Of a DNA stretch of 64,000 nucleotides, positions 1-64,000 are shown in pieces. Below the pieces are notes generated by a model. The model made no database searches and was not told where the DNA came from. It worked only from the letters and a program-made list of their open reading frames with translations. The position numbers were made by a program, and so were the translations under genes. The stretch comes from Stylophora pistillata. Lineage: Eukaryota. The DNA lies in contig NW_019217954.1 in the NCBI RefSeq assembly GCF_002571385.2, positions 129,698 through 193,697 on the forward strand. The letters run 5' to 3'. The stretch's first letter is position 1. Each line of letters opens with the position of its first letter.

Positions 1-357
1 GGGGGGCTTATTAATTTAGAACTCAATAAAGAACTCAATTTTATGATCTCACTCTCTCGATGGACCTTATTTAGCCCTGTTATGTTTTTGGCATCGCTCT
101 GTAATTTACGTATACCGTATTCTATTGATACCAACATAACATCAGTCAATCAATCACCATAATTTTAAATGACAAACTAAAATTACAGTACTTGAATAAA
201 TTTATCGTACTTACTGACATGGAGTGTTATTTTGAATTTTTGTTTTTTGAGGGGGAGGGGTGGGGGGCTTAATAAATTTCTTCCTCTGAAGAGAGGGGGT
301 TATTAGAAAGAGGTGGCTCATTAGAGGGGGGGGGAGGCTTACAAGAGGATTTACGGC
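1..357 (-). mobile_element. Second copy of the same MITE, opposite orientation, cut by the window edge
   Basis: 111-243 is the reverse complement of 3310-3448; ends in GAGGATTTACGG. Confidence 0.75.
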
Positions 358-506
358 AGTTTCATCTTGGGTCATCCCTGTCTCTTTGTTGATCGTCTAC
401 GCTACGTGGCGGACATGTCAAGGGTTTACTCTACCAAAAGATGAAAATGACCTCTAAGCGCCCCTATCAATATCACGCACGGTATTTCATTTTGAATATG
501 ACTTAC

Positions 507-1884
507 TAGCACTGGTAGTCGAAGTATTTCGGACCAAGCTCGGTCTGACAGCCAATCTTGGGCGGGGTTCTCAATCTCCTTGGGAATAGCGGAGCCACCA
601 GCCAATAGGAAACGCCACTCATCCTGAAAGAGGACAATATATCAGCGTCCAAGAAACGATTATCAAAAATTTAAGACACTACAAGTTAAGGTATCAATGC
701 TCACCATGTTGATCTTGTTGTCGTTCATCAGGATTCTGACGCACACGAGGAATGAGAACAAAAGTTTATCTTTTTCGAACAAGCTGCGACACACGTTAGA
801 GTACAAGCTGAATGTGAAATAGTTGTTGATGTTCTCGATTCGCTTTTCCAAGTTATCTGATACGAGGGAGGAAAAAAAAACACAGATTGTCAGGTATTAA
901 ACAACCAAAAAAGGAATAAAAGGCGAAAGCTCAGCAATAAGTTACTTTTAACGTGTCAGAGAAACAATTAGACTACATACCTGACGCATCAGCGTTAGCT
1001 ATGCTGTTAAGAAAGATGCGGATAAACCACTCCAAAGAGTACTGGTACATAGGGTCTATGTTGGCCTGGAAAAATAATCAATAAAAGTTACGCTAAAAGA
1101 GGACCGCCATCAGGGAAATTAGTTTGACGGGTCCTTTCCTTTCAGTTTCTGTATTATGTGAATCAACTCCTAAAGCAAACCTGTTCGTAAATTAATTTTC
1201 TGGTCGAGGATGCGATGGGATATTTTAGGTGATAGACTTACACGTGGCATTCACGTGATCTCCGGGTCATCTAGAAATGTGAAAGGAAATGCTTACCAAG
1301 TCATAAGTACAGAAGAAGAGTATCTGAGTTCTGACAGCTACAGGGATGTATTGACTACGTGTCTCGTCAATATCTTTTTCAGTCTGTTCTGCAATCACCA
1401 CTTTAGCCTGAAACGATGAACGTAGTTTCACTTACCAAGGAATTGATGACTTAAAAGCGTCTCAATATAAATAATAAAAGAACAGAATTTGACGCAATCT
1501 TACGTTTAAAGTTTCCAACATCAATTAGATAGCAAATAAAGGCTGGCTCGCTTAGACAGTTGACAAATACTGCCTGCGTGCAATGGGAAAGACGTCGAGC
1601 CAATCAAACGCTTCACTACCAAGGAGTAAGTGTTGGTAACGTCATCTCTCGTTCTCCCAACAACTAAATCGCCCGAGGATACAAACAGTACTAACCACTA
1701 AATTTTGCGAATTATCTCTTGCGCGCAAGCGTGATTTCGTAACAAAGGGTTAAGTTTGGAGATTTTCTGACAACTCCACACTGATATCTTCTTGCACGGA
1801 TCGCAGACATCGCACATATACAAGGATTTGGCACTTTCCTCACTAGCAATCTAATACTTCTTAAAGAGGACGCGCACACAGACA

Positions 1885-1916
<32 letters not shown>

Positions 1917-3801
1917 CGGACCAGAAGTTTCCCCATTTACCTTGATTTCCATGGACTTGGCTTTGGACTGCTCTAGCGTGTGAATTAAATCAATATCATC
2001 CACAGGGCTGCCTTCAGATGCCGATAGTTTGTGGAGAATCTTGTCCTCAATCTCTTTGAGCTCTTGTTTCATTTTTGCATTGCTGACAATCAACTGATTC
2101 TTAGCTTCTTCTAAATCAGGCCTCTCCTCAGCAACCACTAGAGCTAACAGCTGATCTTCAAGACCGCTACAAAACAAAAAAAGCAAAAAAACTAACAGTA
2201 AATCACAAGTATTTTGGGAGAAGGCAGACGAGAGAAACAGGACTTGCACGACACAGTTAGGTATGTAGGTAGGCTTTATTTAGCCAGGGTGGCCCATTCA
2301 GCAACGAGGCTGATATCCAGAGGGGCCCTGGAGTAAAAAATTACAATAGTTAAGAATACAAGACATCTTGAAAGCTGAAAATACAGGATAAAATTTAAAA
2401 ATACAAAAAATAATTTATTAGTTCTACTAATTCTTCGTAATCTATGATGGAGAGTTACTTTAAGCACATAAGCTGCCAATACTGATTTTATTTTATAGGA
2501 GAATGAATGTCAGCATGAGAAGCGTCACGAAACCAAACCTGACGTATTTACCGAAACAGGTAAATATCAAGGTAAAGGTAAGGTAAATATCACAAGGAAA
2601 AAAGTGAAAACTCAAGGTAAAACAAACAAACTGGGTGTGGCAAAGGAAGACTTGAAAAAACAGGGCATAGTAATCTTTAGCTTGCATCTATTCGGTTATG
2701 AAGAAGATTCCATGGGTTGAACAATCACGGAATAAAGAGGATAAAAAGCAAGGGTTAACTGAAAATTGCACCATAAGCGACTATTTTTTCCAACTACTGC
2801 TAAACACAAGAACGTTTATTTTTGGCTTGTCGTTTGTGTGTTGCATGACATATCGACTATGTTTATTTAATATAACTTGACAAAACGATTTCGTTTCTAC
2901 CACCATTCTACGTACCCTGGTGAAAGAGTGAAGTTGACAATTGTGACCTTTGTGGACACCTCAGGAGTGTAGTGTGGGTTAGGAAGCTTTGTAGTGATGT
3001 AAAACTTAAAGTCATCGTGGTAAGGGATAATGGCGTCTCCGAGTTTGATCACTGTACTGCCTGACTGCTTGAACGTCTGAAACACAAAATTATTTCACCA
3101 TATGCGCAACACAAAGACACATGATAAGATCGCCAATAGTTGTGTTTTCGCGGGTTCATAGGGTTCACAACTGAACTGTTACCTCACAACTGTGAAGAAG
3201 GTACCGTAAATCCTCTTTTAAGCCCCCCCTCTAATAACCCACCCCTCTTTAGAGGAAGAAATTTATTAAGCTTCCCCTCTATTAAGCCCACCATCCCTCC
3301 CCCTTAAAAAAAAAACTCAAAATAACACTCCATGTTAGTAAATACGATAAATTTATTCAAGTACTGTAATTTTAGTTTGTCATTTAAAATTGATTATGGT
3401 GATTGAATGATTGATGTTATCATGTTGGCATCAATAGAATACGGTATACTGAAGATTTTGACTCTGCCAGTTTGGTAAATGTAAAAAATGTAAAATGAGA
3501 ACAATAATTGAATAAATACAGTACATCATATCCTATTGTATCCTGGTAGTGAACATCGGGCTAAATTAATGACCCCATCCCCGTCTAATAAGCCCCCCCT
3601 CCTCTAACAAGCCAACCCCCAAAGTACCTGAAATAAATAAGCCCCCCCCCCCCGAAAGGCTTCTTAGAGGATTTATGGTACATCTAACAGATAAAGTTTA
3701 TATCACAGTCGCAACATTATGGGGCAGATGAATCGCCCTTGCACCTTTCAGAAATTGACATTTTAATTTTGAATAAATATATCTTATTAGACGTTTTGTT
3801 G

Positions 3802-3851
<50 letters not shown>

Positions 3852-6800
3852 GTAGGGCGAGTCAAAATACAAATAACGAGTAAAAATACTCAGCGATACT
3901 ACACAACAAAATGTGTAATAAGTTATTTATTATCCAACACGCCAAACTGTTATTTCAGTGCGGGCGAATTTCGCAGATGTTTATTTACGGGGAGTGCGTG
4001 ACAGAAGTATGCGAAGTAGAACGGAATTGGCGCGTTGTTGTGCTGCTGTTTCTATTTTCTTCATTAAATGAAGAAATTTTCTCTCCGTCAAGCTGTTTTT
4101 CTTCGTTTGATTCATCTAATGAACTTGGATCTATATTTGCCAGCCATTCTGACTCTTCGTCGTCGGAAATATGATTCAAATTGTCCGCCATTTGTTTTTT
4201 TTTCGTAACTACAATCCAATTCTTCGCTTGCGCGATGCGAGAAAACCTGTTTAACCGGTACTCTACAATAGACGAGTACATAGACGAGTACAAATACCGC
4301 GTAATATTTGTACTCGTCTATGGCGTTATTTGTACTCGTCTAGATGTACTTGGATAATAAAGAATGATAGTTTCGAAAGAAACTGTTTGTGGCTGCGTCG
4401 GTGGGAGTAACGAAATAATTTGGATATATCAACAAAGTTTAGCCCTCCGACGAAGGGCTAACGCTCGAAACGTCAGCTTTTGTAATCGTTACGGTGGCCA
4501 ATTTACCATTTCAACTTTGTTGATAAATCCAAATTATTTTAATTTTGAGCTGTGTTCAAATATCTATCTTCAAAAATAGATGTACAATTTTCTTACTTGT
4601 TTTAGCAAGATAGGTTCTAAAGCTGGATCCAGTTCCTCTCCAACATTTTCCAACAAGCACGGTTTACCGAAACGCACAGCGTTTTCTAAGCTTCTTAGGA
4701 AATCTCGGTCGCTGAGTTTGATTACGTCAAGACCAGCGTCTTTTTCCTAAGGAACCAAAACCTTTTAGTCATGAAAACAAATTAGGTTATAACTTTACAT
4801 AATAAGCAAATCAATTCAGGGATGTGAATTGACTCAAGGAAGAATGAAAAGGTACTCTTAACTTGATTAAAATAAGGTTGGAAAAGAAAAATGGGCCAGC
4901 AAAAAAAAACATGCAAATAAACGAATGAACTACTGAAATTGGCAGCCGAGATGAACCAATTATAAAATCCTCGAAGTGACGGGACATAAGTCCGGAAATG
5001 GAATTGGTTTTCGCATAATCTGTTGGTTGGTAAATTCCTTTAACACATGGTCACACGGAGACGCTTACAATCAGATCCATTCAAAATCATATTTTATCCT
5101 TGGTCTAAAATTGGGTTGATCCTTCATAATTAGCAAGTACTATCTCGAAATTGTGGCCCATTTTCAATCTACGCGAGATTTTCAACCACATGAGATGTGA
5201 TCAATGCAGGTGTCAAGACCTGGTTAGCTAATGAACTTACTAAGCTCTTAATCCACTTATTAGCCTGCCCTTGAGGGTCAATAAAAAGCGGCCATCTCTG
5301 AGAGAACTGCACAATAACACCATTCTCCACAGACAGCGTGTCACGGGGCAAACCAGCGATCTGCCAGTTCCGAATCTTTACAGGATCTCCAAGTGTTGGC
5401 ACGAGTGAACAGTTGTCTGAATGAGGGATTTCCAGACCACGTAATTCTCTTAACCATTCCTCGACCATTGATACGCGGTATTCGCCCTGAGGATGAAAGA
5501 GAATCATTTTTTCTTTTCAGTCTACGCAAATCGTAGGGGAAGGAGGAGGTTCGGATACTTTTCTTGCCCGTCACGTGATTGAACGACTAAGTCCTCTTGA
5601 AGTTCACAATGATGAGGCTGATGGCATAGATGATAATGATGACGAAGAAAAAGACAATAAAATTACTATAATATACACAGTGACACTGTTTAATGATGTT
5701 TTTAATGATAATGACAATGATAACGACAATGACAATGATATTGATTGTGATAATGATAATGACAATGACGATAACAATAATAATGACAATGATAATGATT
5801 ATGATTGTGATAATGACAAAGACAAAGCGTAAAGTTTACTTCTGTAGATAGCGCATGTTAAAGAGAATAGAGATAAACACGGAGACACGAAAAGGCAGAT
5901 CAGTGAGATTTTGGTAAGAGAGAGGTAACAGGTGAACTCGGGGATCTTGGAAAAAAACATAGCGAGGGGGCCTTGAACCGGTGGCTACCGAATAATAGGA
6001 TCAACCCCTCACTACTGTGTCACGCTGAATCTTTGACTCGCAATATTCCAGTTAACTTTGCAGCGGATATTCTTCCTAAATCTAATTTTCTTGATGGACT
6101 GAAAGTTTTGTCTTGAACGGTAGTAAAACTACTTCGGTGTAAGTAACTTAATTGCTTCCCCTGAGAAACAAAGCTGCAAGAAACATGGGGAAAACATTGA
6201 GGCAATTGGTGGATCATCAGTTCCTTGTCCCCCGACAAAGTAAGCCGCCATACACAGGTGTCATAATTTATGACCAACTCAAAAATCTTTTTAAAACGAA
6301 GGACTCTGTAATAAGCAAAGCAAGTCATAATCAGCCTCGCAGGTGATCAGCTTGCATGAACAAATGTAAATTACGTGGCTTGTCTAGCTCTCCTTCAAAA
6401 AAAAAAAACATCAGTCGATGGAGACAAAAAAGGATACTGTTGTCAAGATGAAACTGATCGGTTTCAAAAAAAAAAAAAAACTAGAGGACGAATTTTAGAC
6501 ATGTTTTGCATCTATTAAAGGTCGCAACAATCACTTTTAAGGGAGAAAAACATTTTGTCAAATGCTAGTCCATATGTGCTATTCAAGCGCTAATGAGTCA
6601 ATGGACACCCGCCCGAGGATATATAGCAAACAGACCAAAGACGACAACGTCAATGTTTGTGACTTAAGCATAGAGGTAAACAAAAGACTTCTCAACAGGT
6701 CACGTTCGCCTGAAAATGGTAACCATTTTCCCTTTTTAATGACCATTAACAGATGAATAGATACGACATTTTTGAAAACGGTAAGAACATAAAATTTATC

Positions 6801-9800
6801 ACAGTACAACAAAACGTAGTTTAGAGATCATTCTATTTGAAAAATACAAATAACTATTGTTTTTAGGAACAATTCAGAGCACGTACTCATCTTGTTCAGC
6901 AAAAAAGTGCATCCAAACTTACTCATGACATTGACCCTTTTAGACAACTTCTTCTTAAAGTGAGTTCTAAATCTGGGTGGCACATCAAGTTTATGTCACT
7001 AAACTGCAGCTGCTGGCGAGTTTCTTTTTTGAACTCTTTAGCCTGTTAAACACTGTATTCCAATTGCAAGAAAAAGTAAAATGGCGCTCCACCGCCAAAA
7101 GAAATGTGGTACTTTTTCTTTGTTTGAGCTTCATCAAATCCTCGTAGACAACAAATCTTTTAAAACTTGCGACTACTACTGCAGCACTAACGAATAACAA
7201 AAATACATTTTTCAAATTTTCCAAAAGTCAGGCCGGGGTGGCATGAAAATTTTTCGCCGTTAAATGGTAAAAAGATTTAATAATTTTCGGTTTCCAAGTA
7301 TTTAAAACGAGGGCCAACCTTTTGCGATCTCTATTAAACACAAGACACGCGGTTGGTAAGCTTTGAACCAAAGCAAGATATTTGATCCTCTGCCCACAAG
7401 CCTCACTTATTGCCGAAATTGCGACTACTTCCAGGAGATCTGTTGTGGATCACTTTACAAGGACTTGCACTTCATGAACTGAACAACTAGTCAGTGTTAT
7501 TGCACGCATTATTCAGTGAAATTCCAACCCTTGGCGTCGTCACAGATGTTTCTTTACTTTTCCCCATTGTAGAAAGGACTTGACACCAAAAGACAGGTTT
7601 GTCTCTTAAGTAACGGTAACAATCTTTCAATCAAAGACGGGAACGCTTGTAACCTTCAGCCAGGTTACACGGTAATATGGTGGTGGGCTGTGGCGTTACA
7701 CAAGGTAAATTACTTTAAGTTTTTTTCTTTTTTTTTTTTTCAGAGTTAGCAGTTCATTGCTACACACGATTTTCCCCTTCTTTAATCGAGTATTTGTTTT
7801 TTCTTCACTGGTTTTGACAACGTTTGTGGAACTATTAGTCAGTATAATCGTTACGATCATTTAGTTAGGCGAACCCCTCGGCTGGTGTGGCAGTATTGCC
7901 CATGCTTACTGTGTTTGCAGGAAGTACTTCTTCGTTTTCTTTACGCCACCGCAGAATCCTTACAAATGCTTTTCGGAAGTTTGGTAAACGCCAGGCATAA
8001 ATAAAAGGATTCAACCCCGAGGAACACAGAACAAAGACGAACTGCATGTCACGACAGACGTGGATTGTGTAACAACTGCACGACGAGCACAGATTCATAA
8101 CGTATATCATGACAAGCGATGGCGTATAACAACACAAAAATAGCCCCAACATGACAACAAACGCCTGCGTAATGTTCCTCTCAAAAGCCGCTGCTCTAAT
8201 CTTTGCTCGGTTTTCTTCTGTTTGCGAGCTGTTCCGTAGCATGTTCCACTCCATAACCTGAGCTCTCATTTTTCTCAAGGATCCAGCGTAAGTCGCCAGA
8301 AATATGACCAAAGTCAACGCTATGGCCGTGTTTGCGAAAACAAATGTATAAGGTAAATATCCGACTTCGAAGTAAATAAAGGGCAAAGTGAACGAGACGA
8401 GCCAAATTGTAGCCGCAATTACGGAGGCGCGTGTGGTGGTCAGTCTTGCTCGGTATTGTAGAGGATGACTTATGGCTGTGAAGCGATCAACTGTCAGGGC
8501 TGCGAGATTCAATACTGATGCGGTGCAAGAGATGAAGTAGGACATGTGGATAGACCACACGTTATTCAACTTTAGGGAAAATCCCTCGCGGAAATGCATG
8601 TATATCGATAGTGGCTCCACCACCATACCCACGATCAGATCTGAAATGGCCAGATTTATCACGAAGAAAGTAAATGGCGTCCTCAAGCGTTTGTACGGGT
8701 CTGTCAACACTGCCAAACAAACTAAAAAGTTACCAGGTATGGTAAGGAGAGCAAGACCAAGAGAAAGTGCTGCTGTTATGAATGGAAGGGTATCAGGTGC
8801 TGGTACCCCGTCACAAGAATTCCCGCCGAAAGTCATCTCTGAAAACTCGATCGAACGTCAAAGACTTGCGTTTAAGCTTTTTAATCCAACGTGTCTTCAG
8901 TTAGCTATTAATTTCAGTGGTTTTCGACGACTATTTTAGGAAAAAAATGGGATTAATTTTGATTGATGGCTATCAAACTGTGCCGGCGCTTTCGGTTCCG
9001 GCCGCGAATTTGGGCTTGACTCCCACTGTGCAGCTTAACCTTACGACTGCTATCTTTAACACTGAAAGACGATGTAGCACTGACTTGAAATAGAACTTGT
9101 TGGAAACGTGCCACATTGAAAGCCCAATAGTTTGCCTTCGAGCACAAAGAAACCGCAAGCACGGGCAGCTGTTCAAAGAGTGTGATCTGCACTACACAAT
9201 AGATGACGCTTTTCACTTTGTGGGCAACGGTGCAATCAAGCCTCTTGACATGATCTCCTAGTGGATATTGCATCACTAACTTAAAATAAAAGGAATCTTA
9301 TAATTCTGAATTTGAAACTCAGCTATCTTCAAACAGTCTTATGCTAGTGGAACGCTTTACATGCTTCTGTCAGTAAGTATTGATGGATAGCAGTAATTCA
9401 CCGCTGTCACTTAATCCTAATGCAGCTGACAGGCTTAATTGCATTCTCACCTCGTCGGAAATGGAATCTTGATTAATAAAAACCCGGTAAGGATTTAACC
9501 TTCTGTAAAAATGAACGAAACTTTGAGAAAAGCCTCTAGTATCATTAAGCCCCCTTAATAACGAAAAAACATAAAAACGTAAGTTCAATATACAGCTAGC
9601 ATTTTGAGAAAAGAGAAGGTTTGATCAGATCCGTCGAACTTTCCATTTTTAGGAAAATCTCATTTGCTTCAAACAGCAAACAACCCCAGACCGGTGCAAT
9701 AACTGCAAAATGTGAAAGCAAATATCGTGGCCTGTGACACTTCCCACAAGATATCGTTCAAACGAAGCTGATAGGAATCAACTTCAAGTGGAGTTGTATA

Positions 9801-12800
9801 ATATCTATAGCTTAACAAGTCCTTCCTTTTTCTCAAACATTTACATGAAAGGAAGGCAGGAGCTATCAAAAAGTGAATTATTCGATTTCGGCGAACGTGA
9901 CAACAAAGTATACACACATTTCATGAACTAACAGAGAACGCCCTCAGGCATCGAAACACTATTTCTACTGCTGTGAATTGAGAAGCACGTCATTAAAAGG
10001 GGAAAAATTTACTTGAAGATGAACTGAAAATGGGTGAACAGCAATGTAGTTTATAGTGTCGATTCTTTATTACTTCGTATCTAGTTTCTGACGTTGTCTA
10101 ATCCAGCCTGAAGTTGAAAACATTGATTGCAAGTTATCAAAGAAAACAGATGCAGTTCGGAAAATCTCCTACATTTGAAAGCTTTAAAAGAAATTCAGTA
10201 TAATTCTCTTTGTAAGGAATTTGATTATTGGATGCTCTAAAAAAATGGAAACAATTATACTGAAAAGGCTTCTGACGAAGGGATAAAGAAACCCCAGATT
10301 AAAATTAAACCTTGGGTTAGTGTTCCTTCGAACAACTGGGTCCAAAGTGATAAGAAAGCCATTAACATAAGTTATAAAGGTTGAACTATCAACACTTCAT
10401 TAAGCAAACTTATGGCGTCCCATCGGGGCCAAAATTCAACATTGCGATTTGACATTGTACTTTTAGTATTCTTCCTTATTTCGCTATTGGACATTCAAGT
10501 TTTTATTCCTTATGAAACTTTTTCCGATTCAAAATTGTCTTTTTTACAATTAACTTCCAAGTTTCAAGTATTAATCACTGTACTTCTCGTAATTCCACTT
10601 TGTAGTTGTGGCAATGCAATATTTTTGTACTTATGGTATTGATGTATTCAACATGCAGTACTTCGCGCTATTCAACATTCAACTTTCCATCATCCAACCA
10701 CAACCCAGCTATTAACGAATGTAAGCCTCATAACTTCGTAAAATGCCAATATGGTGGTCAGACTTCCTAACGCTTCTTGGCTATGCGCGGAGAAAATTAT
10801 ATTATGAGTGCATGTGTTTCCAAATAAACACTTCCTTTTTAGCGATCAACACTGAGGAGAAACGGTACCTTTTCTTGCTAAAGCTTACAGGCAATTTTTC
10901 ATGGATATCCCACATTTGAAGAAACCTTAACAGTGGTATATAGTTTTTTAAACGAGAAAAAATCAAACCTTATCGGCACGTGTGAATGATATTTAAGCTA
11001 ACAGGTCATTTCAAACTCACCGTAAAGGTGCCAAGGTAGGCGATGACCCCGGATGAAATCATGACGTCACCAACAATATTTACAATCTGACCATCAAATG
11101 ACAGCACTGATTCATGCCAGCGGATTTTTTCGTCACCGAGGCCACCAATCAACTGTGAAAGGAAAGAAATGCAAGCTTTCGTCTCCACGAATTACATTAT
11201 TCATGTCGGGCTCCATAGAGAAAGACTCATACACAAAGTTATCACTAAGGTATAAGCGCACGAGGAACAGTCCTTGGGAAAACATTTAAGAGAAAACATT
11301 TAATTAATTATCTCCAAGCTTCATGCCAAAAACAGTTCTACCAGCTTCAGTAACACGTTTTACCCACAATTAATGCTATGCTTCTTTTTCTCAGGTAATA
11401 GTATTTCATCGCAAGCAAGCAGTTAGTTTAGATAATTCTCCGACAATTCGTTAATATTCAGTTACGGCGGCATTAGAAAACAAACAGGAATGGCCCCAGA
11501 ATACGACAAAACCCAGCTGTTTGACTCAGAAAAGAGCTAAACAAAGTCTGTTTCAAATTTGTCAGAACTGGCGTCTCGGACAAGACCAGCAGGTCTGTTT
11601 TTAACGCAACACCATGTAACACCGACCTTTTCAGCTCGACCCAGTCTGGCCGAGCACTGTTCTGTTTTGAATTCTAATTCCTGTTTCTTGGCAATACACT
11701 CCTCGTATTTGGCCTGAAGGGACGCAATGCCCTCCTCCACCTCGGCTAGCCGAGCTTTAGCTTCCGCAAGAACTCGCTGGGTTTCTTGTAGCTCTTCTGT
11801 GGCTTGTTTTAGAGCAGCCTATAGAGGAAGAATAAGCCACGAGAATGACAAGTCATCCTACATATTTCTGCTTTTGTCCCTTAAGGCTTCATTTCAGCAA
11901 AACCTATGAAATGACGCCTCTCTTTTTAAAAAATAGTTTTTTCTGGTATTTGGATAATTCAACATAATTTATGAAAAATTCTTAGAGCATCGATACACCC
12001 GTCAGCTGCGTCACACATTTATAGCCACTTTAAACGCTAAGTTAGAGAATAGATAAAATAAAAAAATTCAAATATCAGTTCGCTCAGGTAGACAAACATC
12101 ATCAAGTACGAATAAACTAAAAATAATCCAGGATGGTTTAGGATAACGCAAATTTACGCGGATTGTAAATAACGCCCTTCAAAAAAATTTCGGGAAAGAA
12201 AAACCGCGACGTAGCTCACTTTAGTCCTAGGATGTCAGGTAATCGATCAGCTGGCCTGTTAATCAGTCATTCTGTTTTGAATAGGGGGGGGGTGACACAT
12301 GGCGGAATCGGGCAGCGGAGTAATCAAGAGTCAAAAGTAACATGTTGAAGACAGCATTCAATGAACTCACCCGTTTAGGAGCCACTGCTTTAGACACAAA
12401 GTGATATTTGTGCATAGCTCGTACCCACTGGCAGATGGACGTACACGCCTTAGACACCTGAAGGTGAGATAGAATCAAAGCCAATCAACCACTTTATTGT
12501 CATTAGTGGTTTTTGGAGCCCTAATGTTCGAAGAAATATTAAAGTGTGTATGATATTTCTATTAACGAAAAGCAAAGGTGCTAGTAGTTGAATCTGTAAG
12601 GAAAGATGTAACAAACACCACAACATTAAAAAGAAAACACGCACATGCACACTCATATGAACACGCACACACGCGCGCGCACACATAGACACGAAAACTT
12701 CTTTTTCGCGTGATGGCCAAAGCTGCGAGGAAGGCCTGAAAATGTATTCAGTATAATTATACTTAAATAATGAGTTAAACTGCTTTGAAGGTTTACCTTC

Positions 12801-14679
12801 GCGATGTTAGCAGGCTGGAAATCTTCGTTGTCAATATACGGTTGTATTTTCTGAATCACTGGATCGGGTATGTTGTCCTGGTGAATTTAAAATGAAAGAA
12901 TAGTGTTATACATCTCATGAGCTTAAACATATCCAGTTTGAAATCAAAGGTAATCCTTACAATATTATTGTCTCGAAGCAATGCGATTTAAACTAGAATC
13001 GCAATATCACCATTCCCACTCAATGGGAAAGAAACACTAAAATCATACAACCAATCGCACTCAATCATACTCATCTTATCTGCTGAAGGATACATGAAAT
13101 AATAGCACCGTACTTAGACCATACATGGTACGATTTCAAAATGAGTCTAACAAAGAGGAAATTGAACTTTGCGTCGTTCAGTTTTGATCTCAAGCCATAC
13201 TTGTGAATTCGGATAGAACTGCACTCCACTTAAATCAACCTAAATCGTGAAAAATATTTCAAGTTGGCGATATGTAGGTAAGTATTCTTTACCTTGTCAA
13301 ACTTGAAAAGACCTTCAAGAAATTTCCCAGGGTCTTGAAGTAAAGCTTTACCAGGCTCCCAGTAGTCATCAACTTTTGTTCCAACCTGCACAATACAAAG
13401 ATGACAAATAACCAAATTATTACAACGTATAAAAGAAGAACCACGGTGGTCAATCATGATACATGATCTATGAATTCAACCAAGCAGGAAACAAACTGAC
13501 GAGCAAACAATAAATCAACCAGTAAAATATTTTGCAACCTTCTTTACTGAGAATAAGCTGGCTTTACAATCAGTTCCTTTAAATTCTTTAAAAAAATCAA
13601 ACAGAATCAACACCTAAATATAACTCTAAGCAGACGCTGAAAAGTTCAATTTTTTTTCCTTTCTCGCTTCCCGAAAACGTCACGTTTCAACTCTCTACTG
13701 TATTGCGTCACGATGCGTTCCATTAAACTGCGTTAGGGTATGTTTCGTAATTTCACTATGCGTGGCTAAGTTGCTCGATAGTATTTACCTTTTCTCCTGC
13801 AATCTTCTTGGGTTTGACACCTTTCATTATACTGACAGCTTCAATCACAAGCTTTACACCTGGAGGAGGACGCTGAAGAGCACGAACCTGTCAGAAAGCA
13901 ACAAGGAAACAAATGTTCAACACCTGCTCAGGAAACCAAACCTTAAAGGAGAAAATAAGTAAAGTTTCTCAGCTCGTCTCCTACCTCCACGACATCAGTT
14001 TTGTTCAAAGATTTTAGACTCGTCAGGGCTGCTTCCTGTAAAGAAAGAATGAACCACTTAGAATCTTAATTCCTAGCTTATTTAACAGATACCCCAGAGA
14101 CTCACCAGGTCTCTAGCTACCTGAAACTCTAAGATTTGAATCTGAAGAATGTGCTGTACAGTTCTCGTACCAGTGCTGGCAGGGCCTCGTCCAAGTCTCT
14201 CTGGGCGTCATCAGCGATGGCCTGGGTCTCTGCAGCTTTCTTAGCGGCTTCCTCTTCTTCTCGTTGTACAATAACTTTTGTCTCGTTAGCAACAACCTGT
14301 TGACAAGAGAAAAATATCATCGTTTTTAATGCATAGCACCAACTGATGTCACAAGATGGAAATGAGCTTGAATAGGTACGGTACACCGTGGCCTTTTAGG
14401 CGTTATCCGCATCATAAAAGAATATGAGAGAGCCTCAGTGTTAAAACCTAAACGAAGTTTATAGAATAAAATCTGAAAAAGGAAAACATCCGCTAACTCA
14501 ACGATATGGTAGGAAACAGAGTCCACTGGCGCAGCATTGTGGATGTTCTTTGCTTCCGTAAAGCTGAATGAATGAATATCATGATAGCACGGAAACGTCG
14601 TGGCATTGGTTCTTAAGGAATACCGAAAACTATTTCAAATATTCTAGCATACGAATACGTAGTAATAATAATGATGATA

Positions 14680-14726
<47 letters not shown>

Positions 14727-16128
14727 TAATAATAATAATAATAATAACTGCTGCCAAGGAAAGGGATGTTGAGGAACTGAAAGCAGAGGGATGGCAAGGA
14801 CGTTTGTTCACTGAGAGATGGGAGGATTAAGAAGTTGGAGATGAATGCTTTTCTTGGATGAGCGAGTGGAAGACTGCGCCGACTCACACCATAGCAGGAC
14901 TGCGGGAACTATACCAGAAACTCCTACCAACGAAAGTCTACCACCAGGAAAAGACAGGGACTCACAAGAGTGAGGATGTGAAGTGCCGCATGTGTGGTAA
15001 GGCCGCTGAAACGCAAGCGCACGTGCTAGCAGGTTGTGGAGTGCTAGCCCAGTCTAAATACATGATTCGGCATAATGCAGCACTTAAGATAATTTTCTAC
15101 GAACTCTTGAAAGACCTAGACTTAGTGACAACAGTACCACTGTGGTACTCTCAGAACATGCCAAAGCCACTTTACGAGAACAAGAGAGGAAAGGCACTCT
15201 GGGACATACCACGATATGCAGAACACGCGGAGGTGAGAAACAACAGGATAGACTGTACGGTTATAGACAAGGAGAGGAAGAAAGTAGTGTTACTTGAAAT
15301 GAGCTGTCCATGGGTCTGTAACTGAGAGATCAAATGTGCAGAGAAGACGAACAAGTACGCCCCGCTGCGGTACGAATTAACAAGGAGATACCCAGAGTAC
15401 AAGATTGAGCAGCATAACATTATTATAGACGGTGTTATATTACGGTGTATATTACGTATATTACGGTGGCCAATTTACCATTTCAACTTTTGTTGATATA
15501 TCCAAATTATTTCGTTACTCCCACCGACGCAGCCCCAAACAGTTTCTTTCGAAACTATCAGCCTTTATTCATTATTATAGACGCACTTGGAGGGAGCTTG
15601 CGAAGGGTCAAGGAAAGCACACGCCAATTGGTTGGAAGTGGCCGATGTCACTTAGTGCTAAGGAACATGCAGAAAGCTGTAGTCTCTATCTCCCTTAATA
15701 TCGCCAGGACTTTCAAGGTCCTATAGACTAAATTCTTAAGTTCCTAAGACCTTTATTATCGGAGTTCTTCCATAGAGTGAGCTTTGAAACCGACAGCCTT
15801 GAGCTCTCCTTTACTTCAATTTTAGGTTTAGGTTTTAAACATTTATCTCCATTTTAGGGTCTATGGGTATACCACTTTAGGTTTTAGGTCTTAGGTTTAT
15901 TTGTGTCTGGACTTTTAAGGTCCTATCGGACTAAGTTCTTTAAACGACGTTAGGTTCAAATAGTTTTAATAGGTTGATGGAACATTTATTTCCTTTCAGG
16001 GCTTAGGGGCACAATTTTTTAAAGTTTAGCTTTATCTATGTAGTAGTGACAATCGAATAGGTTACGCCTTTGGCGCCCTATATCAATTTTAGTTGTAATC
16101 TGAAGCATTCAGAAGTGTATACTGCGAG

Positions 16129-16167
<39 letters not shown>

Positions 16168-18248
16168 GTAGTAATAACAATAATAATAATAAGGGGACAA
16201 TAAGGGGGATGATCTACAACATGCACGGTTTTCATTACCGAGTCCACTTTGATCTTCTCCATTGTCTCTACAGTTTCTTCAGCTGCCTGAGCCAACAACG
16301 GCTGCATGGTCTCTAATTCTTCCTGTAGCTTCTCCACTTCATCAGCTGTACNGGGTCAACATATACCACAATCTCTACTCGTTACCTGGTGGGAGTAACA
16401 TAGTTGTGGCGGGTCAACATATACCACAATCTCTACTCGTTACCTGGTGGGAGTAACATAGTTGTGGCGGGTCAACATATACCACAATCTCTACTCGTTA
16501 CCTGGTGGGAGTAACATAGTTGTGGCGGGTCAACATATACCACAATCTCTACTCGTTACCTGGTGGGAGTAACATAGTTGTGGCGGGTCAACATATACCA
16601 CAATCTCTACTCGTTACCTGGTGGGAGTAACATAGTTGTGGCGGGTCAACATATACCACAATCTCTACTCGTTACCTGGTGGGAGTAACATAGTTGTGGC
16701 GGGTCAACATATACCACAATCTCTACTCGTTACCTGGTGGGAGTAACATAGTTGTGGCGGGTCAACATATACCACAATCTCTACTCGTTACCTGGTGGGA
16801 GTAACATAGTTGTGGCGGGTCAACATATACCACAATCTCTACTCGTTACCTGGTGGGAGTAACATAGTTGTGGCGGGTCAACATATACCACAATCTCTAC
16901 TCGTTACCTGGTGGGAGTAACATAGTTGTGGCGGGTCAACATATACCACAATCTCTACTCGTTACCTGGTGGGAGTAACATAGTTGTGGCGGGTCAACAT
17001 ATACCACAATCTCTACTCGTTACCTGGTGGGAGTAACATAGTTGTGGCGGGTCAACATATACCACAATCTCTACTCGTTACCTGGTGGGAGTAACATAGT
17101 TGTGGCGGGTCAACATATACCACAATCTCTACTCGTTACCTGGTGGGAGTAACATAGTTGTGGCGGGTCAACATATACCACAATCTCTACTCGTTACCTG
17201 GTGGGAGTAACATAGTTGTGGCGGGTCAACATATACCACAATCTCTACTCGTTACCTGGTGGGAGTAACATAGTTGTGGCGGGTCAACATATACCACAAT
17301 CTCTACTCGTTACCTGGTGGGAGTAACATAGTTGTGGCGGGTCAACATATACCACAATCTCTACTCGTTACCTGGTGGGAGTAACATAGTTGTGGCGGGT
17401 CAACATATACCACAATCTCTACTCGTTACCTGGTGGGAGTAACATAGTTGTGGCGGGTCAACATATACCACAATCTCTACTCGTTACCTGGTGGGAGTAA
17501 CATAGTTGTGGCGGGACAACTCAGCCAGGTATTGCTTTGACTTTTGAGCCACTGTCTGATGAATAACTCCACATATTGACACCTGTCAGTCAACAAATAG
17601 TTGAAAAGAAGACTGTTAGAGATCCATAGTGATTCTGTAAACTGAAGTTACATGTTGCTGGAGCTTGATTCTCTTAAGTTAGAAGACACATATCAGTTGT
17701 ATCTCTGAAATGACGGTGCTTATCGCCAAACAGACACCAAAAGCTATGTAAATGCAAAACCTGTTAAAAGGACACATCGTCGTGTTGTATGATTGACCGA
17801 TCTCACGAGTATCAAAAAATTGTACAAATTCTGCGTCTGTTCTTTTTTCAGACACTAAGTCACTCTATTTCGATGGCCGAGTCAGCTAATATTAAAATGA
17901 GACTTTTAAGTCATGTAATTAAAATCAGGGCATACCAAGCCTTCCATTGCCGAAGATTCATCCAGTTCGGGAATTTCTCCGAGGAAGGTCGACGCCACGG
18001 ATCGTAAGGCCTCCTTCGGCCAAGCGGAGAACCAATCAATGGTACAGCAGTTGACCAAAGACGGAAATTGGCGAAGACGTGCTCGGAATATTTCACCAAT
18101 TGGGCTACAAGAGATACATATATCTTATTAGACGTTCTGTTGTGTAGTATCGCTGAGTATTTTTACGAGTTGCACCGTATTTTGACGAGCCCGTAGGGCG
18201 AGTTAAAATACAAACAACGAGTAAAAATACTCGCGATACTACACAACT

Positions 18249-18281
<33 letters not shown>

Positions 18282-20946
18282 CCAAATTGTTATTTCAGTG
18301 CGGGTGAATTTCGCGGAAATTTCCGGAGTACAAATATTGCGTGATACTTGTACTCGTCTTACGCGTTATTTGTACTCTACGAAGAACATTTGAACAATAA
18401 AGGTTGATATGAAAACATTTATTTCTTGACGAGGGTATGACGCCTTAAAAATGGCTCGTAATGGTATAAAGGTTGGGCCTCTCAGCAGACATGGATAACA
18501 ACAGAGAAAAGGTATTCTTTAAATCATACCGATCCGGTACAGAAATATGTTGGATATGCTAGCTTCAACTTCGCCTTCTGGGAGTCCGTTTTCGAGAGGT
18601 AAAGACCAAAAAAAAAGTTGAATAAGTGATGGTCAGTGCCAATTCTATGTGAGCAAAACGTACCGGAATTATCGTTCCGCGGTTTGACGAGGGTTGTGGA
18701 AAATATATTACATCAATATTGGTATTGAGGGGTGTCTTTTAAGAAGATAAAAACCGTGATGTATGGGTAGAAAAGTCAGGAAAAACCTCAAGTTTGAAAA
18801 ATATTCAAACCACCAAGAACTTTACTTCACCCATGAATCCCCCAGAGAGAAACTCTAACTAGAGATGAACCAATAATAATGGAAGTTACAAACAACAACA
18901 GCCTACAGACCTCATACAGACAACAGTGTGTGTATTGGCTCGCACTCGTTTGGTGAAAGCTGAGTATAGATTGGCTTTAGTGGGCTGAAGACCCTGATCA
19001 AGAACGACCGGCTTCATAGCTGTGAAGATCGTGTCCAGCTCATCTTGTGCGAAGATATTAGGTACATCACCAGCATTTAGCACGTTGTTAAGATCTTCTA
19101 AAAAACTTTCGCTCTTAATCTGTGTATATTGAAAATGAAGTTGATGACTATGACCTGATTTTTCTGATTGTTCAAACAAAGTTTAGCCGTTGTTTGATAG
19201 AACCGCGTCCTAAACAATCCCCAATTTCACTAAACCTTTCATCTGAACATTTCTTTTCGTAAATAGCGTCAAGAGGGTCGAAAGCTAATAGCGGTAGAAC
19301 AATCATTTAAATCAACTCTCTTATAAAGAAACCCCGAGGCCCACTGATTGCGTAAAACTGTGGTTTAGGTTAAACCCCGTAAAAATAACCGTCCCTGTGT
19401 TTTTACTCCATGTTTCCGCAGCTGACTATTCTGGTTTTTTTCTGTTGTGACCTAGTTTGAAGGAAAGGTACAATAGAGTGCTTTTCATTTGAGTGTCGTA
19501 AATCCAAACCAAAGCAATCATAACGACCAATCAGAGGAAAGGGAAAAATCTTTAAGAGTCAGTAAAAACTCAAGTAAAACTGAACAAACTGACAAAGCGC
19601 GGGAAACGCGAGAGTGCAAGCCGTGATTGGTTTTAGCTTGTGCATCTGATTGGATGAGAAAGTGGCACAAGTCACAAGTTGTCTGGACCAATCGCAGGGC
19701 AAAGTAAAGCATACTGGGATTTTGACACTCAATTCAAAATTGTTCTATCGCGTAAATTTCGATTGGAACATTCACTATCACACCGCACGCAAAACGCATA
19801 ATTTTTTTGCAACCCTCAAGACTAAGGTTAGAGTGTTTGTTACCCGTCTCAACTAATTTCCCATACCTGTGTGTCACTGAAAAGAAACACCATCGATTTG
19901 TTCTCTACACCTGATTTCAGCAGCACCTTTTTTAGGTCTTCCCGCCATTCAGGAACACCATAATTTTTCGCTAACTCAATCTGGAAACACTCGTATTCAG
20001 CCCTGAATAAAAAACAGCCAGCACGTGAGACCGTTAAGTTAAAATATATAGTTAGTGAGAGAGACAATCTAATCATTGTCATAAAAATCAAAAGGGGGGG
20101 TAACTGTTTGTGACAATTTTGAGTTGTCACATTACTGTACATAATTAACGTTATCAACCTACAAAGCATTATAATTCAGTAGCGTTACAACCTACAAATG
20201 GGAGAAGAAATAAAAATAACGCTCACTATCACGCATGTGTAAGAGCTAAGATCTAATATTTGGCCTGCATAAAAGGCTCTGTCGCATCGCATTCCTAGCC
20301 AACTTGATAAATTTTAAGACCTGTGGCCGATCTCGCTGATACCAATTAATTCACACTACCAAAAACCACTCTTCTTTGTCTTTTGGATTAAACTCAAGTT
20401 CATAATAACTCACATGTGGGCCGCGAGCCTTGTCAGACTCTGACGTCCGCTACCTCCCACACCCAGAAGTAGAGCGTTACCCAGCGGCTGGCGAATCACA
20501 CGGCTGATTCGTGACACGTGACGAACAGCGTCAGTAAAGAGCACCAACTTCATCTGCGCCGTGTTTATCTGATTGTAGTCATCAAGGTACTCTTCCATTA
20601 TTTTCACCATCTGTCAAAGTAAGCATGGAGAATGAGAGGAAACATGACAATGAGAAAAAAAAAAAGATTAGCAAGAGGCAAAATAGAAGATAATATGGGA
20701 AGTGGTAGATTTTGAGTTCGGTGGCGAATTTCTGAGGTTCGATTCCTCGTGGGTGCTCAGAATGTCGTCTTTGTCCCAAGCTCTAAAATAGTACAACTTT
20801 AAACTACAATTAACTACAGCCAAATGATCGAAGCATAAAACTTGACAAATCCAACTAACCTTCCCGTGGATTGGATTCCGTTTGTCTCTGCGAGCGGACT
20901 CGATAAATGACTGATTGACTGACTGTCTGACTGATGTTAACTGACA

Positions 20947-20993
<47 letters not shown>

Positions 20994-23900
20994 TGACTGA
21001 CTGAGCCTAATTGCTTTTAAAAAAAAACCGACTTATTAACTTCCTAACGCAATGAATACCCGGCCGACTAATGGAATACTTTCCTAACAGGATGATGCAC
21101 ATCCGGAATGATCTAAGTAATAGCTGAAGACCTGAGAGAATCAGAAACCTTCTGTCCGTCTCAAAAGCCAACCAACTAACTTACCCAGTATCTACCAAAT
21201 GAGAGTGAGAGATAACTCTAATCCGTAAACCACAGGATATTGACCCACTGATAGCTAATCGATATCTACTTGTTGTCATCATACGATTACAGCCCTTTTA
21301 AGTACTTGATAAAACACTTTCCACCCGTAACTTGCCTTTTCAAAACTGGCAACTTCAGCATAAATTTTATTCTCAGCACTGGGCACCATAAAATCGCCAT
21401 AAATCATGGTGGAATCTTTGACAACATCATTCAAGGACGACTCAAACCCAGACGCCATCTTGTCTCGAATCAGATCCACGAACCACTTCCTGTCCTCATC
21501 ATTTACCAGTCGATCTTGGAACACTCGGCAGTTCTCATGGTACCACAGCCGCAGCACAGCTTCTTTGTTCTCAAGTTTCTCCGATTGAGCCATGAGGATT
21601 CCTTGGAAAACTTTTGACAAGTCACGCAGGTTAAAGGTGTAGTGGCTCTTGGCTGGAGTGGGCAGTAGCTGGAAAGTGAACGAGCAAAAGTGGGTATGAC
21701 TTGCTCTTAGCATGAGTGTTTGAAAACAAAACCAAAGAAATAAGAAAAAAGGAAAGTACTCCAATGAGCTGACGAAAACTCATGCAAACAACCACCAGTG
21801 CTCAAAAACGCGAGTAAACATGTCACAAGTGGTTTTAGTTTTCAGCTGTTTGCAACTTTTGCAACTTACAGGGATAAAAGCGCAGTGCGAGTTTTCAGGG
21901 CCAATCAGAGAGCGAATCAAAACAGTAACGCAATACCGTTATATGCTCTAATAAATTGATTAGTAAGTTTGGTTTGAAGCCACATCAATAATTAAGAAGT
22001 CATAGTACCTGTGTGATAACAGTGTTATAAACGGCGATGGTGTTCCGTACCAAACCTTCACAGAGTGTCTCTTTGTCCTCACCTGCGTATGAAGCTAAAA
22101 GCACCACAGGCCAAGTGAATGTCGAGTAGAAATGTCTTGTATCAAATACAAATAACGAACTTCTCGGTACGTAAGCGTACAAAAAGGACTCAGACCTTGC
22201 AGAACAGTTTGTGGTTAACGAGCTCAGTGCTTTCAAAACAATATTCTACGCCACAGAACAGTGCATATCTAAGTCTGTTCTATAATCTAGAATACATTGT
22301 TGCGCAATTTTTTCCTGACCGAAACCTTCTATCACCATTCTCCACCCGTGCTAAGTGTTCTCCTTGCATTGCATACTTCTGATCTTCAAGTTGATAAGAA
22401 TACCATTGTTTCTGCATGAATTTTTAAAATTAAATTTACAGTTTTTTTACAGTCACTCATAAGCTCTCACAAACGTCCTAGCATTCCTGGCTGTTATAAC
22501 AATACTTGCTCTTTCCTCTACACTATTCTAACCTGCCAGATCTTTGTTTCTTTCTGTAAAACAAATAAAACTTTATTAACGCGGCTACTTCAATAGACAG
22601 TCCCTCATTTCTGATCCGAGAACCTGTAAGTGCTTTGTTCGCTTTCTTAGTAGCGACCGTGTGATGTATCTTGATAACGAAGGTAGATCCAAAAGAGTTT
22701 TTAACTACTCTAAATTGGCCGCAAAAATCATAAACACTTATAACTTTGTCTTCTTCCACCTAACCAATCAGTAACCTATCTTCTCTACGAAAAGATAACT
22801 ATTCTCTCCGTTTAACTCTAGGCATAATGTTGTTGTTCGGGGTAAATATGCAGCATGGGGGTTAGACATTTACGGTTGAAGTAAGTTAAAGGTAAAAGGT
22901 AAAGGTAAAGGTCTCTATTTCTCTAAACAACATACGCGTTTAGTTACAATTTTTTTTTTAAGGTTGAAATCAGACAGGCGCCTCTGGCAGCCGTGTTTAG
23001 TCCGTAGCGATTTCACCTAACCAACTCAACCCACCCCAGGGAGGACATCCATCACACAGTAATCTTGTGCGTGGGAAATTAACGTCTCCTACCCCAACCC
23101 TGCAGGAGACGGGACCTCCATTTATTCGTCNCTATCCGAGAAGACTAGAATATCTAACCATTTCTTGATGTTAAAGAAAGGAAGCATATTCTTCTCAATT
23201 AATTTTAAGACCCTGAGTGTTGGTCCGGCCGGTATTGAACTCTCAACCTCCCGCACAGCAGTCCGGCGCTCTCCCAATTGAGCTAACCAGGCGGCAGTTA
23301 GCTCAAGTTACACTCCCAACATACAGGATGTCGACAATTTTCGAAAGAAGTAAGAATTAAATATTAGCAGCTAGTTAACAGCTAAATTGAGGTCTACCTC
23401 GCTGAAAGTCGGGTAAGCTAGTAAGCCTTCAACTACTGTAATATTACAATTAGGTAAGAGCTCGCAGGCCCTCAATTGAGTGCAGGCAACATGACAGACA
23501 ACCAGACTGATAACCTTCCTATTAGAGAAGAGGCTTCACTTCAAACTCCTTACCTATCCAGGACTTCAGAATTGTAGCGAAAATTCTCTGTTTACTCTCA
23601 TCTTCCAGCTCAGTGAACGACAAATGATTGAAGTGTCTGAGGAATCGGGGTGTGACGGGATTCCTACCACCTCCTGGGGGTCCCATTGCCGCTATAAAGT
23701 TTATATCGACCAGTTCACGGAAAGTTCCTAAATCAAGTAAAGACACACCATCAATTCACGTCCATCCTAGGTTGCTTCCCAGAGATTTTACTTTGGATAC
23801 TTATGCGTATAACTGAAAAAGTTACGAAAATAGCAGTGGCGGATCTAAGGAGGGCCCCTCCTACTTCAGGTAAGAAAAATAAACGCAGAAGGAAGAAAAG

Positions 23901-26900
23901 CCGGCAGGCGCACGAACACAAATAAAACCGCCCCCCTCCCCCGCACCCTTACTCAAGGTGCGAGCTTCTGCAACATTCACGGATGCTTTTAGACATAAAG
24001 TCACTTGGATTTCTTTGAACGATTTGTTTGTCCAGAACAAAATAAGTAAGCTTCATTTTAGGTGACACTAAACTAGTGAAATGATATTTTAAAAGATAAG
24101 AAACCATTAAAAGGCAATAGGGACTATAGCAACGTACCGATGGCTTTCCTGTCGTACCAGCCCTTATGATCGCAGTATTGACGCAGGATTTCCACCGGAG
24201 GCTGGGCTCCATACACTTCCAGGGCAGGCATGTTAAGATCGTCGACAAAAAACACGAAGTGTTTCCCCAATGGAGGGCCAAATACACCTTTACGTCTGAA
24301 AAAAAGTGCATGAAATTTGAATACAAAAGGTAAATGTAGTGTTAGACTACCTTTTACAAAGTTTGAAGAGAATGGGACAGGTAAACACAGAAACACAAGT
24401 GGATTTCAGCCTGCAAATTCAGACTTTCTACTGTCCCTTCACCCTACAGTGAACAATCTGTCAACGATCAACCTGAACTGGCAGGTTAGTAACATAGTCT
24501 CTTGACAAAAATACGACACTGATAGAAACCACTTAACACAACAATACAAGTTTGACGAACTAGAGTTGAAAATCATCAAAAGGAAACGGACATTTAAGCA
24601 AGGGATGATAGCACGTGAAAAAAAAAAAAAACGGTAAAGGATGTCAGATTCAACGAAGCAATTCTAACGTTTTAACCTCTTTTTATCAGTACCAAAAACT
24701 CGGGTATTTCTAATGACATAGCAACTGAACGAACAATCTTACCTCTTGTCTAGTTTGCTGTCTATAATGTCTTGTGTTTGATTAGCTGATGTTCGAGCAG
24801 AAAAATTCAAGAAATGCGACAGGAACTCTTTAGGCATATCATTCAAAAGTTTGTTCGCTATACAAAGAGTTTTGCCGGAGCCAGTTGGTCCAACACTCAT
24901 CACCTGCGGATGCAAAGAAGTTATCAAACTCGTGGTAATTTCTCTTAAACCTTTTACTCTCTAAAGTGATGTAACTTCTCACCATAACTTCTCACTATAA
25001 TGTAATCACATGTAACTTCTCATTATAATATCCATACATTCATAATCGAACAGGTTTTGAGAATACTCAAACTTATCAAGTACAAGTTGTTATCTTAATC
25101 AAACACCAAATTCGCGTAACTTATTTACCAGAAGATGTGTTACTGCCAGAGGGGAGAATTTACTATCAAATCTAGGGTGTTAAAAGGTTAAGAGACTAAC
25201 GTCTATAGCCAGTAACAAATGAGAGATAATTTCATCTTAACATCACTTGTTGTCAGCCAAAAGAATTGAACCATACTGTTTCTGTTGTAGCATTGATGTT
25301 TTTGTCGTAGCTGTTTTCTCTCTTTTAAGATGTTCGATTGAGTCTCAAATACCATTGAATTAGTATCTGTATTTAAAGAGATCAAGACAACAAAGCAGCC
25401 TTCAGTTGAATTGGACCCAAGACGATTCGGATTGGATGAGCAGTGTTTTGTGTTGTTTCCACATTTCGAGACACACACTAATGAAGACAATACCCTCCTC
25501 GTTATAAGATGGGCTTCTCTCATCAACTGTTTGCTCGTTTAATAGACAATGTGTACTATTCCTCTCTTTATTCTCCCGTTATAGTCGCATGAATAAATAA
25601 CATTACCTTCTTGTTGTTTGTTAACAGCGTTTCTAGCAGAAATGAACCTCTGACTAAGTCCATGGTGGGTATGATGATATCGGAGAAGTTCATCTCCGGT
25701 GGAATGTCAGGCATAGATACGTTAGCCATCCAGTTAACCCACTTCACCTATAACACAAAGACATAACGATTTAAAACAAAAAAAAAATTGCTGTTAAAGA
25801 AGAGAAGAAAAGTGAGGCGTATGTGTTCAGGAAACTCGCGAAGATTGAATCACAAAACGAAAATCAAAATTTTTTTAAGTGAAAATATCTGCTCTTTATG
25901 AAAAATCGAAAAAAAGAAAAAACATAATACAGTACTTCCTTACGATTTTCGCTACCCGAAGTTATTCAGTTCTCGGAGAAAAACATTTTTTTAAACGTGA
26001 ACAGCCCCAGAGGGCAGGTACCCGACTGAGAGGATTTCTCACGTTGTACATCATGAGAATGGTTTTTAGCACTTTCATCCTCTCCACCCCTCCACTACTG
26101 AAAACCTGCCTAAAACACCCCTCACCTCCCCTGTATGTTCATCCTCGTCGTCATCATCCTTTCCGCGCTTTCGACTGACTCCACCATCCTCCAGTGCGTA
26201 ATCGTATACCAGACCGTCACTTGGAAACATCATAGAAATCTGGAATTGTAAGAGGTAGACTTTGCTAAAGTTACTTTATTCCACCCATGACGGATGACGC
26301 TCCCTCTGACTTTTTGTACACTGATGTGATTCACTGAGTTTCAAGAGTGCGATGTAAGGTTTGTGAAAAGAGAATCGAGCGATGGCCTACTGGATCTTTT
26401 CTCGGAAAAAAATATTTAAATAGAACGCAAGTTATATATTGCCGGCAGAGACCAAACGATTTCGAAAGATGACGGATTTGAGAGCAAATGAAAGGCAAAA
26501 ACTGGTCTGAAATTTTGTTAAAAGACCATAGTTCTTAATTCAACCCATAAATCCAGAGTGTAAAAGAAGACGACATGTTAAATAAACGATCATTTATTCT
26601 GTGAAATACATGAATTTTATTTGAAATCACCTTCTCGTCATCCATTTTCTTCCTTAGATATTCACTGAATTTCTTTCTTCCGTCCCCGTCACATGTTCCT
26701 CCAACGGACCAGATGAGGGAGAAGATAAACCAGGGTTCAATCAGGGATTCAGCCAAAGCGATGTGTTCTGAACGAATCGTCTCCCCCTGATAAGACAAAA
26801 TTAAATGTTTTTATTAATTCTATTGGAAATACGTATTTCCTAATATATATAGCAAAAGCTGACACTGACTTGGCAGAAAATTAAAATCAACGTCTGAGAT

Positions 26901-29900
26901 CGTGAAGTACAACGTATCGCTGGCGTTTTGTTAACAATCTGGTAGAACTTGCTTCAATCTGTATTCTGCTTATCTTACCTCTTTAGGCACAAATGGAGCA
27001 AAGAAGCAATCCAGAATGCGCATCAGGCTGGATGTCAGGTTACTATTGACAGTCGGTACAAACTCTTTCGTGTTACTCCTCATAAACTTGAGAGAATCCT
27101 AGAAATGATTCATATACAATGCTCAAGCATCAAGATATTGGCGATGATACAGACTTTATATTAATTTCACGTGTAAAAAAAAGACTTACAATGACAGAAA
27201 TTAGCCAAAAAACTAACAGAGTAAACGTACTTTTCAACACAAAGATGAGGCATTTTCAATTCATTTAATATGATTCAGCTTTTCTCAAGAACTGACCTCA
27301 TTAAATTGCCAGTGATCGTGGGAAGAACTCTTACCTCTAAGAATTTATCAAAGAGTGACTGTAACTTGTCCTTATGATCAAAGATACCGTCTGGCAACGT
27401 TTTCAAGTAACAGTTCACGAAAGGCTTAAGGCCCAAGATGCTGGGCTCTAAGTACACCATACCACAGCGGCTAACAGTAGCTGGGGAGGCAACGGCAAGG
27501 TCCTGGACTTCGAACATCATCGTCATTGCCTACGAAAAGAACCGAATTCCGAATTGTTTCCTTAGTTAACTTCCTAAGGTGACTAACGGGTAACTTCTCC
27601 ACACGGTTAGAGAGTGTTCCTTTGCTATAACAGCAAATTCTTCTAATTAATTCATAAGTAAATGAAAAGGAGCTTAAAAGGCGAATCACCCTTCATATCA
27701 CTGGAGATCAGCTGGGCTAAATCGCGAAAATCACCGACTTGCAAAGCATCTCCGACGACGTGAGATCTTTTCAGTGATGAGGATCTCGAAGATTTAAAAC
27801 TAGAGATCTAGGCTTACCTCAGTTAATTTGATGATCTCTCCACTTGTAAGACAAAGTTTCTTGTTATCATCAAGCACGGTGTTCATGTTTTCAATCCACA
27901 CGGCGTCTACGGGCCCGTCAAACAAGTACCATTTCTTGTCACTAGTTGTGCTTGAGCTGCCAACCCGTATCATAGAAGACAAGATACCATCGGTCCTAAA
28001 CGTTCAAAAGAAACTAACAGATATCATAGGAGATAAAAATTCATACCAGCGCATGCGCATGCCAATTCACGGTAGCGATAAACGTTTTATCAATGTATCT
28101 GTCACCCATATTTAGTAGGAGGTACAGACAAAAGTCTGCAGTTATGATAGGAAAAAAAAACTGTCAAGTTTCATTCACTTACCATTCATGAGTCAACAAG
28201 TCAAACTCTCCGTAGAGCTGTCCCATTGTTATGGATTTGGGATTCAGCACAAACGTGTGGACCTCTTCATACGGAGTCCCTGCTGGTGAATCTTTACCTT
28301 TCAGTGACGTCAAAGCTTTCTTGAGCACTTCGTAACACTACAGAAACCATTAAAACGAGCAACCATGAGTATATATTTTGGTTATTGAAAGATGAGTTTC
28401 TGAACTTTTTTTTGTTCATATAGTTCGAAAAACTTGAACAATACTACAATAATCATTTTCACGATTTTGTCCTTCTCCACGCAACACGACTGCTTACCAT
28501 ACCAAGAAATTATTTGTCGATTGTATGAGTATTTGGTTCCAATTTACAAGTTTATTCGCTCAAAATTAACACGACACATTCTAAAGGAATTGCTGAAGCA
28601 TCTCAACCAAGCTAAAACATGCAGTCCCAGCTTGAATGAATAAGACGTACGAGTAAAGCAGGACATTCAGAATCTTTATTCACGTAAGAAGACAACAAAG
28701 ATTACTAGGCGCCGCCAACTCACTCTTGTTTTCCCTGATCCAGTAGGACCCACCAACATGAGCCCATGTCTGACTACTGTTGTCTCGTACAGCTGGATAC
28801 ACTTGGTCACAAATCCATCTACATCTTCAAGTCCCATTTTCAGGCAGGTCTTACGGATGGAATCTTCCAGGTCACCGTAATCAATAGGTTGTTCTCTGTG
28901 GACAGACGTTTGATAAATATTCGCATTCACCACCCAGATCAGTGATAACTTCTTCACAGCTTCTAGAGCTGCTTCCTAAAGCCTTTAAACATGCAACGTC
29001 TGGGCTCACTCATAATTTTCGCGCAATTCTTTCACGCTGATCAAGCTAAATGGTATCACTCCTGATATTCTAGTTTTCAATTTCCTAATCACTTTTAGTC
29101 TATTACTTACTTGACTTTAGGGAACAGGTCAGAAACTATTCCACGGAATAGTTTCAAGTCATCTTGCAAAAACTTCGGCACATTTACATCTCGTATGGCA
29201 CGCAGTACAATAAGTTCCTGATAGGAGATAGCAACCAAAGAACATGATCAAAACATAAACTTTCTGCAAAAACTGCTCACTGAGACACTTTGAGAGCGAG
29301 GAGAGAAAATGTAGTTGAACCACGTCAAATTTCACCTCGCTCATCTCTGGATTTTCTCTCTTCAGGTTTCCAGCAGCCGATATGACAGTCTTCACAGCTC
29401 GCATACCAAAGTCGTAGTGATCCTAGAGAAAGAAAGGGAGAAGTTGTTTGACTGAATGTCCCAAGGAACAGCTGTACCGCTTGATAATACTTTACTCGAA
29501 CTCCGAACAAAGTACATTTTACTCTTGCCTTTAAATTTGATATAAAAACTGCACTAAGTGGGAAATTTCATTATTATCCTTTCAGTCTGTACAAACGAGG
29601 GACTTGCAACTACATTGGTTAATCTATCAGTCTGGCTTTGGAAAATTAGATTTCCAAACTGACTCGGGAATTAGCTATCATGCTATTTCATCACGGGTTT
29701 ATACAACAATTCATTTTCTAAACAAAACCTGAGAACTGAGTTGTTCTGATGACAACTTGAACGTGGTGGTAATTTTTTTCGCTAGAGCTTTAGCTTCAGA
29801 AAAACCAAATGAGAAGAGACTGATCTCGGCGATCAGCGCGTAATCTGGAACCATCATGGCCACAGGACGGAATAAAGCCTGAGAAATAAGAAAAAGAAAA

Positions 29901-32900
29901 AAAAAGGCAAACTTACACAATGCATACATGGAATGAATTTTATTACATGGTTCTCTAATAAGTTCTTCACTTCGTCGCAAAAGCGAAGAGACTTTAGGTT
30001 GACCGTTAATCATAAAATTCATACAATTAAAAATCAAAGCTACCCTACGGTAAGCTGGAAAACCATAAAACACATTACCTAAATCTAGTCACTTCATTGT
30101 TACCTACATTTCTTATCTCGTTAAGGTTTGTTCGCGAAAATTTTCAAATTTGTATCTGAAATGTGGCTCTCTAAAGTTAAAAAATCAATCCAAAGGACAT
30201 ATTCTGTTACCGAACTGTCATCTTCAGTAGAGAAAACAGTACTATTCTACCTGCCGATCTCCGTGTTTGGTTGACAACCGTACCTTCAAATTATCCGGAA
30301 GTTCTGTTCTTCCAGCATATCCAGGATTCATTGTAATGAACACAGCACATGAGGGTTTCAGTGCCAGCTCAACTCCTTCAAACATGAAGCGTTCAGCCTA
30401 CAAGTATACATCAGATAGCACCAAAATCTTTCATAGACCTTTAAACAAACTAAAGGAGATTAAACTCGCAAGAGAAAGGTGCTTCTCAAAAAAAAAGAAT
30501 TAGCCAAAATTAACCCAAAATTTCAACTTCAGTTTGCAGAGAAAGCCACCAATGAATGGCGTAAATTCCACAGTTAAAATGTCATTTGAGTATGTACAAA
30601 TGTAACTGATTTTGACATGACTGGGCGTTCAAACTGTGGTGTACCGACCCTCGCTTCCAAAGCTTGTTGGATGGTGGAAATCTGTTGTGCTACCACAGAC
30701 AATACTTCTACGTCTATACGATTAAACTCATCAAAGCAGGCCCAAGCACCGGCGCTGTATATGAAAAAAAAAAAATGTATGAAGAATCTTTGAATTATGA
30801 CATCGGCAGGTAGAATCATACATTTGCACAAATACAGTCAGTGTTCATTCTAGAACACGACTGCTCCATCCTCAATGAAAAAAAACTCAGAAAGAAAGGG
30901 CAGACTTTCTCCGATCCCTGATTAAAACTTCAACAAGTAGCACATTTATAATTCACGACTATTCTCAACCCTTCTATTTAGCCAGGAAATTCAACAAAAC
31001 CAATCAATGACAACTATAAATTTCAAGGAAAAGCTTTGTACCTGGCTAAACCCTTGAAGAACTTGCCCATGGCCATGAAATCCAGCTGATCAGAACAGTT
31101 GAATACAACACACTGAACTGCCATGGCTTTACCTAAGTCCTGTTTCATATAATAAAATAAAGAATCTAGATCAAGTTATAATTGTATGTACTAAACTTGC
31201 ATTGGAAAGCTCTCTTAGCGACTCGTTTGCCTTGTTCTTAAACAAGAAGCGGGAATACGACCGATAAGTGTAACATTGTTCTAATCAAGAATCATCTAGT
31301 ACAGTTCTATATTATCCCATATGTCTAAAACCTCCTATTATCTATAAGGAGTGGCTTTATGCTAATAAAAAAAACTGCCGTAAATTTGTCCCATATATCT
31401 CTAGTATCTTCTGTCTCACATCGTTACACTGCCATGCACATGACGACACTCTGATTATAAAATTCAGATCATAAGAAACTAAAATCACATTAATGTCAGT
31501 GCATACATTAATTTTATTACAAACCTTTGTGGTCTCTGTCTTTCCCGTTCCAGCAGGACCAGCGGGTGCCCCTCCAAATTTCAGATGTAGAGCTCCAGTA
31601 AGAGTTAAATAACAGCGATCTGTCAGGGGGGTGATGACCAACCGACCTGTTTTCCCTAGGTACTCGTAGCCATAGTCAAACTGTGCATTGACCGCGCGGA
31701 TAATCATGTCGTCTTCCCAGTAATACCTAAGGAGTTACGAGCAAACGAGTCTTTGTTAAGAACTACAGGTGCACTATGGCTAACGTAGCTGAAGTATATT
31801 TAGATTGCTCGAGTCCGTGAAGTTAGATAAAACTTGTGGTTGGAATCGTTTTAGTCAAAAGATCTGTTTTACGAAGGAAGACTAGGTGGTCTCAAGCGTA
31901 TTTGTACCTTTCGTCTTACTTAAACCTGTCAGTGGGCTTCAGTTATAGCGCTATAATAAAATGCAAAGAGGTCGAGTCTAATTCAATAACTTCAGGTCAC
32001 AATGGCCTAGCCGATGAAGCCCACAATACCGGTCCAACTGTCTTTGCATGAATAGCCCTGTCTGTGGACGTTCTTAGATATGTATGGTCATTCGAAATTC
32101 ACAAAAAAATCAACAAGAAAAAAATAAATTTTAAAAGTTACTGTAGTCAAATTCAGACATGCCTCAACTGGCTGATCCACTCAAAGTCATTTACATTCTT
32201 GACTTTCTCCGAGATCATCTTTGCTACCACATCGCAAGCATGCACCTGAAAGGAAACACAATCACAGGCTTATAACATGATGGCGAAGACTACAGCTGTA
32301 TATGCAGTTAGAATTACATTAGCCGTACATGGCAGTTGTCACCATCATAGCTCAACACCTGGCTTTCAATACGATACATGAACACACCCACACAAAATTA
32401 AAGATCTGTTATGAAAAAGTGGTGAAAAACCACTCCAAGTTTTACCTCAATCACGATAAGAGCCCCAAGAATCATCCGTGCAAGCTTACTGAGGTTTCCT
32501 CTCACCAGGGTTACGAGATCGTTGAGCTGATGATTGAAAACAAGGACGTTATGATAAGTACAATTGCCTGTAAAATTTTCTAATTAAGTCCGTTGAACAA
32601 ACCCAGTCCATCGCAGTTACTTGCATGCCAAACGGTTGTTGAGGCCTTTCTTTCTAATTGAAATGTTTTCAATACACCTTTTGAAAAATTCTACTACGTA
32701 TTCAGCAATAAAATGACGATAGGGATGCTCGGTGTAGAAAGCAACAAATACGGGACTTTTCACAATAATAAGATGATAAGAGGTTTGGATACTTACCTGA
32801 GCCATTAAGCCCTTATAAAGTTCGTCTATCTTGTTCTCAATCAATGCTTCTGATACTTCTTTGGTCCAGTGAGTCTGGGCTCCAGCGATAACTACTTGCC

Positions 32901-35900
32901 CAGGCCACTGTAACACCCACTCGGTCCGAGGAGTCTGTCAAACAACACAAACTTAGAGTCACATAAAATCATAAAACTGAAACGCTTTGTTCGAGGAGTC
33001 TGCCACACAACACAAAATAGCGTCACAAAGCATATAAAAACTCCTGCAAACTGAGGCCGTTTTCCGTCACTTATTTTGTTTGCTGGTGGTTGGTTCTTGC
33101 GAAATCGATTGATTCCGAGCGATAAATACGAATGTTACAACGAATCAATCGCCCCGCTGCATGCATAATTCTAAATGGCAGTTACCTCTGGATACAGTGT
33201 TAAAGCTCTGTGTAAAATTTCTCGCAAACTCCCTCTCATGGTATTCTCCACTTCCAGTAGCCAATCCTCCACATTTCCTGTAGGGTACAGACTGTTGCTG
33301 AATGGGACACATTCTCCCTCGCCAGAGAACATGGAAGAAATGCGCAGGTCTTCCTCGAATGAAAGCTACAGAGCACAGGAGAAGAGAATAGTCTGATTAA
33401 GTCTGAGAGTTTACTGTTCTATGGTTGTACAGTTGTATGGAAAATATGGTCTGAATTTAAACATTTTGTAAATGTTGAACAAGAATGTAGCTTCTAGGTC
33501 AACAAATTAAGTCTACTTTGAGTGCATGCCACGGGTGTTACACAGCAGAAATCACAGAGGGCGCGTATTGCTTTCCCTTACACCTATCAACTTGACAATG
33601 AAGGAAAGAAACTCTTAAATAAAAGTTCAGTGTAGTAAGACTCATAGTATGACCCACCTTAGCGATATTCTCGAAGCACTTGCGCAGATGAGGCTGTACA
33701 GCAGTGGGATCTTTCGTCTGAGACAAAATCTCGAGAAGTTCGTCCTCTGATAGGAAGTAAAATCTGGGAAAAGCTGAACGTTTCGTCTCCAGGTATTCAC
33801 TGAGTCCTTTTTGAACCTACAAATACGATGATATTGTAGTTTTAATGAATGGGTGAACAGTTTTACACCAGACTTTGCTTATCAAGAACTGAGGACTGTT
33901 CAACAGATGAAGATTTCCCTTTTTTACCTGTTCTAACAGCTTGTTACATTCACGAAGACTCTCCAGAAGTCTGGCATCTGGGCACAGAGAGATAACCTGA
34001 AATCACACCAGAAAGTACTTTCAGTTAACAGAGTGTTGTTGTTGTTGTTTTTTTTTTTACTGACGAGTGCATTTCGAATTAGACGTTGATACAATGAAAC
34101 CTCCATTAAGTGGTCACCCGCGGGACCTTTCCAAGAGTCCGCTTAATAGAGGTTTGTAAAAATTCTGCAATTTTTGTTAACGATTAACATTCAACGGTTA
34201 CTCTGTACAGTGACAAAGTTCCATGTTGTTACCTAAGTTATCCAAAGTTCAAGTTCATCACCTTTCATTACCAACTTTAATTTGTTGGTAATAATGCAAA
34301 ATTATAAAGGCAAAACGGCAACGATAATACGCGCAGTACGCGTACGTTGATTGATTACATTTAATCGACTATTTTAAGGACGTAATCCCATACACTACCT
34401 TGTGAATTCAGTCCGGTGCCCGCTTAATAGAGCGATCCGATACACACGCTGACTCACTTTTCGTTGTTTATTACAAGAGCAAACCACTTCATTGTCGTTC
34501 TTAAACACTAAAGTTAAACTATTAATTCCCTCACCTGTGGATTTCCCTTAGCACTGTTCATCACTTTCCTCCATATCCTCTCCATGGTCTGATACCTCTT
34601 GCTTTCAACTGGCAACTGTCGGTTGATGTCCTCCGAACTGAAGATGGGCTCCAGATACAGCCACTGGCGCTGACACTGTAGCCACTCGTCCATAACATCC
34701 TGTGTCATCACCAGCTTGCTCTCCCAAGTGGTGATTCGCTCCTCGAAAGGCTTCTTGTACGGTGAAAACGACATACTTTGAGCCATCACAATGTGGTCGT
34801 CCAACAGCTGAGAGCAGTCGTCGCTGACTTTCATGATAAAAGTGCCTGTTTCCTTATAAGGCATGACCTCCAGCATGACTGGCTTCCATTCTGACTCCAT
34901 CTTGTCAAGCGCCTTATTAGAAAAATGGTTGAAAATCCAGGTTAACAAATAGTTCTTTGTTACTAAACCAGGAATCATAAGAATACTTTTTCCATTCATT
35001 TTTTAACATTACGATGATGTTAATGGACGCTGTTAGTCTTAAAATAGATACTGAGATATCTATGAACTTTAAAAACTTTGAATTGTCAAATGTGTTTACC
35101 TGTTCAATGGAGTATTCTTTACCAGCGATCTCAGCTACTTTAGCAATAACCTCAATGTGATCTTGTAGCTTCATCTCTAAACACTTTGTAAACGTCAGCG
35201 CTGCATTTGCTACGATTGGAAAACCAAGCTCTTTGGATAACTGTGAGTTAGAAAGACAGTACATGTATTTGTTTCAACCGGATCATAAGCTACTGCATCA
35301 GGAAGGAATTTGCCTGTAATTTAACCCATTACATCTGAAAAAAAAGGTGGTAATGGAATATTTTTTAAAGTTGAACAGTTCATCGTCGTCAGAAAACGGT
35401 TTTGTAATGCATTATAATAAGTCGTAAAATGTGAACCGTAAAAAGAGCCTTGTGCTAACGATAGAGAAAGTATTAATCGTAGATACATGTACACTAACAG
35501 TTACTAGCAGCAACACTTCCTCCTAATTAAAGACGCGATATGGGATAATCAAAACATGTTTCTTAAAATTTTCATATCAAATCATAGTATAGAGTATCAG
35601 AGCGTTCACATTATTGGGTGTAAAGAATGCTTAAAATAAAATAATATAAAATGTTTCATTCATATCACTAACAAGAGTCGAGTCGAGTTCCTTGGACAAC
35701 TGTGAATAGAAAAGATAATAACTGAAATGGTTTTGTGAGATCGTGCACTGATCAAACCCATAGCTTGTAGCAACGGATTTCCCACAAAGTTGAAAACAGA
35801 AAGAACCCATCGCAAAATTGTTCTGTGTCATTGAAAACCACACCCCCAAAACTATATGAAAAGTTTTGGTAACTGCGAAATTTTTTCATTATCAAAAACG

Positions 35901-38900
35901 CAGACTGAATCAAACTCAAAACACGAGGGCGAGAGGGTAAGACTTGCGGACATCTAGGTAGAAACATTACATGCATCTCACCTGGTCCCAATGCCTGCTT
36001 CGCATTCCAGGATTTCTTAAGCCTTGAATGAGTGGAATGTAAGGCTTAAAGTTCTCAATCTTGTCTTTTACCTCCATGGCTACTTCTTGGCAAGCTGGGA
36101 TCTCTTTGAAATGCTTGACGCACTTGAAGATCGTCTTGAACGCATTACTTACATTCTGTTCTAGTTGTTCGGCGTCGATTGTTGTGAGTGGATCGTTCAT
36201 CCAGCTGTCGTACCATTTCTGCCAGTCAGAAGCTGTAAGCCACATATTCTTAAAAGGTTCAAAGTCCTTAATCAGACGGCCAAGCTTGTCGTACTGTCGA
36301 GAATTACAAAAGTGTGCAAGTCAGTAGTACGTACAAGCGATAATTCGTGCCCGAGTAAAGGGTTTATAAGGAGTTTTTAAAACCTATGCCATCTCTTCCC
36401 CAAGAGGAGGCATAACACACTAGTGAAGGGGGATGGGGTTCGCGAAAGAAAAAATACTGACTCCTTCTGACTAGATGCTTAATCCACTCCATGCTTTCCA
36501 CGATCTTAACCACTAAATATGGCGATCGGAATACTGAGCACTCGCTCCATTAGAAAATGTACCTGCTATGCTCTGCGCATAAAATGGAAAGTAGATTGGC
36601 ATTGGCATTTATGTTCACGCCGTCGTAATTCGCCCATGCATGACAAGAAGTCGAGCGATTGGACACAGAAGTATTGGTACTCATTTATCACGTGATATCC
36701 AGCTGCATGTGGATCATGATGTTTGAAGCAATGGAAAAAACAAACAAACAAACAAACAAACAAAGTGACTTACAGATGTGACAGGGAGCCCAAACAGCCT
36801 CTCCCTGTTGTTGTAGGTGGTGGCAAGCGTCTGGCATTCCTTCAGCTGTTTAGTCAGACGTCGCACCTCATTCGCCACCTCATGTGATTTACTGAGGTCC
36901 GTGTGAGCAGCAAATCCTGCTACAGCCATATTCAGTGAATCCAGTCTGTCTTGGAAGGTGTTCTGGTCTGCTAGCAGATTCTTCTGGAATCTCTCCTCAT
37001 CAGCTTCTAGGTTGGCTTCAGTCGCTTCCATCTGCTGTTGGATTTTATGGGGCCAACCGATACAAGTCCACCTGGCCGAATAAAAAAATCAATTGTTAAG
37101 GCCATTCATATCACCTAATCAAATTGAGTTTTCGACGAGAATCAAACATTTTTCAACAACCAAAATTTCCTCAGGCCTGTGAAGCGAGTGCAATTCTTGA
37201 GTCTTTGAAAGAGAGCTTATTTATCCCAACTTCCACGAGTGCAGGTGGGTACATTTCAGGGTAAACGTTCTCATAGAAGAAATAGCCATGGAGGATACAC
37301 ATACATATATGAGTGAATGTGTAAAAACGCTCTTTGGTTCAGCCTTATAAGTGTTTTTTTTTTCTTTTTTTTTTTTTTGTCAAGTATACTTACTTGGCAT
37401 TGAAATCCTCCGCTGATATGTTGTAATTAAATTCTTCAATTAGTTCATAGTCGATCATGGCCTTGTCAATCAGTTCCTGATTCTTCTTCAGCTGTTCCGG
37501 AATCTGCTTCATATATTCTCTTTGGTCTGCTAGTTCTTCAATGCTGTTTGGTTTGTCGTACAACTGTCGTGCAATAGTCTTGAACTCCTCACAGACCTGA
37601 ATAACAAAATTGAATAACTGGATTAGTGGCTTGTTGGCTTGGTTTCGGGTTAAGTAAGGTTCTTAATCACCAAATAACAAGTGCCAGCACGATCATAGAT
37701 AAATGTCTACCCCCAACAAACAAAACAATCACAGTCAGTACATGTACATGTAATAAATCTAATCCAAGGTTACCCAAGACAAGGAATGATATACAACATG
37801 TAACCATAAATAGCCATGTTAAAATGTACCCAGATTGAGCGTAAATGTAAACGTGGCCAAACTAAGGTAAAGGGGACAGACAGCCTTGTCTTTCTTTCAT
37901 AGACAGTAAAGAAGCCGAAGGTCACGTGATTTTGTTCGAAAACAGTGTTTTTTCGGTGAAGCTTAAAAGTAGACGGTTGAGGTGTCTTGGCACATTTTGT
38001 TTGACGTTTGCTGTTTTTTCTTCATATTCAAAAGAAAAAAACAAGCTAACATCGGCTCTTTGACGAAAAGGAAGGTAATAACCAGTAAAGTATTGCCCAG
38101 ACTGAAAACTGACTTGTGAGCGTTACCCACCATATCAGCCTGTTTACGAAGTTTCTTGGCCAACAGTTCAATAACAGCATTAGCCAGAGCTTTCCGTTTC
38201 TTTGCAAGAGCCTGTTTGACCCCTTCTGTGGAGATCCAGTATGGACCAATCACGATGCTCGATGGCAGAGAGTTTTCCAAAGTCTCCTTATCCTTTAGAT
38301 GTCGTTCAATCTCTTGTTTCACTTCTGATGCAGATCGTTCTTGTGAATCGTATTCACTACATAAAATTTGAGCAAGAAACTAAATCAACAAAGCTAGAGA
38401 GCAGCGTTTACGTTAAAAAAAAAATTATGTACGTTTTAATGGCCTAAGTTTTTGTGGGTCATTACAAAAGTAATGGTCTAAGCCGGGAGCAACAAAGATC
38501 ATCATGTTTCCGTAAAAGTCATAGCCGATCTACCCGCGTCAGAGTTTCACCTTTCATTTTTTTTAAACTACAATCATTCAAATAATCGCACCACACAATC
38601 ATCAGAAGAGTATTACACTGATACATCAAGCGAGTATGTAGAATAATATAAATTTATGAACCTCACACAACAACTAACCCATTTATTTTTTTTTTTAATC
38701 AAAGCTTGAGATTTAGAACCCATATTTTCCTGTGAGAAAAGTTGCCCACTCTAAAATCTTCTGAACGAAAGTATACAATGGTTTGACTGCCTCTCCCATG
38801 TGCTGTATCCTACTATTTACATAAAAGCTACTCACAGAAGATACTGATTTACATCAAGATTAAACAACTCCAAGTACTGTTCGTATTGCTTGGCATAAGC

Positions 38901-41900
38901 TCTTAGTGGGATTAGCGACTTTTTGATCGCCTGCCGTACAGTTTCTCTTAGTTTCACCACCTCTGGTTCATTCTCGCCAACAGACTCAAGCAGAGGTGTT
39001 CCACTCCAGAATAAGCCTTCAATCACCATTTTCTCTAGCTGTGGGACACTTTTTGTACACGTGATGCCCTTGTCAAACAGCGCAATCACCACTCGGCCAA
39101 AGCTCTCCAGATCAGTGTTGTACTGAACTCCTGCCTTCTCCATTGTCAAGTCCAGCATGAATAAGGCATTCTTTTTGGGTCTGATTTTTATTTGGAAAAA
39201 TATCATTAAGTTTTTACTATCACATGTACATGCTGCGTTTCTACTTTTATTGAAAAAATCTCAGTGCAGGAAATGTTCACCCAGCGAGGAATACATCAGA
39301 CAGGATGTTCTACAATTACATAGAGCTTTCATGAAAATTACTGAAAGGTGCAATTAGAAGCATCATCACTTTATCACCACAGAAGTTAAAAAAGATTACT
39401 CGTGTTGTACTTTGATCTAGTTCTGGTTTGTTGTACTTTTTAAAGAAAAAAAAACATTATCTTCATCAAAATCTGCATAGTTCAGACTTGTGTTTGAACA
39501 TGTACAATGATTGACATTAAATGACATGAGTACTTACTTATAATTACTGTTTATGATATCTGCACCCCAATCAAAGTCCTCCCCTAGGTCCATCACACTG
39601 TAGGTGGCATCTTGGATCATCTGAGTAAATGCTGCCAAGGAGTCCTGTACCAAGTAACGCAGTGAATCCTGGCAGAAAAAATCAGGCATACATCTAGATA
39701 GCCAATCAAGGAAGCTGGTAAATGTTGTCAAAAATGAAGGGAAAAAGACGACAATGTACACTGTTTGTCGTTTTTTTACAAAACTTTACATTGAGAAGAA
39801 TGCATTTCAAGATGAGTACAACAAAACCTTGAATGGAGAATTATGGCAGGTTACACCAAGTTATTTAAGTCACCCACAGAGAAAGTATCAGAAGTTGATA
39901 AAGTGTTATCATTCAATTGCAGTCTTTTCAGTCTTTTCAATCTAAATGTATCACTTTTCCAAGAGGACAGGTCCTAAAGTTCATTAGTTACCATTTACAC
40001 GTTCATAGAGGATGCAAAATGTGATCACTGCACCTGCATGGCAAATTTCACCAGCTGCATAAATTTGGCCAGCTTGGAGATTTGGTAAACTTCCCAGTTC
40101 CTTTCCTCCATGTTAAACCATCCCTTTCCCACATCCAACAGGCTGCTGCGAATGGCTGTTCTGAGGGTGTTTAACCAGCTGTCCCGCAAAAATATTTGTA
40201 CCTGAAATTCAAAATTAAAAAAAATTGGCCTTAAAAAATGAACAATTAAAACAATACATTATTATCTAATTGTCTCAAATTTAGACTTTGACAAAAGCTT
40301 ATGCATTTAACTTATATTGGAAATCAATGAACTACGATAACAATTGTGTCATGCATTTTCAAATAATTTGAGAAAAGTTTTGTGAAAAACATGTAGATTG
40401 CAGCTAAGGCATGTTTAAAAATTAAAGTATCTACTGCAAGCTTAGTTGTACATTATATCAGTAAATAGTAGTGTAACTTTAATGGCCTGTTCACATGTTT
40501 TGGTTAACTCTTTGCACTCTCTACAAATACAGCCTCAAAGGTTGCTTCCTCATTCCACAACAGTCAGTCCATTTGCTTTCTTATGCATGCACTTTAAGGG
40601 ACTAATTGACCTGTGTGCTGACTTGGGCTTGTGTTTGCTCAAATTCTTCCAGCTTCATACTTTTTGACACAGGAACCTGGAACACTGACATGCTGGCAAC
40701 TTTATTGCATTCAGTTCTCACTTTAGCCATAGCCACTATGGCTTCCTCTCTGGTCAGCAAACAGTTGAAAGCAAAGTCATCAAACTTCTCATCAAAAGGA
40801 TATAAAGGAACATCTGGGTGGAATCCTTTAAGGCCAAGGAAAAAAAAGATTGTAATAGAAGCATTAATTTTCCAAAGTTGAGGTTTCATGGAGTCCAAAT
40901 TAACTAGCCGAAGTTCATAGAAAATAAAATCCTTTTTACAGGACCACCATGAGTTACTGTGAATGCTTGACTTCAAAACCATGATCTAATAACATACATG
41001 AACTGTTTGCAGTTTAGCTTTTTCATGCCTGATTGGCTTTTTTCCTTGGAACACAACCTCATTCCATGAATATTTAAGGTGCTCACAGTTTTGTGCTTTA
41101 ACAGTAAAACATCACCCAACTGTTTGAAGGTATATTGACTGAAGCCCCCATCCTTCAAATTATAAATTATCATGTCCATCCCATTAAAAGCCCTATTTCT
41201 AATTACACCCACTTTTAAGCTACCCATCCCTTCTCTCTACAAGATGAGAGCCATGGTTTCTAAACTTAGTCAGAAAACACCTGTTATGTAAGTTAAAAAA
41301 AAATAAGATAATTACTGTCTCATCAGGTTTACACAGTTACTCAAGATTTTCCATGCTATTTAAATGAATTGCAAAGAAAGTACTGGCAGTGAAGAACTGG
41401 GTTTAAAGTCTCATCTTGTTTTCCAACCACTTCTGGCTAAAATTAAAGTTGGAGTGGTGAGTATTTTTCTCCTGCCATGTATTTACATACTACTGAAGCT
41501 AAGGTTATATGCAAAATGATGTATGAATTCTACCACTTGAACATTTACCGGCCTTTACTGTACCTCGTTCAGGAATCACCTGCTCCTCTTCTTGAGGAAG
41601 AGTTACAAAGGGGTACGTTTCTGGTTTACTACTGACTATCCTGTCAAATGTGATTCTGTTCATGCTCCGTGAGAAGTCAACTTGGATTTCTTTAGACAAT
41701 AAGTGTACATGTTCATCTAAGCTGCATAAATAACAATCATGAAAAAAAGTGTATGATTAATCCCACTACACTTGATGATTAGCAACTTTGATTCTGGAAT
41801 AAATAACCTTGGGTTTAATACTTGGCCAAGGGAATTTTTTAATGTGTTGCAGAGCAAAGACTAATTCTTTCTGACATACCTCTTCCCAGCCAGGGATTTA

Positions 41901-44900
41901 TTAATAAATGAATCCCTATACAGTGAAGATACTGACTTAATGCTGGGGAACACTGTGTAGGGATGATGGGGGGATGTAACTCATATATCTTATTAACCAA
42001 GCGCGAGGGCCGTACTGGGAGAATATCGGCCCGAGGTCTTGACAATACAGACCAAGCATGGCGAGGTCCGTATAAAAAAGACCGAGGGCCAATATTCTTC
42101 CAGTAGGGTCCCAAGCAAGCTTGGTTAATAAGAGATTTATTATACGACTGAAGTTCAAAGGGATACAAGTGCGGTATCATTCGGACCATTCGGGACAGTG
42201 CCCAGTCCAATACTGAGAGAATATTGACCGGCAATAGAGCATTTTGATTGGCTGATTTTAGTTATTGGCCCTCTGACTGCCCGAGTCGTGTAATAAATAG
42301 TAACATTACAATCTCAATGAATTCGAAGGAGATTTATGTGAATGGTCCCACAGCTTTACTCACCCTAACCTACATACATGTACACTGTATGCAGCAGCAT
42401 AAAGATTATATACAGTTGTAGTCATATCACACTAGAGAATCTTGAATTCAGGGTCAAAAGTGAGTCAGTATGGGCTTGCACATTATTTTATATTCCCATA
42501 CAGATAAGCTGTTCAATTTTCAATATAAAAATGGGTGATAAATTTAATATACATGTATATGGATGTTCAATGCTTGGAACTTTCCTGAGCAAAGAACAGA
42601 AAAAGTTTTGCTAAAAGAGAGATAAGTTAAGTACCTTTTGTCGCTCTTCAGTGTTCTAGTTCCTTTAGCCCAGGTGATCATTCTCTCTAATGAGCTGGGA
42701 TCAAGCCTGACCACTCCATCCACAGGCATGCAATCAACATACAGATTGTATCTGAGTAGAGCCTCTGTTTCACAGCGCAGGGCATATGCCTTGGATACTC
42801 TTTCAGCAAAGTTAATTGGATCCTCAGCAGCAAACAATAGCTGTATTCTTGGAACCCAAAACTGCGAACCTTCAACTTTGGAACGTTTCCCTTTTGGTTC
42901 CTCATTGTCATGTGCTTCACCATTCACTGTACCATTTTCCACCAATCCATTAGCTGTTGGGACAACATTGTGCTGGAGGCCTCCTGTACCAACAACTTGT
43001 ACTAAAAATAACTGTTTCACATCATTGTAATCTAGAGTACCAACATCTGTCCATGCATATTTGTTGCCATTTTTACTGCTTTCTCTCAACAACAGTGCTT
43101 TTCCTGGTACTGGATGTTGTTTACCATCAACTAAACCCAGTTCCAGCCACTCTTTTGGATTGCGGCAATCAAATTCTGTGTCATCAAATATATAAAGGGG
43201 TAGGAAGGCAGGAAATGGGGCAGCATCAGGTCCTGTGAGATTCACTCTCATGTTGTAGTCTCCTTTGGGCATAAGCTCAGATGTCTTAACTCCAAGCTCT
43301 TCCAGTAGTGTGTTTATATCTTGTTTGGAAAATACACGCTTTTGTCTGCGAAGGAATGTACAGTTATAAGTACCAGATCCATCTTAAGGATTTATATGTG
43401 TATGCATTTTATAGGTAAAAAAAGGAATTATTGTCTTCTATTCTTCAATTTATCAAAACAGGTAAAATTAAATCACAGCAGCTGGTAGTCTCCAGAAGAT
43501 AGAATATTTGCTATTTTCAAACACATGCTCCTGTTGCAGGTCTCTTAATTTGCACTGTCTAGTACTTCACCAATCCTTCAACCCACTTTCCCAGCCTACA
43601 CCTAGAAACTTGAAAGTAAATCAGCAAGAAAAAAGGAAACTAACCTTTCAATCTCAATTTTTCTAGGAACTTGACCTGGCTCTGCCTTGTATGGGAGTTG
43701 AACCTTAGGCTCCCAAGATTTTTCAGGAAAGTCCTGCAGAAAAAAAAATTAAATAATTATGCAGGTATCAAAACATAGAGGACATAAATCTCAGGGTAAG
43801 AATTAATCAGGGTACTCAGTATTGCTGTAACAGTAATACATGTATATCCAGCATCTGCAAGCATGAAGAAAGCAATTAATACTTACAGAAACTGTTATAG
43901 GTGCTGTAGTTGGCCCATGAACTTGATCCTTTAAGAGTGAGCTTAATGCTTGAGAAGACATAGGTCCCTTGAATGTTTGAACTGAAAAGTGATCATGGCA
44001 CTCATGTGTGTATTGAATGGATAATTTATCAATATACAGTGAAAAATTATCAGTAAGTTATCAATGAATTAAAAATAATGGCATCCCTGATGGATGAAAT
44101 CAGCCAGCTCCACATTTATTCAAAATTTTCAAGAGTGAACTCAATTAAGCCTCTAACACCCAAGATCTGATTGTTAATTCTCCCCTCTGTATGGGTATTA
44201 CACTGTAGATATTTCCTTGTAAATTAGTTCCTAGAATTTGGTGTTAGATCAGGATAATGACAACTTTTATGTGATAACTTTGAGTACTCTCATTACCTGT
44301 TTGCTGGATAATCTATACAAATTGTAGGGAGAAGTCTCATGTTAATCATCTCTGGATTACATCCTTGCAGGATTAACACGAACATGTTAAAAAAATATAC
44401 TGTTTTGCATGGCAGGTATTCAGCAAAAATAATAACATGTGCAAGAAAATGTAGATTTACATGAACATGTTAAAAAAATATACTGTTTTGCATGGCAGGT
44501 ATTCAGCAAAAATAATAATAACATGTACAAAAAAAATGTAGGGAGAGAGCTGTTTATCAAGTTCTCCCTCGCATGTGCATGTCTATGCCGATCAGAATGT
44601 CCTGTGCCCCCTTGGATTGAGCACTTTAGAAGTACACCAAACAATAACATAATTAAACAGCAAACATTCCTCTTTGACATACAATGTAAACTGTACATTC
44701 AATAACGCCCCCTACTTTCTTAGTAGATAAAACAATGAGATACAGTTACTGAATGTTTGATCGAAAGCAAGTTGTTACCCTCTGGCATATGCTTCACTTT
44801 GGCAGTTTTCCATAATGTACTTCTGGAGGCTGCTGGACCACCAGTAATACTCTGTGTGGAAATTAGAACTTTATCTTTAGAAATTATCTCGAACATCAGA

Positions 44901-45397
44901 GTATATACTTCATCTTAAAACATAATTTAGTCACATCTAATCTTAATAGGTTTTGTTTACAAACTGTATTATTTGAGCTCCAAGGCAAATTAGTTCCTTG
45001 TAAATTGCCATAATCTATCAGATAATAATTTTCCATGCGCGTGGAAAGAAAAATAATTGTAGCTAAGAAAAGATAGAGAGCACTATAAATTGGACACCAT
45101 TAAGCAAAACGTGTGTAATTAGGCTCAGCGGATCGATTTTCCTCCAGATGAAAAAACTTATTTCAAGTTTCGCTAATTCTTCTCACTTTGCATGTTGCAC
45201 GAACTGATTATGCACTTGGGTGTATGATCCTTCAAACTTACCCCAAGCTCTGTTTTTGATCCTCCTCCTAGAATATCAGAGTAATAACCTCTTTGTCGTA
45301 TCGTAGGATAAGTTAATCCTCCCGAAGAAGGCGACTTGGGAGTCCCAGACGAAGTTCGTCTGCCATTTCTTGAGCTTCCTTGCCTGTTGGCGCTCAT
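507..45397 (-). CDS. DNAH1: Dynein axonemal heavy chain 1 (inner-arm dynein), multi-exon, 3' end beyond window start
   Basis: Manually spliced; all phases compatible. Exons in gene order: 45242-45397, 44779-44851, 43887-43981, 43645-43733, 42635-43345, 41564-41721, 40611-40825, 40034-40201, 39538-39668, 38836-39180, 38131-38356, 37394-37596, 36774-37071, 35982-36293, 35100-35240, 34535-34912, 33928-33996, 33658-33816, 33186-33365, 32797-32934, 32446-32526, 32163-32245, 31525-31726, 31042-31139, 30649-30754, 30284-30397, 29729-29878, 29336-29422, 29111-29217, 28724-28895, 28183-28337, 27818-27995, 27335-27529, 26979-27098, 26631-26786, 26126-26239, 25607-25747, 24743-24903, 24138-24295, 23554-23727, 22009-22094, 21336-21668, 20414-20610, 19867-20002, 18911-19119, 17936-18104, 17488-17582, [gap], 16239-16351 (partial), 14171-14296, 13985-14035, 13789-13887, 13293-13385, 12797-12877, 12371-12457, 11627-11818, 11021-11152, 5241-5486, 4597-4746, 2916-3076, 1941-2166, 1297-1407, 981-1065, 705-856, 507-623. 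P-loops: AAA1 [11 protein letters not shown]2 [11 protein letters not shown]3 [11 protein letters not shown]4 GVGGSGRQ. Also CFDEFNR, stalk coiled coil and MTBD. N-terminal motifs ([30 protein letters not shown]) match DNAH1 as I recall the vertebrate protein. Confidence 0.96.
3202..3680 (+). mobile_element. MITE with TACCGTAAATCCTC TIRs (Tc1/mariner-type TA ends)
   Basis: TIR 3202-3215 versus GAGGATTTATGGTA ending at 3680; internal AAGCCCCCCC subterminal repeats. Confidence 0.75.
3779..4361. mobile_element. Hairpin plus internal-complement non-autonomous element (possibly Crypton-derived)
   Basis: 140-bp palindrome 3783-3922, junction TAATAA-GTTAT-TTATTA, TTTATTATCCAA (3926) paired with TTGGATAATAAA (4350-4361); second copy at 18119-18401. 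Confidence 0.7.
4362..4540. mobile_element. Penelope-derived inverted insert with a hammerhead motif
   Basis: Left arm is the reverse complement of the PLE 3' end and the right arm is forward; AAATAATTTGGATATATCAACAAAGTT / AACTTTGTTGATAAATCCAAATTATTT are inverted. Confidence 0.75.
4444..4477 (+). ncRNA. Minimal hammerhead motif, U4C core variant
   Basis: CCT CCGACGA AGGGC TAAC GCTC GAAA CGTC AGC; core identical to the 59644 copy. Confidence 0.55.
5607..5827. repeat. Degenerate (GAYAAT)n microsatellite
   Basis: gataat/gacaat runs; explains the spurious Asp/Asn and Ser/Leu ORFs. Confidence 0.9.
7865..8836 (-). CDS. Intronless class A (rhodopsin-like) GPCR, 323 aa, nested in DNAH1 intron 5487-11020
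   Basis: Seven hydrophobic segments; GN in TM1, NLAISD in TM2, DRF, CYTP in TM6, NPFIY in TM7; TTTTCAG acceptor-like site 2 nt upstream of the ATG. Confidence 0.93.
   Translation of the reverse strand: MTFGGNSCDGVPAPDTLPFITAALSLGLALLTIPGNFLVCLAVLTDPYKRLRTPFTFFVINLAISDLIVGMVVEPLSIYMHFREGFSLKLNNVWSIHMSYFISCTASVLNLAALTVDRFTAISHPLQYRARLTTTRASVIAATIWLVSFTLPFIYFEVGYLPYTFVFANTAIALTLVIFLATYAGSLRKMRAQVMEWNMLRNSSQTEENRAKIRAAAFERNITQAFVVMLGLFLCCYTPSLVMIYVMNLCSSCSCYTIHVCRDMQFVFVLCSSGLNPFIYAWRLPNFRKAFVRILRWRKENEEVLPANTVSMGNTATPAEGFA
14660..14747. repeat. (AAT)n microsatellite, left half; right half at 16129-16192
   Basis: Seen directly; split by the RLE retroelement. Confidence 0.95.
14748..16128 (+). 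mobile_element. 5'-truncated, decayed RLE-type non-LTR retrotransposon (R4/Dong/NeSL-like) inserted in a (TAA)n microsatellite
   Basis: CCHC knuckle [39 protein letters not shown]; in-frame stops near 14828 and at 15323; stop at 15726, then about 400 bp 3' UTR; (AAT)n on both sides. Confidence 0.85.
15432..15569 (+). mobile_element. Short Penelope-LTR-derived insertion inside the RLE element, 14-bp TSD
   Basis: CATTATTATAGACG duplicated at 15418-15431 and 15570-15583; the insert matches 59690-59796 and 4490-4540. Confidence 0.85.
16353..17512. repeat. Perfect tandem array, 20 x 58 bp, derived from a DNAH1 exon 3' end, splice donor and intron start
   Basis: Unit gggtcaacatataccacaatctctactcgttacctggtgggagtaacatagttgtggc recurs every 58 nt with no visible variants; bounded on the left by an 'n' at 16352. 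Confidence 0.97.
18119..18401. mobile_element. Internally deleted copy of the 3779-4361 element
   Basis: 18119-18315 is near-identical to 3779-3975. Confidence 0.75.
19474..19747. mobile_element. MITE with about 25-bp imperfect TIRs
   Basis: TAGAGTGCTTTTCATTTGAGTGTCG / TGACACTCAATTCAAAATTGTTCTA; related fragment near 21735-21950. Confidence 0.6.
20948..20988. repeat. (AC)n microsatellite flanked by (ACTG)n
   Basis: Seen directly. Confidence 0.95.
22888..23296 (-). mobile_element. tRNA-derived SINE with (ACCTTT)n tail
   Basis: Minus-strand head GCCGCCTGGTTAGCTCAATTGGGAGAGCG (A box) ... GAGTTCAATACC (B box); central core ending GTCTTCTCGGATA..GAC; L2-type (ACCTTT)n tail at 22888-22912; contains an 'n' at 23131. 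Confidence 0.8.
24946..25191. mobile_element. TTAA-ended (piggyBac-like) MITE; related copies at about 44145-44376 and 49559-49765
   Basis: TTAAACCTTT...AAAAGGTTAA ends; shared internal ATTTGGTGTT.GAT / AATTCTCCCCT motifs. Confidence 0.55.
41984..42297. mobile_element. Hairpin plus internal-complement element, second family
   Basis: CTTATTAACCAAGC...GCTTGGTTAATAAG hairpin; junction TAATAA-GAGAT-TTATTA at 42126-42142; TTTATTATACGACT / AGTCGTGTAATAAA. Confidence 0.7.
44380..44527. repeat. Short tandem duplication, period about 83 bp
   Basis: GAACATGTTAAAAAAATATACTGTTTTGCATGGCAGGTATTCAGCAAAAATAATAA occurs twice. Confidence 0.85.
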
Positions 45398-45674
45398 TAC
45401 CAGTCAGTTTGATCAATAACCCTCACTTTGTTTTCTAATATCTTCCAAGAGGAAGAAAGTGCTCCAAAATAGAAAAAAGTTGCAGATTTTGACAACTCTA
45501 ATAACACTTCAACGTAAAATAGGCCGCCATATTGTTTCTCTAATGCCCTTGGCACAGGTTCCTATGACAACACATGTTGGCGGGAAGGTTCAGCGACTTC
45601 GGATAACCTCGGTCTTTTTTTCCGAACTTTCCCGATGACACCGATACGAGAACCCGGATTAAGAAGTTTTCAAG
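45398..45674. promoter_or_regulatory. Bidirectional promoter / 5' UTR region shared by DNAH1 and NDUFB8
   Basis: ATGs 277 bp apart and divergent; X-box GTTCCTATGACAAC 45558-45571; E2F-like TTGGCGGGAA 45577-45586; YY1-like GCCGCCATATTG 45523-45534 and CAAGATGGCGGC 45671-45682. Confidence 0.75.
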
Positions 45675-48600
45675 ATGGCGGCTAGAGGGGGTTTGCGTCT
45701 CGGTCAAGCTCTTCTTCGCCGTGCGGCATTTAGACCACAGACTTTGATTGGCATAAGAAAAGGTAATTTTGGGACAATTTTGAAATTACTCATCTGAGCT
45801 TCTCTATGGTTTATGCCGGAATTTCTTGAATTTTCACTTAGATTAGACACATTTGTTCATCTACAAAATATCGCAGCCGGGCCAATTCCAAAAGAATATG
45901 AATTTAAGCTTAAAAAATGTAGTGTGCGTCGGATAATCAGGAGTTAATCACAAATTTATTGTTTCTGTTTTCGAATAACTTCAGGGTTCATAAATTGATA
46001 TCTACCTGGAAAGTTTCTACTTCGCTTATATTGTTTTGCCGGAGCAACTTTTACATTTATTTGAAGCAGGTTCACTGATGTTTCTGATTGGATCCTCAGC
46101 AAAGAGATAAGTTGAGATAAGATTAAAGAGTTTAGTTGAACCTCGTTTATCCGGACTTGTTGGGACTTGATGAAATAGTCCGAATAATCGAGCGTCCGGA
46201 CCATCGGGAATATGAATATTAATGAGGAACAAAAACCATTGAAATTAGGAAAGCGAACAAAACATTCACAAATCGTTCAAATCTTCACTGTTCGTTGTGA
46301 ATACCTCTACACGTGTGTATTAACAATTTAAATTAATGAAAAACGTTTTTAAATTGGCCTAAAATGTTGATGTTAGTCAGTTTGTCTTAAAGAAGAACTT
46401 CTTATGCGCATTGCGAGTTCCATCATTCCAACAGGCATACCGGACTTTATTGAGCTGTTCATTATGTGCATCTTCCACCGATTTATGCTTCAGTTCTTGG
46501 CTGGTCTCTGAGTTGTTGGCAAACTTCATGATTTTTCCTTGTTTTTGTGGATATCTGATATCTGTTACTTACTAACATCATATTCAGCTGACAAATTGGT
46601 TCCTTTTTCTCCATTTTCTTATTGCAAACTGTGTATCTTTTATTGAAAGAAGGGATCACTTGCACTTCAAGGACATGATGATGGTGAATAAATGATTGTG
46701 ATGCTGTGCAGCTTGTTTATCTTGCATACCATGTCCAACAAGCCAATAGTGCATGAAATCTCCCTTTGCAATGTTTTTCATTAGTTATGACGTATGCAAG
46801 CCCTGCTTTTGCTTTTTGAAAGTGGAACAAACTGGTTTTTACTTTACTTTTTGATGTTGTAGTTTAAAAAAGAGTATATCAATAAATCTTGATCATAACT
46901 TATAAATATTCATGAATGACAAATTGGGACCAGAGAAAGAGTTTGGATGATTAAGAAATATAGATAATTGAGGTTCGACTGTAGTTTGCATGAGAAGAAT
47001 TTCTGAACTATGATGAAACTTTACTATTACAGTCTAAGTTTTAAAGCAAACTTACTCTAAAAGAGCCCTGCATTCTATCTAAATAAGTCATAGATTTGCA
47101 GTTTGCCATTTCTTTTAAAATGGAATAATTTTGATAGTTTAAAACTTAGTTTTAAACAACAGATGTCATCCTGCAGCTCTTAGAAGTAAATAAACTGTCA
47201 AATTTGTGAGATTTACAGCAAACCATTTTTACTGATTTTTTAATGTAAATATTGGTTTTTTAGATGATACCTGCACTTCCATCAATGTTATTTTAAACAA
47301 CAGACAGAAGCAAACTTACTCTAAATGAGCCCTGCATTCTATATATACAAGTCATACAGATTTGCAGTTTGCCATTTCTCTTAAAATGAATCAATTTTGA
47401 CATATCACATCTTAGCTTTAAACAACAGACGTCATCCTGCAGCTCTTAGAAGTAAACTATCAAATTTGTGAGATTTACAGCAAACCATTTTTACTGATTT
47501 TTTAATGTAAATATTGGTTTTTTAGATGATACCTGTTATTCCATCAAAGTTATTTTACTTTGTCAAATAGTTTTAAAAGTGCTAGCCATTCCCTTCTCAC
47601 TCTTGTGTCAAGCTGATAGTTGACAAGATACACCTATAATTGCCTCAAGCCCTGAAAAAGCTTGAGAATTTGATTAGTTTGTCATCATTTTCTGTGAAAA
47701 GAGAGCAGTTTCCTTCCTATTGATCAATTTATTTACTTATTTACTTTCCATTGCATTTTGTGCAGCCAGTGATGATCACATAAAGTATCCTATTCCAACT
47801 CCGGAGGATGATTGGAAGAATTTCAATCGTCCATGGCCAGATGATGGTTATGCCCTGGGGGACTATCCCAACCTTCCAGAGATTTGCAATCAGAGAAGAC
47901 AACATTTAGGATGGTGGGATGTTCAAGAACGTAGAAACTACAATGAGCCTGTTAGTGTCTTGATCCTAGCATAGAGGATACCATTGTTGTGCATGATACT
48001 TGTTGGTAGTGCTTTATGATTCTTGTTAGAACCTAAAATGTATTCTTCGATGATGGACACAAGTAACTACACAATAAATTTTTTACCTGTATGCTCCTTG
48101 TTATATTTCATTGTTTCCATTTTTTGTTCTAAATTGTTAATCTCCCTTCACAAGGGTGAGAGGAATTTGAATAGCAACTGTACAGATAGAGTACTACAAA
48201 TAAAAATATAAAAATAAGAAAAAGAATTTTTAGAATGTACAGTGTACACCTTGGGTCATGTATCTAACAGTTACTTGTTATGGATTTTAGAACTGGTTTT
48301 ACCCCTAAATTGAGAGGACCATTCAAGCAATCAAGTGTTTCTCTTATTTTCTATAGATACATTTGGACGAAGATGCACTTAACGTTTGGGTGTGGAGTGA
48401 GGTGACATGTAATGACAGATACACACCGTAAGTATAGTCTCAGCTAATTTTCTCAGTGCTCATAGCTGTGAATTGACTTCCCAAACCATCAAGGGTTTTT
48501 TTTTTTTTTTTTTTTTTTTGGGGGGGGGGGTTGAAGGGATGCTATTTGGTGCCTCATTCCATTCACATGAAGGATGTATAAAAAAATTTTGTTACCTGGG

Positions 48601-49364
48601 AGCCTCAGTCATTTGTTTACATTGACTTAAAAAAAAAAAAACATTAAATTTTGTGTTTGTTGTAAAATCTTCAGGGGTGAAATACTGATGCAACTGGGTA
48701 TTGCCACTGCCACTCTTTGCTTTGTTGGATACCTCTCTTACCTTTATGATCAAACAGACAGAAACCCTGCGGTAAGAGGCTAATGGATTTGTGTGATTTT
48801 GATGTTTTAATAGTTTTTTCCTAAAGAATGTACCTGGTGTCCAGAAGATTACATATTTGAAAATAGTCAAAATCAAAAAGTACTTGTCTAAATTCAGCTC
48901 CCAGTGTAGGGTAGAGAAGAGGTATACTCCAGAAAAACAAGTACCATGATTTTATTTTTATCTCCACAATTAAAAAAAATGTACATAACTATGAGACTGA
49001 CTGAAACATATTAGTTTATCATAAAGGAGTTTGTTGAACAAACTCTTAAAAGGATGATTTACTATTTATGTTTTCCCTTACAAAATGTCAAATTCAATAA
49101 TTTTATTGTCAGATATTTTTAATATCTTAAAGCATTTGGACAGTTTGTCTGCAGTGCTGTACTTTTATGGATTAAGATGAAATTATTAACCCCAACTTAT
49201 AATTCTGTTTGATAATTTTGGAACATTTTATATATCAGGTTCCAAAGGAATACCCTTTTAACAATCTGTACCTTGAGCGAGGAGGGGACCCCAATAAAGA
49301 CCCAAGTGAGGAAGTCTTCCATCCAGACCAGAGAGTCATCCCACGTAATCTGTATGGATCCTGA
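45675..49364 (+). CDS. NDUFB8: NADH:ubiquinone oxidoreductase subunit B8 (complex I, ASHI), 5 exons, 188 aa
   Basis: Exons 45675-45762, 47766-47950, 48357-48427, 48675-48771, 49239-49364, all GT-AG and in frame (567 nt). Arg-rich mitochondrial presequence [20 protein letters not shown]; motifs [24 protein letters not shown], one TM helix, [17 protein letters not shown]. Confidence 0.93.
46133..46983. mobile_element. Decayed TIR element (pogo/Tigger-like ends) in NDUFB8 intron 1
   Basis: AGTTGAACCTCGTTTATC versus GATAATTGAGGTTCGACTGTA. Confidence 0.5.
47045..47534. repeat. Local tandem duplication, period about 264 bp
   Basis: AGCAAACTTACTCTAAA..GATGATACCTG at 47045-47273 and 47309-47534. 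Confidence 0.85.
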
Positions 49365-49973
49365 TGCATTTTTCATGGGTCACCAAACAGTTCTGATTGC
49401 AAATCCATCAAAATAGAATTCATGTTAAGCTCTGAGATTTTTTTCCTAACTGTATTTTGTGTACAAGTGTGTGAAGAATGTATCTTTAGTGCAGATGTAT
49501 ATAACATTAAATTTTAATACGGTGTATAAACAGTGTTCATTATGTTTTTTTTTTTTTTTTGAACCCTCTTACTCCTAAGGTCTGGGCAGTAATTCTCCTT
49601 ACTGTCTGCCATACAACTCTTCTCTTGTTAGTTGGGGAATTTGGTATTGGATCAACTACTAAACCCCTAATTAATATTTTTCTTTATTCTGATCACTTGC
49701 CTGCTTGATGTTGTAGTCATGTTAAGAAATTCTGTCTCCGTCTTTCAAGTGAGTTTAAGGATTAAAGAGATTGAAGGATTATGGCTAATGATGCATGGAC
49801 AACTCTTTCACCTTGATAGAAAATGAAATTGAGTATTTCTGTCAAGGTATGATCTTTTGCAGATTCCAATCAATGTTTGGAAAGAAAAAAAAATGAAAAG
49901 CAAAACAAAAAAGCCGGATTGTAACAACCCAGAATATCCTAAATTTAAAGAAAATGCGTATGAATAAGACCAG

Positions 49974-50897
49974 CTAACCCAAATTAAGCTCTCGAGTAGC
50001 AGAACGTATTTGAAAAAAGAGCTTCACTTCTTTCCTGATGTCTTGCTTCATATTACTGTATATGAATGGGTTAAATGCCGAGTTGCATATGAATAGTAAC
50101 CTCTGTGTATGCACTAAATCTGTTGGAATATCACTTATACAATGAAATGTAAAGCAGAAAAGTCTGGCGATGTCAATAGCGTAACATATGAAAAAGATGG
50201 CTACTATGATACCGAAAGCTTTGGAAAATGTGGTTGCTCTACCTTGTGATCCACTGTTCTTCATATCATCGAAAGCAAAGCCATTGAAGAGTAACTGAGA
50301 GAGAAGAATTCTCTGACGCTTGTTTTGTCTGTGTGTTATATATAATGTCCTTGAACAAGCTGTAATTAATAGGAGACATGAAGGAAGTTTATATACGAAG
50401 AGCCAGATGGCATGACAAATTTTCAAGACAATGTGCGAGTTCAAATAGCACACTACTGTAAATGGCACAAAATGAAAAGCAAGTGGTATGATCCACGCCG
50501 CCGATATTAAGGACAAGTGCCGTCCCTTAGCCTTGAAAGCAGTATACTTCAGGGGAGTAGCAATCGCCATGTACCGATCAATTGTTAGTGCACAGAGGTT
50601 AGTCATAGATAGATCGAGGAATAACCATCGTATCGCTTCCGCTACGCACTTGTTGCTAGGATCATATCTACCGGCCAGGAAGGAGAAGCATAAAAATCCT
50701 ACACTAAAATCCGCAGCAGCGAGCGAAAATAAGAACCAGTTGATTGTGCTATGGAGACGCTTCCTTGAAATAATGAGATACATTACCAAGCCGTTTCCAA
50801 GGACTGTTAATAGGGAGAAAATCCCTCCAACAACCCAAAACCAAACGGGAATTGCAAGATCCATCCTGTTCATGCGAATTCGAAATAATCTTATCAT
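49974..50897 (-). CDS. Intronless class A GPCR (aminergic/adenosine-like orphan), about 300 aa
   Basis: GN TM1, SLAAAD TM2, DRY, W4.50, NPFIY; alternative in-frame ATGs at 50873 and 50864. Confidence 0.9.
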   Translation of the reverse strand: MIRLFRIRMNRMDLAIPVWFWVVGGIFSLLTVLGNGLVMYLIISRKRLHSTINWFLFSLAAADFSVGFLCFSFLAGRYDPSNKCVAEAIRWLFLDLSMTNLCALTIDRYMAIATPLKYTAFKAKGRHLSLISAAWIIPLAFHFVPFTVVCYLNSHIVLKICHAIWLFVYKLPSCLLLITACSRTLYITHRQNKRQRILLSQLLFNGFAFDDMKNSGSQGRATTFSKAFGIIVAIFFICYAIDIARLFCFTFHCISDIPTDLVHTQRLLFICNSAFNPFIYSNMKQDIRKEVKLFFQIRSATRELNLG

Positions 50898-51559
50898 TCT
50901 GATGGTGAATCACAGCTATTTTATAGAAACAGTCTACTCTGCGCGTGCGAAAAGGAGTCGAAAATTGGTTGACTTTCTTTTAATAGATTGCTACTCAAAG
51001 GTAAATATTGAATCACGCGCGCTCTGATTGGTCAAATGAAGGGCTCCGTCATTTTCATTAATATCACCCTCACGCCAGGGATTTCAAAACATTCGTGCGC
51101 GAAATGTTGAAAGAATGAAAATGAAAGAAAATGTCGTTGCTCAGACTGGCGCCTGAGTAATTATATAAGATATATGTTTTCTGCCCCGTACTGTAAATGT
51201 TTGATAGAAAAATGCCGGCTTGTCGGCAAAGTAAAAATCTCGTCGGACGAACTAGACTACGAGGGTGGATTTTTCGACAATGTTTACTGGCTGTTTTGGA
51301 AATGGATGAATATTCTATTTTGATTACGGGTCACATTTGGTGTAGTTTGAATTTCAGTTTTGAATTTCAGTCTGTAATCCTTTTCGTTATGATTATAGTG
51401 CAAATAAGGGCATCATTCAGGATACTGATGAAATGACGAAGCCTAATGTGATGTTTCATCGTCAAGGCCAACTGTCTCTCACCTTTCCTTACTGAAGGTG
51501 GTACCTGTTTTCTCCCTTGGCCTAAGAACGCGGTTTTCAAAGTTGCATATTTGGTTCAC

Positions 51560-51729
51560 CGTGGTCAAATTAAGCGTGATTTGTCTCTTCGGCTGCTCGG
51601 AGGTGAGTAGTGCTTGCCAGTCTCTTCTGAACCAGCCAATCAGCGCACGCGAAAAGTACTTTTTACTTGTGTGGTATATACTGATGATGGTATTTATAGA
51701 GCTGGCAGAGCCAGTGGGCAACATGATGT

Positions 51730-51770
<41 letters not shown>

Positions 51771-52717
51771 TCCCATCTTGCCCGCTCGGTATTTTCCGCT
51801 TTGGTCCCGCGCAAGAAGAAGACTTGCAAGGTTCGTAACTTTTGAACAAAGTCAGCGATGAAGTCGCAAAAAGCGGCAGAAGATAGTCAAAACAAAGAAA
51901 ACATAAACGAACCTCGTGGGTTTATTGTGCTAGTCATTCTTGATTCTTATCCAAGCGAAATATTTTTACTATAAAATAAATCCTTTATTGACCAAGCTTG
52001 GTCGGTCAAAATGGCTTGATATTTAACCTCGTTCCTTTTTTTGCCTTTTCATGGACCTCGACTTCGTCTCAGTCCATCAAAATGCGGGAAAAAAAACGCG
52101 GAAAAAAAAAACTCGGCAACTATCTAGCCATCTTGACCTCCGGCTTGGTCAGTAACGCATATATGTTTACCGAGCCTCGAAGCCAAGAGGGGAACATCTA
52201 TCATCTTCACCGATACTGAGATAAATAATTGTTTTATTATATTCCACACCGAAACCAAAAAAATGATTTATTTTTGTCAATTTTTAATGGTAATTCAACT
52301 AAGTCGAGTGCAATTTGGGCTGAAATCATACGCGGGATTTTAAAATCGAAGGAGCGGCTAGCGCGAGTTCGATTTGAAACCACAAGTATAGTTTCGGACC
52401 AAAATTGCACGACACGAGGTTCAATTACCACTTTATTACATCCATTTTGAAATCGCCCAAATACAGGACTTGGTCAATTCAAATATTTTACTGATGCAGT
52501 ACTGAGCCGGTTTTTAAATAAAAAGCGGAACCGGAAACGCTTTTACATCTTATTTTGTATGCAAAACAGAAAGACTGACGTCATGTGTCAAAAACTCAGT
52601 CAAGCGTAAAATGATACGATTAAGAGCAAAAAATGGTGCGATTCGTCACTACATCGCACCAATTAGAGCCAATCAGATTACAGGGACCACCAATAATTTC
52701 AAAATGGATGCAATAAA
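51560..52717. mobile_element. Cluster of adjacent hairpin/internal-complement elements between the GPCR paralogs
   Basis: Junction-like motifs at 51974-51990, 52223-52239 and 52422-52438; TTTATTACATCCATTTTGAAAT (52432) / ATTTCAAAATGGATGCAATAAA (52696-52717). Confidence 0.6.
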
Positions 52718-52863
52718 CCAAAAAAAAAGTCAGTAATCAAACTCTCTACGCGCGATTTTGTCTCTACGGCTGCTCAAAGGTGGACAGTACTTGCCAATCA
52801 CAACTGACTAGCTGAATCAGCGGGCGCTAAAAGTAATATTGACCTGTGTAGTTTACATGTATA

Positions 52864-53730
52864 CTAAACTCTTCTAATCAAGCGTTTCAGCTCACATCGA
52901 ATGTCGCGCTTAAGGAAACCGTATATAAATGGATTGCTTGCTGAATTACATATGAACAGTATCCTCTGCACGTAAACCACATCCCATGTAATATAATTTA
53001 TGCATTTTAATGAAAAGCAGAGAAGGCGCGCTATGTCAATGGCGTAACAAATCAAAAAGATGAAGACTATGATTCCGAGAGCTTCGGAAAAAAGAGTTAC
53101 ACGACTCCGTAATCTGATGCATTTTGAGTCATTCAAAGAAAAACCATTAAACTGTAGCTGAGAAAGACGGATACTATACCGGTTCTTCTGCCTGTGTGCT
53201 ATGTACAAAGTTCTTAAACAAACTGTAAATAATACAAGATAAGGCGGGAGTTTGAAAGCGAACAATACAACCGCATAAAATATGTTAAGTAACGTATACA
53301 TCCTGGTGCAGTACATCCACGCAAATGGCACAAAGTGGAGAATAAAAGGTAAAATCCACGCTGCTGATATAAAAAACACGTGGCGTCTTTTAGCCTTATG
53401 CTTTGCGTACTTCAGAGGAGTAACGATCGCCATGTACCGGTCAACTGTTAGTGCACAAAGGTTAGTCATAGATAAATTGAGGAATAACCATCGTACCGGG
53501 GTTGTCACACATTTGCTACAAAAGGACGCAGACTCACAAGCCAGACTTGGAAGGTAGGTCAATCCTACACTAAGATCGGCCACAGCAAGCGAAAATAAGA
53601 ACCAGTTGATTGTGTTACGAAGCCGCTTCCTTGAAATAATGAGATACATCATCAAACTGTTTCCAAGGACTGTCAATATCGAGAAAAATCCGCCAAAAAC
53701 CCAAAACGATACGTCCCCAACAGACTCCAT
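52864..53730 (-). CDS. Intronless class A GPCR, tandem paralog of 49974-50897, 288 aa
   Basis: First ATG is at 53730 (the ORF track starts at a TTG at 53817); SLAVAD, DRY, NPFIY; shares blocks MYLIISRKRL, LSMTNLCALT.DRYMAI.TPLKY, ICYAIDIARL with its neighbour. Confidence 0.9.
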   Translation of the reverse strand: MESVGDVSFWVFGGFFSILTVLGNSLMMYLIISRKRLRNTINWFLFSLAVADLSVGLTYLPSLACESASFCSKCVTTPVRWLFLNLSMTNLCALTVDRYMAIVTPLKYAKHKAKRRHVFFISAAWILPFILHFVPFAWMYCTRMYTLLNIFYAVVLFAFKLPPYLVLFTVCLRTLYIAHRQKNRYSIRLSQLQFNGFSLNDSKCIRLRSRVTLFSEALGIIVFIFLICYAIDIARLLCFSLKCINYITWDVVYVQRILFICNSASNPFIYGFLKRDIRCELKRLIRRV

Positions 53731-54012
53731 GTTTGTCGTAGGATTTCTAGAATGAGAACTCGGTTTAATGCTTCTTCTAAAATGATGGCTTTGTAGAAGT
53801 CGGTGACGTCCTTCCAATGACGTTAAAAGTGCGTCCGGATCTGATCACATCGTTTTTAATCAAGCGTCAATTTTTTATCTCTATAATGGAATACTCATTG
53901 TTAATTTATGTTCCCTTCCTGTGACCAATCACTTAGCTGTTGGAGTCCAGTCTGTGAACTTTTCCGTGATAGATAGATAACAAAGTGGAGATGGGCAGGT
54001 CCAAATATTGAT

Positions 54013-54309
54013 AATATAGATTAACCACCGTTAAGAGTTTAAAAGCTGACGTTTCGAGCGTCAGCTCTTCGTCAGAGCGAATGGAGGAGTTGTGGGTCGT
54101 GTTTATGTGTCTATATGCAGAAAAATAGCGTAGCTTCATTTTCAAAAGCTGGGCTCTGACGAAGGGCTAACGTTCGGAACGTCTGTTTTTAAACTCTTTA
54201 CGGTAGCTAATTTACATTACCAAAGCAGTCGATAAAACCAATATTACCTTGTTACTCCAACCGACACAGCACCACAGTTTCTCTAGAAAATCACTCCGTT
54301 TATTCTCTA
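54013..54309. mobile_element. Penelope-derived inverted (head-to-head) insert with two hammerhead motifs, 14-bp TSD
   Basis: GTCCAAATATTGAT at 53999-54012 and 54310-54323; arms homologous to the 59060-59796 family. Confidence 0.8.
54045..54078 (-). ncRNA. Minimal type I hammerhead ribozyme motif (canonical core)
   Basis: GCU CUGACGA A GAGC-UGAC-GCUC GAAA C GUC AGC: stem I GCU/AGC, stem II GAGC/GCUC, palindromic ACGU stem III, GUC cleavage triplet. Confidence 0.75.
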
Positions 54310-55319
54310 GTCCAAATATTGATCATCCGAAACCACCAAAAACTGTTGTGGTACTGAAGTAATGATCAATAGAACTAGCTCGTTGCTCTAATGAAAATGC
54401 TTGAAAAAAAAAAAACTTTTCATATTTGATTTCTTGATGGGTAAAGAACTGCAGTATTTTCCACCAGAAATTTCTTTCTTTTTTTTTCTCTTTATTCTCT
54501 TACTCAAAGTGGTCTGTAAATAGCTCTTCAAACCTGAAATGATTTTTGCCTTCTTATTGCGTCGCATACGATATTAGTCCTCACGCGATGACTTCTTTTG
54601 TCCGGTCCAAGGGAAGTTTTCTGGAGAGCAAATTTGAAATTTTCTGTCATTGAAGATGCGAGGAATTAAGAAAGAAGACCATTGTAAATAGAACAATCGC
54701 GCACAAAAATAATACTTGCTGAGTATAGAAAATTAAAACAAAACTGATTCCCTCACCGCTGACGGATTATCAATAATCTAAAATCCCATTCACCGTACTT
54801 CGTTAGCGTAAATTGAAATTGTCAGCTGTTTTTTTAATGATATTCTTGTTTTTCTTTAAAGCGACTTGGAGGAGAAAAAAGTTAATCGTACGATTGTCAG
54901 GGGATATTCGTGACAGACGGTGTTTCACCTGAAACCCTAATGAGTGTATCTGTTTTCAGTCCAACCTGTATAGAGAGGACTTCGTATTACACTTAGATGC
55001 ACTAAGTTCACACTCAAACTCAGCTCTAGTGTTTACAAGTATATCCACTGGTTGTCGTGGGCAAGAGTGTTCCGATAGACCTTACTGTGGCTTTATCATT
55101 CACACAAAAGATGTTTTATTTGAAAGAACATATCACATGTCCATTGAGGGTGAAGGGAGAAGTTTTACAAAGTTCAATATACAAAATGTACACAGAAAAT
55201 AGTTAAAACTTCACTTTTCTCCTGATTTGTTCAGTTTGGCAAAGCCAGTTTTATTCTTGACTTCTGAGTGTTGTTCATAGATTTCATTAAGTTTACCATT
55301 TACACTTGTTATTGATACT

Positions 55320-55985
55320 GAATAAAGGGGGTAAGTTTCTAAAGAAACTGTGCTACTGCGTCGGTGGTACGTAGTAACTAATGTAAATTGGCCACTGCAA
55401 AGATTTTCAAAGCTGAAGTTTCGAGCGTTAGCGTGGAGGAATTGCTGGTTGCGTGTGTATTTATATGCAGAAAATGAAACCACGCAATTGGTGGTGGGAA
55501 CATGGTAACGAGAATGAATTACATATGATGCACGATCTTCGCAGTAGATAGCGCTATTTGGGGAAAATCAGACCTGAAAAAAAAAAAGTAATAATAAGTC
55601 AGGCCTTTACGGGATTCGAACCACTGACCTCTGCGATACCAGTGCAGCGCTCTACCAATTGAGCTAACAAGCCAACTGGGAGCAGGCCGTTAAGTTGATT
55701 CGTAATAAACCCGTGAAAGTGATAAATCAGATACAATGAAATATATGAAGTTCATATATTTTGAACTGCGGTATTAGATACACATGATGCACGATCCTCG
55801 CAGTAGATAGCGCTATTTAAGCAATAGCGGCGAAAATCAGGCCTGTACGGGATGAATTAGTTGAGTGAAAAGCATTCGTTGATACCGTGGGGATTAAGAG
55901 TGCCGATTTGAAAGATAAACTTTTTTTCAGTCTAAAGTTTTGCGGCTACCTACAGAAGGAAAGGCCGGAGACTGCCATATTTGGC
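55320..55985 (-). mobile_element. Decayed Penelope-like 3' fragment interrupted by a tRNA-related repeat
   Basis: Minus strand near 55860-55980 reads ..KFIFQIGTLNPHGINECFSLN*; 55320-55520 is homologous to the PLE terminal repeat. Confidence 0.7.
55522..55851 (-). mobile_element. tRNA-containing repeat/SINE (tRNA-like head 55601-55673, GGT anticodon-like loop) with partial direct repeats
   Basis: GGCTTGTTAGCTCAATTGGTAGAGCG..CTGGTAT..GGTTCGAATCCCGTAAAGGCCT; flanking direct repeat ATGATGCACGATC.TCGCAGTAGATAGCGCTATTT at about 55525 and 55784; 8-bp TSD ATGAATTA at 55514 and 55852. Confidence 0.75.
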
Positions 55986-56907
55986 ATGGCAGTCTTTGCG
56001 CGATCAAGGTTTGAAGAACTATTTATAGACCACTTTGAGTAAGAGAATAACTATTGACCTCTTAAACCGCAGGGGAAAGGATCAGATATCAACGTATAAC
56101 CAGTATTAAATGGCGAAAAGAGGGATGAAACCAAGCACGTTGACATATCAACTACTTTATTGTAGCTGCAGTCCTTTAAATACGCTTCTCACGCTCTCAT
56201 ACAACGGCTCTGTGCGTGAACTCCTTCACATCTATTGGGCACTACTTCAAGAGGCATCATCTATTTACAATCGAAACACTGAAAAAGGGAAGAGTGAGGA
56301 CCGTGTTCATGATGATCACAAATAAGCTCTGACAAGAGAGGATAAAGTGCACTTTCTCCTCACTTAGCTCTAGAAACAAATTCTGAGTGTTATGTTTCAA
56401 TCTGCATTTTGTCCCAACAAGTTTCATTCGAGATTGACGATCGATACTTTGATTTCAGTCTGAAAAAATAGAACTCACTGATTGTAGTTCAGTTTCACTT
56501 GCAAGATGGTGAACGTTTATCAAGATAAATACGCTTTTCTATCATCAGTTAATGTGTTAAGTACACAGATTAACATTAATGGTATATCAAATATCGAATA
56601 ATGAGACACAAAAAAGAGCTTTCCCTCTATTAAGATGATAAATCTACAATGAATGGCGATAACTCGAATAAACGAATTATTGAAAAGCCGTACAAACGTT
56701 TTCTGTTTCCGGATCTTGAATTTTTTAGGTCTCAAGACGCCCACAATAAAATTCCAGAAAAAATTTCAGTTTTTCCTTTTTACCTGTTCAATAAAGACCT
56801 AAGTTTCTTGTTTTGAATGTGAAATTATTACGGCAGGTTTTCATTTCTTTTTCAGTTCAGTTGCATGGCGAAAATTTTGACTAAGAGAATATCATAACAA
56901 TTGAGGT

Positions 56908-58065
56908 CTAGTTCTTTGCAGTTATTCTTGTAGCTCTGACTACTTCGTTGGTTCCACAACTGGAGATAACTGATGATTTAGACAAAGAAAGGAAGAATGA
57001 TCTATTTGCGAGTTGCGATGACATCGAAGGAGACCGAAGTTGGAGAACGTGAACTTCATAAAAATCGTGCGCTCTTCTAAAATAACGGCAGCAAATTAAA
57101 TTTTTGAAAAGGTTAACAAATCTCTCAATATTAATCACGATTGAGCCAAAAATAAAGGGGTTGACCAGAGAATTTGTGTAAGTGAGTATGTTACTAAATG
57201 TTGCCACTTTGTTGAACAAATCGTGGGGATTCTCGGAGCCGTTACCAAAATCGTGCCACAGCCAAGTAATATGCGTTGGTAACATGCAGATTGCAAATAC
57301 AAGAACAGCTATCACGAATGCCTTTACAATTGTGTAGTTTCTCTCCAATCTTTCATCAATGGATTCCTGAGAGAATGTTCTCGTTCCTCTTTGTCGTTTT
57401 ATCTTTAAGGACCTCGTATCTTTTTGTAGTGCATAAATCGTGAAAGCGTAGAGAAAAGCCATGATACTCAAAGGTATAAAGTAAAGGACGATGAAGATGA
57501 TGACGGTAAACATCTTGACAAAGTAGGCGTTTGGCCATTCTTCACTGCATATGGATCCTTTCAACTTCAGGACAAGTGATAGAGGCAGGACCATCAGACC
57601 GGATAAAAGCCATATTAAAGCAATGACAATCAAACCAGTTTTAACTCGTATTCTTGGCTTCATTGGAGTAACTATCAGTCTGTAACGTTCAACGCACATG
57701 AATACCAAAGTCGTGACGGAGACATAAACAAGTACGGATTGAAATGGGTAAATAATGCGGCAAAGAAAGGCTCCGTAAGGAAACTCGCCGGTCAACTGCT
57801 CTCCAATATCAAAAGGAATGCTTATAAGGCACGTTCCTGCATCGGTGGCCGCCAGGTTCAGTATTAGATACTCGTGGAGCTTTTTCGTCCTCCGTTTAAA
57901 AATTGTTCTTAAAACGAGAAAATTTGCGGCTGATCCTAGAAGAGCAATCAAAATCAGCAGTGAAACTGCTATAGGTACCGTCTTCTCTTGTCTCCCTTGT
58001 TGACCTCCATTTCTTTGATGCACTTCTACAGTGGTGTTGTTGGAAAGAAGATTTGCGTGATCCAT
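56908..58065 (-). CDS. Intronless class A GPCR, neuropeptide-receptor-like, 385 aa
   Basis: N-glycosylated N-terminus (NNTT), NLAATD, TM3 Cys (FLCR) and ECL2 Cys (CSEEWP), ERY, CMLP, NSLVNPFIF, Ser-rich C-tail. Confidence 0.9.
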   Translation of the reverse strand: MDHANLLSNNTTVEVHQRNGGQQGRQEKTVPIAVSLLILIALLGSAANFLVLRTIFKRRTKKLHEYLILNLAATDAGTCLISIPFDIGEQLTGEFPYGAFLCRIIYPFQSVLVYVSVTTLVFMCVERYRLIVTPMKPRIRVKTGLIVIALIWLLSGLMVLPLSLVLKLKGSICSEEWPNAYFVKMFTVIIFIVLYFIPLSIMAFLYAFTIYALQKDTRSLKIKRQRGTRTFSQESIDERLERNYTIVKAFVIAVLVFAICMLPTHITWLWHDFGNGSENPHDLFNKVATFSNILTYTNSLVNPFIFGSIVINIERFVNLFKNLICCRYFRRAHDFYEVHVLQLRSPSMSSQLANRSFFLSLSKSSVISSCGTNEVVRATRITAKN

Positions 58066-59059
58066 TCCAAGAGGAGGCTCTGACCCATGTGGAAAGGTTT
58101 GAGATAAACAGTTTTATGTAGTTTCAAATCATGATCATACACATAAATGAGACATTTCATCAATGACAGCCAGTTCTTTCACTCATGACGCGCGGTAGGG
58201 GTCGGGGTCGTTATACTAAAAGTTTAAAGTTTCACTTAATATTATCGATACTAACCTTCCTGGTTATCTCCGGTGGTTTCAGCTTGCAGCTTTGCATGTA
58301 CCCTGCCGGAAAGTGATATGATATTGTATCCACTCACATAGATCCAATTTAAAAGAGAGAATTTAGAGTGCTATATTCAGAAGATTATATGACACGTCTT
58401 CGGTTCTTATCCTAAATCAACGGTACCTGAGAACAACTAGGAAACAACCTTGAGACTTTGTCTGTTGTTTATTATGAGGGTGTTCCCAATTACCCTCTAG
58501 AGCCTCCCTCTCGCTTAAAAGTTGAGCCGAGGAAAGCAGGTTTTCTTTTTTTAAGGGGGGTATGTTTTCTGTCTTCTATAACTTTTATAAATAGCTTTCG
58601 GAAACGGGTAGGTTGGTCGCTTGAATACTGCGTTATTTCAGTCTTGATGGACAGTCGTGGTCAAAAAGGAAGCGGGTGCGTTGCAAATTACATTTTTCCT
58701 AATTATCGATTCCAAACGCTTTGAGGTCACGTCTCGTTCCGTAGCCTCGACTAACGTCGGTTTTAAAAGCCATAGCCATTTGTAATATTTACTAACATGA
58801 ACTTAGGAAGCTTTGTATCGGGAATTTCTTTCACCCCTCTATTAGCTATGGTCTAGGGGATACTTTCTGTGCCATTCTGCCAACCACCTGATGGCTTTGA
58901 TTGTCCTAATGGCGTGTTAATGAACACGCAGAAATCTAAACTACCCAATAGTAAATAAAAATACATGAAAACACGTTGAGTCGATGGATTTCAAGCGATA
59001 ACTAGAGCTCTTAAAATCTATGCAGCTTATTTTTATTTTCGAAAGCTAAGTGTAATGAA

Positions 59060-59796
59060 ATAATTTGAATATATCAACAAAGTTGAAATGGTAAATTGGC
59101 CACCGTTACGATTATAAAAGCTGACGTTTCGAGCGTTAGCTAGTTAGCCCTTCGTGGGAGCGAATAGGGGATTTGTGGGTTGTGAGTGCTTTTAAAGGCA
59201 GAAAAAGGAGCTACGTGATTGGTGGGAACATGGCAACGAGAAAAACACGAATAAATTAGTGGAATGATAAGTGTTTGTTGATACCTGTGAGATTTAGACT
59301 GCCGGTTTGAAACATGAGCTTTTGTTCAAGAGTTTTCCGGCTTTCCGTGCTACCTAAGTGTAAGGAAAGACCGCAGATTGCCATGTGTTGCTTTGAATGG
59401 TTAGGAAAATTAAAATGTCTAGCGACTGGTTTCGATGTGTCCTTGTCATTCCTTTCCACGTCATTCCTCTCCGCGTTCGCGGAAAGCTCATCTTTCAAAC
59501 CGGCAGTCTAAATCCCACAGGTATCAACGAACGCTTTTCATTCCACTAATTTATTCGTGTTTTTCTCGTTGCCATGTTCCCACCAATCACGTAGCTCCTT
59601 TTTCCGCCTTTAAAACCACACACAACCCACAAATCCCCTATTCGCTCCGACGAAGGGCTAACGCTCGAAACGTCAGCTTTTATAATCGTAACGGTGGCCA
59701 ATTTACCATTTCAACTTTGTTGATATATTCAAATTATTTCGTTACCCCCACCGACGCAGCCCCAAACAGTTTCTTTAGAAACTATCAGCCTTTATT
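59060..59796. mobile_element. Penelope-like element remnant: inverted terminal repeats plus GIY-YIG C-terminal fragment
   Basis: Inverted arms about 59057-59322 and 59483-59740; minus-strand peptide KPVARHFNFPNHS..MAICGLSLH..ESRK.LEQKL.FQ.GSLN..GIN is typical of a PLE endonuclease end; 13-bp TSD TAA(G/A)TGTAATGAA at 59047-59059 and 59797-59809. Confidence 0.85.
59644..59677 (+). ncRNA. Minimal hammerhead motif, U4C core variant
   Basis: GCT CCGACGA AGGGC TAAC GCTC GAAA CGTC AGC. Confidence 0.6.
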
Positions 59797-60079
59797 TAAA
59801 TGTAATGAAGCTTATTACACTCAAGTTTCGCTACACCTTGATTTCGTGATTTTTGCAATTTACTAAAACGTGCGTCATAAACCTTTGCATGTGCGAAAAT
59901 GAAGTAAGCAGCGGAGATTTTAAGAGCTTTAGTCATCGTTCGAAATCCATTCACTCAAAGTGCTTTCTTTGATTTTCGAGAGCACGCTAAGGCATCTTTT
60001 ACACATTTCTTTGTTGAGGAAATCGCGAAAACAAGGTGTCGCAAAAATAAAGTCTAATAAGGCTAGTCAGTATGCGCTA

Positions 60080-60402
60080 TTATTATATGGCTGTGTCTCA
60101 CAAGGACTGGGAACTAACGAATTCACAAATTTGATTGGTTGAAATCAATATTGAAAGCGGTCTAGATTTTCCCATCTAGACCGGCATCTAGACCGGTCTA
60201 GAAAAGAAAGTTACAAAGAATATTTTCCGTCGCTTTCTAGACACAGCCATATAATAAACATCTTATTAACCGAGCTAGGTCGGTCTGTGTGGGAGAATCA
60301 TGACCTCAGTCGCTGATAGAGACCTCACTGCGTTCGTTCTGTACTGGCGACCCCGGTCAAGATTCTCCCATACAGACCTCCCGCTCGGTTAATAAGAACT
60401 AT
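60080..60402. mobile_element. Hairpin plus internal-complement element, reverse orientation
   Basis: TTATTATATGGCTGTGTCT / AGACACAGCCATATAATAA; junction TAATAA-ACATC-TTATTA at 60252-60268; CTTATTAACCGAGC...GCTCGGTTAATAAG. Confidence 0.7.
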
Positions 60403-61543
60403 ATATTAACCTTATCAGAGTTGCTCCAGTAACATGTTCAGAGAGAATTACAAGTTATATCGTACAAAACTTGACATTTAAATGTGTGTCTTACTGACAG
60501 GTTTAGTAATGACATGGGTACTTGCCAAATTTATGGCAAGGTAAACGCAAAGAGCTTAGTAATTGGTTTCGGGAAAAAAATTAATTATATCGATAGATAA
60601 AATGGTAACAACACCAGTCAAACGATAACATTATTGGCAGTAACCTACGAGTTTTTTCACGACCTTACAAAAAACAGCATTAATTATATTTCTCGACTTT
60701 GGTGCGAGTGTCACTGTTCTCCATTTTTTTTTTTTTTAATAAAAATAAGGCTTCTTTATGTTCATCATCTCTGACAGCTTTTACGTCAATAATCAAGTCA
60801 TGATCGAGCTGATATAAAATTTAATTAATGATACTTTGCGTTGTAATTATATTTCTACATGTGCTAGTTTATAGTGGCAATATTCTGGATGAAATTTTCA
60901 TCATATCTGACTCGTTTTGATAAACATAACTGACTTATTCTTACGTTATTTGGAAAAAAAGCTATGGGTCGGTTTTATTTCTGCTTATTTTTGTAAACCT
61001 TTTGTTTCCGCTAGAATGATAAAGTAGGAAATGTTCCAAAAATCTACATCGAGTTGGGAATGGCCTTCTGCCTGGGTAAACAAAGCCATCATATCAGGAA
61101 GTCATGTGCCTTACGAGAATGAGGAACATGACTGTTTTACATGGGCAGGTGTAACAGGGAGATGCAATTATCCGGCAGAATGGCTGTTACATGTCTAATT
61201 GCTGCACGTTCAATTTACGGCGAGCTCAGGCCCGAGAAAGCAACTGTTTAGGGCCCCTGTTGGTTAAGAATTGAAGCTAACTCATGAAAATTAACTTTCA
61301 ATTCCATATTCACTTAAGTTTTTCGTTATACCACACGCGTTTACTATCGAAAAGATTAAATAAAAAGAAAAAAGTCATTGGCTCAAGAAATTAACAGCCA
61401 TGAGTGATCTTTCCAGTATTTATCTTTCTCTTAAGAAAAATACCAAATTTTCAGTCTTTTTTGTAAGACTCATGTCAACATTGAAAGTTGTTTTTCCTTG
61501 ATCCTGCACAATTTCATTACTTTAGATAATACAGCAATTGCAT

Positions 61544-62572
61544 TTAGAAAGTCAATGCACAAGCGCGAGACCTTCTCCTGTTAGCAATAGTTGCTCTCGT
61601 TTGAAGGATAGAATTGTCCTCGATCATTTCCAAAGACTGCCGGCTAGGAGCAACTTGGTTCAAACTTCTTCCTCTTTTGAGAGGCAGACTGTTCAAAACA
61701 GCTTCTCTGAAGGCAGGAATTTGCCAAGAATAAAGAAAAGGATTGAGGCTTGAGTTAAGCCAGATGAAAACATACTGAAGATCTCGAAGCCAGTGAATCG
61801 TAACACAGCTGCAACTGTGGCAGAGGTTTAAAGTATAGATAATCACGCACGAAGGGGTGTAACAGATGAGGTAAGCAGCGAGTATAAGCACGAATGTCTT
61901 CGCTATGCGCCTTTCATGTTCAAGAGCCCTTCTATTTGCGCTTTCACAGTTCATACCGGAATGGAGATGCGAAGACCTCTGAAACTGTGTACGAAGTTTG
62001 TGATAAACGGAGATGTAGGAGAAGAAAAATATCAGTATGGTGGCAAAAATTGCCATATTGGCGAAAACAAAAGCGTATTGAATGAATCCTATTTCGAAGT
62101 ACAGCACTGACGGCAGGGAAATGGAAACAATCCAAACGAAGATCGATACAGCGAGAGCATGGCTTGGGCGTATGTTGTTCCTGTAAATGACTGGATGCGC
62201 GATGGCGATGTAACGATCGGCAGCCATTGCTGTAAGGCTGAGAGTTGATGCCGTGCAGCAGATGAAATAAGACACATGAGCCACTGCAAGAACTGGCAAG
62301 TCAGGATGATTTGTTAATGCTTCCAGCAGGTGTACATTGGTAGATATCGTCAGCACGATAAGTCCAACAACGAGGTCGGCAAAAGCCAAATTGACTACCA
62401 AACAGTTGAACGCATTCCGTAGTAACTTTCGTCGCTGCTTGTACACCGCCCAACAGATGAGAAAGTTTGTGGGCACTATGAAGAAAAACAGAACAAAGGA
62501 AATGACCGTCGTGAGGAACGAAAGTGATATTGGAGGAGATACACTGGAGCAGTCTTTCTTGTAAAGCAACAT
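61544..62572 (-). CDS. Intronless class A GPCR, same subfamily as the DNAH1-nested receptor, 342 aa
   Basis: First ATG is at 62572 (the ORF track starts at a GTG overlapping a TTTCAG acceptor); NLAFAD, DRY, CYTPS, NLCHSCSC, NPFLY; aligns by eye with 7865-8836 (SYFI.CTAS, YFE.G, FVFAN, IH..RD.Q.VF). Confidence 0.92.
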   Translation of the reverse strand: MLLYKKDCSSVSPPISLSFLTTVISFVLFFFIVPTNFLICWAVYKQRRKLLRNAFNCLVVNLAFADLVVGLIVLTISTNVHLLEALTNHPDLPVLAVAHVSYFICCTASTLSLTAMAADRYIAIAHPVIYRNNIRPSHALAVSIFVWIVSISLPSVLYFEIGFIQYAFVFANMAIFATILIFFFSYISVYHKLRTQFQRSSHLHSGMNCESANRRALEHERRIAKTFVLILAAYLICYTPSCVIIYTLNLCHSCSCVTIHWLRDLQYVFIWLNSSLNPFLYSWQIPAFREAVLNSLPLKRGRSLNQVAPSRQSLEMIEDNSILQTRATIANRRRSRACALTF

Positions 62573-63581
62573 GGCAATCACTGAAATGATCAGCGTGTAG
62601 ACGAAATATTTGTCGAATGAATAGGTACCACATCTGACTGTCGTCGCGGTTCTGGCTGGGCCGTAGAATTCAACAGAATATCAACGTACCTAAGACTGTT
62701 AAAATATCACACGCCGAGAATAATATGAACGAAGCTGAACAGGTGCGCTTGAGTTTACTTACATCTATATGGCTAAAGATTGCAAAACAAACATGGTATC
62801 GCGACACTTAATAGAACAATTCAACATTAGAGGAAGTGGATAGTTTCATTTCAGCGTTACAAAATATAAAGGTAATCTAGTCTTATTACAGTCATTTCTT
62901 CATGTGTCAATATCAAATAATTCGAGAATTTATTTTGTTAAGTCGCAAATATTATAACGGCTACTAAGATAGTGATACAGGGCGCAAGTACGAACCTGAA
63001 ACCAGTGAGAAACAAGTTCTATATATTTTTCATTTCAGTTTTGAACTGTCCGTAGCCTCTTTCTCCGGCTTAATCGTTCAAAGCAAATATTCATTCCTTC
63101 TCTAAATAACAAGATGGCCGCAAGGTAGGACTACCATTTACAGACTTCACAACAGATGTCAAATGTTACGTACTGACACCTTGCAAACAACTTAATCAAT
63201 TCGTTACTGACAAACCCAAACGGATCTACTTTACGACTAAGTGACTACACAACAAAACTGGCCAATCAGTGTCCATTTACAAACAATAGATTACATTGAA
63301 ATGAACTGTTCACTTCACAAAAATAATGAATTCAACTTAGGTTCAGGAAACGTCCATCAATGTTGTTGTAAACGTTCACAGTGATATTGATATTACTAAT
63401 AATAGTGATAGTATTCGTAAGAGCATTGATTGGCTCCTTTCGGATACGTCCTCAACAGCCCATTGTGGTTCCCTTGAAGTAATGTTTACTGCGTCCTCAG
63501 CAGCCCATTGTGGTTCCCTTGAAGTAATGCTTCTTTTATAGCAAGAATCTATCCATGTGTAATTTCTATTCCACGGACTTT

Positions 63582-64000
63582 TTTCCTGGATGAAAATCAT
63601 GTAAGGTTATTCCACTTTTCAAAAATGGGGTGAGGGATGACATCGACAATTATCGTCCGATTTCAATTTTGCCAGTGGTGTCAAAGATTCTTGAACGGGC
63701 TGTCCAGCAGCAATTGGTGGATCATCTGGAGTCACACAACCTTTTTTCTAGATGCCAATGTGGTTTCCGTCGTAAGTATTCGACACAGAGTGCAATTATT
63801 TTCCTTGCTGACCCCATAAGAAGGATAATGAATGCTGTTCAGCTAACAGGTGCCATCTTTGTGGACTTCCGTAAGGCTTTTGACTCTATTGATCATAAAA
63901 TGTTGCTTGATAAGCTGCAATTATTTGGAATTCATGATAGTGAGCATCGTTGGATGTCTGATTATCTAACAGATCGTAACCCAATCAGTTTTCGAAGGAA
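63582..64000 (+). mobile_element. LINE (CR1/L2-type) reverse transcriptase fragment, pseudogenised, continues off window
   Basis: Frame from 63585: PG*KSCKVIPLFKNG..DNYRPISILPVVSKILERAV..QCGFRRKYST..GAIFVDFRKAFDSIDHKMLLDKL..W.SDYLTDR; TGA where the conserved W of WK is expected. Confidence 0.88.

What the first reader, a model, noticed from the sequence alone, without database searches (positions are those of the whole stretch)
16353..17520. Minisatellite made of a dynein exon/intron junction: 19 consecutive 58-nt GT..AG units (candidate recursive-splicing ladder or intron gain by duplication)
Seen: in gene orientation the exon ends ..GAG TTG TCC CGC CAC AAC TAT GTT ACT CCC ACC AG|GTAACG ([11 protein letters not shown]). 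Its last 28 nt plus the first 30 intron nt are repeated 20 times without variants. The duplication breakpoint is a microhomology, GTTGTCCC (exon) versus GTTGACCC (intron). Each unit therefore reads GTAACGAG...TTGAC...TTACTCCCACCAG: a donor, a branch-like TGAC about 26 nt upstream of the AG, a pyrimidine-rich tract and CAG, followed directly by the next GT. Reading past the first donor meets an immediate stop (ACC AGG TAA), so any later donor used alone gives a truncated protein. Known: tandem duplication of AG|GT is a proposed intron-gain mechanism, and AG|GT ratchet points mediate recursive splicing. Inference: the array is either removed stepwise as zero-length exons, acts as 19 decoy donors that lower DNAH1 output in a copy-number-dependent way, or is an assembler loop.
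Basis: partly seen in the sequence, partly recalled or inferred. Interest (0 to 1): 0.78.

Follow-up and report, generated by a model that had tools for sequence, protein, structure and literature searches.

The report
Splice-donor minisatellite in coral dynein intron
A coral dynein motor gene carries a real, probably length-variable run of 58-base repeats that copies its exon/intron junction about 11 to 20 times into the intron, but mature RNA uses only the first junction, as in several known human genes, so it is ordinary.

Summary
Window 16353-17520 is 20 identical 58-nt units plus 8 nt on the minus strand. Each unit is the last 28 nt of a DNAH1-orthologue exon plus the first 30 nt of its intron.

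The array is not a pure assembler loop. In two independent DNA data sets the 58-nt cycle has 15.8 and 11.0 times the k-mer depth of the single-copy flank. The unit occurs nowhere else in the 398-Mb assembly. A third study's RNA reads contain unit-to-unit junctions.

The assembly is still wrong here. The array abuts a single 'n', and beyond it the sequence resumes in mid-exon. About 36 DNAH1 codons are missing from the whole assembly, although RNA reads splice into them. The figure of 20 copies and the far end of the array are therefore unverified.

In cDNA, 12 reads join the first donor (17488) to the missing exon, and none cover the intron part of a unit.

This is a known kind of feature: minisatellites whose first monomer spans an exon/intron boundary (human F7, CBS, IFI6, LMNB2, PDGF), where the most upstream donor wins. 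Intron gain is excluded by the sequence. Recursive splicing cannot be tested with junction reads and has no support. The scan's first readers noted similar splice-site minisatellites elsewhere in this genome (unchecked).

The parts
17488..17582 (-). 95-nt DNAH1-orthologue exon ([31 protein letters not shown] + AG), at the end of the AAA4 region before the stalk. Its last 28 nt form the exon part of the repeat unit.
   Evidence: The upstream splice joint 17580/17934 (cut +2) is seen in 4 reads of X21 and 10 of X24. The donor at 17488 is used in 12 X24 reads. The exon aligns to human DNAH1 residues 2776-2805.
16353..17520 (-). 58-nt minisatellite: 20 identical units plus 8 nt. The first unit spans the exon/intron boundary. 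There are 20 identical CAG|GTAACG donors at 17487 minus 58k.
   Evidence: The 88-nt cyclic contig (58+30) has depth 1835 against flank 116 in X1, and 259 against 23.5 in X2. Seven X21 RNA reads 'go back 58'.
17430..17487 (-). First complete GT..AG unit. It has one branch-like TTGAC, with its A 30 nt from the donor and 28 nt from the AG. The tract before the AG is 63% pyrimidine.
   Evidence: The two RNA-confirmed acceptors of neighbouring introns have 70% and 56% pyrimidines.
16352..16352 (.). Single 'n': a true assembly break. It hides the rest of the intron and about 36 codons (about 104 nt) of coding sequence.
   Evidence: The exons on either side align to human DNAH1 2776-2805 and 2842-2876. 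RNA reads run from 17488 into letters absent from the window and from the whole assembly.
16239..16351 (-). 3' part of the next coding exon (..[37 protein letters not shown], stalk coiled coil 1), followed by the donor GTAATG.
17583..17935 (-). Upstream 353-nt intron, single-copy. It serves as the depth and splicing control.
   Evidence: the joint is read in X21 and X24; DNA depth is 116.3 (X1) and 23.5 (X2); RNA depth is 0.
17936..18104 (-). Upstream exon in the AAA4 region (Pfam AAA_8).
   Evidence: Joints on both sides. PF12780, E = 6e-10.

Best explanation
This is a genuine intronic minisatellite, probably a VNTR, whose first monomer spans the exon/intron boundary of the coral DNAH1 orthologue.

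Origin (inferred): a 58-bp segment, made of 28 nt of exon end and 30 nt of intron start, was duplicated in tandem at a short microhomology (CCC within GTTG[T/A]CCC). It then expanded by slippage or unequal exchange to roughly 11-20 identical copies.

Why the protein is unaffected (shown): all extra copies lie downstream of the authentic donor, so they only lengthen a pre-existing intron. Mature mRNA joins the most upstream donor (17488) to the next exon, and the 19 or so identical pseudo-donors leave no trace in cDNA.

Why the first donor wins (by analogy, not shown here): this matches the 5'-to-3' preference for the first of a series of identical donors shown experimentally for human F7 IVS7.

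Assembly (shown and inferred): the short-read assembly could not traverse the array. It stopped at an 'n', lost the rest of the intron and about 36 codons, and its figure of 20 copies is at best an estimate.
For: 20 identical units. The unit is found only at this locus in the 398-Mb assembly. The cyclic 88-nt contig has depth 15.8x (X1, 2024 study) and 11.0x (X2, 2016 study) of the adjoining single-copy contig. Seven sense-oriented RNA reads from a third study contain the unit-unit junction. Twelve cDNA reads join 17488 to letters that continue the frame as SYLELLGTFR. cDNA depth is 0 on 17420-17479 against 13.3 and 10.4 on the exon (all). The gene is DNAH1-like, and the alignment gap of about 36 residues sits exactly at the 'n'. 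The missing exon is absent from the assembly. The described class behaves the same way (PMC1557585).
Against: DNA evidence is k-mer depth of Logan contigs, not raw or long reads, so copy number is approximate, and allelic variation (15.8 against 11.0 against 20 in the assembly) is suggestive only. The far end of the array was never seen: the cyclic contig is not broken at the exit predicted from the assembly. Transcripts using later donors would carry a stop and could be removed by nonsense-mediated decay, so low-level use is not excluded. In random-primed RNA (X21) the array is covered near exon level per copy, partly in the opposite orientation, while neighbouring introns have 0 (about 14 reads). 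Neutrality does not predict this.
Confidence: 0.8

Rival explanations
1. Stepwise or nested (recursive-type) removal. Every unit boundary is CAG|GTAACG, so the spliceosome could join a donor to a unit-end AG one or more units downstream. That join regenerates a donor, and the array would be removed in several steps. A transcript first spliced from a late donor could also be repaired this way.
For: Each unit has a donor, one branch-like TTGAC 28 nt before the AG, and 63% pyrimidines, within the range of two confirmed acceptors of the same gene. The final mRNA is unit-free. Array RNA is over-represented in total RNA compared with neighbouring introns, which slow multi-step removal could explain.
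Against: There is no positive evidence. Junction reads cannot show it, because the product equals the genomic sequence. The donor-to-branch distance within one unit is only 30 nt, short for known spliceosomes (my own knowledge), so single-unit steps are unlikely. Ratchet points are described in long introns (PMC8605326), whereas this array is about 1 kb. The one-step route from the first donor explains everything seen.
Confidence: 0.08
2. Dosage modulator. The identical pseudo-donors bind U1 or are used at a low rate, giving stop-containing transcripts that are degraded, so DNAH1 output falls with copy number.
For: There are 20 donors identical over 58 nt. A stop follows directly after read-through. 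Depth differs between samples, suggesting length variation. In human IFI6 and CBS the first two pseudo-sites are used (PMC1557585).
Against: No cDNA read covers the intron part of a unit, at an exon depth of 10-13. [quoted passage not shown] There are no expression data by allele.
Confidence: 0.07
3. Assembly artefact. The genome has one unit, or a single duplication, and the assembler or gap closer looped through it.
For: The copies are perfectly identical, the array ends exactly at an 'n', the contig end falls at the point where the cycle and exit paths would diverge, and the assembly demonstrably lost sequence here.
Against: Cycle depth is 11-16 times the flank in two independent studies. 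The unit is found nowhere else in the assembly. The unit-unit junction is read in RNA from a third study. At most the number 20 is artefactual.
Confidence: 0.03

Closest known systems
Human F7 intron 7 37-bp VNTR, and the related cases listed with it: IFI6 (6-16) intron 2, CBS intron 13, LMNB2, PDGF intron 4 (Borensztajn et al. 2006, PMC1557585)
   Same: The first monomer of the minisatellite spans the exon/intron boundary. The authentic donor is reiterated identically in the intron (5-26 times in the human cases, about 11-20 here). Mature mRNA uses the most upstream donor, and copy number varies between alleles.
   Different: The host is a cnidarian and the gene a dynein heavy chain. The unit is 58 bp and carries 28 exon nt (F7 carries 4), so each unit also ends in a plausible acceptor (CAG). 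Polymorphism and silence of the pseudo-sites are inferred here from depth and one cDNA run, not from genotyping or mutagenesis.
Intron creation by tandem duplication of an exonic AGGT (Rogers model; Hellsten et al. 2011, PMC3265369; potato RdRp case, PMC4974935)
   Same: A tandem duplication carrying AG|GT is tolerated because splicing removes the extra copy and restores the original mRNA.
   Different: The duplicated segment here already contained an exon/intron junction. The 30-nt part is non-coding and would place TAA in frame. No new intron arises; an old one is lengthened.
Drosophila ratchet points / zero-nucleotide recursive splice sites (PMC8605326)
   Same: An acceptor and a donor are juxtaposed (CAG|GTAACG) inside an intron.
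   Different: Ratchet points are single, conserved sites in very long introns, with strong pyrimidine tracts and demonstrated intermediates. Here the sites are by-products of a young repeat about 1 kb long, and no intermediate was shown.

Membership tests
Exon/intron-boundary-spanning minisatellite (F7 IVS7 type) | Head-to-tail array whose first monomer contains the end of the exon and the start of the intron | tested here: met
   the unit is 28 exon nt plus 30 intron nt, and the array starts inside the exon at 17520.
Exon/intron-boundary-spanning minisatellite (F7 IVS7 type) | Authentic 5' splice site reiterated with identical sequence in the intron | tested here: met
   20 exact copies of the 30-nt donor segment, all at this locus.
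Exon/intron-boundary-spanning minisatellite (F7 IVS7 type) | The array exists in the organism's DNA and is not only in the assembly | tested here: met
   cycle contig depth is 15.8x and 11.0x the flank in two studies, and RNA reads of a third study contain unit-unit junctions.
Exon/intron-boundary-spanning minisatellite (F7 IVS7 type) | mRNA made from the most upstream donor (or the first few); downstream pseudo-sites silent | tested here: met
   12 X24 reads join 17488 to the next exon, and depth is 0 on the unit's intron part. Sensitivity is about 1 in 13, and nonsense-mediated decay could hide rare use.
Exon/intron-boundary-spanning minisatellite (F7 IVS7 type) | Copy-number polymorphism between alleles | tested here: inconclusive
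   Depth ratios are 15.8 (X1), 11.0 (X2) and 20.1 in the assembly. These are contig k-mer depths only, and no allele was sized.
Recursive splice site (ratchet point) | Juxtaposed functional acceptor and donor, AG|GT | tested here: inconclusive
   The motif is present 19 times. The donor is proven functional only for the first copy, and acceptor function is untested.
Recursive splice site (ratchet point) | Splicing intermediates (junction reads, sawtooth depth, lariats) | not testable with these tools
   A donor-to-unit-AG join reproduces the genomic sequence, so junction reads carry no information.
Recursive splice site (ratchet point) | Location in a very long intron | tested here: inconclusive
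   Intron length is unknown because of the gap at 16352. The array itself is only about 0.6-1.2 kb.
Intron gain by tandem duplication of exonic AGGT | The duplicated segment is ancestral exon sequence, and the new intron lies where none was before | tested here: not met
   The 30-nt half of the unit is absent from the mRNA and gives TAA in frame. The mRNA continues with the conserved SYLEL motif, so the intron predates the duplication.
Assembler or gap-closer loop | Reads support only one or two units | tested here: not met
   depth ratios of 11-16.

The most novel reading that the evidence does not exclude
The array is more than a passenger. Either its roughly 20 identical donor/acceptor junctions are processed by nested re-splicing, giving a natural self-healing ladder, or array length tunes DNAH1 output. 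Exon-boundary minisatellites may also be unusually common in this coral: three other unchecked first-reader notes in the same genome describe them.
Probability: 0.08. Interest if true: 0.55.

Novelty: new member of a known kind. Interest (0 to 1): 0.25.

Why it matters
There are two practical points. First, the DNAH1 gene model of this coral assembly is broken here: about 36 codons of the motor's stalk base are missing, and any annotation across the 'n' will be wrong. Second, the locus is a natural series of identical 5' splice sites outside vertebrates. It could test whether the 'first donor wins' rule established for human F7 also holds in a cnidarian, and it would serve as a 58-bp-step VNTR marker for colony genotyping. 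It does not open a new mechanism.

Tried and rejected
The distal edge beside the 'n' was therefore not examined.
- Missing exon not found. The letters that RNA reads carry beyond 17488 were searched in the window, the whole assembly and JGI metagenome contigs, with 0 matches. This only tested whether the exon sits elsewhere. I did not fill the 'n' or reconstruct the gap.
- Unit-unit junction in metagenome contigs: 0 matches.
- Second single 'n' at 23131: no adjacent tandem array, so there is no general 'array beside n' pattern in this window.
- Coding potential of the array: none. The period is not a multiple of 3, and all frames are closed every 27 codons or less.
- RNA structure of three units: -51.1 kcal/mol against -40.5 +/- 4.2 for simple shuffles. 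This is modest and not informative.
- The big protein searches were not used, and exons were searched one by one by reference.
- Findings look-ups by several words gave nothing.

Full report
**Observation.** On the minus strand, window 16353-17520 is a tandem array of period 58: 20.1 copies, no indels, score 2329. A script shows 20 byte-identical units plus an 8-nt partial unit that differs at one base, T versus A at 17516. In gene orientation the exon ends ...YVTPT + AG at 17488 and is followed by GTAACG. The unit is the last 28 nt of that exon plus the first 30 nt of the intron. There are 20 identical donors and 19 complete GT..AG units. Reading through the first donor gives ACC AGG TAA, an immediate stop, and no frame stays open in the array.

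- A 161-aa open stretch at 21282-21764 scores 135 bits to human, mouse and other DNAH1 chains. The next best hits are 107 bits (Chlamydomonas DHC2) and 92 bits or less for all other dyneins. It carries dynein AAA-lid domains.
- The focal exon is 17488-17582, with both borders supported by RNA. It aligns to human DNAH1 residues 2776-2805.
- The coding sequence immediately after the 'n' at 16352 aligns to residues 2842-2876.

About 36 codons are therefore missing exactly at the 'n', and the sequence after it begins in mid-exon.

**Is the array real?** I laid two DNA data sets (Logan contigs; X1 from a 2024 study, X2 from a 2016 study) and two raw RNA runs (X21, X24) on 17420-19200. That stretch holds only 1.65 units, because the tool turns away long repeats.
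- In both DNA sets an 88-nt contig maps at 17428-17515. Its length is 58 + 30, the signature of a closed 58-nt cycle at word size 31.
- Its depth is 1835.3 against 116.3 for the adjoining 657-nt single-copy contig in X1, a ratio of 15.8. In X2 it is 258.8 against 23.5, a ratio of 11.0.
- The 30-nt intron part of the unit occurs 20 times in the 398-Mb assembly, all in this array, so the excess depth belongs to this locus.
- In X21, seven reads 'go back 58'. They contain a unit-to-unit junction and have the same orientation as the exon reads.

The array is thus present in three independent studies. An assembler loop on a single unit is excluded. The exact number 20 is not established: the depths suggest roughly 11-17 copies per haploid genome and hint at length variation.

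**The assembly break.** In X24, twelve reads run from 17488 into letters that are not in the stretch and continue the frame as SYLELLGTFR, the conserved continuation of this dynein motif. Those letters are absent from the window, from the whole assembly and from JGI metagenome contigs. The 'n' therefore marks a real discontinuity that lost the rest of the intron and about 104 nt of coding sequence. I did not fill it. That is an inference. In the Logan graph the cycle is not broken at that point, so the true distal end remains unseen (note).

**Splicing.**
- In X24 (cDNA) the exon has depth 13.3 and 10.4, while the intron part of the unit (17420-17479) has 0. All 12 junction reads place uniquely on the authentic exon.
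- Mature mRNA is thus exon|next exon, with no unit retained, at a sensitivity of about 1 in 13. Transcripts from later donors would carry a stop and might be degraded.
- In X21 (random-primed RNA) the array stub has depth 9.9 plus 4 in the other orientation, while the single-copy introns have 0.
- Corrected for copy number, this is still near exon level. It rests on about 14 reads and I leave it unexplained. Slow removal, a stable excised intron or antisense RNA are all possible.

**Interpretation.**
- *Intron gain by duplication is excluded.* The 30-nt half of the unit is not in the mRNA and would put TAA in frame, so the intron existed before the duplication. An old intron was lengthened by about 19 x 58 nt.
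- *Recursive splicing is unsupported.* It cannot be tested with junction reads, because joining any donor to any unit-end AG recreates the genomic sequence. The unit has one branch-like TTGAC 28 nt from the AG, and its tract before the AG is 63% pyrimidine, against 70% and 56% in two confirmed acceptors of this gene. The donor-to-branch distance within one unit is only 30 nt, which from general knowledge is short for a spliceosome. Nothing requires more than one step.
- *Decoy donors leave no trace in cDNA.*

**Comparison with the known.** A literature search found Borensztajn et al. 2006 (PMC1557585). [quoted passage not shown]
- F7 intron 7: 37 bp, 5-9 copies, only the most upstream donor used.
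- LMNB2: 100 bp, 10-15 copies, only the authentic donor used.
- PDGF intron 4: 81 bp, 16-18 copies.
- IFI6: 25 pseudo-sites, with the first two used as well as the authentic donor.
- CBS intron 13: 15-20 repeats, with two pseudo-sites used.

[quoted passage not shown] The coral array meets the defining features of this class. Copy-number polymorphism remains suggestive only. It differs in host, gene and unit length, and in carrying enough exon (28 nt, ending CAG) that each unit also looks like an acceptor. The Rogers/Hellsten duplication model (PMC3265369, PMC4974935) shares only the principle that splicing heals the duplication. Ratchet points (PMC8605326) share only the AG|GT motif.

**Context from the scan.** First-reader notes in the same genome, unchecked, report other minisatellites at splice sites. 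Another agent's note names the coral Stylophora pistillata. I verified neither.

**Verdict.** This is a real intronic minisatellite of a described kind, beside a genuine assembly error. It is a new member of a known kind, of low to moderate interest.

Noticed in passing
window 16352 and the gene model around it: The assembly lacks about 36 codons of the DNAH1 orthologue (human residues about 2806-2841), although RNA reads splice into them. Any gene model across this 'n' will be wrong.
   Followed up: yes
window 18080-18380: An intronic element with summed contig depth of 10^5 to 8x10^5 in both DNA runs (flank about 110 and 23). It is transcribed in both orientations, with many variant letters and rearranged joints, so it is a very high-copy repeat family.
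   Followed up: no
window 19163-19194: A 32-nt stretch with RNA depth 60-90 in both RNA runs, against 0-5 on neighbouring exon sequence. Consistent loose ends lie on both sides and all reads show T>A at 19184. It looks like a short match to an abundant unrelated transcript.
   Followed up: no
window 23131 and 23200-23300: A second single 'n', inside an intron and next to a tRNA-like (SINE-like) sequence. ARAGORN does not call it a tRNA, and no tandem array adjoins it.
   Followed up: partly
window 14858-15325 (+): A 155-aa open frame with a Cys/His-rich motif inside a dynein intron. It has no Pfam match and may be a remnant of a mobile element.
   Followed up: partly
window 55601-55673 (-): ARAGORN calls a tRNA-Thr (GGT). 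I did not examine whether it is a gene or a tRNA-derived repeat.
   Followed up: no
window 47044-47557: A 262-nt unit repeated twice at 89% identity.
   Followed up: no
window 17420-17515, run X21: In random-primed RNA the array is covered near exon level per copy, and about 30% of those reads have the opposite orientation, while neighbouring single-copy introns have no reads. This rests on only about 14 reads.
   Followed up: partly
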